Assembly: GCA_021323775.1 (NCBI GenBank) | Contig: JAJPKK010000155.1 | Span: 9,080-73,079 of the forward strand | Length of the DNA stretch: 64,000 bases | Direction of reading: 5' to 3' | Source: Hyphomicrobiales bacterium | GTDB lineage: Bacteria; Pseudomonadota; Alphaproteobacteria; Rhizobiales; Xanthobacteraceae | In this document: one piece after another, positions 1-64,000 of the stretch | Numbering within the stretch: position 1 is the stretch's first letter | Layout of the letters: the number at the start of each line of letters is the position of its first letter | Translations under genes and position numbers: made by a program | The notes under the pieces: model-generated | The model's database searches: none | Told to the model about the DNA's origin: nothing | The model's input: only the letters and a program-made list of their open reading frames with translations

Positions 1-761
1 GTCCCCACAATCGACGCGGAACTCTCTACATTCCTGCAGCACGCACAGGACTAATGCTGTCACTGCGCATGATGATTTCACAGTTATTTGCGGAAGGCAC
101 ACCCCTATCTACCAGGTTGCCGCGGCCTCTGACAGATTTCCTACGGCGCCTCACACTAGAGCCATCACCAGCGGGAAACGGAGGGGCTCAAGAACAAATC
201 GCAAGATGGTTGCAAGACGAGATAATGCATGGAAAAGTAGAAGCAAGTGAAGATGAAGTTCCTTCGTTCACCTATATCCCAGAGAATACCAACGTGTCTG
301 TGCCGCTGCACGCGGCATCGTCCATGATAACGGAGCTAGCGCCATTCCTCATACTGTTGAAACAGGGTTTGTTACCTCGTCAGATTATTTTTGAGGAACC
401 TGAGGCGCACCTGCATCTATCTGCGCAACGATTAATAGCGAGAGCCTTAGCACGTTTAGTCAATTTGGGTGTGAGCGTGTTAGTAACAAGTCATAGTGAC
501 ACTTTCGTTCAGCAAATCAATAATCTGATGCATCTGTACCAGCATCCGCAAAGACTAAGTTTAATGAAAGAGCTGGGTTATGAAGAGGGCGATCTGATCA
601 ATCCAGCAGACGCGAAGTTGTACGAGTTTTCAGAGAGGGGGGACAAAACCGATGTTCGTGAGGTTAACAGGGAAGCTGCGGGATTCATAGTTCCCAGCCT
701 CAATGAGACGCTAGTAAACCTTTCAGAAGAAACGATTACGCTCCAGGACGGAGAGGGATGA
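1..761 (+). CDS. AAA_15/AAA_21-type (ABC/SMC-like) ATPase, C-terminal portion; gene begins upstream of the window
   Basis: Frame is open from nt 3 (PHNRRGTLYIPAARTG..) into ORF 54..761. Walker B/D-loop IIFEEPEAHLH and H-loop VLVTSHSD are present. Region is visibly AT-richer than the rest of the window. Confidence 0.7.
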   Translation, partial: PHNRRGTLYIPAARTGLMLSLRMMISQLFAEGTPLSTRLPRPLTDFLRRLTLEPSPAGNGGAQEQIARWLQDEIMHGKVEASEDEVPSFTYIPENTNVSVPLHAASSMITELAPFLILLKQGLLPRQIIFEEPEAHLHLSAQRLIARALARLVNLGVSVLVTSHSDTFVQQINNLMHLYQHPQRLSLMKELGYEEGDLINPADAKLYEFSERGDKTDVREVNREAAGFIVPSLNETLVNLSEETITLQDGEG

Positions 762-1348
762 TCCACATATGCAGATCATGCCTGCACCTCTTCAACACAC
801 GTTGGGTATCAGAGGCATCGGGCAGTATAGTTGTGAGGGAAACAGATCCAGGAGGGGCGAGTGAGGCGATATTCAAGACTGATAAGCCCTGCATAGTCGT
901 GAAAGCCGATCGGCAGGGTCGGCAGGCACCGCTTCTGTGGGCTCTAGCTGAGAGAAAGTGTGCGGATGGTGCTTTCTTCTTGTTCGAAAAAAATGAGGTG
1001 CACCTACACATTGTTGAAATAAAGAGCAAAATCACACTTGGGGAGTGGGCCAAGATACTCAAGCAATTCGAGGGAATGTTTTTGACTGCACTTGCGGTTG
1101 CACGTCTCCTGCAGGTGCACGAATTGGCGCGCGTGACCTGTTATGTGGCCGGTAGAACGGACAGCATTACGAACAAGTCGCAGAGCGCGTCGCCCGCTCT
1201 GCTGAAAACTCCAGTGGGAATGACGAAAACCCTTGGAGGACACGAATATTGGGAAAAGGAACTAGTCGAGCTTCCGCTTTCATTCAGAGCCCCTCTTGTG
1301 AAAGGCTGGAAAAATAGCGCAGGGGTGGTCGATTTCGGCTCGGTTTAA
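758..1348 (+). CDS. hypothetical protein; candidate PD-(D/E)xK-like nuclease partner of the ATPase
   Basis: ATG overlaps the upstream stop (ATGA at 758-761) and shares the AT-rich composition. Motif D70-x16-E87-I-K89 (CADGAFFLFEKNEVHLHIVEIKSK). No family recognised by eye. Confidence 0.55.
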   Translation: MIHICRSCLHLFNTRWVSEASGSIVVRETDPGGASEAIFKTDKPCIVVKADRQGRQAPLLWALAERKCADGAFFLFEKNEVHLHIVEIKSKITLGEWAKILKQFEGMFLTALAVARLLQVHELARVTCYVAGRTDSITNKSQSASPALLKTPVGMTKTLGGHEYWEKELVELPLSFRAPLVKGWKNSAGVVDFGSV

Positions 1349-1421
1349 TGGGCTATTGCGTGCGGCCAGCGCCTTGGGCAACGCGAAGCGCGCCCATCGA
1401 GACCGGCGGGTACGGCGCACT

Positions 1422-1443
1422 AAAGTCGGGCTTGCCCGACTTT
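1422..1443 (+). terminator. hairpin downstream of the AT-rich two-gene module (terminator-like)
   Basis: 9-bp stem aaagtcggg/cccgacttt with loop cttg, followed by a moderately T-rich gccactttcaaaattt. Confidence 0.3.
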
Positions 1444-1519
1444 GCCACTTTCAAAATTTATCGCAATCAGCAACAGCCGATTTCGATGCCTTTGCCCCTT
1501 CTTCTGAAAGCGTAGCGGC

Positions 1520-1918
1520 ATGAAGCTCGTTCTCGTTGCCGCATGCGCCCTCCTCGATGCCGACGGACGCGTCCTGCTCGCGCAGCGTCCGGCCGGCCGT
1601 GCGATGGCCGGATTATGGGAGTTCCCGGGCGGCAAGGTGGAGGCGGGCGAACGGCCGGAACAGACGCTTATCCGCGAGCTGCGAGAGGAGCTGGGAATCT
1701 CTGTCACGGAAGCGTGCCTCGCGCCGCTGACATTCGCGAGCCACGCGTACCCCGACTTTCATCTGCTCATGCCGCCCTATGTCTGCCGGCGCTGGGAGGG
1801 CGCTGTGACGGCGAAGGAAGGACAAAAGCTCGCCTGGGTGAGGCCAAACCGTCTGCGCGATTACGACATGCCGCCTGCCGACGTGCCGCTGATATCCCAT
1901 CTGACAGCGCTGTTATGA
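1520..1918 (+). CDS. mutT: NUDIX hydrolase, 8-oxo-dGTP diphosphatase
   Basis: Nudix box GLWEFPGGKVEAGERPEQTLIRELREELGI; size 132 aa. Confidence 0.85.
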   Translation: MKLVLVAACALLDADGRVLLAQRPAGRAMAGLWEFPGGKVEAGERPEQTLIRELREELGISVTEACLAPLTFASHAYPDFHLLMPPYVCRRWEGAVTAKEGQKLAWVRPNRLRDYDMPPADVPLISHLTALL

Positions 1919-1927
1919 GCGCAGGCT

Positions 1928-2833
1928 TTATCTTTCGGGTTTTTCGCCTGCGGGGATTTCCGCCGTGCCAAGCGCGTCCGCGAGCCGTGTCTTGGCGGAA
2001 CCGGGCCGCAACGGCTTCTGCTGGCTCTGGTGCGGCGACCAGCCTGACAGCCAGATGATGTCGAAAGTCGCCCGCACCTTGCCGTCGGGCTCGGCAAAGC
2101 GCTCGGCGTAGACCGCCATCGCTCGCGCCAGCGTTGCGCGGCGCAGCGGCGCGCGGCGGCGCTCCACCAACGGATTTGCGGCCCCCATACGTCGCAAATC
2201 GCGCAACAGCCTCAGCGGCGTTGCGTAACGCACCGTGATGCGGTCAACATCGGTCACCGGCAGCGCAAAGCCGGCGCGCTGCAACAAGGCGCCCATGTCG
2301 CGCAGGTCCGCAAACGGCGCGACGCGGGGCGATACGCCGCTTTCAAGCTCGCTTTCCGCCACCGCAAAGCTCTGGCGCAGCTCGGCGAGGGTGTCGCCGC
2401 CGAGAAGCGCGGCGAGGAACAGCCCATCCGGCTTTAAGGCGCGGCGCACCTGCACCAGCACACCAGGAAGATCGTTGACAGCCTGCAAGGAAAGCCCGGA
2501 GACGACGAGATCGAGCGTATTGTCCGCAAACGGGAGGCTCTCCTCGTCCGCAACGACGCGCCATACCGTCCTTGCGGCGCGATCAGGCCGATCAATGATC
2601 GGATCGAGCGCGATCATCGTGCCGATGGCGCCGCCGCGCAGAAGCGCCGTCCGCACCGCGTCGGTCGGGGTGCCGAGATCAACAACAAGGTCAAACCGGC
2701 GCAGCACCAAGCTCAATCTGTGAGCAAATTCATCCGCCACCTGATCGAGCAGGAATGTCTCCGGGCCAAGCCGCAATCCCCGCTTCCGGCGCGCGCGCAA
2801 CAGCAATCGATCGAATATGAGCGGCGGCGTCAT
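1928..2833 (-). CDS. class I SAM-dependent methyltransferase
   Basis: ORF 1928..2953 trimmed to the internal Met (MTPPLIFDRLL). Methyltransferase-type motifs VVDLGTP.. and LVVSGLSLQAVNDLPGVL..LKPDGLF. Divergent from comF, as is usual in alphaproteobacteria. Confidence 0.75.
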   Translation of the reverse strand: MTPPLIFDRLLLRARRKRGLRLGPETFLLDQVADEFAHRLSLVLRRFDLVVDLGTPTDAVRTALLRGGAIGTMIALDPIIDRPDRAARTVWRVVADEESLPFADNTLDLVVSGLSLQAVNDLPGVLVQVRRALKPDGLFLAALLGGDTLAELRQSFAVAESELESGVSPRVAPFADLRDMGALLQRAGFALPVTDVDRITVRYATPLRLLRDLRRMGAANPLVERRRAPLRRATLARAMAVYAERFAEPDGKVRATFDIIWLSGWSPHQSQQKPLRPGSAKTRLADALGTAEIPAGEKPER

Positions 2834-2998
2834 TGCGGCTTTCCCGTCCGTTTGCAACAGCGCATTTACCTGCAATCTATTCGCTCTGGACCTTGCGAGC
2901 AGGGCGCTCCGGGCTTGCCGGACCAGCGGCCTTTCCAAGGTTTTAGACTTCACCCGCCAGCTCTGGCTCCGTTGCCGATGCGGCGCTAACGTGCGGGC

Positions 2999-3805
2999 AT
3001 GTCCGAGACCGAAAGTACGCCTGTTCCCGCCGCCCGGCCGTCCCTATTTACCCGCGTCGCACGGCTTGGTCGCGCCGTCCTGAGCGTCGCGCTCGATGCG
3101 GCCTTGCCCCCGTTGTGCGCATCGTGCCGAACACCGCTCGCCAATCCCGGCGGATTGTGTCCAGCCTGCTGGTCGCGGGTGTCTTTCATTGCGCCGCCCT
3201 ACTGCGAACGTCTCGGCATCCCGTTCGCCTATGACCCCGGTCCGGGAATCTTGTCCATGGAGGCGATCGCCGATCCGCCCGCCTATGGACGGGCGCGCGC
3301 CGCCGTACGTTACGAGGACGTCGCCCGCGATCTTGTCCATCGACTCAAATATGGCGACAGGCTCGACCTCGCCACCTCAATGGGCCAATGGATGGCGCGC
3401 GCCGGGGAGGCGTTGCTTGCCGACGCGGATGCGCTGGTGCCGGTGCCTTTGCATTGGCGACGGCTGTGGGGCCGGCGGTTCAATCAAGCGGCTGCACTCG
3501 CCAGGGTGGTAGCCTCAGACAGCGAAGTCCCCCTCCTCACTGGAGCCCTCAGGCGCGTGCGCGCCACGCCGCAGCAGGTCGGCCTGTCGCGCAGCGCGCG
3601 GGCCGTGAACGTGCAGGGCGCATTCGCGGTCACGCAGGCCGGCAAGATCGCGATTTATGGCAAGCGGCTGATCCTTGTCGACGACGTGCTGACATCCGGC
3701 GCAACCGTGGATGCGTGCGCGAGAGTCCTGCTGCGCTCCGGCGCGCGCAATGTGGACGTGCTGGTTTTTGCCAGGGTTGTCGCGACGGCGCAGGTTCCCA
3801 TATAG
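2999..3805 (+). CDS. comF: ComF family protein (phosphoribosyltransferase domain)
   Basis: N-terminal Cys pairs CASC..CPAC and PRTase motif LILVDDVLTSGATVDA. Confidence 0.8.
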   Translation: MSETESTPVPAARPSLFTRVARLGRAVLSVALDAALPPLCASCRTPLANPGGLCPACWSRVSFIAPPYCERLGIPFAYDPGPGILSMEAIADPPAYGRARAAVRYEDVARDLVHRLKYGDRLDLATSMGQWMARAGEALLADADALVPVPLHWRRLWGRRFNQAAALARVVASDSEVPLLTGALRRVRATPQQVGLSRSARAVNVQGAFAVTQAGKIAIYGKRLILVDDVLTSGATVDACARVLLRSGARNVDVLVFARVVATAQVPI

Positions 3806-3836
3806 TACAGCAACGCTGACGTAAGGCTCATCCAGG

Positions 3837-4094
3837 ATGTCCCATATCGTCGTTTACACGACTCCCCATTGTTCTTATTGCGTTTCGGCCAAGGCATTGC
3901 TCCGGCGCAAGGGCATCGAATTCACTGAGGTCAATGTCGCGGGCGCACCTGACCGACGCGCCGAGATGGTGGAGCGCGCCAACGGCCTTACCACGGTGCC
4001 GCAGATTTTTATCGGGCCCAATCATGTGGGCGGATGTGACGAGCTTTATGCGCTTGATGGAGCCGGCAAGCTTGATGCGCTGCTCGCTGGTTGA
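3837..4094 (+). CDS. grxC: glutaredoxin 3
   Basis: CSYC active site, TVPQIFIG..HVGGCDEL; 85 aa. Confidence 0.9.
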   Translation: MSHIVVYTTPHCSYCVSAKALLRRKGIEFTEVNVAGAPDRRAEMVERANGLTTVPQIFIGPNHVGGCDELYALDGAGKLDALLAG

Positions 4095-4109
4095 GAAACG
4101 AGGGCTCTG

Positions 4110-4979
4110 ATGCTCACAGCTCAAGCGACCTTCCGGGTGGCCCTTATCCAGATGCGGTCGGGGCGCTCCCCCGCTGCCAATCTCGACGCTGCTACGAAGC
4201 TGATCGCCGAGGCAAAGGCAGGCGGCGCGGACTACGTGCAAACGCCCGAAATGACAAACATCCTCGAATCGAGGCGCGACGCCCTCATGGCGGCGATCAA
4301 GCCGGAACACGAGGATCCTTCGCTCGCGGCGTTCCGCGACCTCGCGCGGCGACACCGGCTGTGGCTCCACGTCGGCTCGCTTGCCCTGAAGATTTCGCCC
4401 GATCGTGCCGTCAATCGCGGCTTCCTCATCGACCCGGAGGGCGGGGTCGCGGCGCGCTACGACAAGATCCATATGTTCGATGTCGACCTCCCGAACGGCG
4501 AGAGCTATCGGGAATCGCGCAGCTACGCACCCGGCGAGCACGCCGTGACAGCGCGCCTCCCGTGGGGCCGGCTTGGTCTTACGATCTGCTACGACCTGCG
4601 CTTTCCAGGGCTTTACCGCGCTCTTGCCGAGGCTGGGAGCATGTTTCTCGCGATCCCGTCCTCGTTCACCAGGCAGACCGGGGAGGCCCACTGGCATGTG
4701 CTCAACCGCGCGCGCGCGATCGAGAACGGCTGTTTCGTCTTCGCGGCGGCGCAAGGCGGCAGCCACGAGAACGGCCGCGACACCTTTGGGCACTCGCTTG
4801 TCGTCGACCCCTGGGGCCGCGTGCTCGCTGAGGGCGATGTTGAACCCGCCGTCGTGATCGCCGAAATTGACCCGAACGCCGTCGCTACCGCGCGGGCTCG
4901 CATTCCCTCGCTCCAGCACGGCCGGCGCTTCGAAATCGTCGACCCGATGGAAAAGCCTGCGCACCTTCATGTCGTGTGA
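4110..4979 (+). CDS. carbon-nitrogen hydrolase (nitrilase superfamily) protein
   Basis: E-K-C triad context: QTPEM.., HYDKIHMFD-like RYDKIHMFDV, LTICYDLRFP. Confidence 0.85.
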   Translation: MLTAQATFRVALIQMRSGRSPAANLDAATKLIAEAKAGGADYVQTPEMTNILESRRDALMAAIKPEHEDPSLAAFRDLARRHRLWLHVGSLALKISPDRAVNRGFLIDPEGGVAARYDKIHMFDVDLPNGESYRESRSYAPGEHAVTARLPWGRLGLTICYDLRFPGLYRALAEAGSMFLAIPSSFTRQTGEAHWHVLNRARAIENGCFVFAAAQGGSHENGRDTFGHSLVVDPWGRVLAEGDVEPAVVIAEIDPNAVATARARIPSLQHGRRFEIVDPMEKPAHLHVV

Positions 4980-4989
4980 GTGATCTGAA

Positions 4990-5499
4990 ATGATCCGGTA
5001 CACACTTGTTTGCGACAAGCGGCACGAATTCGAAAGCTGGTTTGCGAATTCAGCGGCCTATGACAAGCAGGCGAGGCGCGGCCTCGTCGCCTGTCCCGTG
5101 TGCGCCAGCACAAAGGTCGAAAAGGCCTTGATGACGCCGAGGCTCGGCAGGACGGATACGCCGTCGGGCCGCGGGGCCGCACGGGCACAGCCATCGCCCG
5201 CGGAAACGGCGCCGCCCGGAGAAAACGCGCCGGCCGCCGCGAAGGTCCCGACGCCGGTGGCAATGGTCTCGCCACAAGAGCGTGAGTTTCGCCAGAAGCT
5301 TCGTGAACTGCGCGACCATCTTGTCAAGAATGCCGAAAATGTCGGGCCGCGCTTTCCGGAGGAAGCCCGCAAGATGCATTACGGCGAGGCCAAGCACCGT
5401 TCCATCTACGGGGTGGCGTCGCCGCAGGATGCGAGGGCGCTGCACGAGGAAGGCATCGAGTTCTCGCCGCTCCCGGTGCTGCCGGACGAGCATAATTAG
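4990..5499 (+). CDS. DUF1178 family protein
   Basis: MIRYTLVCDKRHEFESWFANSAAYDKQ..CPVC is the typical DUF1178 N-terminus. Confidence 0.7.
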   Translation: MIRYTLVCDKRHEFESWFANSAAYDKQARRGLVACPVCASTKVEKALMTPRLGRTDTPSGRGAARAQPSPAETAPPGENAPAAAKVPTPVAMVSPQEREFRQKLRELRDHLVKNAENVGPRFPEEARKMHYGEAKHRSIYGVASPQDARALHEEGIEFSPLPVLPDEHN

Positions 5500-5503
5500 C
5501 TGA

Positions 5504-6802
5504 TCAGGCGCGAGTTGACATCACGCGCCAGATCGCATCCATCAATGTCACAAGTTCGTCGCCGTCGATTGTGAACGCGGGCGTCAGATAGACCACACGG
5601 CCGAACGGCCGGATAAAAACCCCTTCAGAGATAAACCGCTGCCGGAGCGCGTCGAGATCGTCGACGCGATGGAGCTCGACCACGCCGACTGCACCTTTGA
5701 CGCGGACATCCTTGACGCAAGGAAGCCCGCGGCACGGTTCGAGGCCGTGCACCAGCGCGCGCGCGATGTGGGCGACCTGAGCGAGCCGCGGTTCCCGCTC
5801 GAACAGGTCGAGCGAGGCATTGGCCGCCGCGCAGGCCAGCGGGTTTGCCATGAAGGTCGGGCCGTGCATCAGCGCCTTGGTCGGGTCGTCGGACCAAAAC
5901 GCTTCGAACACGCTCTGGCGGGCAATCGTGACGGCCAGCGGCAAGGTGCCGCCGGTCAACGCCTTGGACAGCGCGATAATGTCCGGCGCGACGTTCGCTT
6001 CCTGGAAGGCAAACATCGCGCCGGTGCGGCCGAAGCCCGTAAAGATTTCGTCGAAGATCAAGAGCAGCTGGTAGCGGTCGGCGGCGGTGCGCAACCGGTG
6101 CAGCACGGCCGCGTCATGGACGCGCATGCCGCCGGCGCCCTGCACCAAAGGCTCGACGATGATGGCCGCCAGCTCTGCAGCGTGCCGCTCGAGCGTGGCC
6201 TCGAAAACGGCGGTCGTTTTCTCATCAGCCGGCAGGTCGACGGTGATCTGCTCGGGCGCCAAGCCGGCAAAGGCCGCATGCAGACCGTCTTGCTGATCGG
6301 AAACTGCCATGGCGCCGGTCGTGTCGCCGTGATAGGCGCCGCGGAACGAGAGGATCCGGCGTCGACCGCGGATGCCGCGGTTGTGCCAATATTGCACTGC
6401 CATTTTGAGGGCGACCTCGACCGCGACCGAGCCGGAATCACTGAAGAACGCCCGGTCGAGGCCACGGACGCCCAAAAGGCCAATCAGCCGCCGCGCCAGC
6501 GTCAATGCCTGCTCGTGCACCACGCCGCCGAACATCACGTGCGGCATCACCCCGAGCTGCCGCTCCACCGCGGCGCGAATGTGGGGATGATTGTAGCCGT
6601 GGCAGGCGGTCCACCACGAGGCAATGCCATCGATCAGTTCTCGGCCATCGGCCAGCACGATCCGGCAGCCTTTGGTCGCCGCGACCGCGAGCGGCGGGAT
6701 TGCGGTCTTCATCTGCGCATAGGGTAGCCAGATGTGATTGCGCCCCTGCGCATACCAGAGCGGCATGGCGTCGTCGTTGTTTTTGCTGGTATTTCCCGAC
6801 AT
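5504..6802 (-). CDS. bioA: adenosylmethionine-8-amino-7-oxononanoate aminotransferase
   Basis: Class III aminotransferase motifs (FDEIFTGFGRTG, LSKALTGG). Divergent from bioF-bioD. An alternative start at 6766 (MPLWYAQG) is possible. Confidence 0.85.
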   Translation of the reverse strand: MSGNTSKNNDDAMPLWYAQGRNHIWLPYAQMKTAIPPLAVAATKGCRIVLADGRELIDGIASWWTACHGYNHPHIRAAVERQLGVMPHVMFGGVVHEQALTLARRLIGLLGVRGLDRAFFSDSGSVAVEVALKMAVQYWHNRGIRGRRRILSFRGAYHGDTTGAMAVSDQQDGLHAAFAGLAPEQITVDLPADEKTTAVFEATLERHAAELAAIIVEPLVQGAGGMRVHDAAVLHRLRTAADRYQLLLIFDEIFTGFGRTGAMFAFQEANVAPDIIALSKALTGGTLPLAVTIARQSVFEAFWSDDPTKALMHGPTFMANPLACAAANASLDLFEREPRLAQVAHIARALVHGLEPCRGLPCVKDVRVKGAVGVVELHRVDDLDALRQRFISEGVFIRPFGRVVYLTPAFTIDGDELVTLMDAIWRVMSTRA

Positions 6803-6824
6803 TCGGCGCTTTCATGCTATCGCA

Positions 6825-7979
6825 ATGCGGTCGCTTGACGAATTCGCGTCCGGCAAGCTTGCGGCGCTACAAGGCGCCCGGCTGCTGCGTACGCCCGTGG
6901 TGACGGCGCGCCAAGGCATTTATGCCGAGCGCGGCGGTCGCCGGCTGGTCTCGTTCTCGTGCAACGATTACCTCAATCTTAGCCGGCATCCGGCGATCAT
7001 CAAGGCGGCCGTCGAAGCGGCCGAGCGCTACGGCGCTGGCGCCGGCGCCTCGCGCCTGGTCACCGGCAATCACCCCCTTTATGACCAACTGGAGAGCCGG
7101 CTCTGCCGGCTAAAGCGCAGCGAGGCCGCCTGCGTCTTCGGCGCCGGCTATCTCGCCAATGTCGGCATCATCCCGGCGCTCGTTGGTCCCGACGATCTGA
7201 TCTTGGTCGACGAACTTTCGCACGCCTGTCTCAATGCCGGGGCGAAGCTGAGCGGTGCCGCGGTCCAGCGCTTTCGCCATGGTGACGCCGCGCACGTGGA
7301 ACTGCTCCTGGCCAGACACCGTGCCGCCCATCCGCGCACCATGATCGCTACCGACGGGGTATTCTCCATGGACGGCGATCTGGCGCCGCTCGCGGAGCTA
7401 TCAAGGCTCGCCGCTCGCTTCGACGCGTGGCTGTTCGTCGATGATGCGCACGGCCTTGGCGTAGTCGGCCAAGGCCGCGGCTCGACCTTTGCCAATGGCG
7501 CCGCTGACGTGCCGCTGCAGATGGGCACCCTGTCAAAGGCGGTGGGCGCCTACGGCGGCTATCTGTGCGCATCGCAGCCGGTGATCGACCTTATACGGAC
7601 CAGGGCGCGGCCATTTATTTATTCGACCGGCCTGCCGCCGCCCGTGGTCGCCGCTGCCATAGCTGCCCTCGATATCATCGCCAGCGAACCAGGCTATGTC
7701 GCCGAACCGCTGCGCAAGGCACGGATGTTCGCCCGCGCCATGAATTTGCCCCCGGCGCAGTCCGCCATTGTGCCATTGATCCTGGGCGAAAGCGATGCCG
7801 CGCTCGCGGCATCGGCCACGCTGGAACGTGAAGGCTTTTTGGTCGTCGCCATTCGCCCGCCCACAGTGCCCAAGGGGACGGCGCGCCTGCGTTTCGCCTT
7901 CACGGCGCAGCATCCCGATGCCGAGATTGAGCGGCTCGCAACCGCTGTACACCGCTGCATTCTGAGATCCCAATCTTGA
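6825..7979 (+). CDS. bioF: 8-amino-7-oxononanoate synthase
   Basis: ORF 6738..7979 trimmed to MRSLDEFASGKL. Alpha-oxoamine synthase motifs (SFSCNDYLNLS, GTLSKAVG). Confidence 0.85.
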   Translation: MRSLDEFASGKLAALQGARLLRTPVVTARQGIYAERGGRRLVSFSCNDYLNLSRHPAIIKAAVEAAERYGAGAGASRLVTGNHPLYDQLESRLCRLKRSEAACVFGAGYLANVGIIPALVGPDDLILVDELSHACLNAGAKLSGAAVQRFRHGDAAHVELLLARHRAAHPRTMIATDGVFSMDGDLAPLAELSRLAARFDAWLFVDDAHGLGVVGQGRGSTFANGAADVPLQMGTLSKAVGAYGGYLCASQPVIDLIRTRARPFIYSTGLPPPVVAAAIAALDIIASEPGYVAEPLRKARMFARAMNLPPAQSAIVPLILGESDAALAASATLEREGFLVVAIRPPTVPKGTARLRFAFTAQHPDAEIERLATAVHRCILRSQS

Positions 7980-8668
7980 GCGCGATCTTCATCACTGCGA
8001 CCGGCACCGATGTCGGCAAGACGTTCTTGGCGGCTTCGTTGATTCGCCACTTCCGGCAGATCGGCCGTGCGGTTCACGCTATCAAGCCAGTAGTCAGCGG
8101 CTTTGATCCCGCGCAAATCGAGGCCAGCGACCCTGGCGTCCTGCTGAGCGCGCTAGGCTTGCCGGTCACCATGGAGGAGGTCGAGCGAATTTCGCCGTGG
8201 CGCTTTCGTGCTCCCCTGTCGCCCGATACAGCCGCCGCGCGCGAAGGCCGCCGCATCGACGTCGATCAGGTGATTGCATGCTGCAAAAGCGCGGTGGCTC
8301 AGCACCGCGGTATTTTGCTGATCGAAGGCATCGGAGGCATTATGGTACCACTCGACGCGCGGCGCACTGTCCTCGACGTGCTGACAGCGCTGCGGCTTCC
8401 TCTGATCCTGGTCACCGGCAGCTATCTCGGCACCATTAGTCACACCCTGACTGCAATTGACGCGCTGCTCCGGCGCGACATGGACCTGTTGGCGACCATC
8501 GTTAGCGAGACGCCGGGGTCGACGGTGCCGCTTGAGGACGTGGTAAGCAGCATCGCCAACTTCGCGGAGCCGGTGATCGGCCTGCCGCGTGGGCGTCCCG
8601 GCACGGCGCCAAATCTCGACGACTTGTTCAGCTCGCAGCGTGCGCTGGACATGATGAATTTAGGTTAG
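7976..8668 (+). CDS. bioD: dethiobiotin synthase
   Basis: TTG start overlapping the bioF stop. P-loop ATGTDVGKT. Confidence 0.85.
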   Translation: MSAIFITATGTDVGKTFLAASLIRHFRQIGRAVHAIKPVVSGFDPAQIEASDPGVLLSALGLPVTMEEVERISPWRFRAPLSPDTAAAREGRRIDVDQVIACCKSAVAQHRGILLIEGIGGIMVPLDARRTVLDVLTALRLPLILVTGSYLGTISHTLTAIDALLRRDMDLLATIVSETPGSTVPLEDVVSSIANFAEPVIGLPRGRPGTAPNLDDLFSSQRALDMMNLG

Positions 8669-8681
8669 GTTTCCCGCTCGC

Positions 8682-9662
8682 TCAATGCGCCCACATCAGC
8701 AACACGACGCCGATCACGATCATCGCAATGCCTGCTCCTTCCCGAGCCGACACCGGCTGGCGGAACACGAAGCGTGAGATCGCCTGGGCGAACAAGACTT
8801 CGACCAACGCCAGCGTTCGCACATTGGCGGCGGTTGCGAGCGCGAAAGCCAGAAACCAGAACTGCGAGGCCAGAGCCCCCATGAAGCCGGCGAACAGCGA
8901 CGGCTGCCAGGCCGCGCAGATCGCGATGAGCACGGCGCGTTTACGCAGTGCAAGATAGAGAGTCAGCAGCATTGACTGCACGACGAGGCCGGCCGCCATC
9001 GTGAAGGTCGCCGCCATGACGTAGCTTTGGTCATGCAGACTGAGGATGGCCCCGCGATACCCGATGGCCGACAGAGCGAACGCTGCGCCTGCTGAGAGGC
9101 CGAGCAGGGTCGGTCGCCAGCCGCGGCCTGCCTCTTTCCTACCCTCCCCCGTAACCCCTGCCCTTCCCTCCGCCGCTTGCGGGAGAGGGTTAGGGAGGGG
9201 GCGCGGGGGAGGGTAGGGAGGCGGTCGCTTCAGCGACATCACGACGACGCCCGCGGTCGCAATCCCGATGGCGGCCGCCATCATGGGGGTGACGGCATCG
9301 CCAAGAAACAGCAGGCCAAACAAGGCGACCTGCACGGGCTCAGTCTTGATATACGCAATCGCCACCACGAAAGAGCGCTCCCGCATTGCGGCGAGCATCA
9401 GCGCCGTAGCGGCGATCTGGGTGAGCGCCCCGCCGAGAAGCCATGGCCAGAAGCCCAATGTGGGGCGCGGCAGCGCGCCGCCTGCGCCGAGCAGCGCAAG
9501 CAGGAAGATCACGGCGAACGGGCAGCCGAACAGAAACCGCACCTGGGTTGCCCCGACAGTGCCCAGCTTGCCGGTCAGTTCCCGTTGTGCCGCATTGCGC
9601 ACAGTTTGGGCCGCGGCCGCGACGATCGTGAACACAGCCCAGAGCCAGCTCGAACCGGCCAC
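8682..9662 (-). CDS. DMT (EamA-type) family transporter carrying an in-frame REP-derived insert in the central loop
   Basis: Hydrophobic ten-helix-like profile in two halves with a GTG start. The central segment RPPPYPPPRPLPNPLPQAAEGRAGVTGEGRKEAGRG is encoded by the palindromic repeat at 9138-9218. Confidence 0.8.
   Translation of the reverse strand: MAGSSWLWAVFTIVAAAAQTVRNAAQRELTGKLGTVGATQVRFLFGCPFAVIFLLALLGAGGALPRPTLGFWPWLLGGALTQIAATALMLAAMRERSFVVAIAYIKTEPVQVALFGLLFLGDAVTPMMAAAIGIATAGVVVMSLKRPPPYPPPRPLPNPLPQAAEGRAGVTGEGRKEAGRGWRPTLLGLSAGAAFALSAIGYRGAILSLHDQSYVMAATFTMAAGLVVQSMLLTLYLALRKRAVLIAICAAWQPSLFAGFMGALASQFWFLAFALATAANVRTLALVEVLFAQAISRFVFRQPVSAREGAGIAMIVIGVVLLMWAH
9138..9218. repeat. 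GC-rich palindromic REP-like element (family A: CCCTCCC..GCTTGCGGG..GGGAGGG), intragenic
   Basis: Outer arms cctaccctcccccg / cgggggagggtagg. The inner core is nearly identical to the copy at 43110-43162. By my arm boundaries the element is 81 bp. Confidence 0.7.
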
Positions 9663-9663
9663 G

Positions 9664-10437
9664 TCAATCCGACCGGGCCTTTTCGGCCGTCAGCATGTAG
9701 TTCACGTCCATGTCGGACGACAATCGCCATTGGTCGGTGAGCGGATTGTAGATGACGCCGGTTTCGTCAATGGTCCGCAGGCCAGCCCGCGCCATAGCGC
9801 TCTCAAGCTCGTCGGGGCGGACGAACTTATCCCACCGGTGCGTCCCGCGAGGGAGCCAGCGCAGCACGTATTCGGCGCCCACGATGGCCAGCGCAAAGCT
9901 CTTGAGCGTGCGGTTGAGCGTGGCGGCGATCATCAGCCCGCCCGGCTTGACCATATTGGCGCAGCAGCGCACGAACAGGCCCACGTCGGCCACGTGCTCC
10001 ACCACTTCCATCGCCAACACCACGTCGAAACGTTCGCCGCCGCCGGCGAGGGCCTCGGCGGCGGCAACCCGGTAATCGATCGTGAGGCCGCCACGTTCGG
10101 CATGGATCTGAGCGGCCTTGATATTGTCAGGCGACGGATCGGCCCCGACGACGCCGGCGCCAAGCCGCGCCAGCGGCTCGCACAAAATGCCTCCGCCGCA
10201 GCCGATATCGAGAATGCGGATGCCGCCGAGGCAAGGCGGCTGGCCGGCATTGCGTCCGAATTGGCGGCACACCGCATCCCGGATATAGGCGAGCCGGACC
10301 GGATTGAACTTGTGCAGCACCGCCATTTTTCCGCGTGGGTCCCACCACTCTCCGGCGAGCCGCGAGAAGCGGTCGACTTCGGCAACGTCGACGGTGGCGT
10401 GGGCAACGGCATCTGAGTGGATCGTTCGGTCGGCCAT
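9664..10437 (-). CDS. ubiG: bifunctional 3-demethylubiquinol 3-O-methyltransferase / 2-polyprenyl-6-hydroxyphenol methylase
   Basis: ORF trimmed to [37 protein letters not shown] motif [11 protein letters not shown]. Confidence 0.9.
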
Positions 10438-10469
10438 GTTAACGATTTTCGCCTCTTGGTGTTGTTTCG

Positions 10470-10570
10470 CCTCCCTACCCTCCCCTGCGGGCGCCAGGCA
10501 GTCGCACGCAGACAGGGCGCGGCCGTGCTCCCGCTCCCGCTTGCGGGGAGGGGGACGGGGCGAGGGGGCG
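10470..10570. repeat. REP family A unit(s), intergenic ubiG-lysC
   Basis: ctccctaccctcccctgcggg ... ctcccgcttgcggggagggggacggggcgaggggg. Confidence 0.6.
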
Positions 10571-10701
10571 TTTCCCCACGCGCAATCTCGCCACTCAGAA
10601 CTGGCGGAGAGGCCCTCACCTGGAATTTGCGCGAGAAGCGCGCAAATTCCGACCCCTCCCCGCAAGCCCAGGTAAAAGAGGCCGGCGCCTCACATGCGAT
10701 T

Positions 10702-10735
10702 GCCCTCCCCTGCAAGCGGGAGTCAGGGAGGGGTT
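10702..10735. repeat. REP family A unit
   Basis: Hairpin gccctcccctgcaagcgggagtcagggagggg. A half unit, gacccctccccgcaagccc, lies at 10651-10669. Confidence 0.6.
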
Positions 10736-10789
10736 GAGTGAGGTTGCGGCGCCGCAAACTCACCGTTATGTATACGCGCCATTTTGTCC

Positions 10790-10838
10790 TTGCCCTACCC
10801 TCGCCCTACCCTCGCCTGCTTGCCCGGAAGCGCGGGGA
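10790..10838. repeat. REP family A-like unit
   Basis: ttgccctaccctcgccctaccctcgcctgcttgcccggaagcgcgggg. Confidence 0.45.
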
Positions 10839-10874
10839 CTTGTTTGGCTTTGGCGGAGAAATTTGAGTTCCCTT

Positions 10875-12128
10875 ATGGCTCGATTGGTCATGAAGTTCGG
10901 CGGCACGTCGGTGGCCGATATCGAGCGGATCCGCAACGTTGCGCGGCATGTCAAGCGGGAGATTGACGCCGGCCACGAGGTCGCCGTGGTCGTCTCGGCC
11001 ATGTCGGGGGCGACCAATCGGCTCGTGGAATGGTGTCGTGAGGCGTCGGTGCTGCATGATGCCCGAGAATACGATGCCGTGGTGGCGTCTGGCGAGCAGA
11101 TTACGTCGGGTCTGCTTGCGATTTCGCTGCAAGCCATCGGGATCGCAGCGCGGTCGTGGCAGGGTTGGCAACTGCCTATTATCACCTCCGATGCCCATGC
11201 CTCGGCCCGCATCCTCAGCGTAAACGGCGCCGAACTGATGCGGCGCCTGCATGAATGCAAGGAGGTCGCCGTCATTTCCGGTTTCCAGGGCATCCATCCG
11301 CAGTCCGGACGGATCACCACCCTGGGTCGCGGCGGTTCTGATACTTCCGCGGTTGCGGTCGCCGCCGCCATCGGCGCCGATCGCTGCGATATCTACACTG
11401 ATGTTGACGGAGTCTACACGACCGACCCGCGCGTGGTGCCGAAGGCGCGGCGGCTTGACCGTATCTCGTTTGAGGAAATGCTCGAGCTCGCCTCTCAGGG
11501 CGCCAAGGTGCTTCAGGTGCGTTCAGTCGAACTCGGCATGGTCCACCAGGTGCCAATCTTCGTGCGCTCAAGCTTCGATTCGCCGGACAGCATCGATCCG
11601 CACAAGTATCCGCCGGGCACCTTGATTTGCGACGAGGAGGAACTCGTGGAACAGCACGTCGTCACCGGGATCGCGTTTTCCAAGGACGAGGCGCAGATCT
11701 CGATCCGCCGTGTCCAAGATAAGCCGGGCGTCGCGGCCAACATTTTTGGTCCCCTGGCTGACGCCAACATCAATGTGGACATGATCGTCCAGAACGTGTC
11801 GGCGGACGGAGCCACCACCGATCTTACTTTTACGGTCCCGGCTGCCGATTTCGAGCGCGCCAAGGAGACCATAGCCGCCGCAAAGGCGCAGATCGGCTAC
11901 GAGCGCCTCGACGGCGCAACCGACGTTACGAAGGTTTCGGTCATTGGAGTTGGAATGCGCAGCCACGCCGGCGTCGCGGCCAAGGCCTTCCGGTCCCTCG
12001 CCGACCGCGGCATCAATATTCGCGCGATCACAACCTCGGAAATCAAGTTCTCTCTTCTGATCGATTCAGCCTACACGGAACTCGCGGTCCGGACCTTGCA
12101 TTCGTTGTATGGGCTGGATAAATCATAG
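10875..12128 (+). CDS. lysC: aspartate kinase
   Basis: ORF trimmed to MARLVMKFGGTSVADIERI. C-terminal ACT domains. Confidence 0.9.
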   Translation: MARLVMKFGGTSVADIERIRNVARHVKREIDAGHEVAVVVSAMSGATNRLVEWCREASVLHDAREYDAVVASGEQITSGLLAISLQAIGIAARSWQGWQLPIITSDAHASARILSVNGAELMRRLHECKEVAVISGFQGIHPQSGRITTLGRGGSDTSAVAVAAAIGADRCDIYTDVDGVYTTDPRVVPKARRLDRISFEEMLELASQGAKVLQVRSVELGMVHQVPIFVRSSFDSPDSIDPHKYPPGTLICDEEELVEQHVVTGIAFSKDEAQISIRRVQDKPGVAANIFGPLADANINVDMIVQNVSADGATTDLTFTVPAADFERAKETIAAAKAQIGYERLDGATDVTKVSVIGVGMRSHAGVAAKAFRSLADRGINIRAITTSEIKFSLLIDSAYTELAVRTLHSLYGLDKS

Positions 12129-12295
12129 CCCGTAATGCATCGCAACATCGCCTTTCGCCTTGCGGCCTGTACGTTTCATTCGCTATAGCCTTAAGCGTGC
12201 GGCGGCGCCGGGCCGGAGCGTGCGCCATTCCCTGTTCACATAAGCCTGGTTAGGGGCAAGCCGGCTTGGATATTCGGCCTGAGGGACCTCACGCC

Positions 12296-14563
12296 ATGCG
12301 CGGCGCGCTGGGCGGTCCGCGAGTATTGTTGCGCCGGCTTCGCGAAGTGATGGCGGAACCGGTCAGCGCGCAGGAACGCCTCGACAAAATCGTGGTGCTG
12401 ATTGCCGCCAACATGGTGGCGGAGGTGTGCTCCGTCTACGTGCTGCGGGTCGACTCCACGCTGGAACTGTACGCCACCGAGGGCCTGAACCGTGAGGCCG
12501 TCCACCGGACAGTGATGCGGTCGGACGAAGGGCTCGTCGGCCTGGTGGCAAGCGAAGCCAGCCCCGTCAACCTCTCCGACGCGCAAGCGCACCCGGCGTT
12601 CTCTTATCGGCCGGAAACCGGCGAAGAGATCTACCATTCCTTCCTCGGGGTGCCGATCCTGCGCGCCGGCAATACGCTCGGCGTGCTGGTGGTGCAAAAC
12701 CGGGCGCGCCGCACCTACTCGGAGGAAGAGGTCGAGGCGCTTCAGACCACCGCGATGGTGCTGGCGGAGATGATTGCGTCCGGCGAGCTTGCGGCGCTCG
12801 CGCAGCCGGGCGCCGAACCCGCCGTGCGCCGCAGCCTGCGGCTTCAAGGTTCAGTGCTTAATGAGGGCATCGCGCTCGGTCACGTGGTCCTGCACGAGCC
12901 GCGCGTCATCATCACCAACTTCATTGCGGACGATATCGCAAAGGAACGCGCCCGCCTTGAAAGTGCGATCACCGCGCTGCGCTCCGATCTCGACGCCATG
13001 CTCGAGCACGGAGATGTGGCGGAGGGCGGCGAGCATCGCGAAGTCCTCGAAGCCTATCGCATGTTTGCCCATGACCGCGGCTGGGTGCACAAACTAGAGG
13101 AAGCGGTTTTGACGGGCCTCACTGCGGAGGCGGCGGTCGAGCGCGTACAATCCGATACGCGAGCCCGCATGCTGCGTCAGACCGATCCCTATCTGCGCGA
13201 ACGCCTGCACGATCTCGATGACCTGACAAACCGGCTGTTGCGGCAACTGCTCGGCCGCGACCACGCTCCGGCCCGCGAGCACCTGCCGGAGAACGCGATC
13301 ATTGTAGCGCGCTCGATGGGGCCGGCGGCCCTGTTGGATTATGACCGCAAGCGCCTGCGCGCCCTTGTGCTGGAGGAGGGCGGGCCCACATCCCATGTGG
13401 CGATTATTGCTCGCGCCCTCGGGATTGCCGCGGTGGGTGAAGTCAACAACGCCATTGGCTTCGTCGATTCCGGCGATGCGGTCATTGTCGACGCCACCAG
13501 CGGCGAAGTACATATTCGCCCGTCGCCCGAACTCGAAGCTTCCTACATCGAACGGGTGCGGGTGCGGGCGCGCCGGCAGCTCCAGTATCAGGCGCTGCGC
13601 GACAAACCTTGTGTGACGCGGGACGGCGTCGAGATCTCCCTGCTCCTCAACGCGGGATTGCTGGTCGACTTGCCGCACATCGAGGAAACCGGAGCTTCCG
13701 GAATAGGTCTGTTCCGTACTGAATTGCAGTTCATGGTAGCCGGCCAGTTCCCGCGCGCCGCCGAGCAGGTTTCGCTGTACCGGGCGGTGCTGGACAGCGC
13801 CGGGCGCCGCCCTGTCACGTTCCGCACCCTCGATGTCGGCGGCGACAAGGTGCTGCCCTACATGCGCATTATCGAGGAAGAAAATCCTGCCCTTGGCTGG
13901 CGCGCCATCAGATTGGGCCTAGACCGCCCGGCGCTGCTCCGCAGCCAGATTCGCGCGTTGCTGCGCGCCGCCTCGGGGCGCGAACTCAGGGTGATGTTTC
14001 CGATGATCGCAGCCGTGCGCGAGTTCGATGAGGCCAAGGAGCTGGTCGAGCGGGAATTGACCTATCTGCGTCGCCACAACTACCGGCTCCCGGAGCGGGT
14101 CGAGATCGGGACCATGGTGGAGGTGCCGTCGTTGCTTTATCAGCTTGACGAACTGTTGGAGCGTGTGGATTTCCTCTCGGTCGGCTCGAACGACCTTGCT
14201 CAGTTCCTGTTTGCCGCCGATCGCGGCAATCCGCGCGTGAGCACGCGGTTTGATGACCTGTCCATTCCCATGCTGCGCGCCCTGCGCAGCATTGCCGAGC
14301 GCGGCGAGGCCCATGGCAAGCCGGTGACAGTGTGCGGCGAGATGGCGTCGAAGACCGTGGGCGCGCTCGCCCTTATCGCGCTCGGCTATCGAAAATTGTC
14401 GCTGGTCGCCTCGGCGGTGGGCCCCGTCAAGGCGATGGCGCTGGAACTCGATGTCGGCAAGGCCGCAACGCTGGTCAAGGCTCTGATCTCGCACAGAGAC
14501 GGAGGAGGATCGATCCGCGACAAGCTGGTCGCCTTTGCGGAAACAGAAGGCATTCCCCTGTAA
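12296..14563 (+). CDS. ptsP: phosphoenolpyruvate-protein phosphotransferase PtsP (EI-Ntr, N-terminal GAF domain)
   Basis: GAF-like N-terminus, swivel-His region [16 protein letters not shown], and a PEP-utiliser C-terminal barrel. First ATG at 12296; the ORF opens at a TTG at 12266. Confidence 0.9.
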
Positions 14564-14577
14564 CCCAAGCCGTGTCC

Positions 14578-15672
14578 ATGCTTCCCGAAGCGAAACTCGA
14601 TGTCATGCTGGCGCGCCACGCCTCACTGGAAGCGGAGCTTTCCCGCCCGCTCGGGGCAGACGCCTACGTGAAGCTGACCCGCGAACTTGCCGAGATAGCG
14701 CCGGTAGTGGAAAAGGTGAAAGCCTATCGGAGCGCGGTGGCCGATCTCGCCGATCTCGATGCGATCATTGCCGATCCGGCCACCGAACCGGACCTGCGCG
14801 CCGTCGCGGTCGCGGAAAAGCCGGTCGTCGAAGCGCGTCGCGGCGCGCTCGAGCGTGACATCCGGCTGGCGCTCATCCCCAAGGACGCGATGGACGACAA
14901 GAATGTCATTCTCGAGATCCGAGCCGGGACAGGAGGCGACGAAGCGGCACTATTCGCGGGCGACCTGTTTCGGATGTATGAGCGCTATGCGGCGAAACAC
15001 GGCTGGAAGACCGGCATTCTTTCCGTGAGCGAAGGCGCCAAGGGCGGTTACAAGGAGATTATCGCCGAGATAACCGGACCGGGCGCCTTTGCACGGCTTA
15101 AATTTGAATCCGGCGTGCACCGCGTCCAGCGCGTCCCCGATACCGAGGCTTCGGGCCGAATTCATACTTCGGCCGCAACCGTTGCGGTGCTGCCGGAAGT
15201 CGAGGAGGTCGATGTCGGCATCGACGAAAAGGATCTGCGGATCGAGACCATGCGGTCTCAGGGCGCCGGCGGCCAGCATGTCAACAAGACCGAGTCGGCG
15301 ATCCGCATCACCCATCTTCCGACCGGCATCGTGGTGATGTTGCAGGAGGAGCGCTCCCAGCACCGCAACCGCGCCAAAGCCATGAGTCTGCTGCGCGCCA
15401 AGCTTTACGACGCCGAACGTCAGCGCCTTGACGCCGCGCGCGCGGCCGAGCGCCGCGGCCAGGTCGGCAGCGGCGACCGCTCCGAGCGCATCCGGACGTA
15501 CAACTTCCCCCAAGGGCGTGTCACCGATCACCGCATTAACCTTACGCTTTACAAGCTGCCCCAGGTGATCGAGGGCGAAGCCTTGGACGAGATCATCGAT
15601 GCTTTGACCACCGAACATCAGGCATCGCTGCTGGCCGCGCAGGACCAGCCTCACGCCGGAGCGCTGCCGTGA
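14578..15672 (+). CDS. prfA: peptide chain release factor 1
   Basis: ORF trimmed to [17 protein letters not shown] motif [15 protein letters not shown] and RF1-type PET tripeptide (VPDTEASGR context). Confidence 0.95.
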
Positions 15673-16541
15673 CCGGCGGGGCCCTTTCCATCGACACGGT
15701 GCGCCGCAAAGTGGCGCGGCGCTTTCGTGAATGTGGGCTCGGCACTCCCGATCTCGATGCGCGCATTCTGGTCGGCCACGCGCTCGGCCTGGACCACGCT
15801 GCCCTCATGCTTGCGGGACAGCGACGCCTTGCGGCTGCCGAGATCGCTCGCATCGAAGCGCTGGAAGCGCGGCGGCTCTGCCGCGAGCCCGTTGCGCGCA
15901 TCACCGGCACGAAGGAATTCTGGGGCCTGCAGTTCAAGATCACGCCTGACGTGCTGGTGCCGCGCCCGGAGACCGAAACCGTCGTCGAGGAGGCGCTGGC
16001 GGCCGTCGATCGAATGGGGGCGCGCTCGCGCGCTTTGCGCATAGCCGATCTCGGGGTCGGCTCGGGCGCGATTCTGATTGCGCTCCTGGCCGAATTGCCG
16101 AACGCACGCGCAATCGGCACCGATCGCGATCCCGCAGCTCTTGTGCTCGCGCGCGAAAATGCGCGCCGCCTGGGCGTCGCGGAGCGCGCGGCGTTCGTGG
16201 CCTGCGATTTTGGCGCCGCCGTGGCGCCTCACTGCGATCTCGTCGTCACCAATCCTCCCTATATTCGCACCGATGAAATCGCCGAACTCGAACCCGACGT
16301 GCGCGAGTTCGACCCGCGCAGCGCGATCGACGGGGGGCTCGATGGCCTTGCAGCCTATCGTGCCGTTGCGGACCACGCCCGGCACATCCTTGCCCCAGGC
16401 GCGCATCTAATCGCTGAAATCGGCAAAGGCCAAGGCGGCCATGTCGCCGCCTTGTTCGCCGCTGCTGGTTTTGGCGGGATCAGGATCGTGCCAGATCTGG
16501 CCGGTATATCGAGAGTGGTGGCGGCAGTCCGCAACCCATGA
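15669..16541 (+). CDS. prmC: release factor glutamine N5-methyltransferase
   Basis: Overlaps the prfA stop. Contains DLGVGSGAI and the NPPY motif VVTNPPYI. Confidence 0.9.
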
Positions 16542-17083
16542 CCGCGGCGCGGGTGACAATCGCAAGAATGCAGAAAAAAATGCTTGGATTATCGGTCAAG
16601 ACCGACTACCTTTCATTTACGGGATGGACCTAAGGTTCAATTGTCGCCCCCACCGACGGCTTGGAGCACGGCTCGGCAAGGCAGTGGGCGCAAACGAGAT
16701 GGATAAACCGACATCGATGGGACGTGCATCGACATGACGCGATCACCGGTTCTTCTCTCGGTGGCGGAAATCTCGCATGCGAGATAGTTGAAATCGGGAA
16801 ACTTAGGTTCGAGATGCTTCATCGTTAAGGTGAATTGTCGCGGTCGCCGTGGCGTCGCGGCAGTCCTGATGGAAGGTGGGCAACGCCGCGGTTCTGCTGC
16901 GAGCAAGGTCTGAGCGACGACTAAACCTCTATTCACGCTGGCGTTCCTGGGCGAATGCCGGGGGTAGCCTTTGTCACAGGCAAAGGCATCGGGGCTGGCT
17001 GCCATTCTTTCGGGAATACGGCCGGATGTGGGGGAACGGGCGGCACATGCCGCCTTCAATTGAGGATTGGCAAAGCGCTAGTC

Positions 17084-17812
17084 ATGAGAAATCAGCAAAA
17101 CAAGCGTATGCGCGGGCGCAACCGCAAGAGTCACAATCCGCTCACACGGGTGTACGAGTCGAACGGACCAGATGTCAAAATGCGGGGCACGGCGTCCCAC
17201 ATTGCCGAGAAATACCTGCAACTTGCGCGCGATGCCCAGGCGTCGGGAGATCCGGTTTCTGAGCAGAGCTATCTCCAGCACGCGGAGCATTATTTCCGCC
17301 TGATCGCTGCAGCGCAGGACCAGTACCGGCAGGCCGCGCCCTTCTACCGCGGCGATGGCGGAATGGACGGCAGGGACGAGCCGCGTGACGACATGATCGA
17401 CGACGTGGACGATGAGCCGGCAGCTCTGCCGGGTGTGGGCGAGCAACCTGCCTTTGGTCCTCGCGATCCGCAGCCCTATCTGCCGCGCGACGCGCAGTTC
17501 TTCCAGCCGCGCGAACAGCTCCGCGAGCAACCGAGTTTCAGCGGTCGCCATTCGCAGCACGCTGCATCCAAAGACGACGACAGCAATGTCGACCGCCTGC
17601 CGTCCTTTATCACCGGCGGCGCGCCGGTGGCGCAAATCGCATCGCCTCCGGCGCATCAAGGCTACGGCCAAAACGGCTACGAGGGACAGGGCGATCGTTT
17701 CCCGCTGCATCGGCGGCGGCGACGTCATCGTGGCCCACGCGGCGATCTCGCACAAGGCGCACAAAGCGACGGTGAGGATGCCGCGCACAGCACGCGCCAG
17801 AACGGAGATTGA
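17084..17812 (+). CDS. DUF4167 domain-containing protein
   Basis: ORF trimmed to MRNQQNKRMRGRNRKSHNPLTRVYESNGPDVKMRGTASHIAEKYLQLARDA, the typical DUF4167 N-terminus. Confidence 0.75.
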   Translation: MRNQQNKRMRGRNRKSHNPLTRVYESNGPDVKMRGTASHIAEKYLQLARDAQASGDPVSEQSYLQHAEHYFRLIAAAQDQYRQAAPFYRGDGGMDGRDEPRDDMIDDVDDEPAALPGVGEQPAFGPRDPQPYLPRDAQFFQPREQLREQPSFSGRHSQHAASKDDDSNVDRLPSFITGGAPVAQIASPPAHQGYGQNGYEGQGDRFPLHRRRRRHRGPRGDLAQGAQSDGEDAAHSTRQNGD

Positions 17813-18101
17813 CTGCGGGCCGGCCTCGGATTGCGCGGCGGCGCAGCGGGTCTGCCAGCAGGCGGACGCTTTTTATTGTGCCTCATCCTTGTCGCGATCT
17901 TCGCGCCGCCAACCAGCCACAGCATAAGGGGGCGTCGTCAGCCGTCTGAGGACTTTAGTGCCCGCCCCGTAGCGATCCTCGCGCGGCTAAAATCGGCCAC
18001 AGCATAAAATGCGATTCTTCACGGACGCCAGACTCAAAGGCGCGCTCCTGGGCCTGTCGAAGGCGCCCGCCACCGAAGCTCCGGCGGGGCACGTTTCGCG
18101 C

Positions 18102-18935
18102 TCAGCTTGTCGAAGAGTGCCCCCCCGACAATGGCTCCGACGACGCGCAACGCACGCTGGCGCCGCCCGGGACCCACGAGCCTGCAGCAAAGAAAATCCG
18201 TGCGGCGCCGCCGGGAGATGGTGCCAAAACCGGCTTCAGTACGGGTTTGAGAGTTGTCACCAGTTTCTTCTCGCGAGCTGGAATCGCCCGATAGACCTGC
18301 TTTGTCGCCTCTACGAGGTGCACTCCCGCAAATGGCGCCGACACAGTCGCGCCGGTGCGTTCCCAGGCGGCTGCCGAACGCAAAAACCAGCGACGGTCAA
18401 TCGGCGGCACGTAGAGCGCATCACCCCATGCGGTCGGCGTGAACCATGTCTCGCGCAGAAGGTGCGTTAACTGCGAGCGAGAGTACGGCCGTCCCTGACC
18501 GAATGGGGTTGTGTCCATTCGCGCCCACAAGCCGCGCCGATTCGGCACCACCGCGAGGATTCGGCCGCCAGCCGCCAGCACGCGCCATACCTCGCGCAAC
18601 AACGCCGCAACGTCGTTGCTCAACTCAAGGGCATGCACCAGCAGGATACGATCAACCGCCGCGTCCGGAAGCGGCAGTTCGCACTCGTCAACCAGGGCGA
18701 CAAGCGTCGGTCGCGCGGAGGGCCATTTGACCACGCCCTGGGCCGCGGGCATGAAGGCAAGGCAGCGTTCCGCGTCCTCGCGGAACAGGCCCAGATACGG
18801 CGTCGCGTAGCCGACACCGAGCACCCGCAGTGCCGCGCTTCCGGTCCACAGTCGCCGAATGCCGCGCCCGATGAACCGCCGCGCCACCGTTCCGAGCGGG
18901 TGAGCATAGAAATTGCGAAGGTCGACGACATCCAT
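18102..18935 (-). CDS. class I SAM-dependent methyltransferase
   Basis: LLVHALELSNDVAALLREVWRVLAAGGRILAVVPN. Divergent from gloB, as is common in alphaproteobacteria. Confidence 0.7.
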   Translation of the reverse strand: MDVVDLRNFYAHPLGTVARRFIGRGIRRLWTGSAALRVLGVGYATPYLGLFREDAERCLAFMPAAQGVVKWPSARPTLVALVDECELPLPDAAVDRILLVHALELSNDVAALLREVWRVLAAGGRILAVVPNRRGLWARMDTTPFGQGRPYSRSQLTHLLRETWFTPTAWGDALYVPPIDRRWFLRSAAAWERTGATVSAPFAGVHLVEATKQVYRAIPAREKKLVTTLKPVLKPVLAPSPGGAARIFFAAGSWVPGGASVRCASSEPLSGGHSSTS

Positions 18936-19028
18936 GCCGCAAAGATACCACGAAGCTTAGCGCGAGATCGAAGGGCTGCGCCGAACACAGCCCCATGTTA
19001 TAGAGCGTTCGTCAACGAAAGGTGTTCC

Positions 19029-19820
19029 ATGGACAGCGTAAGCATCACACTTTCGAACGCTCAGATCCGTCTGTTCCCCTGCCTCAGGGACAATTACGGG
19101 GTCCTGGTCCACGATCCTGCGAGCGGGGCCACGGCGGCGATCGACGCTCCGGAAGCCGCAGCGGTCGAGGCCGCGTTGACTGCGTCTGGGTGGAAATTGT
19201 CCGACATTCTTGTAACCCATCATCATGGGGACCACACTGGCGGAATAGCCGAGTTGAAACGGCGCCACCGCGCCCGGGTGGTGGCGCCGCGGGAGGAGGC
19301 GGCCAAGATCCCGGACGTGGACGAGAAGGTTGCCGAAGGCGGCACTGTCACGCTCGGAACGCTGTCGGCACAGGTGATCGCGACGCCGGGACATACGCTG
19401 GGCCAGATCAACTATTATTTCCCTGCCGCCAAGCTGTTGTTTGCCGGCGACACGCTGTTCTCGATCGGCTGCGGCCGCGTCATAGAAGGCACGCCAGAGA
19501 TGATGTGGCAATCGCTTCTTAAGCTGCGCGCCCTGCCGGATGACACCGCCATGTTTTGCGGCCATGAGTACACTGAAGCCAATATCCGCTTCGCCATGAC
19601 GATCGAGCCGGATAACCCAGCGCTCGCGGCGCGCGCCGCAGAGGTCAAACGGCAGGTCGCCGCCCGCAAGCCGACGATCCCGGCGCTCATGGGCGAGGAA
19701 AAGCGCGCTAACGTGTTCTTGCGCGCCGACGATCCCGCGGTCGCGGCGGCTGTAGGCCTTGCGGGTCAACCGGCGGCTCAGGTGTTTGCCGAAGTCCGCG
19801 CGCGCAAGAACAGGTTCTAA
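19029..19820 (+). CDS. gloB: hydroxyacylglutathione hydrolase (glyoxalase II)
   Basis: ORF trimmed to MDSVSITLSN. Metallo-beta-lactamase motif THHHGDH. Confidence 0.9.
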   Translation: MDSVSITLSNAQIRLFPCLRDNYGVLVHDPASGATAAIDAPEAAAVEAALTASGWKLSDILVTHHHGDHTGGIAELKRRHRARVVAPREEAAKIPDVDEKVAEGGTVTLGTLSAQVIATPGHTLGQINYYFPAAKLLFAGDTLFSIGCGRVIEGTPEMMWQSLLKLRALPDDTAMFCGHEYTEANIRFAMTIEPDNPALAARAAEVKRQVAARKPTIPALMGEEKRANVFLRADDPAVAAAVGLAGQPAAQVFAEVRARKNRF

Positions 19821-19892
19821 AAGGAAGCTCGGTTCGACCGATGTTCAAGCGTGGAAGCTGAAGTTCGGAATCATCCGCGTCAGGCGGCCTTG

Positions 19893-20318
19893 ATGACTGC
19901 GGGCCAAATTATCGAACTCCTGAACCTCGAACCGCATCCTGAGGGCGGCCATTTCATCGAGACCTTCCGTGACGCAACGGCGAGCGGCGGCCGCGCCGCA
20001 TCGACTGCGATCTATTTCCTGCTGATGCGTGGTGAGCGGTCCAGCTGGCATCGCATCGACGCTGCCGAAGTCTGGCACTATTACGCTGGCGCCCCGTTAG
20101 AACTGGAAGTTGCTGACACGGATCAGGGGCCGGTTCGACGCCTGCGTCTCGGCATTGATCTTTTGGCCGGCGAGCGCCCGCAGGCCGTGGTGCCGCGCGG
20201 CGCCTGGCAGGCCGCCAAAAGCCTCGGCGACTGGACGCTGGCAGGCTGCACCGTGGCGCCGGGATTCGCATTCACCGGTTTCGAATTGGCGCCGCAAGGG
20301 TGGACGCCGCGGCCGTAA
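19893..20318 (+). CDS. cupin domain protein (DUF985 family)
   Basis: LLNLEPHPEGGHFIETFRD .. WHRIDAAEVWHYYAGAPLEL. Confidence 0.75.
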   Translation: MTAGQIIELLNLEPHPEGGHFIETFRDATASGGRAASTAIYFLLMRGERSSWHRIDAAEVWHYYAGAPLELEVADTDQGPVRRLRLGIDLLAGERPQAVVPRGAWQAAKSLGDWTLAGCTVAPGFAFTGFELAPQGWTPRP

Positions 20319-20366
20319 TTCGCAACATCGGCAAACGCCTCATCAACACATCAACATCTGCCCTTG

Positions 20367-20666
20367 CTACCGGCGCTGCGGACCGCGGGCGGCTCTCATG
20401 GCGTGCGCGAAAGCCGCAATCGACAGACCAAGCCTTTCGCCGGCGGCAGCGACCGAGCCTGGCGTCGGCTGATGATGCAACATGGCGCCAACGCTCTGAG
20501 GCGCGCTTGGCCCGGAAGCGATCCAGGCGCCGATGCCGGCCCGCATTCGCTCGATTTCGGGAGCGCACGGGCCGGCATGACTGCTTGACATTGATAGGGC
20601 GAGCGCCGCTGCATTCAGCAGCAAGAATCGCGGAGCAGCCACATCTCGCCTCTCAGAAGCAAACAC
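20367..20666 (-). CDS. small hypothetical exported protein
   Basis: GTG start and a signal-peptide-like N-terminus (..LLLNAAALALSMSSSHA|GPC). High GC3. No convincing SD. Confidence 0.4.
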   Translation of the reverse strand: MFASERRDVAAPRFLLLNAAALALSMSSSHAGPCAPEIERMRAGIGAWIASGPSAPQSVGAMLHHQPTPGSVAAAGERLGLSIAAFAHAMRAARGPQRR

Positions 20667-20710
20667 GGTTCGACGAGCTCGTTCAAAGCCGAGCCATGTT
20701 TCGCGGGCCT

Positions 20711-21079
20711 TTACATGCGCGCGCCGCGCCGACGCACGACCACTGCGCCGCGCGGACGGCTCACGATTACGGCGCCGCGTGCACCGCCGAGCCTGCGGGT
20801 TACGACCATCGTGCCACGTTGACCTCGTATGATCGTTGCGCCACGCGGACGACGTACGATCACTGCGCCGCGCGCCCCGGGCGTACGGGAGACGATCATT
20901 GTGCCGCGCCGGCCGCGCAAGACCGTCGCTCTCGGCGTACGAGTCACGGTCACTTCGCCGCGCGGGCCACTGACAACCGTGCGACGGACGGCGGCGCTCG
21001 CATCGGGAGCGGCGGCGCTCAAGACTCCCAAAAACGCCGTGACGCCAAGCGCAGCGAGTACCGGTACAGACAAACGCAT
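20711..21079 (-). CDS. secreted arginine-rich repeat protein (about eight RG-x-hhh-x-R units)
   Basis: Strong SD (AAGGAGG, 5 nt spacer) and signal peptide MRLSVPVLAALGVTAFLGVLSAAAPDASA. Repeats RGAVIVRRP / RGATIIRGQ / RGTMVVTRR are mirrored by DNA-level repeats. Confidence 0.65.
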   Translation of the reverse strand: MRLSVPVLAALGVTAFLGVLSAAAPDASAAVRRTVVSGPRGEVTVTRTPRATVLRGRRGTMIVSRTPGARGAVIVRRPRGATIIRGQRGTMVVTRRLGGARGAVIVSRPRGAVVVRRRGARM

Positions 21080-21341
21080 GTTACCTCCTTATTGTGGGGT
21101 TCAGGGGATTAAGCCGCGTTCGAGGACCTTGTCTGGCAGGCCGGTGCGGCGATTACGTCCGGGCGCCTTTTCTCGCGTCTACCGCGAGCTGTTTCCGAAA
21201 TATTTCTGGCTTCTCTCCCGTTCTCGGACAAACCAGAATGTTTCGCAGCCGGACACACGCCTAATCAATTCGCAAAATCTCATCGCGTTCCGCTCAGCGG
21301 TGTTTCCAGTGTTGAAACTTAAGACTGCGCTGCAGCCATTT

Positions 21342-21387
21342 CTGTCGTTCTGTTCATCGGCAGTTCATTCCTGTCGATCTGTTCATC
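21342..21387. repeat. two 17-bp direct repeats (ctgtcgWtctgttcatc) 29 bp apart
   Basis: Copies at 21342-21358 and 21371-21387 with 1 mismatch, in the AT-rich region upstream of the Arg-rich protein gene. Confidence 0.5.
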
Positions 21388-21567
21388 TCACCTGGAAGCG
21401 GCAGGAGAAGAGGCCAGCCAGCCGTGACTGCGATCGAGTTCCGCGGATGCGGAAAAGCGCGACCTTCAATTCAACCAACTGAGAGCAATTTAATTAAATA
21501 AGCGAAAATCGTGTCTGTCACGACCGCCGTGGTCAAATGGAATTTTGGCGAAAATTACTTAGATTGA

Positions 21568-21605
21568 CTCAGCGGCAAACCATTTTCTCAGCGGCAAATC
21601 ATTTT
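21568..21605. repeat. tandem 19-bp direct repeat (ctcagcggcaaaYcatttt x2)
   Basis: 21568-21586 and 21587-21605 are adjacent and differ at one position. Confidence 0.6.
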
Positions 21606-21696
21606 CCGCCATGAACGAGGGCGAGCCCATAACAGCTTTCGCAAGAGCCCGTTTCGTGCCTACAAACGGAATGTTGCCTGTGCGGTCAGCCGCACA

Positions 21697-22422
21697 TCAT
21701 GCCATAAATTGCCCGCCGTTGGCCGTGAGGGTCGAACCGGTGATGAGGCCGGCATCGTCAGAGGCGAGAAACAGGACGCAACGAGCGACCTCCTCGGGTT
21801 CGCCGAGGCGGCCGATCGGGATCAGAGGCAGGATCGACTTCTCCAGCACGTCCTTCGACATCGCCTTGACCATATCGGTGTTGATGTAGCCCGGACAGAT
21901 CGCATTGACGGTCACGCCAACGCGCGCATTCTCGAGCGCTAACGCCTTGGTGAATCCGATTTCGCCGGCCTTGGCGGCGGAATAATTGGTCTGCCCGATC
22001 TGCCCCTTCTGGCCGTTGATCGAAGAAATGTTGATGATGCGCCCAAACTTGCGCTCGCGCATGCCTTCGATCACCGGGCGGCACATGTTGAACAGCGAAA
22101 CCAGATTTGTGTTGATCACGGCCAGCCATTGCTCGGGCTTCATGCGATGGAACATGCCGTCACGGGTGATGCCGGCGTTGTTGACGAGCACGTCGACCGG
22201 ACCGAGATCGGCCGTGACCCGTTTTACGCCCTCGACACAGGCGTCGTAGGATGACACATCCCACTTGTAGACGTTGATGCCGGTATCGGCCTTGAACCTG
22301 GCCGCGACTTCGTCATTGCCGCCGTAATTGGCAGCAACCTTGTAGCCCGCCGCATGCAGAGCCTTCGAGATCGCCGCGCCGATCCCGCGCGTCCCGCCGG
22401 TTACCAATGACACACGCGCCAT
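21697..22422 (-). CDS. phbB: acetoacetyl-CoA reductase (SDR)
   Basis: ORF trimmed to MARVSLVTGGTRGIGAAI. SDR motifs NNAG and YSAAKAG; 241 aa. Confidence 0.9.
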   Translation of the reverse strand: MARVSLVTGGTRGIGAAISKALHAAGYKVAANYGGNDEVAARFKADTGINVYKWDVSSYDACVEGVKRVTADLGPVDVLVNNAGITRDGMFHRMKPEQWLAVINTNLVSLFNMCRPVIEGMRERKFGRIINISSINGQKGQIGQTNYSAAKAGEIGFTKALALENARVGVTVNAICPGYINTDMVKAMSKDVLEKSILPLIPIGRLGEPEEVARCVLFLASDDAGLITGSTLTANGGQFMA

Positions 22423-22616
22423 CAGCTCCTCCCTGCATCCTTCCAGAGCACTCGCCAGCTCAACCGATGCTGCCCCGGGGTTGCCCGGCAGAACACAGGT
22501 CGAAGCCACGTATGGCCAATCAGCATCCCCAGCGCCGGCGTTACCGGCTCGCCCGGCCAATCCCTGGAGCAGGATCGGGGCAAGGGCGACGACGGCAGAG
22601 GGGCGCCAACTTCAAC

Positions 22617-23861
22617 TCAAGCAGCCGCGGTGTAGTTGCCGAACCTGATCAAATTCTCTTTTTGCTTGTCGTTGCGCGGCTTGAGCTTGAACAAGCGCGC
22701 CGCAGTTCCGCCGAGGATGTTGTGCTTGGCCTTCTCGGAGAGGAATGGCAGGTCGTAGATGGTCGACGGCAGGTCGAAGTCCCAGTGCGGATAGTCGGAG
22801 GCGTAGAGCAGGCGGTTTTCGGCGTCCATCATGCGGAATGTCTGCTCCATCGCCTTGAGATCCTGAATCTCCATAGGCTGTGAGGAATAGTACATGTCGC
22901 GCATGTACTCGCTCGGCTTTTTCTTGAGGAGCGGGCATTCCGAGGGCCGCATCATGTATTCGTGATCGAGACGCTGCATCAGGAACGGCACCCAGGCGAG
23001 CCCCGACTCGATCCAGATCACCGGCAGCTTGGGAAAGCGCTCACCCATGCCGTTGACCACCCAATTGGTGCAATGCAAGATGTTATAGAATGAAAACCCG
23101 AGCGCATGCACCGCAATGAAACGGTTGCAGCCGCGGAACACGTTTTCGCTCCAATTGAAGGCTGAGTGGAACGCCAGCACCAGACCGCGCTCTTCGATCG
23201 CGCGGTAGACCTTCATATAGGCGTTGTCGTACACGGGCAGGGTGCGCACGGCGGTGATCATGAAGCCGCCGACGCCGTCGCGGTGACCAAAAGTCTCCAC
23301 GTGCCGCAGCGACTCGTCCGGATTTGAGAACGGCAGGGAAAGCATCGAAAACATGCGCCCGCCGGATTCGGGCAGCACTTTCTCGGTCACCCAGCGATTG
23401 TAGGCCCAGCACAGATCGACTTCCATCTCTTTTTGGGGATGCAGACCAATGTTGAGCATGCCCGTCGGGAACAGGCAGGAGTAGTCGACTCCCATCGCGT
23501 CCATCCAGCGATGGCCAAGTTGGACATCGCGGTGCTGGCCAGGTTCGAACTTCTCGGATGCGCGCAGCGGATAGCGGGTGACGCGACCGCCGACATCCTG
23601 GTACCCGATCTGCTGCGGCATCAGCGTGCCGCGGCCGCCCTTCATGCCCTGCGCCATGGCAAGCTGACGGAGCACATCGTTCTCCATAAAGGGCAGAATG
23701 TCCTTCATGTGCTCATTTTCGTAGTGATGTGCGTCCACGTCGACAATGACCATGTCGTCGAGCTTGCGCTGATGGGCCTGCTGCCGGGCGTGGGCGAGGA
23801 GTCTCGTGGTATTCAACTCGTCAACCGTCACGCGGCGTCCGCGATCGGACATAAGTTCCAT
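22617..23861 (-). CDS. amidohydrolase_2 family protein (ACMSD/LigW-like metal-dependent hydrolase or decarboxylase)
   Basis: Start chosen at MELMSDRGRR, with SD GGGAGA 5 nt upstream. Metal motif VDVDAHHYE. Confidence 0.8.
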   Translation of the reverse strand: MELMSDRGRRVTVDELNTTRLLAHARQQAHQRKLDDMVIVDVDAHHYENEHMKDILPFMENDVLRQLAMAQGMKGGRGTLMPQQIGYQDVGGRVTRYPLRASEKFEPGQHRDVQLGHRWMDAMGVDYSCLFPTGMLNIGLHPQKEMEVDLCWAYNRWVTEKVLPESGGRMFSMLSLPFSNPDESLRHVETFGHRDGVGGFMITAVRTLPVYDNAYMKVYRAIEERGLVLAFHSAFNWSENVFRGCNRFIAVHALGFSFYNILHCTNWVVNGMGERFPKLPVIWIESGLAWVPFLMQRLDHEYMMRPSECPLLKKKPSEYMRDMYYSSQPMEIQDLKAMEQTFRMMDAENRLLYASDYPHWDFDLPSTIYDLPFLSEKAKHNILGGTAARLFKLKPRNDKQKENLIRFGNYTAAA

Positions 23862-23920
23862 ACGTTTCTCCCGAATGACTCCGTTCGAGTCTTCTCGCTT
23901 TAATGTTGCGGCTCGGCCGA

Positions 23921-24337
23921 TCAGCGGCCGGTCCAGCTCTGCCACATGCCCAGCTCAAAAACCGCGAGATTGGCCGCCTTCAATAAGCCGCTTGCGGTCA
24001 CCATGACGTCGGTCGAAGTGACCCGGCTGCGCGCCGCGAGCGGCGGGAAATTGCCGCTAGCTTCAACCTGGGCCGAATAGCTCCGGCACGCCGCCGCCAT
24101 CAGCGCCTGGATCGCGTCAGTGGTCAGCACATCGGTGTGTCCGGCGGCTAGCGCGCGGTCGATATCGGCCGCAAGCTTCTCGGCGGCAGCCGAGACATTG
24201 TGGATGGCGCCGGGCGCTGGTTTCGCGGGCAGCGGTTTGGCAGCCTTCTTGGCATTGGTGCGCTTCGCGGGCTCAGGTGCGAGCCTGGCGACCGGCTTGG
24301 TCGCAACCTTGGCCGCCGCGATTCTACGCGCGGACAT
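23921..24337 (-). CDS. hypothetical protein with a Lys/Ala/Pro-rich N-terminal tail
   Basis: Start overlaps the Rieske gene stop by 14 nt (ATGTCCGCGCGTAG). N-terminus AAKVATKPVARLAPEPAKRTNAKKAAKPLPAKPAPGA. High GC3. Confidence 0.55.
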   Translation of the reverse strand: MSARRIAAAKVATKPVARLAPEPAKRTNAKKAAKPLPAKPAPGAIHNVSAAAEKLAADIDRALAAGHTDVLTTDAIQALMAAACRSYSAQVEASGNFPPLAARSRVTSTDVMVTASGLLKAANLAVFELGMWQSWTGR

Positions 24338-24689
24338 ACAGTTCGTCCCCCTTCTCGATCACTTCGTATTTGCGCAGCTTCAGCCTGCGATCGGAGACGC
24401 ATTCGCCGGTCTTGATGTCATACTCATAGCCGTGCCAGGGGCACACGAAGTGGAGTTCAGTGTCGGAGAAATAGAGGCCCTTCGACGTCTTGTCGGGCAT
24501 GATGCGCTCTTCCACCTTCGCGATCGTCAGCCCCTCGCAGGCCGGTCCGCCCTGATGCAGGCAATAGTTGCTGTAAGCGTAAAAAGCGCCGTTTTCCCGA
24601 AACACGCCGATTTCATGGTCGCCGAAGAACACGATGCGGCGGTCACCGTCCTTGAACTCGGAGATCTTACCGACAAGTTTTTCAGCCAT
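24324..24689 (-). CDS. small soluble Rieske [2Fe-2S] protein
   Basis: ORF trimmed to MAEKLVGK, with SD GGGAGGAA. Rieske ligands CLHQGG .. CPWHGYEY. Confidence 0.85.
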   Translation of the reverse strand: MAEKLVGKISEFKDGDRRIVFFGDHEIGVFRENGAFYAYSNYCLHQGGPACEGLTIAKVEERIMPDKTSKGLYFSDTELHFVCPWHGYEYDIKTGECVSDRRLKLRKYEVIEKGDELYVRA

Positions 24690-24962
24690 TCGAAGCATTC
24701 CTCCCTGCCGGCCTTGGCAGCCGGCTGACGTCCTGCCATGCCGGTCCGGGCGCGAAGCGCGGCAGGCGGGATATATCTGTTTATAGTACAGTCGCCGCCG
24801 CGATTGCCAATAGCCTCCTTTGCATGAGCACAATGCTGTGCGCCTGCCGATCGACTCCGGCATCGGCAATGTCGGAACGCCAGTGTCGTCAGGAGCCTTC
24901 CGTGCTTGCCAACCGCATTGCAAACCGGTTTGTTGCCTCCCGCAAACCGAGAGGGACGACCA

Positions 24963-25880
24963 ATGGCAAGCTACAGGCTGGTGACATATGCGGGCGCTGA
25001 CGGTCCGCGTGCCGGACTGCTGATCGGAGATGAGGTGTGTGACGCCGAAAAGCTGACCGGACACGCGGCCGATCGCAGCGTGTTGGCCATTTTGCAGGAC
25101 TGGGGGGCGGCGCGCGACCGACTTGCCAAGGCCGCGGCCTCGCCGGCCGGCGGTCAGACGCTTGCCGAAACGAAACTATTGGCCCCGGTCTTATGGCCAT
25201 CCGCGATCTATTGCGCTGGAGCGAATTACGCCGACCATGCCGCCGAGATGGCGCGCGCGAGCGGGCGCACCCCCGAGCCGGACCCTCATACGCTCGGCTT
25301 GAAGCCCTGGCACTTCCTTAAGGCCGGGCGCAGCACCCTCGCGGCTCACGGCGACACGGTGCAGATCACGGGCGTTTCCAAGACAATGGATTGGGAGATC
25401 GAGCTCGCCGCGGTGATCGGGTTTGCCGCCAAGGACGTGCCGCTCGCCAAAGCGCTTGATTATGTGGCCGGCTACACCATCGCGAACGACCTCTCGGCGC
25501 GCGACCTGGGACGCCGCCCCCACGTACCCGACGCCGCGCCCTTCAAATTCGACTGGGTGGCGCACAAGAATTTCGACGGATCGTGCCCCCTCGGGCCGTG
25601 GATCGTGCCCAGTCGCGACATCCCGGATCCGCAGCAGCTTGGCCTCAAGCTGTGGGTCAATGACGTTATCAAGCAAGAGTCCCACACAAGCCAGATGATC
25701 TTCACCCTCGCCGAGCAGATTGCGCACCTGTCCTCGCGCATCACCTTACAGCCTGGCGACGTGATCCTCACCGGAACGCCGGCCGGCGTCGGCGCTGCGC
25801 GGGGCGAATTCCTCAAATCCGGCGACGTGGTCAAGCTGTGGATCGAGAAGATCGGCGCGCTCATGAACCGCATGGCGTGA
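24963..25880 (+). CDS. fumarylacetoacetate hydrolase (FAH) family protein
   Basis: ORF trimmed to MASYRLVTY. FAH-type motifs DWEIELAAVIG and GDVILTGTPAGVG. Confidence 0.85.
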   Translation: MASYRLVTYAGADGPRAGLLIGDEVCDAEKLTGHAADRSVLAILQDWGAARDRLAKAAASPAGGQTLAETKLLAPVLWPSAIYCAGANYADHAAEMARASGRTPEPDPHTLGLKPWHFLKAGRSTLAAHGDTVQITGVSKTMDWEIELAAVIGFAAKDVPLAKALDYVAGYTIANDLSARDLGRRPHVPDAAPFKFDWVAHKNFDGSCPLGPWIVPSRDIPDPQQLGLKLWVNDVIKQESHTSQMIFTLAEQIAHLSSRITLQPGDVILTGTPAGVGAARGEFLKSGDVVKLWIEKIGALMNRMA

Positions 25881-25989
25881 TTGCGCCAGATAAATAGCAG
25901 TCATTCCGAAGCATCGGGCTCGCGGACTGAAGTCTGCGCCCGGGAGCGCCTATAATACACTGACCAGCCGGGATGGGAGGAACGCCAGC

Positions 25990-27591
25990 ATGAAACCTCG
26001 CCGCCATCGCGCCACGGCCGCGCTCTGCGCAATCGGCGTCCTCACGCTTTGGACGCAGGAATGTCTGGCGCAAGTTCCGGCGCAAACCCAGGCGACTGAG
26101 CCAGCCGCCGCCGAGCGCAATCCGCCGGCGCTCGCCACCCTGTCGCGTCCCACCGGACGCTTCGGCCGCACGCTCGGCTTGCCCAAGGACGGCAGGGATC
26201 TCTACATCCCGGACGACGACTACATCCGTTTTCCGCTGCCGCCCGGCGCCGAAGCTTACGCGGATGTCGATGCTCTGAAAATTAAGTCCGTGATCGGTGA
26301 GATCACCGCGATCTCCCGCAAAAGCCGCGAGGACGGGAACCAGTACTGGGGACGCATTCCAGGCACGCCCTATGACCGGATGACGCAGGACTGGGTCATG
26401 GCCCAGTTCAGGAAGCTCGGCCTTGCGGACGTGCGGCGCCAGGAGATCGCCATGAAGCCGCTGTGGTACCCAACCTCCTGGACCGCGGAGTTCACAGTGG
26501 ACGGCCATACCACGGCGCTCAGAAGCGTCTTCCCGATCACAGAATCCCCTTCCACCCCGGGCAACGGCATCACCGCGCCGGTGATGTGGGTCGGCCTCGG
26601 CACCGCGGCTGACTTCCAGGGCCGCGACGTGAAGGGCAAGGCCGTGATGATCTACTCCGCGCCGACGCCGGGCGGGCGAGACCATTCGGCCGACTGGAGC
26701 GGCGCCATACGGCGGGCAAACGACGCCGGCGCCGCCATCATTCTGGTCGAGATGGGATTCCCCGGCGATGCGCAGTCGGAGCCGGAAGGCGCCGTCGGCG
26801 CCAACGCCCCAACCGTCACCATCACACCCGACGAAGCCAATCTGATCCGCGATCGCCTCGACGAGGGCCGGGCGGTCTCGTTCCACCTGCGGCTCGCGAC
26901 CGAGGAGCGCACCGGGCTTAAAACAGCCAACATCTGGGGCGCGCTCCCTGGCGCCAGCGATGAGCAGATTCTGATCATGGCGCACACCGACGCCTTCTTC
27001 GAAGGCGCGATGGATAATGCCTCCGGTCTCGCCATGATGCTCGACATCGCGCGCCACTACGCCCCGGCGCCGCAAGCACAACGGCCGCGCACGCTGGTAT
27101 TTCTGACGACCCCGGACCACCATCACGGCTCAGAGGGCATCCATTGGGTGCGCGACAATTACGACTGGAGCAAGGTCGCGCTGATCGTCAACGCCGAACA
27201 TCCCTCGCAGACGCTGCTATACAACCTGGACGCCGGCGTCATGACGGCGAACGAGGTCAGCGCCCGACGCTGGTTTGTCGGCGGCAGCGACGCTTTGCGG
27301 GCGCTCGTGCGGCGGACATTTCGCGAGTTGGGCGTCGCCACCTACCGCAAGTCCGAGGTCGCTCCCGGCGGCGAGCTGTCGCAAATCTACATGAAGGCGC
27401 CGAGCTTCCACATCATCGATCATGTGATCTACCACACAACGCTCGACACCGCTGATCTGGTGCCGGCCTGGGGCATTGAGGCTGCAGCCCGGGCATATCT
27501 TAAGATCATCGACACCGTTAACACGATGACCAAAGATGAGATCGCTGCCGCGCCGATCAATCTCGCTGACCCAACCCGCCCAGTCAGGTGA
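25990..27591 (+). CDS. M28 family metallopeptidase with PA domain, exported
   Basis: Signal peptide MKPRRHRATAALCAIGVLTLWTQECLAQ. M28 motifs MAHTDAFFEGAMDNASG and TPDHHHGSEG. Confidence 0.8.
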   Translation: MKPRRHRATAALCAIGVLTLWTQECLAQVPAQTQATEPAAAERNPPALATLSRPTGRFGRTLGLPKDGRDLYIPDDDYIRFPLPPGAEAYADVDALKIKSVIGEITAISRKSREDGNQYWGRIPGTPYDRMTQDWVMAQFRKLGLADVRRQEIAMKPLWYPTSWTAEFTVDGHTTALRSVFPITESPSTPGNGITAPVMWVGLGTAADFQGRDVKGKAVMIYSAPTPGGRDHSADWSGAIRRANDAGAAIILVEMGFPGDAQSEPEGAVGANAPTVTITPDEANLIRDRLDEGRAVSFHLRLATEERTGLKTANIWGALPGASDEQILIMAHTDAFFEGAMDNASGLAMMLDIARHYAPAPQAQRPRTLVFLTTPDHHHGSEGIHWVRDNYDWSKVALIVNAEHPSQTLLYNLDAGVMTANEVSARRWFVGGSDALRALVRRTFRELGVATYRKSEVAPGGELSQIYMKAPSFHIIDHVIYHTTLDTADLVPAWGIEAAARAYLKIIDTVNTMTKDEIAAAPINLADPTRPVR

Positions 27592-27641
27592 AGCGGCCGC
27601 ACCTGTTCGAGGACTTCAAAGCCAAAAGACGGGAGGCGACT

Positions 27642-27870
27642 ATGATTGCTACGACGACCAACGATGTCGCGGATCACAGAATCGTCAAATATCTCGGCAT
27701 CGTGCGCGGCATCACGGTGCGTTCGCGCAGCGTATTTGGAACCATCGGTCGCGTGCGGCGCCAACGGGGTGATTGCCATGAGGTATGATGCGAACGAGAT
27801 CGCTGCCGGCATCACCGAGGTTTTGGCCTATGGCACGGCCGTCGTTCTTGAAAAAGCGCCGTCCCCTTGA
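27642..27870 (+). pseudogene. YbjQ/UPF0145 family gene with an internal out-of-frame deletion
   Basis: N-terminal part [36 protein letters not shown] follows SD GGGAGG and stops at 27788. C-terminal part [33 protein letters not shown] is in another frame and runs to 27870. The total of 229 nt is not a multiple of 3 and is about 90 nt shorter than usual for the family. Confidence 0.6.
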
Positions 27871-27900
27871 ATCCTGCCTGCCAACCGCCCAGTTGTCATC

Positions 27901-28830
27901 ATGGTCATGCAGCCCGTGATCTCCGTCTCTCGTCTCTCAAAGATCTATGCGTCCGGTTTTTGCGCCCTCAAGGATGTCAACCTCGACATTCACCGCGGCG
28001 AAATCTTCGCCCTGCTAGGTCCCAACGGCGCCGGCAAGACGACCCTCATCAGCATCATCTGCGGGATCGTAAATCCGACCTCCGGCGCCGTCCGGGTGGG
28101 CGGCCACGATATTATTACAGCTTACCGGAAAGCGCGGTCGCTGATCGGCCTTGTTCCGCAGGAGCTCGCCACCGATGCGTTCGAGACCGTTTGGAACACG
28201 GTGTCGTTCAGCCGCGGACTTTTCGGCAGGCCTGCCAATCCGGGTTATATCGAGAAGGTGCTCAGGGAGCTTTCGCTGTGGGACCGGAAGGACAGCAAGA
28301 TCATTACGCTTTCCGGCGGCATGAAGCGCCGGGTCATGATCGCAAAGGCGTTGTCGCATGAACCCCAGATTCTCTTTCTCGATGAGCCGACCGCAGGCGT
28401 CGATGTCGAACTGCACAAAGACATGTGGCAGACCGTTCGCGAGTTGCGCGCTTCCGGCGTCACCATCATCCTCACCACGCATTACATCGAGGAGGCTGAG
28501 CAAATGGCCGATCGGGTCGGGGTGATCAACGAGGGCGAGATCATTCTGATCGAGCAAAAAGCCGAATTGATGCGCAAGCTCGGCAAGAAGCAGTTGACGC
28601 TGCAGCTCGATGTTCGGCTCGATGCGGTTCCGCCGGCGCTGGCGCCTTACGATCTCACCCTTTCCCCTGAAGGCGACGAATTGATCTACACCTATGACAG
28701 CAAGGGCGAGCGCAGCGAGATCAGCTCATTGCTCGCCGACATTGGCCGGGCGAGGATCCGTTTTCACGACCTGCGCACGGAAGAAAGCTCGCTCGAAGAC
28801 ATTTTCGTCAGACTGGTGAGGAGATCATGA
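27901..28830 (+). CDS. ABC transporter ATP-binding protein (ABC-2 exporter type)
   Basis: Walker [10 protein letters not shown], signature LSGGMKRR, Walker B ILFLDEPT. Confidence 0.9.
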
Positions 28831-29654
28831 ATTTTCGAGCGGTTCGAACCATTGGACGGCTGGCATCGCACCGAGCGCAGCAGCCCGAGATCGTTAACTT
28901 TCGCGCAGTCCGGGCGATCTACCTTTTTGAGATGTCGCGCACGGCGCGGACGCTGCTGCAGAGCATCGTCTCGCCGGTGATTTCGACGTCACTCTATTTC
29001 GTGGTGTTCGGCGCCGCCATCGGTTCGCGCATTACCGAGATCGAGGGCGTGAGCTACGGCGCCTTCATCGTGCCGGGCCTGATGATGATGATGCTCCTGA
29101 CTCAGAGTGTCGCGAACGCCTCATTCGGCATCTATTTTCCGAAATTCACCGGCACGATCTACGAAATTTTGTCGGCGCCGGTGTCTGCCTTCGAGATCGT
29201 GCTCGGCTATGTGGGCGCTGCAGCCAGCAAATCGATTATTCTCGGAATGATCATCCTGGCCACCGCAGGCCTGTTTGTCCCGTTGCGGCTCGACCATCCA
29301 GCGTGGATGCTGGCGTTTCTCGTGCTGACCGCGCTGACGTTCAGTCTGCTCGGCTTCATCATCGGCGTTTGGGCGGACGGGTTTGAGAAGCTGCAAGTCG
29401 TGCCGCTTCTCGTCATCACCCCGCTGAGCTTCCTGGGCGGCAGCTTTTACTCTATCAAGGTCCTGCCGCCGGTGTGGCAGACGATCGCTCTCATCAATCC
29501 GGTCGTCTATCTGATCAGCGGCTTCCGCTGGAGCTTTTACGGCATCGCGGATGTCAGCGTCAGCATCAGTTTGGGCATGACGGCGATATTCCTTGCCGTT
29601 TGCCTCGCGGTCGTGTGGTGGATTTTCAAGACCGGCTATCGGCTCAAGCGATAG
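28827..29654 (+). CDS. ABC-2 type transporter permease
   Basis: ATGA overlap with the ATPase gene and a six-helix hydrophobic profile. The N-terminus carries a duplicated NFRAVR segment. Confidence 0.85.
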
Positions 29655-29701
29655 GCTATCCGAGACCGCAATTCCGAGAACAAATCCTGGGAGTAACGCC
29701 A

Positions 29702-30136
29702 ATGAAGATCAAGACTCCCGAAACGCTGTTCGCATCCGCCTTCGCCCTTGGGGTCGCGGCGGTGCTTGGCGCGCAGGCCAAACCGGCCGCCGCACAGACT
29801 CCTCCAGGGACCGCCTCGATGTATGCCTATGTGGGATCGTTTACCACCGCGGCGCGCAAGGCGCGCGGTGACGGCTTTCATGTTTATCGCGAAGATCCAG
29901 CGACCGGCGCGTGGGCGCACGTCCAGCACATCGGCGGCCTGGTCAATCCGTCCTACTTGGCGTTGAGCCACGACCAACGCTTTCTCTATTCGGTACATGG
30001 CGACGAGGATTACGCGACCGCCTTCGCGCTCGACCCGGCCACTGGCCAGGCGAAGCTCCTCAACCGCGCCGCGACCGGCGGCACGTTCACCATTACCCCG
30101 CCACGTTCACCGGCGCGCCTGTATCCAGCGACTTGA
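29702..30136 (+). pseudogene. 3'-truncated beta-propeller lactonase (6-phosphogluconolactonase/3-carboxymuconate cyclase-like) gene
   Basis: Signal peptide plus first blades only (MYAYVGSF..NPSYLALSHDQRFLYSV..FALDPATGQ). Recognisable similarity ends near nt 30083, and the frame then runs into the 3' end of the convergent oxidoreductase gene. About 127 of an expected roughly 350 or more residues remain. Confidence 0.6.
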
Positions 30137-31070
30137 TCACCGCCTCAAACGCGGCGGTGACGTCGATCAACTGGCGCGGCGAGATCGGAAATGGCGCGCG
30201 GCTCTCGACCGCATCCGCGAAGGATTCCGCCAGAGCACGCAAAGAATCAACCGGCGCGAATGTGTGCTCCATTGCGGGCGTCCCGATGTAGCCGGTCCTG
30301 AGATCTCTCTCGCCACGCGCCTCGGCGTCGCCCTTGGCGCCGAAGACATGAACGCGCCAGAACGGCACAGCAGCCCGCACGGTGGCCATCAGGCCGGTGG
30401 CGCCACTTCTAAATTCCATCAAGACCGCGACCACATCGCGCGGATCGGGCGGCGGCTTCGGGGCCGCTGATTTCGCGTGAACCTGGCGGATCGGACCGGC
30501 AAGGTCCACCAGCGCATCAAGCACATGGAGGCCGCAGCCCGTCATGCCGAGCGCCGGCGATTCCGCGGGGTCGTCGCGCCAGCCGCGCGGAAGTGCGTGC
30601 GTCGAATATTCGTTCGAGAAATGCCCTTCAACATGCAGGATGCTCCCGAGGGCGCCGCCTTCGACGATGCGTTTTAGTTCGCGCATCGATGAATAGCAGC
30701 GCCGGTTGTACCCGCAGCCAAGGGGCACGCCGGCGTCCCGGCAAGCCGCGACGGCCTGCTCGGCTCCGGCGCGGGTCAGCGCGAGCGGCTTTTCGCACCA
30801 CACCGCCTTTCCGGCTGCGGCGACCGCAATCACTTGCTCCACATGCAGGGAGTGCGGCGTGGCAAGAAAAACGGCGTCGACTTCGGGATCGCGCGCGGCC
30901 TGTGCGAGCGCGGTCGTCAAGGCAAGGTCATGCCGCGAGGCAAAATCGCGCGCTCGCGCAGGATCGCGCACCACGGCGCAGACGAAGCGGATGCGGTTCG
31001 ATTTGCCTTGCACCGCCGCGACAAGCGCCTGACCCCAGCGTCCCAAACCCACAATGGCGGCGTTGATCAT
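30093..31070 (-). CDS. Gfo/Idh/MocA family oxidoreductase
   Basis: Rossmann N-terminus MINAAIVGLGRWG. Start overlaps the upstream amidohydrolase stop (ATGA). Confidence 0.85.
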   Translation of the reverse strand: MINAAIVGLGRWGQALVAAVQGKSNRIRFVCAVVRDPARARDFASRHDLALTTALAQAARDPEVDAVFLATPHSLHVEQVIAVAAAGKAVWCEKPLALTRAGAEQAVAACRDAGVPLGCGYNRRCYSSMRELKRIVEGGALGSILHVEGHFSNEYSTHALPRGWRDDPAESPALGMTGCGLHVLDALVDLAGPIRQVHAKSAAPKPPPDPRDVVAVLMEFRSGATGLMATVRAAVPFWRVHVFGAKGDAEARGERDLRTGYIGTPAMEHTFAPVDSLRALAESFADAVESRAPFPISPRQLIDVTAAFEAVIKSLDTGAPVNVAG

Positions 31071-32029
31071 TTTAGCAATAGCCCCACATTCCCCGATAGG
31101 ATCTTCTCGCCATCCGCCCCGAGCGCCCGCACATTGCGAACGAAATCGCGCACCGCCGCGCGGGCGCGGATTTCCTGCGGATAATCTGTGGCGAACACGA
31201 TGCGCGCGGCGGGAATTTCGATGAGCGCCGTCTTCACCGAGGAGATCGCCCCGCAGAATCCCGCCGTGTCGAACACCATGTTGTGTCGAAGGTAGTGGTC
31301 GAAATCATGCTTCGGCGTGACGCCGTGGCGCGGGTTGCCGGCGGTGCCCCAGAAGGTCTTGTCCTGGTAGCTGCGCACGCGTCCGAGCATCGAGGCGATG
31401 CCGCCGCCGAGATGCGCCATGTGCACGATGAGGCCAGGATGGCGATCGAACACGCCCGAATTGATGAGCCGGATCGTCGCCATGATGAGAGAGAACTCCC
31501 GGCCGACCGAACGCGCCGTATCGTAGCGGTCGAAACTTCGAGAAAAATTGAGCTTCAGGGCCGGATGCACGAATACGAACACGCCGAGCCTTTCGCATTC
31601 CGTCCAGAATGGCTCGTAGTCGGGCGCATCGAGACACTTGCCATCGGCCTCCGACGTGATGACGACGCCCCGAAACCCGAATTCATGCTTGCAGCGGTTG
31701 AGCTCTTTCAGCGCCTCCGGCCCGCCGAGCGGATTGGCATGCGCCGCGCCGATGAAGCGGCCCGGATAGTCCTGTTCGGCCTGCTTGGCGCGCTCGTTGC
31801 AGATCTTCGACCGGTCAAGATCTGCCGCCATGCCGGCCGCGCTTGTCAGCCACGCCGCGTCGATCCCGGCCTCATCCATCATGCGGACGTGCTCGTCGAG
31901 ATCATAGAGGAGCGAGTGCACGGTATAGCTCGGCGCCCCGTTCTCGTCGTAGTGGAGGACAAGCCGATCGCTAGGATCGTCCTTGATGAGCTCGCGCGGC
32001 GTGAAGTGGTGCTGGAAGTCGACGATCAT
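31067..32029 (-). CDS. amidohydrolase_2 family protein
   Basis: MIVDFQHHFTP (HxH metal motif); 320 aa; typical TIM-barrel hydrolase length. Confidence 0.85.
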   Translation of the reverse strand: MIVDFQHHFTPRELIKDDPSDRLVLHYDENGAPSYTVHSLLYDLDEHVRMMDEAGIDAAWLTSAAGMAADLDRSKICNERAKQAEQDYPGRFIGAAHANPLGGPEALKELNRCKHEFGFRGVVITSEADGKCLDAPDYEPFWTECERLGVFVFVHPALKLNFSRSFDRYDTARSVGREFSLIMATIRLINSGVFDRHPGLIVHMAHLGGGIASMLGRVRSYQDKTFWGTAGNPRHGVTPKHDFDHYLRHNMVFDTAGFCGAISSVKTALIEIPAARIVFATDYPQEIRARAAVRDFVRNVRALGADGEKILSGNVGLLLK

Positions 32030-32032
32030 TGT

Positions 32033-32413
32033 TCAAGCGCCGGTCTTCGAGACAAACGTCACGCCCGGCAACCCGCGGAAGTGCGCGTCGCAGGTCAGCA
32101 GGTCGGCTTTATATTCCAAGGCCGTGGCGTAAACAACGGCATCCGCTGTCGCAAGCTTGTGCTTGCTGCATATCTCCGCCGCCGCCAGTGCGATCTTCGT
32201 ATCGAGCGGCACAACAGAACATTTCAGCGTGAAAGCGATCACCTGATCGGCTTTGTCCTCGCCGACTTCGCGAGCGAGCCACTTCGCCAGTTCAAGTTGC
32301 ACGATGGTTGGGACGAGCCAGCCCGCCCGTGCAGGTATCGCGACGTCAACGGATTTCCCCGTCGGCGATGCGATCAACCACTCGATCCATGCAGACGTAT
32401 CGACGAGCCGCAT
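32033..32413 (-). CDS. vapC: type II toxin VapC (PIN-domain ribonuclease)
   Basis: ORF trimmed to MRLVDTSAWIEWL. PIN acidic residues are in the DTS, ..LE.., ..TADAVV.. and ..LLTCDAHF contexts. Overlaps the vapB stop by 1 nt (TGATG). Confidence 0.85.
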   Translation of the reverse strand: MRLVDTSAWIEWLIASPTGKSVDVAIPARAGWLVPTIVQLELAKWLAREVGEDKADQVIAFTLKCSVVPLDTKIALAAAEICSKHKLATADAVVYATALEYKADLLTCDAHFRGLPGVTFVSKTGA

Positions 32414-32631
32414 CAGAAACGGTCGTTGCGATCGCGGTAGTCCTCCGCCTTCGCGCCTTTGGCGATACCGGCGAGGTCTTTGCGCTCCGGCACCGGAACC
32501 AGGAGCACGCCCGTTCCCTTGGGAATGAACGCAAACTCCTGGCCCGCTTTCCACTTGCGGGCGTCGCGCACCGCCTTGGGGATCGAAATCTGGAATTTCG
32601 CCGAAAGCGTCGCCGTATCGGGCATAGTCAT
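32413..32631 (-). CDS. vapB: AbrB/SpoVT-family antitoxin VapB
   Basis: LSAKFQISIPKAVRDARKWKAGQEFAFIPKG is a SpoVT/AbrB-like swapped-hairpin motif. 72 aa, immediately upstream of vapC. Confidence 0.8.
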   Translation of the reverse strand: MTMPDTATLSAKFQISIPKAVRDARKWKAGQEFAFIPKGTGVLLVPVPERKDLAGIAKGAKAEDYRDRNDRF

Positions 32632-32842
32632 ACCGTTGTTTGATCGATCATGGATTTGTAAGAAATTAGCACAGGCTGAGCTCTCCGGGAAGTCTCATTT
32701 GCCGAACCCAGGCGATTTCCAAAGAATGCGCGCTGGGGCGCGCGAGATCGGGTAGGCCATGCTAAACTTGCAAGTCAACCGCCCGAGCGTGGTCTGCGTT
32801 AAGTTGGCGCTGTAACGGCGGTGCGGCAGCGAGGAGGAGCCC

Positions 32843-35800
32843 ATGAGCGTGGCAACCGCAAAGTTTTCCGTCATCTTGTGGAGCTTCGCCCAATTGATGA
32901 AGCTGCAGGCGCGCCGGTACGAGACATTTCGCCAGCGCCTGCGCGAGCGCAATCTCGTGGCGCAGATCAAGGCGCGCGATGAGGAGATTGGGCGCTGGTT
33001 CGAAGTGCGCAACGGCAAGGTGAGATCGGGCGCTGGGTTTCACAGGGCCCCTGACATCACGCTTGCATTCAAGGATGCAGCGCTTGGCGCGTCGCTCCTG
33101 ACGCCGCCGATCAACTGGCTCGATCAGATCAACGCCCAGAAGGATTTCAAGCTCACGGTCGACGGCCCCGATGATCTCACCAATTGGTGGGCTCAGACCA
33201 TGATGGCGAGCATGACGGCCGGTTGGAGGTTCGGCACACAGCTCGCCGACGGCGCCATGCGCTATTGCAACATGACCAACGGCGGCCCGGTCTTCGTCTA
33301 TGTCAAAGACGGCAAGATCGTCCGCATGACGCCGATCGAATTCGACTCTACCGATCCGCAGCCGTGGACCATTCAGGCGCGCGGCCTCAAGCTGACGCCG
33401 CCGCGCAAGACGACGCTCGCGCCGCACGGGCAGAACGCGAAATCGATTGTGTACTCGCCGGACCGCCTCCTCCATCCGATGAAGCGGGTCGACTTCGATC
33501 CCAATGGCAGCCGCAACCCGCATAACCGCGGCAAATCCGGCTATGTGCGCATTTCGTGGGATGAGGCGCTCGACCTCGTCGCTTGCGAGATCAAGCGGCT
33601 CAAGAGCACCTATGGGCCCGGCGTGATGGCGGTGTCGCACGGCTCACATCATACCTGGGGCAATATCGGCTACTATCTCTCGGCCCTGCATCGCTTCCGC
33701 AATGCGGTCGGTTATACCCAGGTGCACCATAATCCCGATAGCTGGGAGGGATGGTATTGGGGCGCGGTGCATCACTGGGGCTACACGCTGCGCGTCGGCC
33801 AGTCCGAGACCTACGGCACTGTCGAGGACTGCCTGCAGAACTGCGACATGATCGTGTTCTGGGCGGCGGACCCCGAAACGACGAGCGGCTCCTACGGAGC
33901 GCAGGAGGGCACTGTCCGCCGCCAGTGGCTCAAGAACCCCAAGCTCGGCATCAAGGTGGTTCACGTCGATCCATATTACAACGCGTCGGCGCAATTCCTC
34001 CCCGGCAAATGGCTTGCGCCGCGGCCGACCACCTCGGTCGCCATGGCGATGGCGATCGCCTATGTGTGGATCAAGGAAAACCTCTACGACAAGGAATATG
34101 TCCGCACGCACACGGTCGGTTTCGATGCGTGGAAAGACTATCTCCTCGGCGTTGAGGACGGTGTCCCCAAGACTCCGGAATGGCAGGAAACGGAGACCGG
34201 CGTTCCGGCAAAGGACGTGCGCGCGCTGGCCCGCGAGTGGGGTAGGAAGCGCGTGTACCTCGCGCCCGGCGGCTGGGGCAACGGCCATGGCGGCGCCTGC
34301 CGCAATCAGACCGGCATCCAATGGGCGCGCGTCATGGTGTGCCTCATCGCCATGCAGGGGCTCGGCAAGCCCGGCGTCAACATGGGCAATCTGCAATGGG
34401 GCTGTCCGCTCGACTTTAATTTCTATTTTCCGGGCTATGCTGACGGCGGCATGTCGGGCGATCTCGAAAACACCTCGATGCCGGTCGAGCTTTATCAGCG
34501 CATGCCGCAACTGCCGACCATTTCGTCGACGTTCCAGCGCATCCCGCGCATCTGGATGCCGGAGGCAATCGCGGACGGCAAGGCCGAGGGCTACGCCTGG
34601 GTCGGCAAGTCGATCGAGCACCAGTTCGCGAAATTCACCTACCCGGCGCCGGGCCATGCGCCTGTGAAGATGCTCTACAAGTACGGCGGCTCGATGCTGT
34701 CCACCATGAACAACACCAACCGCCATGTGCGGATGTATCAATCCGAGAACCTCGAATTTGTCGTCAACCAGTCGATCTGGTTCGAGGGCGAGGCGAAATT
34801 CGCCGACGTCATCCTGCCGGCCTGCACCAATTTCGAGCGCGTCGACATCAGCGAATGGGCAGGGCTCGGCGGTTATGGCCACCACGGTCAGCAGCAGCTC
34901 AACCATCGCGTCATCGTGTTCCAGGCGCCTGCGATCGCGCCGCTCGGAGAATCGAAATCCGACTATTGGATATTTACGGAGATCTGCAAGCGGCTCGGCC
35001 TCGCCAATTATTTCAACGAGGGGATGAATGAGATCGACTGGGTCAAGCGGCTGTTCGACGCTTCCGACCTGCCCAAGCACATATCCTGGAAGGAGTTCAT
35101 CCGCCGGGGCTACTTTGTGGTGCCGGCCGAGAAGGAGAAGCTGCGCGCGCCGGTGTCCTTCCGCTGGTTCTGGGAAAATCGCAAGAAAGACGTTCCCGAG
35201 GCTCATCCGTTGCCGTCCGACTATGCGCGGGAATTTCAGCGCGGTCTGCAGACGCAGTCCGGCAAGCTCGAATTCGAGTGCAACAGCCTCAAGCGTTTCA
35301 GCGACCCCGAACGGCCGCCGATCGTGAGATACGAGGCATCATGGGAGGGGCGGCACTCGGGCGCGACGTTCGACCGCTATCCGCTTCAGCTCCTGACGCC
35401 GCATTCGAAATACTCGTTCCACACCCAGGGCGACGGCAAGGATTCGTTCCTTCTCAACATCGCTGACCACCGCGTCAACGTGAATGGCTATTACTACTGG
35501 GTGCTGCGCCTCAACGCGAAGGATGCGGCCGAGCGCGGCATCAAGAAGAACGATCTCGTGAAAGTCTTCAACGACCGCGGCGCCGTCATCTGCGCCGCGC
35601 TGCCGACCGAGCGCCTCGCCCGCGGCGTCTGCCATGGCTACGAGTCGTCGGCCGTATACGATCCGATGGGCGAGCCGGGGAAGTCGGTCGATCGCGGCGG
35701 CTGCCTCAATCTGCTGACACCGGAACGCACGCAGACCAAGTCCACCCATTCGCTGGCAGGCGCAAACGCGTTGGTGCAAGTCGAGTTGTGGGACGGCCGC

Positions 35801-35893
35801 ACGGAGCACGTGTCGGCGGTATTTGCCGAGATGGAGAAGGGCCAGGAGGTCAAGCGCATGCTTGATGCGGCGAGCCTGGTGCCGGCGAAGTGA
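32843..35893 (+). CDS. molybdopterin (bis-MGD) oxidoreductase alpha subunit, pyrogallol transhydroxylase/resorcinol hydroxylase-like, with an N-terminal SCP2-like extension
   Basis: SD GAGGAGGAG lies 4 nt upstream of the ATG. The core from about aa 143 ([21 protein letters not shown].., [39 protein letters not shown]) matches my recollection of Pelobacter AthL. There is no twin-arginine signal and no N-terminal Cys cluster. Residues 1-140 are high-GC3 coding and look SCP2-like. Confidence 0.85.
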
Positions 35894-35894
35894 T

Positions 35895-35927
35895 CTTCTC
35901 CCTCCCTCGCAAGCGGGGGGGGGAGAA
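35895..35927. repeat. REP family A hairpin between alpha and beta subunit genes
   Basis: cttctccctccctcgcaagcgggggggggagaag, a near-perfect palindrome. Confidence 0.65.
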
Positions 35928-35987
35928 GCAAAGGGACCGGTCTCCGTGACGCTCGATCCGGCATTCTGTGCTGTTCAGGGTGAGCAA

Positions 35988-36827
35988 ATGTCCAAATGGA
36001 ACATGATCATCGATGTCGCCGAGTGCACCAATTGCCAACTTTGCACGCTCGCCACCATGGACGAGTACGTCGGCAATGATTTCCCTGGCTATGCGGCGGC
36101 GATGCCGAAGCACGGCCATCGGTGGATCGATATCCTCCAGAAGGAGCGCGGTCAGGCGCCGATGATCGACATCGCTTACGTTCCAACCATGTGCAACCAT
36201 TGCGATGATGCGCCGTGCATCAAGGCCGCGAAGCACGGCGCGATCACGAAGCGCGATGACGGCATTGTCATCATCGATCCGGTCAAGGCCAAAGGGCAGA
36301 AGCAACTCATCGATGCGTGCCCGTATGGCCATATCTGGTGGAACGAAGAGCTGCAGCTGCCGCAGCACTGGCCGTTCGACGCGCATCTCATCGACCAGGG
36401 CTGGAAAGAGACCCGCGGCCAGCAGTCATGTCCGACCGGCGCGATGCGGGCCATCAAGGTGGACGATGCCGAAATGGCGCGGATGGTGCGTGAAGAAGGT
36501 CTGGAAGTCCTCGGAGAGGACCTGGGCACAAAGCCGCGGGTCTACTATCGCAACCTGTGGCGCTACACGAAATGCTTCATCGGCGGCACGGTTTCGGCCG
36601 AGGCGAACGGCGTCGTAGATTGCGTCGAAGGGGCATGCGTCCGGCTCATCAAATCCGGCGCCGTCATCGCTGAGACCACGAGCGACAATTACGGCGACTT
36701 CAAATTCGACAGGCTCGATGAGCATTCCGGGGCCTATACGGTCGAAATCGAGGCGAAAGGCCGGCCAGGCAAATCCGTCGAGACGCGCCTTGGCGTCAGC
36801 GTCAATCTGGGCGAGATCAGGCTGTAG
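35988..36827 (+). CDS. 4Fe-4S ferredoxin-type beta subunit (BthL-like) with C-terminal Ig-like domain
   Basis: ORF trimmed to MSKWNMIIDVAECTNCQLC. Also CNHCDDAPC, DACPYG, SCPTGA. C-terminal region PRVYYRNLWRY..GDFKFDRLD..YTVEIEAKG. Confidence 0.85.
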   Translation: MSKWNMIIDVAECTNCQLCTLATMDEYVGNDFPGYAAAMPKHGHRWIDILQKERGQAPMIDIAYVPTMCNHCDDAPCIKAAKHGAITKRDDGIVIIDPVKAKGQKQLIDACPYGHIWWNEELQLPQHWPFDAHLIDQGWKETRGQQSCPTGAMRAIKVDDAEMARMVREEGLEVLGEDLGTKPRVYYRNLWRYTKCFIGGTVSAEANGVVDCVEGACVRLIKSGAVIAETTSDNYGDFKFDRLDEHSGAYTVEIEAKGRPGKSVETRLGVSVNLGEIRL

Positions 36828-36829
36828 CA

Positions 36830-37309
36830 ATGCCGGAGCCGACGCCGCTCATCGCTCCGGCTCTGGCCAATGCATACGGAGCGCTTGCCCCGGTCGCGGA
36901 AGCGCTGCTTCGCGCCGTCGTCGGCCTTGCTCTCGTACCTCACGGGCTGCGCATGACCTTCGGCTGGTTCGCCGGCACCGGCCTCAAGGTCAATAGCCTG
37001 CAAGCTTTGGCCGCGCAGCTCGATCAAACCGGCTACCGTCCGGGCTTTCTATGGGCGCCGGCAATCTCGGCCACCGAACTCGTCTGCGGACCGCTCCTCG
37101 CTCTCGGCTTGTTCACGCGGCCGGCCGCACTGCCGGTCTTCATCTTCCTCGCGGTATCGAACGTCGAGCGGTGGCGGGTGGGCGGCTATTTCTGGAATAC
37201 GCTCGGTCTCGAATACACCCTTTTGTGGACGGTCGCGGCGTTCTATTTCCTTGTTCACGGCGGCGGCGCTTACTCGCTTGATCATTTTTTGATCGGTTGG
37301 GAGGTTTGA
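36830..37309 (+). CDS. DoxX family membrane protein
   Basis: ATG is 2 nt after the beta-subunit stop. Four hydrophobic helices; LVPHGLRM..ELVCGPLLALGLFTRPAA..GGGAYSLD is typical of DoxX. Confidence 0.8.
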   Translation: MPEPTPLIAPALANAYGALAPVAEALLRAVVGLALVPHGLRMTFGWFAGTGLKVNSLQALAAQLDQTGYRPGFLWAPAISATELVCGPLLALGLFTRPAALPVFIFLAVSNVERWRVGGYFWNTLGLEYTLLWTVAAFYFLVHGGGAYSLDHFLIGWEV

Positions 37310-37323
37310 CATTTCGGGTCGCC

Positions 37324-37369
37324 GCCCCCTCCCTACCCTCCCGGCCTGCGAAGCAGGATAGGGAAGGAT
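37324..37369. repeat. REP family A-like unit
   Basis: ccccctccctaccctcccggcctgcgaagcaggatagggaagga. Confidence 0.5.
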
Positions 37370-37371
37370 AG

Positions 37372-38118
37372 ATGAATCATATGCCCCCGGAGAGCACAAT
37401 CGGTGTGGCGCTGCCGCAAACCTCTGCGCACGGATGGCTGCGGCGCGTAATCCGGGTACTGGCAGTCGGCTGCGCCTCCCTGCTGATCCTGCCTTATTTG
37501 CTGACGCCACTGTACCGCGTGGTCAACCCGGTCTCGACGCTCATGCTGTGGCGGCGGGCTGAAGGCGCCCGGGTCGAGCAGGTGGTGACGCCAATCGATC
37601 TGTTGGGGCCGATTTTGCCGCGCTCTGTCATTGCGGCCGAGGACGCGCGCTTCTGCAGCCATCATGGAATCGATTTCGGCGAATTGCGGCTTGCGCTGAA
37701 GGCCGAGGCGGCGGGCAACGGACAGCCGCGCGGCGCCTCCAGCATCACCCAGCAGCTCGCCAAGAATCTGTTTCTGTGGCCCGGGCGCAGTTACGTCCGC
37801 AAGGCGCTGGAACTCCCGTTAGCGCTTTGGATCGATTTCGTTATCCCGAAGCGCCGTCAGCTTGAGATCTATCTCAATATTGCGCAATGGGGTCCGAATG
37901 GGGAATTCGGCGCCGAAGCCGGCGCTCGTCGCGCATTCGGCAAATCCGCTGCGGCTCTCTCGCCCGCTGAAGCGGCCTTGCTGGCCGCAGCCCTGCCCAA
38001 TCCGATCCGACGCGATCCCCGACGACCCAGCCCTGCGCTCCGCCGGCTGGCCGCCATTTACGCAGCGCGTGCGGCCTCCACAGCCGAGATCGACCGCTGT
38101 GTGCAAGCGGCGCGTTAG
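37372..38118 (+). CDS. mtgA: monofunctional biosynthetic peptidoglycan transglycosylase
   Basis: GT51 motifs AAEDARFCSHHGID and RGASSITQQLAKN. Confidence 0.9.
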   Translation: MNHMPPESTIGVALPQTSAHGWLRRVIRVLAVGCASLLILPYLLTPLYRVVNPVSTLMLWRRAEGARVEQVVTPIDLLGPILPRSVIAAEDARFCSHHGIDFGELRLALKAEAAGNGQPRGASSITQQLAKNLFLWPGRSYVRKALELPLALWIDFVIPKRRQLEIYLNIAQWGPNGEFGAEAGARRAFGKSAAALSPAEAALLAAALPNPIRRDPRRPSPALRRLAAIYAARAASTAEIDRCVQAAR

Positions 38119-38216
38119 TCCTCGCTGCGGCGAACCTTGCCCGCCGCCGTGTCCGGACTTCCCCACAGCACGCCTATCGCCTATCGTGCGCCGCGTTCGC
38201 GTCAGGAGGAAGCCGC

Positions 38217-39107
38217 ATGAATGTGGGGGTGGCCGGTCTCGGCAATATGGGCGGCGCGATCGCGGCCCGGCTGATCGAGACCGGCAACACGGTGACGGTT
38301 TGGAATCGGTCTGCCGAGAAGTGCAAGCCGCTCGCGGCAGCCGGTGCAGGGATTGCTCCGAGCGCCGCGGCGCTGGCGGACGCCGCCGATACCGTCATTA
38401 CGACCCTGACTGACGCGGCCGCCATCGACGCCGTGTACGGCGGGCCGGCTGGACTTCTCGCCGGCGACGTCACGGACAAGCTGTTCATCGAGATGAGCAC
38501 CGTGCCGCCCGACGTGGAAACGGAGCTTGCCGGGAGAGTGCGGGCGAACGGCGCATCTTTCGTGGAATGTCCGGTCGGCGGCACCACCGGCCCGGCGCGC
38601 CAGGGCAAGCTGATCGGCCTGATGGGGGCCGATCCAACGGACGCCGCGCGGGCGATGCCGCTGCTCGAACAATTGTGCCGTCGCATCGAACATTGCGGGC
38701 CCGTCGGCGCCGGCGCCACCATGAAGCTCGCGCTCAATCTGCCGCTGATGATCTATTGGCAGGCGCTCGGCGAAGCGCTGGCGCTGTGCAGACCGCTGCG
38801 CCTCGATCCCGATCTCCTGGTCGACCTCATGGCCGAAAGCTCAGGGGGCGCAAACGTGCTCAAGGTGCGCGGACCTGCATTGGTCAAACTGCTCAAGGGC
38901 GAACACCCCGGCCCCGCGACGTTCACGCTCGACAACGGCATCAAGGACCTCCGCATCATGCTGGCCGAAGGAACGCGGCGGGGCGTCGAGATGCCGCTTG
39001 CGGCCGCCACGCTGGCATGTTTCGAGGAGGCAAGCCGCCACGGGCTCGGCGCGGCTGAGGCTGCCGGCATGTCGGTGCATTGGTCGAGCCGCGCGGGCGG
39101 GAAATAG
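38217..39107 (+). CDS. NAD(P)-dependent beta-hydroxyacid dehydrogenase family oxidoreductase
   Basis: MNVGVAGLGNMGGAIAARL Rossmann motif; 3-hydroxyisobutyrate dehydrogenase-like length and layout. Confidence 0.85.
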   Translation: MNVGVAGLGNMGGAIAARLIETGNTVTVWNRSAEKCKPLAAAGAGIAPSAAALADAADTVITTLTDAAAIDAVYGGPAGLLAGDVTDKLFIEMSTVPPDVETELAGRVRANGASFVECPVGGTTGPARQGKLIGLMGADPTDAARAMPLLEQLCRRIEHCGPVGAGATMKLALNLPLMIYWQALGEALALCRPLRLDPDLLVDLMAESSGGANVLKVRGPALVKLLKGEHPGPATFTLDNGIKDLRIMLAEGTRRGVEMPLAAATLACFEEASRHGLGAAEAAGMSVHWSSRAGGK

Positions 39108-39151
39108 ATCTCCGTTCGACGTCAACTCCGAATACCCCTCAAGGAGGCGCC

Positions 39152-39595
39152 ATGTCGGTTACGCTCGCGCAAGCCAGCACCATCGTAGATGTTGCGCTCA
39201 AGAAGGCTCGTGAAATGAATCTCGCGCCGCTCACCGTCGCGGTGCTCGATGCCGGCGGCCACCTCGTGGCTTTCAAGCGCGAGGACAAGTCCGGCATTCT
39301 TCGCTACGACATCGCCTATGGCAAAGCCTGGGGCGCCCTCGGCATGGGCTTCGGATCGCGCACGCTGTTCGAGCGCGCCGCCAGCACGCCGCAGTTCTTC
39401 AACGCACTTTATGCGGCGAGCGGCGGGCGCGTTGTCACCAATCCGGGCGGCGTGCTGATCCGCGACGCGGGCGGCGACGTGATCGGGGCGGCCGGGATTT
39501 CCGGCGACACGTCTGACAAGGATGAGGCCTGCGCAATCGCCGGCATTGAAGCGGCCGGATTGAACGCTGATCCGGGCGGGCAGAAGGCCGGATGA
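39152..39595 (+). CDS. GlcG/HbpS family heme-binding protein (DUF336)
   Basis: SD AAGGAGG. ORF trimmed to MSVTLAQASTIVD. Contains AVLDAGGHLVAF.R.D and GAAGISGDTSDKDEACA. Confidence 0.8.
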   Translation: MSVTLAQASTIVDVALKKAREMNLAPLTVAVLDAGGHLVAFKREDKSGILRYDIAYGKAWGALGMGFGSRTLFERAASTPQFFNALYAASGGRVVTNPGGVLIRDAGGDVIGAAGISGDTSDKDEACAIAGIEAAGLNADPGGQKAG

Positions 39596-39637
39596 CGTAC
39601 GACAGACGTTGATTTGCTGACGGCGCGAGCGTCACGG

Positions 39638-39740
39638 TTCCCCCCGCTTGCGGCGGAGGGTCGGGGAGGGGCGCTTGCCACGAGTCGGCGCCATGGTTCG
39701 CCCCTCCCTGACCCTCCCTCGCAAGCGGGGGGAGGGGACC
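39638..39740. repeat. composite of two inverted REP family A units (about 100-bp hairpin)
   Basis: ccccccgcttgcggcggagggtcggggaggggcg .. cgcccctccctgaccctccctcgcaagcggggggagggg. Confidence 0.7.
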
Positions 39741-39785
39741 GCAATGGGCGCGATTATTCTTACGTGAACTCCCAGGAGCCTCCTC

Positions 39786-40436
39786 ATGATCCGGCTATTC
39801 TCGTTCTGGCGCTCGCTCGCGACCTATCGGGTGCGCGTCGCGCTCAATCTCAAGGGGCTGACGCCGGATGACGAGATCGAAGTCAACCTGATGAAGGGCG
39901 CGCAGCGCGCGGCCGCTTACCGCGCCGTCAATCCCATGATGGCGCTGCCGGCGCTCATCGACGGCGAAGCGCCCGTCCTGTTCGAATCCCTCGCCATTAT
40001 CGAGTATCTCGATGAAACGCGCCCCGACCCGCCGCTGTTGCCGAAGGACGCACGCGGCCGGGCGCGGGTGCGCGGCCTCGCCCAGATCGTGGCGTGCGAT
40101 TGTCATCCGCTCATCGTGCCGCGCGTGCGCGAATACCTGGAGCACGAACTCAAGATCGACGAGCCCGCCCGTATGGAATGGTGCCGCCATTGGCACGTGC
40201 AGGCGCTGGCCGCGCTCGAACTCCACCTTGGCTCACAGGAAACAGGTCGCTTTTGCCATGGCGACCAGGTGACGATCGCAGACATCTGTCTCGCCAGCCA
40301 GGCGGCGGGCGCCAGGCTCTTCGGCGCCGACATCGCGCCGTTCGTGAACGTCGCCCGTATCGTGGAGACTTGCCACCGGATCGACGCTTTCGCCCGCGCC
40401 CACCCGCTCCGCCAGCCCGGCGCTCCGGCGACATGA
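39786..40436 (+). CDS. maiA: maleylacetoacetate isomerase (zeta-class GST)
   Basis: LFSFWRSLATYRVRVALNLKGL .. NPMMALPALIDGE..LFESLAIIEYLDE. Confidence 0.85.
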   Translation: MIRLFSFWRSLATYRVRVALNLKGLTPDDEIEVNLMKGAQRAAAYRAVNPMMALPALIDGEAPVLFESLAIIEYLDETRPDPPLLPKDARGRARVRGLAQIVACDCHPLIVPRVREYLEHELKIDEPARMEWCRHWHVQALAALELHLGSQETGRFCHGDQVTIADICLASQAAGARLFGADIAPFVNVARIVETCHRIDAFARAHPLRQPGAPAT

Positions 40437-40689
40437 GGTGCAAGGCGGATCGCACTCGCCTCATCGGAGATTTTGCGGCTTGCGGCAGAATCTTGTTTCT
40501 CTTGCCTGCCGAATGAAACTATGACAGCCCCTTCCTGCCCTGGGACCGCAGGCGTCCTGCCCGCTTTTCTCCTGACCAAAGCGCAGGCAGCGGCAATGCG
40601 GCCGAGACGCCCGCGGTCCCAGGGTTACGGAGATGGCGCGGGCGTGCGTCCGGCCGTGGCGGGGTCGCCGCCGGCAGGGGGAGGACTTC

Positions 40690-41958
40690 ATGGGAGCAAA
40701 TTTCGGCATCGCGGGTTTGGATTGGCAGCAACGCGTCAACTGGGACCGGTTGCGCAAATACCGGACCGAACGGGCGCGGGAGATGATGAAAAAGCATGGC
40801 CTCGGCGCCCTGCTTTGCATGTATGACGAAAACGTCCGCTACATCACCGGCACCCTCACCCCGGGCTGGAACCGGCTCAAGCCCGGCCTGCGCTATGCGA
40901 TGTTGTGCGGCGACGGCGATCCGGTCCTGTTCGAGCAAGGGGACCTCGGCTTCCAGGTCGAGCGTCACTCGCCGTGGCTGCCAAAGGAAAACATCCGGCA
41001 CTCGTTCGCCTGGATCAAAGGCGCCGCCGGCCCTGCCTCGACTGCGCAGGTGACCAAGTTCACCAACGCCATCATTGAAGAAATGCAGCGCCATGGCGTG
41101 GCCGGCGAAAAGCTCGGCGTCGATTTCATCGACATCAACATGATCAACATTTTCAAGGACAAGAACATCACCTGGGTCGACGGCATGACGCCGATGATGG
41201 AGGCGCGTGCGGTCAAGAATGTCGACGAGCAGCAATGCATGCGCATCGTCGGCGCGATCGGCGACGCGACCCATTGGGAGTGCATGAAGTTCCTGCGGCC
41301 CGGCATTACCGAGAACCAGGTCACGGCGCATCTCATGAAGTACCTCTATAACATCCCCGGCATGGAGGACGTGGAGGACGTCATCGTCTCGTCCGGTCCG
41401 AACACCTGGCCGAACTGGCGCAATTTTTCCGACCGCATCATCCAGCCGGGCGACATCGTGTTCATGGACTTGGCCGCATTGACCTGGAACGGCTACAAAT
41501 CCTGCTATTACCGCACCTATTGCGTCGGCAAGGAGCCGACGCAGGAGCAGAAGGACACCTACGAGCAAGCCTTGACCTGGCTTTACGACTCGATTGAAGC
41601 CGTAAAGGTAGGGGCGACGACGCGCGAGATCGCGGAGAAATGGCCGTCCGCCATGGAGACCTGGGGCTACGAGGACGAGGATCAGGCGGCCGCGAACCTG
41701 TGGGGACACGGATTGGGCCTTGCCCAGTACGACCAGCCGGTGATTTCTCGCATCTGGTCGCTCGATCATCCGGTTGAGATTAAGGAAGGCATGACTTTCG
41801 CGCTGGAGACGCAGCACGGCAAGCGCTTCCGCTACGGCGTGCGCATCGAGGAGATGCTCATCGTGCACAAGGACTCAATCGAGATCGTGTCCAATTTCCC
41901 GGTCAAGCAGATCACCGTCGTCGATCCGCTGCCCGGCTACGGCGACCACGTGAAGTAG
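40690..41958 (+). CDS. M24 family metallohydrolase (creatinase/prolidase fold; DddP-like layout)
   Basis: ORF trimmed to MGANFGIAG, with SD GGGGGAGG. Creatinase-like N-domain plus pita-bread C-domain (GDIVFMDLA.., GHGLGL.., GMTFALE..RIEEMLIV). Confidence 0.8.
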   Translation: MGANFGIAGLDWQQRVNWDRLRKYRTERAREMMKKHGLGALLCMYDENVRYITGTLTPGWNRLKPGLRYAMLCGDGDPVLFEQGDLGFQVERHSPWLPKENIRHSFAWIKGAAGPASTAQVTKFTNAIIEEMQRHGVAGEKLGVDFIDINMINIFKDKNITWVDGMTPMMEARAVKNVDEQQCMRIVGAIGDATHWECMKFLRPGITENQVTAHLMKYLYNIPGMEDVEDVIVSSGPNTWPNWRNFSDRIIQPGDIVFMDLAALTWNGYKSCYYRTYCVGKEPTQEQKDTYEQALTWLYDSIEAVKVGATTREIAEKWPSAMETWGYEDEDQAAANLWGHGLGLAQYDQPVISRIWSLDHPVEIKEGMTFALETQHGKRFRYGVRIEEMLIVHKDSIEIVSNFPVKQITVVDPLPGYGDHVK

Positions 41959-41992
41959 CTAGTAGAGCGATTCCATGAAATCGATCAGATCC

Positions 41993-42087
41993 GTAGGGTG
42001 GGCAAAGCGAAGGGTGCCCGCCCGGCCACGGCGGGCAAGGCGCGCATCCTTCGACAAGCTCAAGAGCGCGCCTTTGCCCACCCTGCA
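41993..42087. repeat. palindromic REP family B (GGGTGGGCAAAG .. CTTTGCCCACCC)
   Basis: 12-bp perfect inverted arms at 41996-42007 and 42072-42083. Confidence 0.6.
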
Positions 42088-42137
42088 GTCCGCACTGTAT
42101 GACTCAAGCTTCGAAACCGCGCGAATAGGACACTGCC

Positions 42138-43532
42138 ATGAGCGCATCATCGGCGACGCGTTCGATGCCGGCGGATCGCTTCATCGTTCCTCTGCAGGCC
42201 CCCTGCGCGAATGATGAATCGCGGGTTGGGCCGAAGGCCGCCAATCTTGCGGCGCTTGCTCGTGCCGGCCTGCCCACGGCGGGCGGCTTTTGTCTAACGG
42301 CTGATGCCTATCTGGCGCAGCTCACGGCGCTCGGCCTCGATGATGCAGTCGCGCAGTTCGCGGCCGCGGATCCGCGCGGGCAGCGGAGGCTCTCGGTCGA
42401 CATCAGGCTGGCGCTCTACGAACAGCCGATCGTGACCGAGATTCTTGAGCCTCTGCGCGACGCCTGGCATGCGCAGCGCGCCGCAAGCGGCAAGCCCTGC
42501 GCCGTACGCTCCTCCGCGCTAATCGAGGACCGTAGGGGTGCGAACTTTGCCGGCCAGTTCGAGAGCTTTCTCGGCATCGACGACGAAGGCGCATTTCTCA
42601 CTGCGGTTCGCGCCTGCTGGGCGGCCCTTTGGACCACCAATGCGCGGCGCTACATGGACAATCATGGTTTAAGCCCCGCCGATACCGCGATGGCGGTGCT
42701 GATCCAGCCGCTCATCGATGCCCGCGCTTCTGGCGGAGGGTTAAGCGAAAACGCCGAAGGCCAGATGCTGCTCAGCGCCGCCTGGGGGCTCGGTTCCGCG
42801 ATCGCCCAAGGCGAAGTCGTGCCCGACCGCATCGTGCTCACGCGTCAGGGTTTCCTGCGGACCAATGAAGCCGGTCGCAAGCATCACGCCGACATTTGTC
42901 GCCATGGCGCGAACGGGGATACCAGCAGCGGCGACCGCGTTGCACCGCAGGCGATGCCGCGCGAGCTTGTGGAAAAGCCGTGCCTTAACGCGGGCCAAGC
43001 GGTTCAACTCGGCCGGCTGCTGCGCAAGGCTGAGGCGGCGCTGGGCATGCCGGTCGAGATCGAGTGGGCGCTCGATGAAACCGGCTTCACGCTGCTTCAG
43101 GCGCGCCCGCTGCCCCTGCCCCTTCCCTCCCCCGCTTGCGGGGCAGGGTTAGGGAAGGGGGCGGCAGAGCGTAGAGCGGGCGCAGCGCCCGACGAGATCT
43201 GGCTCAAGCACCCCGGCCTCTATGGCCATCCGGCCGGCATCGGCTGGGGCTCGGGCCGCGCCGTGGTGGTGAATTGCGAATGCGAACTCACCCGCATCGC
43301 GCCCGGCGATATCCTGGTGACGCGGGTCGCCGGGCCCGCGCTCGGCCACGTGCTGCCGCGGGTTGCGGGCGTCGTTGCCGAACGCGGCGGTTCGACCTCC
43401 CATCTCGCCTCGCTGGCGCGCGAGCGCGGCATCCCGATGGTGCTTGGCGTGCATGAGGCGACGCGAAAAATTCCTGACGGCGCGCAGGTCGCGGTCGATG
43501 GCGTTACCGGCATCGTGCGGTGGATGGCATGA
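42138..43532 (+). CDS. PEP/pyruvate-binding (PPDK_N ATP-grasp) plus PEP-utiliser mobile His domain protein; no C-terminal catalytic barrel
   Basis: N-terminus VGPKAANLAALARAGLPTAGGFCLT and swivel motif GGSTSHLASLARERGIPMV. 464 aa. An in-frame REP insert sits in the interdomain linker. Confidence 0.8.
   Translation: MSASSATRSMPADRFIVPLQAPCANDESRVGPKAANLAALARAGLPTAGGFCLTADAYLAQLTALGLDDAVAQFAAADPRGQRRLSVDIRLALYEQPIVTEILEPLRDAWHAQRAASGKPCAVRSSALIEDRRGANFAGQFESFLGIDDEGAFLTAVRACWAALWTTNARRYMDNHGLSPADTAMAVLIQPLIDARASGGGLSENAEGQMLLSAAWGLGSAIAQGEVVPDRIVLTRQGFLRTNEAGRKHHADICRHGANGDTSSGDRVAPQAMPRELVEKPCLNAGQAVQLGRLLRKAEAALGMPVEIEWALDETGFTLLQARPLPLPLPSPACGAGLGKGAAERRAGAAPDEIWLKHPGLYGHPAGIGWGSGRAVVVNCECELTRIAPGDILVTRVAGPALGHVLPRVAGVVAERGGSTSHLASLARERGIPMVLGVHEATRKIPDGAQVAVDGVTGIVRWMA
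43110..43162. repeat. REP family A unit, intragenic (linker of the PEP-utiliser protein)
   Basis: ctgcccctgccccttccctcccccgcttgcggggcagggttagggaagggggc, translated as PLPLPLPSPACGAGLGKGA. Confidence 0.7.
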
Positions 43533-44509
43533 TGACGCGCATTTTTGTCAGCCAGCCAGTGCATGAGAGCGCGCTTGCGCGCCTCACCGCCATCGCGGCC
43601 GTCACGTCAAATCCGGATTCCCGGCAAATCCTCCCCAGGGACCAGCTCATTGCCGGCGTGCGCGGCTGCGATATCCTGTTCAGTCTGTTGCACGACCGGA
43701 TCGATCGCGAGGTGATCGAGGCCAACCCGGACCTGCGCGCCATCGCCTCGATGTCGATCACGCCCGACAATATCGACGTGGCGGCGGCGACGGCGCGGGG
43801 CATTCCCGTGACGGTGGTGCCGGCGCTTGCGGTCGAGTCGACCGCCGATACGCATTTCGCCCTGCTGCTGGCGGTCGCGCGCCGCGTGGTCGAAGGCGAC
43901 CAACTCGTCCGCAGCGGCATCTTTCCGGGCTCCCAGGCGAATTACCTCCTCGGCTCCGGCGTCTACGGCAAGACCATCGGCCTCGTCGGCGGGCGAGGCC
44001 GCATCGGCCGCGCCGTCGCGGCAAGGGCCAAGGGTTTCTCCATGCGCATTCTCTATTGTGGGCCGCATCCGATGGAGAAGGCGGAGGAGGAGGCGCTCGG
44101 CGCCGTCTATGTCCCGCTCGACCGCCTGCTTGCGGAAGCAGATTTTGTTTCGCTTCACCCAAGCCTGACGGACGAAACCCGTCACATGATCGACGCGCGC
44201 GCGCTGGCGCTGATGAAGCCGACTGCGTTCCTGATCAACACGGCCCGCGGCGCCGTCGTCGACGAGGCGGCGCTCGTCGACGCGCTCTCGGAGAAGCGCA
44301 TCGCCGGCGCCGGCCTCGACGTGTTCGAGAACGAGCCGGAAATCAACCCGGCGCTCAGGAAGCTTCCCAACGTGACAATGACGCCGCATTTGGGCAGTGC
44401 GGTCTTCGAGGTGCGCGAGGCCATGGCCAATGCCGTGGTGGACAATATCGTGGCCCTGTTGGAAGGACGGCGGCCGCCGAACATCGTCAATCCTGAGGTG
44501 TTGCCGTGA
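43529..44509 (+). CDS. D-isomer-specific 2-hydroxyacid dehydrogenase (glyoxylate/hydroxypyruvate reductase-like)
   Basis: ATGA overlap with the upstream stop. NAD motif GLVGGRGRIGRAVA; also NTARGAVVDE and the PHLGSA catalytic His context. Confidence 0.85.
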   Translation: MMTRIFVSQPVHESALARLTAIAAVTSNPDSRQILPRDQLIAGVRGCDILFSLLHDRIDREVIEANPDLRAIASMSITPDNIDVAAATARGIPVTVVPALAVESTADTHFALLLAVARRVVEGDQLVRSGIFPGSQANYLLGSGVYGKTIGLVGGRGRIGRAVAARAKGFSMRILYCGPHPMEKAEEEALGAVYVPLDRLLAEADFVSLHPSLTDETRHMIDARALALMKPTAFLINTARGAVVDEAALVDALSEKRIAGAGLDVFENEPEINPALRKLPNVTMTPHLGSAVFEVREAMANAVVDNIVALLEGRRPPNIVNPEVLP

Positions 44510-45468
44510 GCCGCACGCTGATTGCCGTGACCGACAGCCCGTTTCCCTCCCTTGCCCCAGCGGTCGCCGCCCTCGAACGCGTCAATCCCGAACTGCGCAT
44601 GGCAAAATCTGCATCCGCGGAGGACATCCTTGCGGTCGCGCGGGATGCGGACGCGGTGCTGGTCATTTACGCAAAGCTGCCGGGCGAGCTTCTCAGGAAG
44701 TTTACACGCTGCAAGGCGATCGGCCGGTTCGGCCTCGGCGTCGACAACATCGACATCGCGGCGGCAACCGAACTCGGCATCACGGTCACCTATGTGCCAG
44801 ACTATTGCCTGCGCGAGGTCTCTGACCACGCCATGGCGCTCCTGCTCGCGCTCGCGCGCAAGATTGCGTTCTCCAACTCTCTGGTGCAGTCTGGCCGATG
44901 GGAAGTGCCGCCGATTGTCCCGCTGCGCCGGCTTGAGGGCCAGATACTGGGCCTGATCGGATTCGGCAATATCCCACGGGCGCTCGTCCCAAAGGCGAAG
45001 GCGTTCGGGCTCAAGGTCATCACCCACGATCCTTACGTTCCGGCCGATGTGGTGAAAGCGTTCGGCGTCGAGAGCACGAGTTTCGAGGACCTTCTGGCTC
45101 ACTCTGATTTTGTCTCAATCCACGCGCCGCTACTGCCCTCGACCCGCGGACTGATGAATGCCGCTGCATTCGCCAGGATGAAAAAGGGCGCGTTCCTTGT
45201 GAACACCGCTCGCGGCCCGTTGATCGACGAGGCGGCGCTGGTCGCGGCGCTTGACAGCGGACGCCTCGCCGGCGTCGCGCTTGACGTGGTTGCAGCCGAA
45301 CCGCTTGCAGGGGATTCTCCGCTGCTTGGCCGCGGCAACGTCATCCTGACGCCGCACACGGCGTTCTATTCCGTCGAGGCGCTTGAGGAACTGCAAACCA
45401 AATGCGCAAGCGACGTCGCGAGAGTCTTGTCGGGGGAGGCGCCGGTCTATCCGGTGAAGATGGGGTGA
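44506..45468 (+). CDS. D-isomer-specific 2-hydroxyacid dehydrogenase (CtBP-like)
   Basis: GTGA overlap. Contains GLIGFGNIPRAL, NTARGPLIDE and TPHTAFYS. Confidence 0.85.
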   Translation: MSRTLIAVTDSPFPSLAPAVAALERVNPELRMAKSASAEDILAVARDADAVLVIYAKLPGELLRKFTRCKAIGRFGLGVDNIDIAAATELGITVTYVPDYCLREVSDHAMALLLALARKIAFSNSLVQSGRWEVPPIVPLRRLEGQILGLIGFGNIPRALVPKAKAFGLKVITHDPYVPADVVKAFGVESTSFEDLLAHSDFVSIHAPLLPSTRGLMNAAAFARMKKGAFLVNTARGPLIDEAALVAALDSGRLAGVALDVVAAEPLAGDSPLLGRGNVILTPHTAFYSVEALEELQTKCASDVARVLSGEAPVYPVKMG

Positions 45469-45502
45469 GCCGATTGTCGATGAGCCTTAACCGGAAACAA
45501 AG

Positions 45503-45531
45503 ACAGCCGGTCTTTCGACCGGCTGTTTTTT
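45503..45531. terminator. rho-independent terminator, probably bidirectional
   Basis: acagccggtc-tttc-gaccggctgt followed by tttttt. It lies between convergent genes. Confidence 0.65.
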
Positions 45532-45579
45532 CGTCAGGAGCTGGCGGCCGTTCGTCGCCGAAGTCGGAACTGGCGTTTG

Positions 45580-45861
45580 CTACCTCGCGCGTCCTCTGGT
45601 CGGTGAACTCGCCGCTGAAGCGACTGGACCAGCGCTGAGGGGGATTTTTCCTGCCATGCATTGGTCCATAAATCCTTTATGTTGTGACGCCTGTCTGCTG
45701 GCTCCTCCCTTGTTGGGTCCGGAACCTCTTTCCACCGCCAGCGAATAGCAGGCGTCCCAGGTGGGAGCGTGCGGAGCCGCAAATGCGGGGATTGCAGCGC
45801 CGGCGGTCGCAAGTGCGGCAGCAATGACGGCGGTCGCAAACGGGTTGCGTTTCCTGATCAT
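45580..45861 (-). CDS. small hypothetical exported protein
   Basis: Signal peptide MIRKRNPFATAVIAAALATAGAAIPAFA; 93 aa. Confidence 0.5.
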   Translation of the reverse strand: MIRKRNPFATAVIAAALATAGAAIPAFAAPHAPTWDACYSLAVERGSGPNKGGASRQASQHKGFMDQCMAGKIPLSAGPVASAASSPTRGRAR

Positions 45862-45937
45862 GGTGAAGTCTCTTCCAGTTTCAGTTTGCGAGACGAAGTT
45901 CCGATTCGATCCGTCTTGCCTTGTGGGCAGGAAATCG

Positions 45938-45955
45938 GACTGAACCGTTCGGTCA
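45938..45955. promoter_or_regulatory. operator-like palindrome 1 (GACTGAAC-c-GTTCGGTC)
   Basis: Imperfect palindrome centred on 45946, about 80 bp upstream of the 45861 start. Confidence 0.3.
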
Positions 45956-45984
45956 AACTATGAATTCCATGTAAGGTTTCAAGG

Positions 45985-46003
45985 TGACCGAACCGTTCAG
46001 TCA
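45985..46003. promoter_or_regulatory. operator-like palindrome 2 (TGACCGAAC-c-GTTCAGTCA)
   Basis: 19-bp palindrome with 1 mismatch, centred 48 bp from palindrome 1 and sharing the same half-sites. Confidence 0.3.
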
Positions 46004-46398
46004 CAATCGTTGATCGCACCACGGTAATGAAGCACCGTTTCAAGTAAGAGCGCCGATCCCCTGAAAACGAGACAATATCCTTTAAATCAAAAGTTTATTG
46101 GCCTACACCGTATTCGCGGACAGGAACTTTTGCATTGCTGCAATGCGATAAGACGACGCGCTGTGACCTGGGCGCTGGGCCGCGATCCGCTGTCGCCATG
46201 TCTGTAGGTCATGTTGATAAATTCGGGCTGGCACAGGCGGGCCGGTGCCAATACCCTTCGGCCGCCCGCGAACTCCCGCCATGTCGCGACGGGATCGACG
46301 TGACGAAGCCGCCGGTTTGGACCGACGGCTTCGCGCGCTTGCTCCAATTCGCGGCCGGAAAGCCGACCGATAACATGTGGAATATTTGCGGAAACGAA

Positions 46399-46466
46399 GC
46401 GTAGGGCGCAATAGCGAAGCGTGCTGCGCCGGGGAAGGCGGATTACGAACGCTAATCCGCCCGACG
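46399..46466. repeat. REP family C (GGCGGATTA-cgaacgc-TAATCCGCC core)
   Basis: Perfect 9-bp arms at 46437-46461, immediately 3' of the 46477..46812 gene. Probably acts as its terminator. Confidence 0.55.
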
Positions 46467-46476
46467 CTGGAAACTT

Positions 46477-46812
46477 TCAGGGAATGCTTTTGCTCACTCC
46501 GCTTTCCTGCTGATTGAGCGCCTTCCATTCGGAGCGTGTAAGATGGCCGCCGTGCTGCGAGGCTTCAAACCGTTCCTCCTTGCGGATAAACCGATCTTCC
46601 GCATGAAGGGCATGCGCCTGGGCCGCAGTAATTTTGCCGTGCTTCTCCGCTTGATTGATCCGCCAATTCTGGACCCTGAGGCGCGCATTCACCTCCGCCC
46701 GGCCCGGATGGTTCTTGGCCCATCCGGCGGCTGCAAACTCGCTGCTGGCAGCGAGAAGCCCCAGCGACAGCAGAGCGATGGTAAAGCAGGAACCGTTGGA
46801 TTTCGCGAACAT
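46477..46812 (-). CDS. hypothetical exported protein
   Basis: ORF trimmed to MFAKSNGSCFTIALLSLGLLAASSEFAAA, with SD GGAAGGAAG. High GC3. Confidence 0.6.
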   Translation of the reverse strand: MFAKSNGSCFTIALLSLGLLAASSEFAAAGWAKNHPGRAEVNARLRVQNWRINQAEKHGKITAAQAHALHAEDRFIRKEERFEASQHGGHLTRSEWKALNQQESGVSKSIP

Positions 46813-46964
46813 GGTTGCTTCCTTCCGTGGATGGCGGGTGATTGATTTCACCCCCACGCATCGGTCGAATGGATTTTCCCGGAGGTTCGCGAATCCGCGC
46901 GAGCCAAATCCAAAACCGACCCTTTCGTGACCCGCATCACAAAAGGTCCGTGCGTCAATCTTTT

Positions 46965-47738
46965 TTATGTCAACACAATCGCATTGATATGCCTGCCGTA
47001 GTCAGCCTCGCCCCGATGCGTCATGCGCCGGTAGCTGAAGAACTTCTCCGCATCGGCATACGTGCAGGCGTCGATGTCCTCGATCGTTCCGATGCCGGCG
47101 GCGGCGAGGCGCGCCGCCACATAGCCGGCAAGATCGAACATGAAATGCCGCTCCCGTGTGCTCGGGCGAAAGAACCGGGCATTGGCGGGGTCAGCGGCGA
47201 CGAAGCGATCCCACACATCGGTTCCGATCTCGTAGTGCGGCTGCCGGATCATCGGGCCGAGCGCCGCAACGATCCGCTCCCGCGCAGCGCCGAGACGCTC
47301 CATGGCGGCGATGGTCTCGTCAGTCACCCCGGCGAGCGCACCCCGCCAGCCCGCGTGCGCGGCCCCAATGACGCGCGCCTGTGCATCCGCGAACAGCACC
47401 GGCCCGCAGTCCGCCGTCGAGACGCCGATGGCAAGCCCCGCAACCCTGGTGACGATTGCGTCCGCGCGCGGCCGCGAGTGAGGCCGCCAGGGCTCGACCG
47501 CGACAACGGCATTGCGCGAATGGACCTGATAGCAGGTGAGGAAATGCTCCGGCGGCACCCCCAGCGCAGCCGCCATCCGGGCGCGGTTTTCTGCCACGTT
47601 CCGCGGCTCGTCATCGGAGCCAACGCCGGCGTTGAGGCTTGCATAGACGCCCTTTGAAACGCCGCCCGCCCGCGTAAAGAACGCGTGGCGGATGCCGGGA
47701 AGTCGCGCCAGCATATGCGCCCGAAGCGGCTGCGTCAC
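46965..47738 (-). CDS. pgeF: peptidoglycan editing factor PgeF (YfiH/DUF152 laccase-domain protein)
   Basis: GIRHAFFTRAGGVS.G.YASLN .. TADCGPVLF .. AHAGWRG. Confidence 0.85.
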   Translation of the reverse strand: MTQPLRAHMLARLPGIRHAFFTRAGGVSKGVYASLNAGVGSDDEPRNVAENRARMAAALGVPPEHFLTCYQVHSRNAVVAVEPWRPHSRPRADAIVTRVAGLAIGVSTADCGPVLFADAQARVIGAAHAGWRGALAGVTDETIAAMERLGAARERIVAALGPMIRQPHYEIGTDVWDRFVAADPANARFFRPSTRERHFMFDLAGYVAARLAAAGIGTIEDIDACTYADAEKFFSYRRMTHRGEADYGRHINAIVLT

Positions 47739-48838
47739 GGTGTAAACCCCGGCAGGTGTGCAATGGCGGGCGCCGAGAATGCGATCGCCTTGAACAGCGA
47801 ACCCATCTGGTCCGGCCCGGTTCCGGTGAGACGGAGGAGAGCCGCAGCGATGTCGGCGCGTTTCGATTCGGGCGCATTGGCCTCAAGCATCGCAGCGCGA
47901 GTCTCGATCCCGAGGCGCTTTAACCATGTGCCCTGCTCGACCGGCCCGTGAACGCGCGCGCCCGCCGCTTCCGCCGCCTTGCTGAGCGCCTCGAAGTCCA
48001 CATGGGCGGTGAGGTCGGTCAAGCCCGGCAATGTCAGCGGATTCGCGTATCGATGAGACCGTACCGCTTGCAACGTGTCGCCGGTCGCGCTTTTGAGGTG
48101 ACCGTAATCAATGATGAGCGCCGCTCCGCCGGCGGCGGCCCGGCGCGCAATCTCGATTGTGAGCTTGCAAGGCCGCCACTCGAAGAGTTCGCCGATTCGC
48201 GCATGCGCCACGGCCGCCGGCAGCTTCCACCCGAGATCGGTGAGCGGCTCATGCGCCACGGTCAGCGTCAGCGCGCCGCTTGCGTCCACCGCGACCATCC
48301 GCTCGTGCCAACCGGTCGGACGGCGCTCGGCCTGGCGGACCGGGAGCGCGTCGAAGAATTCGTTGGCTACGATAATGCAAGGACGGGCTGGCACTTCGTC
48401 GATGCTTGCATGCCAATGCAAGGCCACGTCATCGACGCCGCTCAGCGTCCGGCGTTGCTGCGATTGCAGCTTGGAGCTCGTCTCGATGAGATGCACGCGC
48501 ACGGCCCGGCGGAACTCCGGCGCCGCCCGTGCGGCGCGGAGCGCGTCTCGCATCATCGTGCCACGGCCCGGACCGAACTCGATCAACGCGACCGGAGCGG
48601 GCCTGCCCATGGACCGCCAGACTTGCGCGGTCCACAGGCCAATCATTTCGCCGAACATCTGGCTGATCTCCGGCGCTGTGATGAAATCGCCAGCCGCGCC
48701 GAACGGGACGCGCTGGTTGTAATAGCCGTGCTGCGGATCGTAGAGGCACAGAGCCATGAACTCCGCAATCGGAATGGGTCCCGCACGCGCAATGCGGGCG
48801 CGAATTTCAGCGTCCAGCGGAGTGCGCTGCTCGGTCAT
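47735..48838 (-). CDS. SAM-dependent methyltransferase, MidA/NDUFAF7 (DUF185) family
   Basis: ORF trimmed to MTEQRTPLDAEIR. Contains GDFITAPEISQMFGE and LIEFGPGRGTMM. Confidence 0.8.
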   Translation of the reverse strand: MTEQRTPLDAEIRARIARAGPIPIAEFMALCLYDPQHGYYNQRVPFGAAGDFITAPEISQMFGEMIGLWTAQVWRSMGRPAPVALIEFGPGRGTMMRDALRAARAAPEFRRAVRVHLIETSSKLQSQQRRTLSGVDDVALHWHASIDEVPARPCIIVANEFFDALPVRQAERRPTGWHERMVAVDASGALTLTVAHEPLTDLGWKLPAAVAHARIGELFEWRPCKLTIEIARRAAAGGAALIIDYGHLKSATGDTLQAVRSHRYANPLTLPGLTDLTAHVDFEALSKAAEAAGARVHGPVEQGTWLKRLGIETRAAMLEANAPESKRADIAAALLRLTGTGPDQMGSLFKAIAFSAPAIAHLPGFTP

Positions 48839-48840
48839 TC

Positions 48841-49662
48841 TTAACGATACGCCGGCTGCCGCCGCAGCGCGAAAGCGATCAGCAGGACGCCGCCGATGAA
48901 AAGCGGTAGGGAAAGCACCATGCCCATGGTCATGCCGCCCCATAAGAATCCGAGCTGCTGATCGGGTTCGCGGAAGAATTCGCAGAACGACCGCATCACC
49001 GCGTAGAGAGCCGAAAAGGCCCCGAGGATGAGGCCGCGGCGACGGAGCGCGCCCGCTCGCACCATGAGGCCAAGGACAATGAGCAGCACGAGCCCTTCGA
49101 GGCCCGCCTCGTACAACTGGCTTGGATGGCGAGGGATCGGCCCGCCGCGAGGAAAGACCATAGCCCACGGCACGTCGGTAAACCGGCCCCACAATTCGCC
49201 ATTGACGAAATTCGCGAGGCGGCCGAGCAAAAGTCCGATCGGAGCAACCGCGCAGGTGAGATCGCCCAGCGACAGGATCGGCAGTTTGCGCATAATGGCG
49301 AAGCCGATGACGGCGACCACGCAGCCAAGAAAGCCGCCATGAAACGACATGCCGCCGTTCCAGACCTGGACGATCTCCAACGGGTGCTCGATGAAATGCG
49401 GCAGGTTATAGAACAGCACATAACCGGTGCGTCCGCCGAGGATGATGCCGAGCGTCAGCCAGAGGATGAAATCGTCAAAGTCCTCGACTTTTAACGGCGC
49501 TGGCCCGCCCCAGTTTCGTTCATCGCGGATCATGGCGCGCGCATAGATCCAGCCGAGGAGAATTCCGAAGATGTAGGCGAGCGCGTACCAGCGGATCGCA
49601 AACGGCCCGATGGTGACGAGCACGGGATCGAAGTCAGGAAACGGAATGATTGAGACCGGCAT
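48841..49662 (-). CDS. lgt: prolipoprotein diacylglyceryl transferase
   Basis: ORF trimmed to [14 protein letters not shown]. Contains [13 protein letters not shown] and GGMSFHGG. Confidence 0.9.
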
Positions 49663-49860
49663 GAATGAGCATCCGGGAGCGGACGAAGCCTGCTCCAATG
49701 AAAGCGCGTTTACCCGGCCCGGAACTTGCACTCAAGCGGGTCAATCGCCATTGTATTGGGGCGCGGCGGGTTGCCGCGTCCCGGCGCTGATTACGGTGGT
49801 GCGCCTTTTCCAAACGGGGCTGCGCGACGGCTTGGCGCGAGAGGGAGCACGGAGACCGCA

Positions 49861-50136
49861 ATGGTGCAGACGACGGGAAGATTTTACGATGAATTCGCCA
49901 GGCTGATAAACGATGCAGCCGGCGTTGCTCAAGGGGTGCGGCGGGAATTCGATACCGTGCTCCGCACCCAGGCGGAGCGGATTTTACGCGATCTCGACGT
50001 GGTTCATCGCGAGGAGTTCGAGGCAGTCAAGGAGATGGCCCGCCTGGCGCGGGAGGAAAACGAAGCGCTTAAGGCTCGGATCGCTGCATTGGAGGCCAAG
50101 CTTGCAGCGCCGCCGACAGGGAGCGCTACGCTCTGA
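49861..50136 (+). CDS. ubiK: accessory factor UbiK (BMFP/YqiC) family protein
   Basis: MVQTTGRFYDEFARLINDAAG .. VHREEFEAVKEMARLAREENEAL coiled coil. Confidence 0.75.
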   Translation: MVQTTGRFYDEFARLINDAAGVAQGVRREFDTVLRTQAERILRDLDVVHREEFEAVKEMARLAREENEALKARIAALEAKLAAPPTGSATL

Positions 50137-50216
50137 GGACCCACACGGTCCCTGGCGGAACTTAACCGGGCAGCCTGGGTTGAGTACTCGCAGCCTTTGC
50201 CGTTCGGAGGCCATGC

Positions 50217-50543
50217 ATGGATAAGGCGAGAACCGTGCTCAAGATCGGCGCGATCTGCGCCGCCGTGGTGCTTGCGTCGACTGCGGCCGAGGCCAAAGGG
50301 TGCATCAAAGGGGCCATTGTCGGGGGCCTGGGCGGCCACTACATCGGCCACACCGTATTGGGCGCTGCGGCGGGATGCCTGGTCGGGCGGCACGAGGCGC
50401 ACAGACGCGCACGCGCGGCGGCGCATCCGGCGCAACCTCCACCTTCGCGTTCGGCGCAAACGCCGGCGGCGCGCCCGGTGCAGACTCTGCCTTCAGGCTC
50501 CGCACAATCTATCCATTCGCGCTCGACCCAATTCGGTCGCTGA
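50217..50543 (+). CDS. small exported glycine-zipper protein
   Basis: Signal peptide followed by GAIVGGLGGHYIGHTVLGAAAGCLVG. Confidence 0.5.
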   Translation: MDKARTVLKIGAICAAVVLASTAAEAKGCIKGAIVGGLGGHYIGHTVLGAAAGCLVGRHEAHRRARAAAHPAQPPPSRSAQTPAARPVQTLPSGSAQSIHSRSTQFGR

Positions 50544-50730
50544 TCTTCTAATCTTCTAATCGCGGGCTCGCATCTCGCGACGCGGTGCTGAGCCCCTCCA
50601 GCACGTCTTCCGCCCGGGCCCTGTTACTGTACCTCGCTTCCCCGTGGTGACCCGCTGGAAGTGCTGGAGCGGTGATCAGCGGCTTTCTGCCGGCACGGCA
50701 TTCTGCTGGTTCCTGCTCTCGGCTGGTTCC

Positions 50731-50759
50731 TTGTCATTTGCCAACGCCGCCGCTATAAG
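50731..50759 (+). promoter_or_regulatory. sigma-70-like promoter candidate upstream of rplY
   Basis: TTGTCA - 17 nt - TATAAG. It would give a roughly 215-nt leader that contains a REP unit. Confidence 0.25.
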
Positions 50760-50851
50760 CCTCGCAACCGCGGCTCCAGAACACCCCTGGAGGTCGGCCG
50801 CGGGACCAAACCCTGCTCCGGCCTATATTGGCAACAGGGGGCAGGGGTTTT

Positions 50852-50896
50852 TCCCTCGCTTCCCTCCTTCGCTTGCCAGGGAAGGTGGGGAGAGAG
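50852..50896. repeat. REP family A-like unit in the rplY leader
   Basis: tccctcgcttccctccttcgcttgccagggaaggtggggagaga. Confidence 0.5.
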
Positions 50897-50980
50897 CAAC
50901 GCGAAAGGGCGCGGCGAACCTTTCCGACCTACCCTGTCGGCGCGGCGCGTTGCCTTAACGCAGAGCAAGGAACAGGAAAA

Positions 50981-51700
50981 ATGGCGACCGTCAAGGAAAT
51001 CAAGGCAATGACGCGCCCGCAGGCCGGTAAGGGGGCCGCCCGGGCCGTTCGCCGTGCGGGCCGCGTGCCCGGCGTAATCTATGGGGACAATCAGCCCCCG
51101 CTCAACATCTCGCTCGACCATGCGGAGCTGCGCCAGCGGATCTACGCCGGCAAGTTCCTGACCAGTCTTTACGACATCGAAGTAGACGGCGCCAAGCACC
51201 GGGTGATCCCGCGCGATTTCCAGGTCGATCCGGTGCGCGACGCGCCGATTCATGTGGATTTCATGCGGCTGGGCGAAGGGGCCACCATCCGGGTGCGCAT
51301 TCCGGTTCGCGTCGTTAATACTGACCAGTCCCCCGGCATCAAGCGCGGCGGCACGGTTAACATCGTGACCCACACGATCGACGTGCGCTGTCCGGCCGAT
51401 GCCATCCCGGACGCTTTCGAGGTCGACGTTGCGGGACTTGAGATCAATCATTCAAGGCATCTCAGCGACATCAAGCTGCCGCCGAACGTGCGTCCTTTCA
51501 TGCATGTTGACGCGACCTTGGTGACGATCGTGCCGCCGTCCGGCTATGCGGAAGAGATGAAGGCCGCCGCCGAGGCGGCCGCGGCGGCTGCGGCTGCCGC
51601 CGCTGCAGCGCCGGCTCCCGGGGCTGCTCCCGGCGCGCCGGCCGCTGCGCCGGGCGCGCCGGCCGCCGCCCCAGCGGCCGGAGGCGGCGAGAAGAAATAA
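50981..51700 (+). CDS. rplY: 50S ribosomal protein L25/general stress protein Ctc
   Basis: ORF trimmed to [35 protein letters not shown]. Ala/Pro-rich C-terminal tail. Confidence 0.9.
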
Positions 51701-51777
51701 GCAGGCGTCCCACGCGGCTCGTGGTCGGGCTTGGCGATCCGGCAGAGCAATCGCGGTTCTCAAAGGTTTGGCGCGCC

Positions 51778-52392
51778 ATGCAGCTCCTGGTCGGGCTCGG
51801 CAATCCGGGCCCGCGCTATGCCGGCAATCGACACAATGTCGGCTTCATGGCCGTCGAAGCCATCGCCCGACGCCACCGGATCGGACCATGGCGGCGGCGC
51901 TTTCGAGGCGTCACGGCAGAAGGCCCAGTCAACGGCGAACGTGTCCTGCTGCTGCTGCCTGAAACCTACATGAACGACTCCGGCCTTGCGGTCGGGGAGG
52001 CGGCGCATTTTTACAAGATCGACGTCGGCAACATCGTCGTCTTCCATGACGAAATCGACCTGCCGCCTGCCAAGGTGCGGGTCAAGACCGGCGGCGGCAA
52101 CGCAGGCCACAATGGCTTGCGTTCGATCTCGTCCCATGTGGGCAATGACTACCGCCGGGTTCGCATCGGGGTCGGTCACCCGGGCGCCAAGGAGCTGGTT
52201 TACCCTTATGTGCTTAGCGACTTCGCCAAAGCGGAGCGGCCATGGGTCGAAGCGGTGTGCGACATCATCGCCGACAATGTCGTCATGATTGTCAGAGGAG
52301 AGGACTCCAGTTTCCAAAACAAACTGCACCTTGCAATGCAGGCGAAGGGCTTTGGGAACGTGCTGGGGCCGGGAGAGCCAGAGGCGGAATAG
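51778..52392 (+). CDS. pth: peptidyl-tRNA hydrolase
   Basis: ORF trimmed to [23 protein letters not shown]. Confidence 0.95.
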
Positions 52393-52539
52393 CAGGGCAG
52401 GCTTGACACAAAAACAGCGAAACACGAAATTCGTGCTTTAGGTGAGCCATGAAGAACGTCTCAGTGACTCTGGATGACGCGAGAGCAGCGCGCGGGCGTC
52501 GAGGCGGCAAGTCGCGGCAAGTCTTCTGAGTAAACCAGC

Positions 52540-53637
52540 ATGGGTTTCAAATGCGGCATCGTCGGGTTGCCGAACGTGGGCAAATCGACGCTTTTTAATG
52601 CCTTGACCGCAACGGCGGCGGCGCAGGCGGCGAAATATCCCTTCAGCACCGTCGAGGCCAATATCGGCGAGGTGGCGGTGCCGGATCCGCGCCTTGACGT
52701 GCTGGCGAAGCTTGCCAGGTCAGCCAAGCTCGTGCCGACCCGCATCGCTTTCGTGGACATTGCCGGGCTCGTCAGCGGCGCGTCCAGGGGCGAGGGGCTT
52801 GGCAATCAGTTCCTCGCCGTGATCCGCGAGGTCGACGCCATCGCGCATGTGGTGCGCTGCTTCGAGAACCCCGACATCCCCCATGTCAATGACCGGATCG
52901 ATCCGATTGCCGACATCGACACCATCGAGACCGAGCTCATGCTTGCTGATCTCGACAGCCTTGAGCGGCGCATCGACGGCCTCGCCAAGAAGGTAAAGGG
53001 AGGCGATGCGGAGGCAAAGCTGTCCCTCGACCTCATCAATCGCGCGCTCGGCCTGCTGCGCGACGGCAAACCGGCGCGGTTCGTCGAGGTCAGGCCCGAT
53101 GAAGAGAAGGCGTTCCGCGGCCTCGGCCTGCTGACATCGAAGCCGGTTCTCTACGTCTGCAACGTAGACGAAGCTGCGGCCGCGACCGGCAACGACTTTT
53201 CGCGCCGGGTCGAGCAGCGCGCACAACAGGAGGGCGCCCGCGTGGTGGTGATCGCGGCCCAGATCGAAGCCGAGATCGCTGTGCTGCCGGCGGCAGAGCG
53301 AGCCGAGTATCTCAATGCAATCGGCCTCAGAGAGGCGGGTCTCGATCGTCTCATCCGCGCCGGCTATGATCTTCTGCGCCTCCTCACGTATTTCACCGCG
53401 GGCCCCAAGGAGGCGAAAGCCTGGACCATTACCCGCGGCACCAAGGCGCCCCAGGCGGCGGGCGTCATCCACAGCGATTTCGAGCGCGGCTTTATCCGGG
53501 CCGAGACCATTGCGTATGACGACTACGTGGCGCTCGGCGGTGAAGCGGGCGCCCGCGACGCCGGCCGCTTGCGCCTCGAAGGCAAGGAATACGTGGTCGC
53601 TGACGGGGACGTCATGCATTTTCGCTTTGCGACATGA
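52540..53637 (+). CDS. ychF: redox-regulated ATPase YchF
   Basis: MGFKCGIVGLPNVGKSTLFNALT; C-terminal TGS-like GDVMHFRF. Confidence 0.95.
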   Translation: MGFKCGIVGLPNVGKSTLFNALTATAAAQAAKYPFSTVEANIGEVAVPDPRLDVLAKLARSAKLVPTRIAFVDIAGLVSGASRGEGLGNQFLAVIREVDAIAHVVRCFENPDIPHVNDRIDPIADIDTIETELMLADLDSLERRIDGLAKKVKGGDAEAKLSLDLINRALGLLRDGKPARFVEVRPDEEKAFRGLGLLTSKPVLYVCNVDEAAAATGNDFSRRVEQRAQQEGARVVVIAAQIEAEIAVLPAAERAEYLNAIGLREAGLDRLIRAGYDLLRLLTYFTAGPKEAKAWTITRGTKAPQAAGVIHSDFERGFIRAETIAYDDYVALGGEAGARDAGRLRLEGKEYVVADGDVMHFRFAT

Positions 53638-53652
53638 CGCGACGGGGAGGAC

Positions 53653-54120
53653 ATGCGCGCCTTCGAGGATTTCAGGGTCGGCGACATCATTGAGTTTGCG
53701 CCGCTCGCCGTTACCGCCGCCGACATCAAATCCTTCGCGGCGCGATTCGATCCCCAGCCCATGCATCTCGACGAGGCCGCCCAACAAAACACCATTGTGG
53801 GCGGCCTGTTCGCGTCGGGCCTGCACATCGTGTGCATGCATATGCGTCTGTTCGCCGACGGCGTTCTGCGCGACAGCACGTCGATGGGCAGCCCCGGGGT
53901 CGAGGAAATACGCTATCTTGCGCCGGTGCGCGCGGGCGACAGCCTCACATTGCGGGTTGAGATCGTCGGCGCACGGCCATCGAAGAGCCGCCCCGAGATG
54001 GGGCTGGTCAATTTTCGCAGCCGCATGGTCAATGGCGACGGCAAGGCGGTGATGGAGATGCGCGCGACCCTGATGTTCGGGCGGCGCAAAGTGGCCGGCG
54101 GGATTGAGGCGGCGAGATGA
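53653..54120 (+). CDS. MaoC family dehydratase (hotdog fold)
   Basis: FEDFRVGD..FAARFDPQPMHLDE.. Confidence 0.8.
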   Translation: MRAFEDFRVGDIIEFAPLAVTAADIKSFAARFDPQPMHLDEAAQQNTIVGGLFASGLHIVCMHMRLFADGVLRDSTSMGSPGVEEIRYLAPVRAGDSLTLRVEIVGARPSKSRPEMGLVNFRSRMVNGDGKAVMEMRATLMFGRRKVAGGIEAAR

Positions 54121-54614
54121 CCTATTTCGAGGATCTGAGGGTCGGCAACCGCACGGAAGTCGGCAGGCACACATTCACGGCTGAGGAAATCAAGGCGTTC
54201 GCGCGGGAATTCGACCCGCAGCCTTTTCACCTCGACGAGGAGGCGGCGGCGCGCTCGCATTTCGGCGCGCTCTGCGCATCGGGGTGGCACACCGCGGCAA
54301 TTTGCTTGCGCCACGTCGTGCTGGCGCGCCACCGCGAGCAAGCGGACCGGCGCCAGCGCGGCGAGCCGGTGGCGAAGACCGGGCCGTCACCAGGCCTGCG
54401 CGATCTTAAATGGCCGAGGCCCGTCTATGTGGGCGACACCATCACGTTCGCCCAGGAAATCGTGGAATTGCGGACGGCCGCCAATCGCCCCGAGGTCGGA
54501 CTGCGCGTCGCCCGCCATACCGGCACCAACCAGCGCGGCGAACTCGTCTATTCGGTGCTGAGCAGCACCTTCATCGAGCGGCGCACGCACGATCTGGATG
54601 GCGCGCAAGGGTAG
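54117..54614 (+). CDS. MaoC family dehydratase (hotdog fold)
   Basis: ATGA overlap. FEDLRVGN..FAREFDPQPFHLDE.. Paralogous to the upstream gene. Confidence 0.8.
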   Translation: MTYFEDLRVGNRTEVGRHTFTAEEIKAFAREFDPQPFHLDEEAAARSHFGALCASGWHTAAICLRHVVLARHREQADRRQRGEPVAKTGPSPGLRDLKWPRPVYVGDTITFAQEIVELRTAANRPEVGLRVARHTGTNQRGELVYSVLSSTFIERRTHDLDGAQG

Positions 54615-54905
54615 CGCAATAGCGCGGCGCGCTGCGCCGCGGCTCGCGGCAGATTGCGCCTTCGGATCATCTGTGCTGCGCGGGTTCAGGGACGCGAAGC
54701 CTCATCGCGAAAAATGAACGCTGCGTCCGGGGAATGGGCCCGCAAAGCGGCGGCCCCGCAGTCCCCGGCACACGGCTTCATCGGCCGGCGCCAGGAGGGA
54801 ATCGAGGGCCGATGATCGGAAAATTTCTATTGCGCGCCCGCCTTGCGCACGCAAAAATTCGACCCTAATTACGGCAAGAATGAAGTTTCCCAGGGAGGAA
54901 CCCCC

Positions 54906-55361
54906 ATGGAACTCCTCAAGCTCGTTGCCCTCGACCGGGACGACCTCGAGGTTGTTTCCACACACCTGCAGGATGCAACGCTGAGTGTCGGCGACGTGCA
55001 TTGGCGGCCTGCGGAAAAGCGGCTCGTGATGAGTTTGGCCCGGTTCGACTGGGCGGGGTCGCTCTGTGAGCGCGCGCAATTCCAGCGCCGCCGCACGGCG
55101 CTGCGGTTCGACCGCGTCAACAGCATCAAGTGCCGCAATGTCAATTGCAAGGACAAGCGAGCGATGTTCAACCTGCTCGCGGTCGAGTTCGACGAGAGTG
55201 ACCCGCCAGGCGGCGTGGTCACTTTAATCTTTTCTGGCGGCGCCGCCCTGCGGCTCGAGGTCGAATGCCTGGAATGCGAGTTGGTCGATCTCGGCCCGGT
55301 GTGGACGGAGACATGCCGCCCGATCCACACTGACGATGTCGATGACGTCAGGACGGCGTAG
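54906..55361 (+). CDS. DUF2948 family protein
   Basis: SD GGGAGGAA. ORF trimmed to MELLKLVALDRDDLEVVSTHLQDA. Confidence 0.7.
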   Translation: MELLKLVALDRDDLEVVSTHLQDATLSVGDVHWRPAEKRLVMSLARFDWAGSLCERAQFQRRRTALRFDRVNSIKCRNVNCKDKRAMFNLLAVEFDESDPPGGVVTLIFSGGAALRLEVECLECELVDLGPVWTETCRPIHTDDVDDVRTA

Positions 55362-55467
55362 GGGCAGATGCAGCAGACGCTGCCGCGGGACTGTGGCGCC
55401 CGCGGGGTGACAGTTTTCCGGTCATTTCTTTGGAGCGTATTTCGGTCGCATTGAATCGCCGCCCGTG

Positions 55468-55553
55468 TCATCGCCGGGCTCGTCCCGGCGACCCGAATGC
55501 TGAGGCACAGAGCAAGAACAATCGGGGTGGCGGGGACAAGCCCGGCCACGACC
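55468..55553. repeat. REP family D (gtcatcgccgggctcgtccc .. ggggacaagcccggccacgac inverted arms)
   Basis: About 20-bp imperfect inverted arms separated by about 45 bp. Confidence 0.5.
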
Positions 55554-55764
55554 GTGAGAGAAAGCGAAGCGCCTCAACCCGACCCGAATCTGCTCCGAGT
55601 CATTTTATTCCCGTGCTTGCGATTCGCCCCCGCGGCAGGCGGCGCGTCTTGTTCTCAAGCATCCGCCACGCGTCGGTGACCGTTTGCCGCGGAACGCTCG
55701 CCGCGGTTCCTGGAAACACCAAGGTTGAGGCCTGCGTTCTGACCGCAGCCAACAGGAGACAATC

Positions 55765-56265
55765 ATGCATAAAGCAATGCTGGCGGCGCTGGCAGTCGCG
55801 GCGCTGTCGGGACCGGCTGTCGCCCAGCAGGGCGGTCTGAACGGACAGTCCGCGACCGGACAACATATGCAGCCGCAATCGCGCACATCTCCGGACTCAT
55901 CGGATTCCTCGCAGGTGCTGGCCGGTTATCAGATTTCGCCGCAGCAACTGAGTTCGAGCCAGGTGCATCAGATACAGCAGGCGCTCGAGGCTCGGGGACA
56001 TAGCGCGGTCCGCGTGAACGGCGAGTGGGGACCGGACACCGAGGCGGCCCTCAAGGACTTTCAGAAATCGCAGAACATCACTTGGCAAACCGGGCAGCTC
56101 GATCTGCCGACCATTATGGCGCTTGGCCTCGATCCGTCGAGCTTTGGTCTCGCCGGCGCGAACGAAACCACAGGTCAGGCGCCGCGCGGCGGCGTCACGG
56201 AGCAGCAAATGCCAGGCATGCCGCGGCCCCCCATGCCACAAAGCGGCGGCAGGCAGGGCAAGTGA
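55765..56265 (+). CDS. exported peptidoglycan-binding domain protein
   Basis: Signal peptide MHKAMLAALAVAALSGPAVA. PG_binding_1-like region VHQIQQALEARGHSAVRVNGEWGPDTEAALKDFQ. Confidence 0.7.
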   Translation: MHKAMLAALAVAALSGPAVAQQGGLNGQSATGQHMQPQSRTSPDSSDSSQVLAGYQISPQQLSSSQVHQIQQALEARGHSAVRVNGEWGPDTEAALKDFQKSQNITWQTGQLDLPTIMALGLDPSSFGLAGANETTGQAPRGGVTEQQMPGMPRPPMPQSGGRQGK

Positions 56266-56287
56266 GATAAAGGACAACGGCTTAAAA

Positions 56288-56327
56288 AAGCATAACCCGC
56301 GGGCGTCATCCCGCGGGTTATGCTTTT
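56288..56327 (+). terminator. rho-independent terminator
   Basis: 16-bp stem aagcataacccgcggg / cccgcgggttatgctt followed by tt. Confidence 0.7.
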
Positions 56328-56413
56328 CCTCCGTGTTCCGATGAAGCCAATGGTAGATAACAGCGCCATTTGCTATGCGTCCCGCAGTCCTCCTGCGAGG
56401 GGAAGCTTGAGCT

Positions 56414-57709
56414 ATGCCGATCCGTCTCGACCATAACGCGGAGGATTTTACCTCGCGCTTCGCCGCGTTTCTTGCCGCCAAGCGCGAAGCCGCCGCGGAC
56501 GTGGAAGAAGCGGCGCGCGCCATCATTGCCGATGTGGCGGCGCGCGGCGACGAAGCCCTGGTCGCCTATACGCGCAAATTCGATCGCATCGACGCCGCGG
56601 CATCAAGCCTGCGCGTCACGGGAGCTGAAGTCGACGATGCTTTTGCGTCCTGCAATCGCACCGCGCGCGACGCGCTTGCGTTGGCGCGCGATCGCATCGA
56701 GGCCTATCACCGCCGGCAGGCGCCGAGCGACGAACGCTTTACCGATGCGCTCGGTGTCGAGCTTGGCTGGCGTTGGACCGCGATTGCTGCTGTCGGTCTC
56801 TACGTGCCGGGCGGCACTGCCGCCTATCCGTCCTCGGTGCTGATGAATGCGGTGCCGGCCAAGGTCGCCGGCGTGCCCCGCGTCGTCATGGTGGTGCCGG
56901 CGCCGGATGGTGTCGTCAACCCGCTGGTGCTGGCCGCCGCGAGAATCGCCGGAGTAGATGAAATCTATCGTGTGGGCGGCGCTCAGGCCGTAGCGGCGCT
57001 GGCCTATGGCACCGCCACCATCGCGCCGGTCGACAAGATCGTCGGACCCGGCAATGCCTATGTGGCGGCAGCTAAACGGCTGGTCTTCGGCAAGGTCGGC
57101 ATCGACATGATCGCGGGCCCTTCGGAGGTGCTGATTCTCGCCGGCGGCGGCGCCAATCCGGACTGGATCGCCGCCGACCTGTTGGCCCAAGCCGAGCACG
57201 ACTCGGCGGCTCAGCCGATCCTGATCACCGACGATGCCCGGCTCGCCGGCGATGTTGAGCGCGCCGTCGAAGCACAGCTTGCAACGCTTCCCCGCGCAGA
57301 GGTGGCGCGGGACTCGTGGCGCAGCTTCGGCGCCGTCATCCTGGTGCGCCATCTTGATGAAGCCGTGCCGTTGATCGATGCGGTGGCGCCCGAGCATTTG
57401 GAGATCATTGCTGATGACGCCGAACGCCTCGCGGCCAAAGTGCGAAATGCCGGCGCGATCTTTCTCGGCGCGCACACGCCCGAGGCGATCGGCGATTATG
57501 TGGCGGGCTCCAATCACGTCCTGCCAACTGCGCGTTCCGCGCGGTTTTCTTCCGGATTGGGCGTGCTCGATTTCATGAAACGCACCTCGATCCTGAAATG
57601 CGGGCCAGCACAGCTCGCGCAGCTCGGTCCGGCCGTCATCGCGCTTGGCGAGGCGGAGGGGCTCGCCGCCCATGCGCGGTCGGTCGCGGTCAGGATCAAC
57701 CGCCGATGA
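56414..57709 (+). CDS. hisD: histidinol dehydrogenase
   Basis: [25 protein letters not shown], and AQAEHD in [11 protein letters not shown]. Confidence 0.95.
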
Positions 57710-58188
57710 GCGCGGGCGCAGACGGCAAGCGTCTTGTCAAGGTCGTTCTCGACGAGGACAGTATCGGCCCCGGCAACCGGGACATCGAGCACGAACGCGC
57801 CGTCGCAATCTACGACCTGGTGGAGCAGAATTCGTTCGCGCCCGTCGGACATGACGGCGGACCCTATTGTCTCAAGCTTCAGCTCGCGGGCAACCGCCTC
57901 ATCTTCGATATCCGCACCGAGGACGACCATCCCGTCGTCGCCCATCATCTGTCGCTCACGCCATTTCGCCGGCTCGTGAAGGACTATTTCCTGGTTTGCG
58001 AGAGCTATTATCAGGCGATCCGCACCGCGACGCCGAGCCAGATCGAGGCGATCGACATGGGACGGCGGGGGTTGCACGACGAGGGCTCAGAGCTTCTGAT
58101 CGAGCGGCTCAAGGACAAGGTCGCTCTGGACTTCGATACGGCGCGGCGGCTGTTCACGCTCATCACCGTGCTTCATTGGAAGGGATGA
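57706..58188 (+). CDS. UPF0262 family protein
   Basis: ATGA overlap with hisD. Contains [17 protein letters not shown]. Confidence 0.8.
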
Positions 58189-58191
58189 GGC

Positions 58192-58650
58192 ATGCCGGGT
58201 CGGGCGCGCCCACAGGCGGTGCTCTTCGCTTGCGGGCTCAATTCGGTGCGCTCGCCCATGGCGGCGGCGTTGTTCCGGCATATGTTCGGGCGCGTCTGCT
58301 ATGCGGGTTCGGCGGGCGTGCGCCGCGGCGAGCTCGATCCCTTCGCGGTCGCCGTCATGGAGGAGATCGGTCTTGACATCGCAAAGCATCGTCCGATGAC
58401 GTTCGATGAGCTTGAAGACTGGGAAGGCCTCAACTTCGATCTCATTGTCACGCTCGCCCCGGAAGCACACCATAAGGCCCTCGAGCTGACGCGCCGGGTT
58501 GCTGCGGAGGTCGAATACTGGCCGACCCCCGATCCCGCCATCCAGGAGGGCAATCGCGAGCAGCGCCTCGATGCCTATCGGGCCGTTCGCGATCTGCTGC
58601 TGCGCCGCATCAAAGAGCGCTTCGGCGCAGCGCCACTGGGCAACGAATAG
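58192..58650 (+). CDS. low-molecular-weight phosphatase / ArsC-type family protein
   Basis: CX5R(S) loop VLFACGLNSVRSPMAAAL. Confidence 0.8.
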   Translation: MPGRARPQAVLFACGLNSVRSPMAAALFRHMFGRVCYAGSAGVRRGELDPFAVAVMEEIGLDIAKHRPMTFDELEDWEGLNFDLIVTLAPEAHHKALELTRRVAAEVEYWPTPDPAIQEGNREQRLDAYRAVRDLLLRRIKERFGAAPLGNE

Positions 58651-58743
58651 ATGGCCAACCCATGTCAAGGGGCGCTAAAGCTGCCTGGTTGAGTGTCTAA
58701 GTTGTTTCGGCTAAAGCGTGTTCAGATGAAATCAAACCACCCC

Positions 58744-59367
58744 ATGCTGGACCGGCCTAAACTAGTCCTCGCGTCCGGTTCGCCGCGCCGTGTCGCCCTG
58801 ATCAACCAGGCCGGCATCGAACCCGATGCGCTGCGTCCTGCCGATATCGACGAGACGCCCCTTAAGGGGGAACTTCCGCGCGTATGCGCCAATAGGTTGG
58901 CGCATACCAAAGCCGCCACGGCGCTCGCCGGAATAGGCGACGACGACGATGTGTATGGCGCGTTCATCCTCGCCGCCGATACCGTGGTGGCGGTCGGCCG
59001 CCGCATCCTGCCCAAGCCCGAGCTGATCGACGAGGCGGCGCAGTGCCTGAGGCTGCTGTCGGGCCGCAATCACCGCGTTTATACGGCGTTGTGCCTCGTC
59101 ACGCCCAAGCGGAAGTATCGTCAACGGGTGGTCGAGACGCGCGTGCGCTTCAAGCGGCTGTCGTCCGAGGATATCGACAGCTATCTGGGTTCCGGAGAAT
59201 GGCGCGGCAAGGCCGGCGGCTATGCGGCTCAGGGCTTGGCCGGCACATTCATTGTCAAGCTGGTTGGCTCCTACACCAATGTGGTCGGCCTGCCGCTTTA
59301 TGAAACCGTCGCATTGCTTGCGGGCGAAGGATTTCCGATCCACGTCGGCTGGCTCAACTCGGCGTAA
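58744..59367 (+). CDS. maf: Maf family nucleoside triphosphate pyrophosphatase
   Basis: [19 protein letters not shown] .. [10 protein letters not shown]. Start is uncertain: ATG at 58744 is chosen, with 58726 and 58693 also in frame. Confidence 0.85.
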
Positions 59368-59678
59368 TCCTGCTGCGTCAGAGTCGTTCCGGGCGCCATC
59401 GCGCATCATCGGCTGGTGAGTCTGTCGGACCATGCCGATTGTGCGCATCTTATAGCGCCGATCTCGGGCAACCCGAGATCGCATGCGGCGAGCCCGGAAC
59501 CTATTATCGCGGCGCGGGACATGGATTCCGCACTCGCCGGTTGCGCACGCGCTCCGGAATGACGCTCTCAAAATTTATGACGCAATAGCAACAACCGCGC
59601 TGGCCAGTGGGAATTCGCTGCTTGCACGTGGGCGCCTGTCCTATGCCTTCCAGAAGGCGAGGGGTGTGGCAAGCCGCT

Positions 59679-60005
59679 TTAAGCTTCCACTTCGCGGAAA
59701 ACATCGACCTCGACTGTGCCCGGAAACATCTGCCGCCAAGCCTGCAGAAAGGCCTGCAGCCGGGGATCGCCGGCGATCTGCTGGCGGCTCGTCTCGAGCG
59801 TCTCGTGAACCTCGTAATCGATGATCTGCAAGAACTGCGACGGGTTGTCGACATTCTGGAGGAGGCGCACCTGCCTGCTGCCGAAGAGTTCGTAGTAAGG
59901 GGCGGTAGCCTTGATAAGCCCCACGAACTGGCTGGGGTCTGAGGTCGGCAGCGTAAACTTGAGCTGCAGGACCCGAAAGACTTTCTTTTCGCTGTCTTGG
60001 GTCAT
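59679..60005 (-). CDS. hypothetical protein (possibly ABM/dimeric alpha-beta barrel-like)
   Basis: 108-aa ORF with coding-like composition. No motif recognised with confidence. Confidence 0.45.
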   Translation of the reverse strand: MTQDSEKKVFRVLQLKFTLPTSDPSQFVGLIKATAPYYELFGSRQVRLLQNVDNPSQFLQIIDYEVHETLETSRQQIAGDPRLQAFLQAWRQMFPGTVEVDVFREVEA

Positions 60006-60140
60006 TTTCTGGTCTTACCCGTCTGCGGGCGGCCCATAACCAGCGCGCCCTCTCAGAAGCATATATGTACACAAAAACGCCCTTACGATCCGAATCGTCT
60101 CCTCTCGCGGCCGGGCTAAGCGAACCTTAGATTCACCTGC

Positions 60141-60335
60141 ATGAGTTCCCTCAGCCAAACGAAACCCTGCCCTGTCTGCGGCAAGCCGCAGGTCGAGCGT
60201 TTTCGTCCGTTCTGCTCACGCCGCTGCGCCGACGTGGACTTGTACCGCTGGCTGTCGGGCGCCTATGCGGTCCCCTCGGTCGAAGACGATGATGGGGAGG
60301 GGCGCCTGCCGGGTCCGGACGAGCGGCAACGATAG
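60141..60335 (+). CDS. yacG: DNA gyrase inhibitor YacG (zinc ribbon)
   Basis: CPVCGK..FRPFCSRRCADVDLYRWLSGAY. Confidence 0.85.
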   Translation: MSSLSQTKPCPVCGKPQVERFRPFCSRRCADVDLYRWLSGAYAVPSVEDDDGEGRLPGPDERQR

Positions 60336-60657
60336 AAATGTGGCGAGGCGGCTCTGTCCTGGGGACCTTGTATCGGGATGCCGCATCCGCCAATGGGCGC
60401 TTGGGCGGCCCCATGGCTGAGCAGCATCCGATCAACTGTTCAGCCATTGCCAGATCCTGCAGCCTCCGGTCCGGTAGCCACGTCGCCCGGTTCATTCGAT
60501 TCGCCCCCAAGGGGCGGAAAACCGGACAACTCGTGCGCCGCCAAATCCGGACAACTCATGTGCTTACGACACGATCTTGCGACCGTTCTGGACAGGATGT
60601 GACCGAGCCTTTATAAGGCCCAGCGCTCCTGTCGCGGCTTCGCGGCGGCGAGCCCGC

Positions 60658-60733
60658 GCCCAGGTAGCTCAGTTGGTAGAGCACGTGACTGAAAATCACG
60701 GTGTCGGTGGTTCGATTCCGCCCCTGGGCACCA
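60658..60733 (+). tRNA. tRNA-Phe (anticodon GAA)
   Basis: 76 nt and hand-folds as a cloverleaf. Acceptor GCCCAGG/CCTGGGC, D-arm GCTC-AGTTGGTA-GAGC, anticodon loop CTGAAAA, T-arm GGTGG-TTCGATT-CCGCC, encoded CCA. Confidence 0.95.
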
Positions 60734-60895
60734 ACTAAGCTACTGAAAATCAAAAAGATTTTTGTGTCCTCAGCCGCCATTTTAAGTCTCAAAAATCAGC
60801 GGGTGACGCATTAGGGACACAAAATAGGGAGTGTCCACCCGCGCCGGAGAGCCGGCTACCGTTGTGAATAACTATTCCCGAAAGCAAAGGCGCTC

Positions 60896-63800
60896 TCACG
60901 CCCTCGCGGCCGGAGGCTCGCGATTGCGCAGCCGCTCGTAAACCTCCCGCATGAGCTGCTCGGAGGCGAGGTTCCGAAATGCCGGATCGTTCATGATCCT
61001 GTCGAATATCTCCTCGTTGCCTTCCATGCGGTCGACGAAGAACCCTTCGAGCATACGGTCGAAGACATGCTTGAAGTTGTCGAGCGTGTTGGCCTGAGCG
61101 GCGGTTTTCAGGGTCTCGTTCCCGGCGGCGGTCTCGGCAACCTGGTCGAAGAAGAGCTGGTCGGCCTGCTTGAAGTCGGTGCCGAACCGGTCATTCAGCT
61201 TGTCGACCAGGCGGGAGAGCGGGATGTCCTTGTCCTGGTAGCTTCCGGTTCCGACCTCCGTCGGCCCCTTGAGCGGCTCGGCCTCGCCTTCTTCGAGACC
61301 GATATGGCCCTCGCTGATCTTCTGGAGCCGGTAGAAGCGCAGGGCCACCTCGTCCTCAAGCTCGTAGCCCGGCCCATCCGCGCGGCGCGGCAGCTTCAGG
61401 AGCAGGAAACGCGCGTAGGCGTAGAGCTTCTCCAGGTCGGAATCCTGATACGGGATGATCTGCGCCAAAAACCCATAAAGGTTGCGGAAGCTGATGAGCT
61501 TGCCTTTGAACTTGTCCTTGTCCTCATCGAAAAGCTGCTCGAAGCGCGAAACCGCCTTGTCGAGGATGCCGTTGAGCTGCTTGTGCTCGCCGGCCGTGGG
61601 TTCTCTGCGGTTGCGGTACCAGATTTCGCAGAACTGCGTGATTTCGGCCTTGTCGATGACGAACGACGCTTCAAGCTCGTGCTGCAGACTGTAGAGCTGG
61701 TGCGCGTCCGGCATGTCGCCGATCCCGGTCGCCTCGTAGTAGGGTTTGAAGGCCTTGAGGATGTCCTCGCGCTCATTGACGAAATCGAGGACGAAGGTGT
61801 CATCCTTGCCCGGCGCTTTGCGATTGAGGCGGGAGAGCGTCTGCACGGCCTGCACGCCGTCGAGCCGCTTATCGACATACATCGTGTGCAGGAGAGGCTG
61901 ATCGAAGCCGGTCTGGTACTTCTCGGCGACAATCAGGACCTGATATTCCTCGGTGTTGAACTTCGCGGGCAGCTCGCTTTCGCGGATGCCGCCGTTCATC
62001 GAGACTTCCGTGAATTTCTTGTCCGGAAGCAAGTCGTCAACCACCTCGCCGGAGAAAGCGACGAGCGTCTTCACGCCGGCATAGCCCTTCTCGCGGACAT
62101 ACTTGTCGATTTCGAGCTTGTAGCGGACGGCATGCAGGCGCGAGCCCGTCACCACCATGGCCTTGGCCCGCCCGCCGATCTTGTGCCGGGTGTGATTGCG
62201 GAAGTGCTCGACGATAACCTCCACCTTCTGGCGCAGATTGTAGGGGTGGAGGGAAAGAAACCGGGCCAGCGCCTTCGCCGCCTTGCTCTCGGGCACTTCC
62301 GGATCGTCGGCGACCTGCTTCACAAGACCGAAATAGGCCTTGTAGGTGGTGTAGTGCGCCAGCACGTCCATGATGAAGCCTTCCTGGATGGCCTGGCGCA
62401 TGCTGTAGAGGTGGAAGGGCGAGCGGCCGTCGTCGCCCGGCTCGTCGAAGATCGCCTTGGTCTTGAACTTCGGCGTGGCGGTGAAGGCGAAATAGGAGAG
62501 GTTGGGCTGGCGCGGACGCTTGGCCATGTCGCGGAGCATGTTCTCGCGCGCCTCGGGCGAAAGCCCGCTGTCGTCCTCGTCGTCGAGAATCTGCGCGGCG
62601 ACGGCCGCCTCGATGCCCTCCTTGTTCAGAATCCCGCGCAGGGCCTGCGCCGTCTCTCCCGTCGATGACGAATGCGCCTCGTCAACGATAACGGCAAAGC
62701 GGCGGCCCGCGGTGTCGATGGCGACCGTCTCGCCCTTCTTTGCCATGGTGTTGATGGCCTGGGCGATGAAGGGAAATTTCTGGATGGTCGAGATCACGAT
62801 GGGAACGCCGCCGGCGAGGGCCTTGGCGAGCTGCTGGGTGTCTTCGTCGATCTTCTCGACCACGCCGCGCTTGTGCTCGAACTGATAGATCGTGTCCTGA
62901 AGCTGCTGATCGAGGACGAGGCGATCGGTGATGACGACGACCGAATCGAAGACCTTGCGGTCGTTGCCGTCGTGCAGACCCGCGAGATGGTGCGCGAGCC
63001 AGGCGATGGAGTTGGATTTGCCGGAGCCGGCCGAGTGCTGGATCAGGTAATTGTGCCCGGCGCCATTGGCGCGGGCGTGCTCAACAAGCTTGCGGACGGC
63101 CTTGAGCTGATGGCAGCGCGGAAAGATCATCGTTTCCTTAGCGACCGTCCTCACGCCCGTGTCAGTGCGGATCTGGCGCTCCTTGACCTCCAGATGGAGA
63201 TAGCGCGCGAGGATGTCGAGCAGGCTGTCGCGCGCAAGGGTCTCCTCCCACAGATAGGCGGTGCGGTAATTGCCGTCGGCAGCGGGGGGATTGCCGGCGC
63301 CGTTGTTGTGCCCGCGGTTGAAGGGCAGCCATTGCGTGTCCTTGCCTTCGAGCTTCGTCGTCATGAACACGAGGTCGGGATCGACCGCGAAGTGGACGAG
63401 CGCGCGCTCCTTGAAACGGAACAGGGGCAGGCGCGGGTCGCGGTCGCTGGCGTACTGGTGCTTGGCGTTCTCGACCGTCTGCCCCGTCATGGGGTTCTTG
63501 AGCTCCAGGGTTACGACGGGGATGCCGTTGACGGCGAGCACGACATCGACGCTCTGCGCCGTCTCGGGACTGAATTTGACCTGCCGGGCAATGGTGAGGA
63601 TGTTCTGCGCGTAGGCGGCGATCGTGTCCGGGTTCATGCCGCTGGCAGGCTTGAACGCCGCCATCTGGTAGGTCTTGCCGAAGCACTTGAAGCCGTGGCG
63701 CAGCACATGGAGCGCGCCTTTCGACGCCAGCTCCTTCACCAGCGCATCGAGCAGCACGCTTTCGGCGGCGTCGCCCTGCAAATCGGCGAGGGACTGCCAC

Positions 63801-63964
63801 TTCTTCGGCTGGGACGCCTTGACATAGGCCGCGACGTCGGCGGGGAAGAGGCCGGTCTTGGCGGCGTAGGCCTCAGGCAAGCGCTTTTCGTAGCCGCGCG
63901 CGGTGAGCGCGATCTCGATCGCGTCCTCGAACCGTGCTTCCGAATGCTTGCCGCGGTTGCTCAT
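60896..63964 (-). CDS. hsdR: type I restriction endonuclease subunit R
   Basis: N-terminal PD-(D/E)xK region (VDVVLAVNGIPVVTLELKN). SF2 helicase motifs HSAGSGKS and DEAH (VIVDEAHSS); 1022 aa. Confidence 0.9.
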   Translation of the reverse strand: MSNRGKHSEARFEDAIEIALTARGYEKRLPEAYAAKTGLFPADVAAYVKASQPKKWQSLADLQGDAAESVLLDALVKELASKGALHVLRHGFKCFGKTYQMAAFKPASGMNPDTIAAYAQNILTIARQVKFSPETAQSVDVVLAVNGIPVVTLELKNPMTGQTVENAKHQYASDRDPRLPLFRFKERALVHFAVDPDLVFMTTKLEGKDTQWLPFNRGHNNGAGNPPAADGNYRTAYLWEETLARDSLLDILARYLHLEVKERQIRTDTGVRTVAKETMIFPRCHQLKAVRKLVEHARANGAGHNYLIQHSAGSGKSNSIAWLAHHLAGLHDGNDRKVFDSVVVITDRLVLDQQLQDTIYQFEHKRGVVEKIDEDTQQLAKALAGGVPIVISTIQKFPFIAQAINTMAKKGETVAIDTAGRRFAVIVDEAHSSSTGETAQALRGILNKEGIEAAVAAQILDDEDDSGLSPEARENMLRDMAKRPRQPNLSYFAFTATPKFKTKAIFDEPGDDGRSPFHLYSMRQAIQEGFIMDVLAHYTTYKAYFGLVKQVADDPEVPESKAAKALARFLSLHPYNLRQKVEVIVEHFRNHTRHKIGGRAKAMVVTGSRLHAVRYKLEIDKYVREKGYAGVKTLVAFSGEVVDDLLPDKKFTEVSMNGGIRESELPAKFNTEEYQVLIVAEKYQTGFDQPLLHTMYVDKRLDGVQAVQTLSRLNRKAPGKDDTFVLDFVNEREDILKAFKPYYEATGIGDMPDAHQLYSLQHELEASFVIDKAEITQFCEIWYRNRREPTAGEHKQLNGILDKAVSRFEQLFDEDKDKFKGKLISFRNLYGFLAQIIPYQDSDLEKLYAYARFLLLKLPRRADGPGYELEDEVALRFYRLQKISEGHIGLEEGEAEPLKGPTEVGTGSYQDKDIPLSRLVDKLNDRFGTDFKQADQLFFDQVAETAAGNETLKTAAQANTLDNFKHVFDRMLEGFFVDRMEGNEEIFDRIMNDPAFRNLASEQLMREVYERLRNREPPAARA

Positions 63965-64000
63965 GCTGCGGCCTCCTTCGCAACCTCGCCGCGCACGTCG
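63961..64000 (-). CDS. 3' end of an upstream gene of the same operon (identity unknown; hsdS/hsdM or an accessory gene would be expected)
   Basis: Open frame ..DVRGEVAKEAAA* whose TGA overlaps the hsdR ATG (ATGA). Confidence 0.35.
   Translation of the reverse strand, partial: DVRGEVAKEAAA

Follow-up and report, generated by a model that had tools for sequence, protein, structure and literature searches.

The closest described relatives of the proteins considered here are the subunits of the pyrogallol-phloroglucinol transhydroxylase AthL/BthL of Pelobacter acidigallici (PDB 4v4c; also PgthAB/PgtL). That enzyme consists of its two subunits alone, carries three [4Fe-4S] clusters (12 Cys ligands) and converts pyrogallol into phloroglucinol, using 1,2,3,5-tetrahydroxybenzene as co-substrate. 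The resorcinol hydroxylase RehLS (RhLS) of Aromatoleum (Azoarcus) anaerobium, cytoplasmic according to the MopB review, is a TH-family Mo enzyme engaged in polyphenol and quinone chemistry, and its pathway includes a DoxX/D protein, BtdS, which is a subunit of the hydroxyhydroquinone dehydrogenase, not of the Mo enzyme, and sequesters a regulator (PMC10084136). DmsABC, PsrABC and NarGHI belong to the same alpha and beta superfamilies and share the three-gene plan, in which a membrane protein joins the catalytic and ferredoxin subunits. Darley et al. in 2007 reportedly found the resorcinol hydroxylase to be membrane-associated.

The locus lies in a 64-kb stretch of DNA (the window) whose host is an aerobic soil alphaproteobacterium, unlike the source of AthL/BthL. 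ORF calling and translation confirmed the three co-directional genes at 32843-37309 described in an original prediction, and the peptides quoted there were found in the translations (Table 1). We interpret the operon, with about an even chance of being right, as a variant of the AthL/BthL transhydroxylase from aerobic Alphaproteobacteria (Xanthobacteraceae) in which DoxX is a lineage-specific accessory. The transhydroxylase-type Mo enzyme is the known part, to which an SCP2 domain, a broken Fe-S chain and a dedicated DoxX protein are added.

Table 1. Features of the alpha-beta-DoxX operon and its spacers (window coordinates)
Feature	Position	Strand	Evidence
Alpha: SCP2-fused AthL-like Mo-bisMGD catalytic subunit, 1016 aa	32843..35893	+	ORF, Pfam, PDB 4v4c_A
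SCP2-fold domain of alpha, aa ~1-125	32843..33217	+	AF2 model, Foldseek
AhtL-like first domain of alpha, aa 148-201	33284..33445	+	PF21423, 93.1 bits vs cut-off 27
Molybdopterin oxidoreductase domain (aa 208-717) and MGD-binding domain (aa 848-965) of alpha	33464..35737	+	Pfam, AthL alignment
GC-rich 15-bp-stem hairpin directly after alpha stop codon; member of dispersed REP-like repeat	35895..35928	+	RNA fold
Beta: BthL-like ferredoxin subunit, 279 aa	35988..36827	+	ORF, Pfam, match to 4v4c_B
DoxX-family membrane protein, 159 aa	36830..37309	+	PF07681, hydropathy, AF2 secondary structure
REP-like element variant in DoxX-mtgA spacer	37327..37354	+	repeat comparison in window

Both subunits are homologous to AthL/BthL over their full length, in keeping with the predicted membership of the transhydroxylase/resorcinol-hydroxylase family. 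Alpha residues 139-986 match the pyrogallol hydroxytransferase large subunit 4v4c_A (E=1.6e-291; 52% identity to AthL over 839 aligned columns), and the Pfam domains are AhtL-like_1st, Molybdopterin and Molydop_binding, the first of which stands where other family members have the FS0 Cys-cluster domain. Like AthL/BthL, the window pair has a Ser Mo ligand, an AhtL-type first domain lacking FS0 and an Ig-like barrel in the beta subunit, and it bears no Tat signal; DmsABC, PsrABC and NarGHI differ from the window proteins in having a Tat signal, FS0, four clusters instead of two and an NrfD-, DmsC- or NarI-type anchor. At the Mo-ligand position alpha carries Ser300, with D299-S300-W301 aligning to AthL D174-S175-W176, and H269, H270, Y277, Y532 and Y678 correspond to AthL H144, H145, Y152, Y404 and Y560. 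Of the substrate and co-substrate pocket residues of AthL reportedly listed by Messerschmidt et al. 2004, H144, D174, Y404 and Y560 are kept, whereas R153 and W354, reportedly substrate contacts, are replaced by Y278 and H482; the substrate may therefore differ from pyrogallol. Neither a Tat nor a Sec signal was found on alpha (sequence and AF2 model): its N-terminus is a folded SCP2 helix, the sole RR lies inside this confidently modelled helix, and the first Cys is C142, so the claimed lack of a Tat motif and of an N-terminal Cys cluster holds. Alpha thus belongs to the AthL clade as a Mo-bisMGD subunit that is cytoplasmic and has Ser as its Mo ligand, and the alpha-beta pair faces the cytoplasm as had been proposed.

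Alpha differs from AthL in an N-terminal extension of ~140 residues, which contains an SCP2-fold domain overlooked in the original prediction, followed by a low-confidence linker (aa ~126-147) in the AF2 model. The domain was modelled with a pLDDT of 79.8 and a pTM of 0.75, and its top 33 Foldseek matches in the PDB are all SCP2 domains (3bn8, SdsA1, UbiJ; E from 3e-5, TM up to 0.70 on target), while the Pfam SCP2 profile PF02036 stays below its gathering score on alpha (13 bits vs 21.3, E=0.13). In 79 of 80 related genome loci the alignment starts within the first ~22 query residues. As in the alkylsulfatase SdsA1 and in UbiJ/UbiT, an SCP2 fold is joined to, or works with, an enzyme, which in those systems handles hydrophobic or quinone-type ligands; here the partner is a molybdoenzyme and the Pfam similarity is sub-threshold, and the literature searched yielded no other fusion of SCP2 with a molybdoenzyme.

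Beta (Pfam Fer4_11 and a CarboxypepD_reg-like C-terminal domain) matches 4v4c_B over its full length (E=3.9e-72), with the C-terminal Ig-like seven-stranded barrel aligned to BthL through residue 273. The cysteine depletion noted earlier is both correct and specific, in a way then overlooked: 8 of the 12 BthL cluster ligands remain, and the loss comprises all four ligands of one [4Fe-4S] cluster. FS1 (C13, C16, C19, C148) and FS3 (C69, C72, C77, C111) are preserved, while the FS2 positions are T23, W128, D131 and G144 in place of BthL C23, C126, C129 and C145. By its ligands beta thus retains only two of the three [4Fe-4S] sites of BthL. The lost cluster would be the middle one, an assignment taken from the NarH/FdnH ligation pattern, not from measured distances. 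All four FS2 ligands are replaced in the window beta, in 66 of 67 betas from genome loci and in two megaplasmid betas; they are kept in a member from an anaerobe (L080) and in a sister clade that carries an NAD(P)H-flavoprotein module on beta. With these ligands lost, the wire from Mo outwards is interrupted: on the NarH/FdnH pattern, beta lacks the FS2 ligands for a continuous path from Mo to an external acceptor of the kind expected of a RehLS-type redox hydroxylase. The RehLS pathway, compared here by description, requires net electron transfer, in contrast to a beta chain short of one cluster. In the transhydroxylase reading there would be no net electron export through beta, and its remaining clusters would be structural or used for activation only. 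What purpose the Fe-S clusters of transhydroxylase serve has long been asked, and the natural loss of one of them offers a ready test.

The SCP2 domain and the FS2 loss mark a large, uncharacterised and mostly alphaproteobacterial family, sister to AthL/BthL. AthL is the sister of this whole family in an NJ tree; its members number thousands of database proteins, are abundant in soil and marine Alphaproteobacteria and are usually annotated just as 'molybdopterin-dependent oxidoreductase'. In DoxX-less relatives alpha-beta lies beside phloroglucinol-pathway genes. In 12 type A loci alpha-beta adjoins genes for a cyclase-family protein, a 3-hydroxyacyl-CoA dehydrogenase and an SDR resembling phloroglucinol reductase (PGR), whose best PDB match is by far 5g4k; in 4 marine loci this PGR-like SDR is the immediate neighbour of alpha-beta, so that 16 related loci have such genes. 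The three proteins correspond to the PGR, DPGC and TfD families described in PMC10470551, which reports the phloroglucinol cluster from Mesorhizobium loti, Bradyrhizobium sp. and marine members of the alpha- and gammaproteobacteria. SAR116 homologs have already been interpreted as pgthAB. This context points to redox-neutral transhydroxylation and not to the water-dependent hydroxylation originally predicted. The Mo centre would then move a hydroxyl within or among tri- and tetrahydroxybenzenes, turning pyrogallol into phloroglucinol or carrying out a closely analogous reaction. An oxygen-independent polyphenol hydroxyl-transferase in aerobes, if that is what the enzyme is, would bear on the turnover of tannin- and flavonoid-derived trihydroxybenzenes in oxic soils and seawater.

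No phloroglucinol-pathway genes were found in the 64-kb window, nor within reach of the operon in the DoxX clade, which counts against the transhydroxylase reading. The aromatic-catabolism neighbourhood described earlier is borne out for two Amidohydro_2 genes, an FAH-family gene and maiA, but not for the Rieske protein, as the CxH...CxxH motif was not found in any plausible gene of the window. Distant family members on Ensifer and Burkholderia megaplasmids adjoin genes for a VOC dioxygenase, FAH, an acyl-CoA synthetase and OmpW/FadL-type proteins, a setting that also counts against it, since it suggests an oxidative route and another substrate, perhaps a hydrophobic one. The acyl-CoA synthetase and outer-membrane proteins of these loci, the differences from the AthL substrate pocket and the resemblance of the SCP2 domain to the substrate-recruiting SCP2 domains of alkylsulfatases and to UbiJ would all fit an enzyme that transfers hydroxyls to, or hydroxylates, a lipophilic phenol (an alkylresorcinol- or alkylpyrogallol-type lipid, or a prenylated quinol), with SCP2 binding the tail and DoxX acting where the substrate resides, in the membrane. 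We consider this unlikely: the phloroglucinol context of other members implies small soluble phenols, the lipid ligand of the modelled SCP2 domain is putative, and no fatty-acid or lipid genes lie beside the window operon.

The third protein matches DoxX (PF07681, 48.9 bits vs cut-off 23.6), falls below threshold for the DoxD profile (19 vs 22.7 bits), and has four long helices predicted to be transmembrane from hydropathy and AF2 secondary structure. Its ATG lies 2 nt after the beta TAG, and it is probably translationally coupled to beta. Unlike the DoxDA thiosulfate:quinone oxidoreductase, the locus has no DoxD-DoxA pairing, the DoxX neighbours being beta and mtgA. The window DoxX is 100% identical to a protein from a Xanthobacteraceae MAG. 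In 80 metagenome loci picked by DoxX similarity (68-89% identity), every locus with ~100 nt or more of sequence ahead of DoxX has beta directly before it, save for L152. The two genes are 2 nt apart in roughly 50 of them, and the adjacency survives loss of the downstream mtgA synteny. DoxX is thus a genuine, dedicated partner, as had been proposed, with beta directly upstream of nearly every ortholog found, and this strict linkage makes a tractable system for the biochemical role of a poorly understood family. Across the family its occurrence is patchy, though tied to beta wherever it is present. Of 60 informative genomes 19 have DoxX, all within one shallow sub-clade of Xanthobacteraceae type, and it is absent from the other 41, including genomes with alpha-beta pairs 81-84% identical to the window's. 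Some loci have additional DoxX paralogues close by.

That DoxX is independent of the Mo enzyme and merely co-expressed, serving in quinone or thiol stress protection or in regulator sequestration as BtdS is known to do, would agree with its spacing, which elsewhere varies between -27 nt and 3.1 kb, and with the nearby paralogues. We regard it as doubtful, since the window's DoxX orthogroup lies behind beta in essentially every case despite differing flanks.

The proposal that DoxX is an electron-accepting, quinone-coupling anchor fares poorly, given the lost FS2 ligands and the DoxX-less genomes. It would make the operon a membrane-attached, three-component, water-dependent hydroxylase resembling resorcinol hydroxylase, with Mo electrons reaching the quinone pool via DoxX. 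The dedicated and probably coupled DoxX gene, the use of quinones by DoxD-type relatives, the place of BtdS in a membrane hydroquinone dehydrogenase, an SCP2 fold shared with the ubiquinone-binding UbiJ that could bring a quinone near alpha, and the redox partner modules of other TH-like clades speak for such an arrangement. Its canonical chain is interrupted, however, very close alpha-beta pairs do without DoxX, and the SCP2 domain and FS2 loss occur equally in the DoxX-less members beside phloroglucinol-pathway genes. Moreover, the DoxX-type protein of the resorcinol pathway is part of another enzyme with an operon of its own (btdLS), not of the Mo enzyme; among the annotated window genes, which include DoxX, no recognisable btdLS, bqdLMS (bqd-type) or sigma54-regulator genes were identified. 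The quinone-coupled, DoxX-anchored hydroxylase is therefore disfavoured, and we hold it to be improbable. No DoxX-partnered Mo/Fe-S enzyme turned up in the literature searched, in agreement with the original prediction. Alternatively, SCP2 and DoxX together may couple the molybdoenzyme to the membrane, DoxX passing a quinone or quinone-type polyphenol co-substrate to SCP2 for redox exchange or co-substrate regeneration at or near Mo/FS1, bypassing the truncated beta chain. This we think rather unlikely; if true, the molybdoenzyme would be anchored and wired on a principle that no known Mo/Fe-S/anchor enzyme shares. In the preferred transhydroxylase reading DoxX would be an accessory specific to its lineage and would not serve as terminal electron acceptor. 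By analogy with the proposal for BtdS, it would most plausibly act at the membrane on quinone or hydroquinone forms of the polyphenol substrates or co-substrate, which are highly sensitive to oxygen, and may additionally tether the complex; the SCP2 domain would recruit a hydrophobic or amphiphilic ligand or keep the enzyme near the membrane.

The gene downstream of DoxX is mtgA (monofunctional transglycosylase), and the REP-like variant in the intervening spacer is the probable end of the operon. The hairpin reported in the 94-bp alpha-beta spacer (35894-35987) is real; we do not call it a terminator because it has no T-run. A second copy with 2 mismatches lies at 39710-39732, where 0 copies were expected by chance.

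The three co-directional genes of the operon occupy exactly the positions and the order given for them in the original prediction, including the close spacing between the beta stop codon and the DoxX start. The Mo subunit alpha carries the Pfam domains AhtL-like_1st, Molybdopterin and Molydop_binding, and its residues 139-986 match the large subunit of pyrogallol hydroxytransferase (4v4c_A, AthL of Pelobacter acidigallici) with E=1.6e-291, bearing out the proposed resemblance; alpha and AthL are 52% identical in the family alignment. The alignment of the Fe-S subunit beta with the small subunit BthL (4v4c_B, E=3.9e-72) is full-length and takes in the C-terminal barrel, as expected from the Ig-like C-terminal domain ascribed to it. 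Pfam and NCBIfam searches with alpha and beta return generic families only and nothing specific. The third product scores above threshold for the DoxX family (PF07681) and has four long hydrophobic helices; its AF2 model is of poor quality (pLDDT 62), and a protein 100% identical to it is encoded in a Xanthobacteraceae MAG. Alpha has neither a Tat leader nor the FS0 cysteine motif of other Mo subunits, as had been noted, and together with the lack of a four-cluster beta and of an NrfD- or DmsC-type anchor this sets the operon apart from the DmsABC type. The operon is surrounded by housekeeping genes of the chromosome (ptsP, prfA, prmC, mtgA), and neither a sigma70-like promoter nor a convincing terminator is found within the operon.

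Coordinates of the operon, of other features of the window and of selected features at related loci
Feature	Locus	Position	Strand	Size	Remark
alpha gene	window	32843-35893		1016 aa	good Shine-Dalgarno sequence
beta gene	window	35988-36827		279 aa	94-bp spacer upstream
DoxX gene	window	36830-37309		159 aa	ATG 2 nt past beta TAG
Hairpin repeat, alpha-beta spacer	window	35895-35928			15-bp GC stem
Hairpin repeat, second copy	window	39710-39732
Hairpin repeat, variant	window	37327-37354
vapBC-type pair	window	32033-32631	-		antitoxin gene at 32413-32631
FAH-family gene	window	24906-25880
maiA	window	39786-40436
PEP-synthase-like gene and two dehydrogenase genes	window	42138-45468		464 aa (first gene)
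Toxin-antitoxin pair	L082	19745-20385
SCP2-alpha with 12-cysteine beta	L080	375-4231			Desulfobacteraceae MAG
Sister-clade genes	L163	6001-10689		740 aa (beta)
Cupin gene between alpha and beta	L037	11076-11531
Extra DoxX paralogues and MetE-like gene	L004	6150-7202
Second Mo-enzyme gene	L058, L060	5527-7875, 5537-7741 (- strand)

The N-terminus of alpha is ~140 residues longer than that of AthL, and structure prediction identifies this extension as an SCP2-fold domain, which had been overlooked. The AlphaFold model of alpha residues 1-145 is confident over residues 1-125 (mean pLDDT 79.8, pTM 0.75), and the 33 top-ranking Foldseek matches to it in the PDB are without exception SCP2-fold domains, among them AF1534, the SCP2 domain of alkylsulfatases, UbiJ-SCP2 and sterol carrier proteins; in Pfam the sequence similarity to SCP2 is sub-threshold (E=0.13). 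A linker modeled with low confidence (~126-147) bridges this domain and the AhtL-like first domain. In 79 of 80 related genome loci (61-93% identity) the match to alpha begins within the first ~22 query residues, the remaining locus (L074) being cut by a contig end, and the extension is also present in the Ensifer and Burkholderia megaplasmid genes. It is found neither in AthL nor in the next sister clade (P0123), and a database search with the N-terminal 140 residues returned fragments of the same fusion only, with no stand-alone domains or other fusions. The SCP2 fold makes a lipophilic phenol an attractive alternative as substrate, one that we nonetheless consider unlikely. The residues common specifically to AthL and the SCP2 family are H144, H145, Y152, D174, S175, W176, Y404 and Y560 (AthL numbering), while Y and H take the place of AthL R153 and W354, respectively. 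We take the AthL positions compared to be active-site residues with roles, which the 2004 structure paper by Messerschmidt reportedly describes.

Secondly, the cysteine depletion of beta is specific, which had likewise been overlooked: beta keeps eight of the 12 cluster-ligating cysteines of BthL (C13, C16, C19 and C148, plus C69, C72, C77 and C111), with BthL residues C23, C126, C129 and C145 replaced by T23, W128, D131 and G144. In the NarH/FdnH scheme FS1 lies next to the Mo subunit, followed by FS2 and then FS3, and the FS2 ligands are the fourth Cys of motif I and the first three of motif IV. By analogy with this scheme, the substitutions would amount to a clean removal of the middle cluster, FS2. 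Of 67 family betas from genome loci, 66 carry the W and D replacements, as do the two megaplasmid betas checked. The single exception, a Desulfobacteraceae locus (L080), keeps all 12 cysteines and is the sole family member found to combine these with an SCP2 domain, suggesting that the SCP2 fusion is older than the loss of FS2 and that the loss tracks aerobic lineages. The SCP2-less sister clade retains all FS2 ligands, and its beta contains a GltD-like NAD(P)H flavoprotein module as an insertion, so that this clade is evidently redox-coupled and may represent an NAD(P)-coupled polyphenol hydroxylase or dehydroxylase. At two of its loci (L163 and L164) the neighbors include TRAP transporter, nitroreductase and aldehyde:ferredoxin oxidoreductase genes.

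As judged from these sequences, the pattern of FS2 loss fits a family in which electrons would no longer pass along beta. The quinone-coupled hydroxylase of the original prediction, which would need electrons to leave from FS1 or via an SCP2-bound quinone, appears improbable. The reading we prefer is a cytoplasmic enzyme of the transhydroxylase type that would act on tri- or tetrahydroxybenzenes at a Ser-ligated Mo centre with no electron export by way of beta; the SCP2 domain and DoxX would then be add-ons adapting it to aerobes and to the membrane. Taken jointly, we regard these propositions as evenly poised between right and wrong.

The distribution of DoxX was examined in both directions. 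The forward comparison took one genome per species and required a complete beta plus 1.5 kb or more of downstream sequence; of the 60 genome loci so defined, a DoxX ortholog follows beta in 19 and is missing from 41. In the alpha tree, loci with DoxX make up a shallow group, and interspersed with it are lineages that lack DoxX although their alpha still shares 81-84% identity with that of the window. Conversely, in 80 metagenome loci chosen by DoxX similarity alone (68-89% identity), beta lies directly upstream of DoxX wherever at least ~100 nt of upstream sequence is available, with one exception (L152), and the gap is 2 nt in ~50 of the 80. Loss of the downstream mtgA synteny leaves this adjacency intact, and it recurs in three different upstream contexts. 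Together the two tests identify DoxX as a dedicated but lineage-restricted and dispensable partner. Such a profile is that of an accessory and not of an obligatory electron-accepting subunit. The operon is a real feature but not the categorically new three-component redox system first envisaged. That DoxX acts independently of the enzyme seems to us rather improbable. The DoxX/D protein BtdS is the membrane subunit of the hydroxyhydroquinone dehydrogenase of the resorcinol pathway and also functions in regulator sequestration (PMC10084136); on this precedent the most economical guess is that DoxX would handle quinone/hydroquinone forms of autoxidisable substrates or of a co-substrate. In one sub-group of loci (L004-L006, L041, L055) the region upstream of alpha contains a MetE-like (Meth_synt_2) gene and as many as two further, divergent DoxX paralogues.

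Catabolic genes accompany alpha-beta in 12 'type A' Xanthobacteraceae loci, encoding an SDR, a cyclase-family protein, a 3-hydroxyacyl-CoA dehydrogenase, an Amidohydro_2 protein and a TctC-type binding protein. By a wide margin the best solved relative of the type A SDR is 5g4k, which we take to be the phloroglucinol reductase (PGR) of Clostridium, and a PGR-like SDR lies directly 5' of alpha in four marine loci. The SDR, cyclase and dehydrogenase families near alpha-beta in type A loci are exactly those of the phloroglucinol pathway, which comprises PGR (an SDR), dihydrophloroglucinol cyclohydrolase (cyclase family) and a 3-hydroxyacyl-CoA-dehydrogenase-like enzyme, and whose gene clusters occur in marine alpha- and gammaproteobacteria, Mesorhizobium loti and Bradyrhizobium sp. 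(PMC10470551). The SAR116 homologs have already been interpreted as pgthAB, an alias of AthL/BthL (2026 preprint). FAH-family hydrolase genes recur near alpha, adjacent to it in SAR116 and other loci. The window lacks phloroglucinol-pathway genes: it contains no close homolog of the PGR-like SDR, cyclase, 3-hydroxyacyl-CoA dehydrogenase, TctC or cupin genes of related loci, and no resorcinol-cluster genes are found in the contexts of the Magnetospirillum and Burkholderiales members. SCP2-alpha/beta pairs of ~56% identity reside on megaplasmids of two cultured aerobes, Ensifer canadensis (L081, pT173c) and Burkholderia stagnalis (L082, plas2), strains that are workable experimental hosts. Their neighbors encode VOC-family dioxygenases, FAH, an acyl-CoA synthetase, a TetR regulator and OmpW/FadL-type outer-membrane proteins, so that substrates may differ between clades. 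A cupin gene separates alpha from beta in seven loci (L008, L009, L014, L037-L040), where LysR, two enoyl-CoA hydratase genes and an SDR are frequently found upstream, and in three more (L046, L054, L067) a cupin from the same cluster is located 3' of beta. Two gammaproteobacterial MAGs (L058, L060) encode a second Mo enzyme with 23% identity to alpha, its gene lying upstream of alpha in divergent orientation.

AthL/BthL is the closest known system, three of whose features (three clusters, two plain subunits, no partner) the operon lacks; it is thus not filed as a plain ortholog, yet most likely works like one. A literature search found no description of an SCP2-fused or DoxX-partnered molybdoenzyme. 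The family has a wide ecological distribution and provides natural experiments on what the transhydroxylase Fe-S clusters are for and on the function of DoxX.

The alpha-beta spacer hairpin belongs to a dispersed GC-rich, REP-like repeat (core CCCTCCCTCGCAAGCGGGGGG) present in three intergenic spacers, so that its earlier designation as REP is reasonable and a regulatory role needless. A role as attenuator was dropped for this reason and because alpha-beta spacing varies among relatives, from gene overlap to ~170 bp, or ~840 bp with the inserted cupin gene. Of the aromatic-catabolism genes previously placed in the neighborhood, maiA and FAH are present, whereas no plausible gene in the window (1-64000) contains the CxH...CxxH motif of the supposed Rieske protein. 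The truncated PEP-synthase-like gene (PPDK_N plus mobile domain) is followed by two tandem 2-hydroxyacid dehydrogenase genes. Directly upstream of alpha, and divergent from it, lies a vapBC-type pair encoding a PIN-domain toxin and an AbrB/SpoVT-like antitoxin; a similar pair occurs near the Burkholderia stagnalis homolog.
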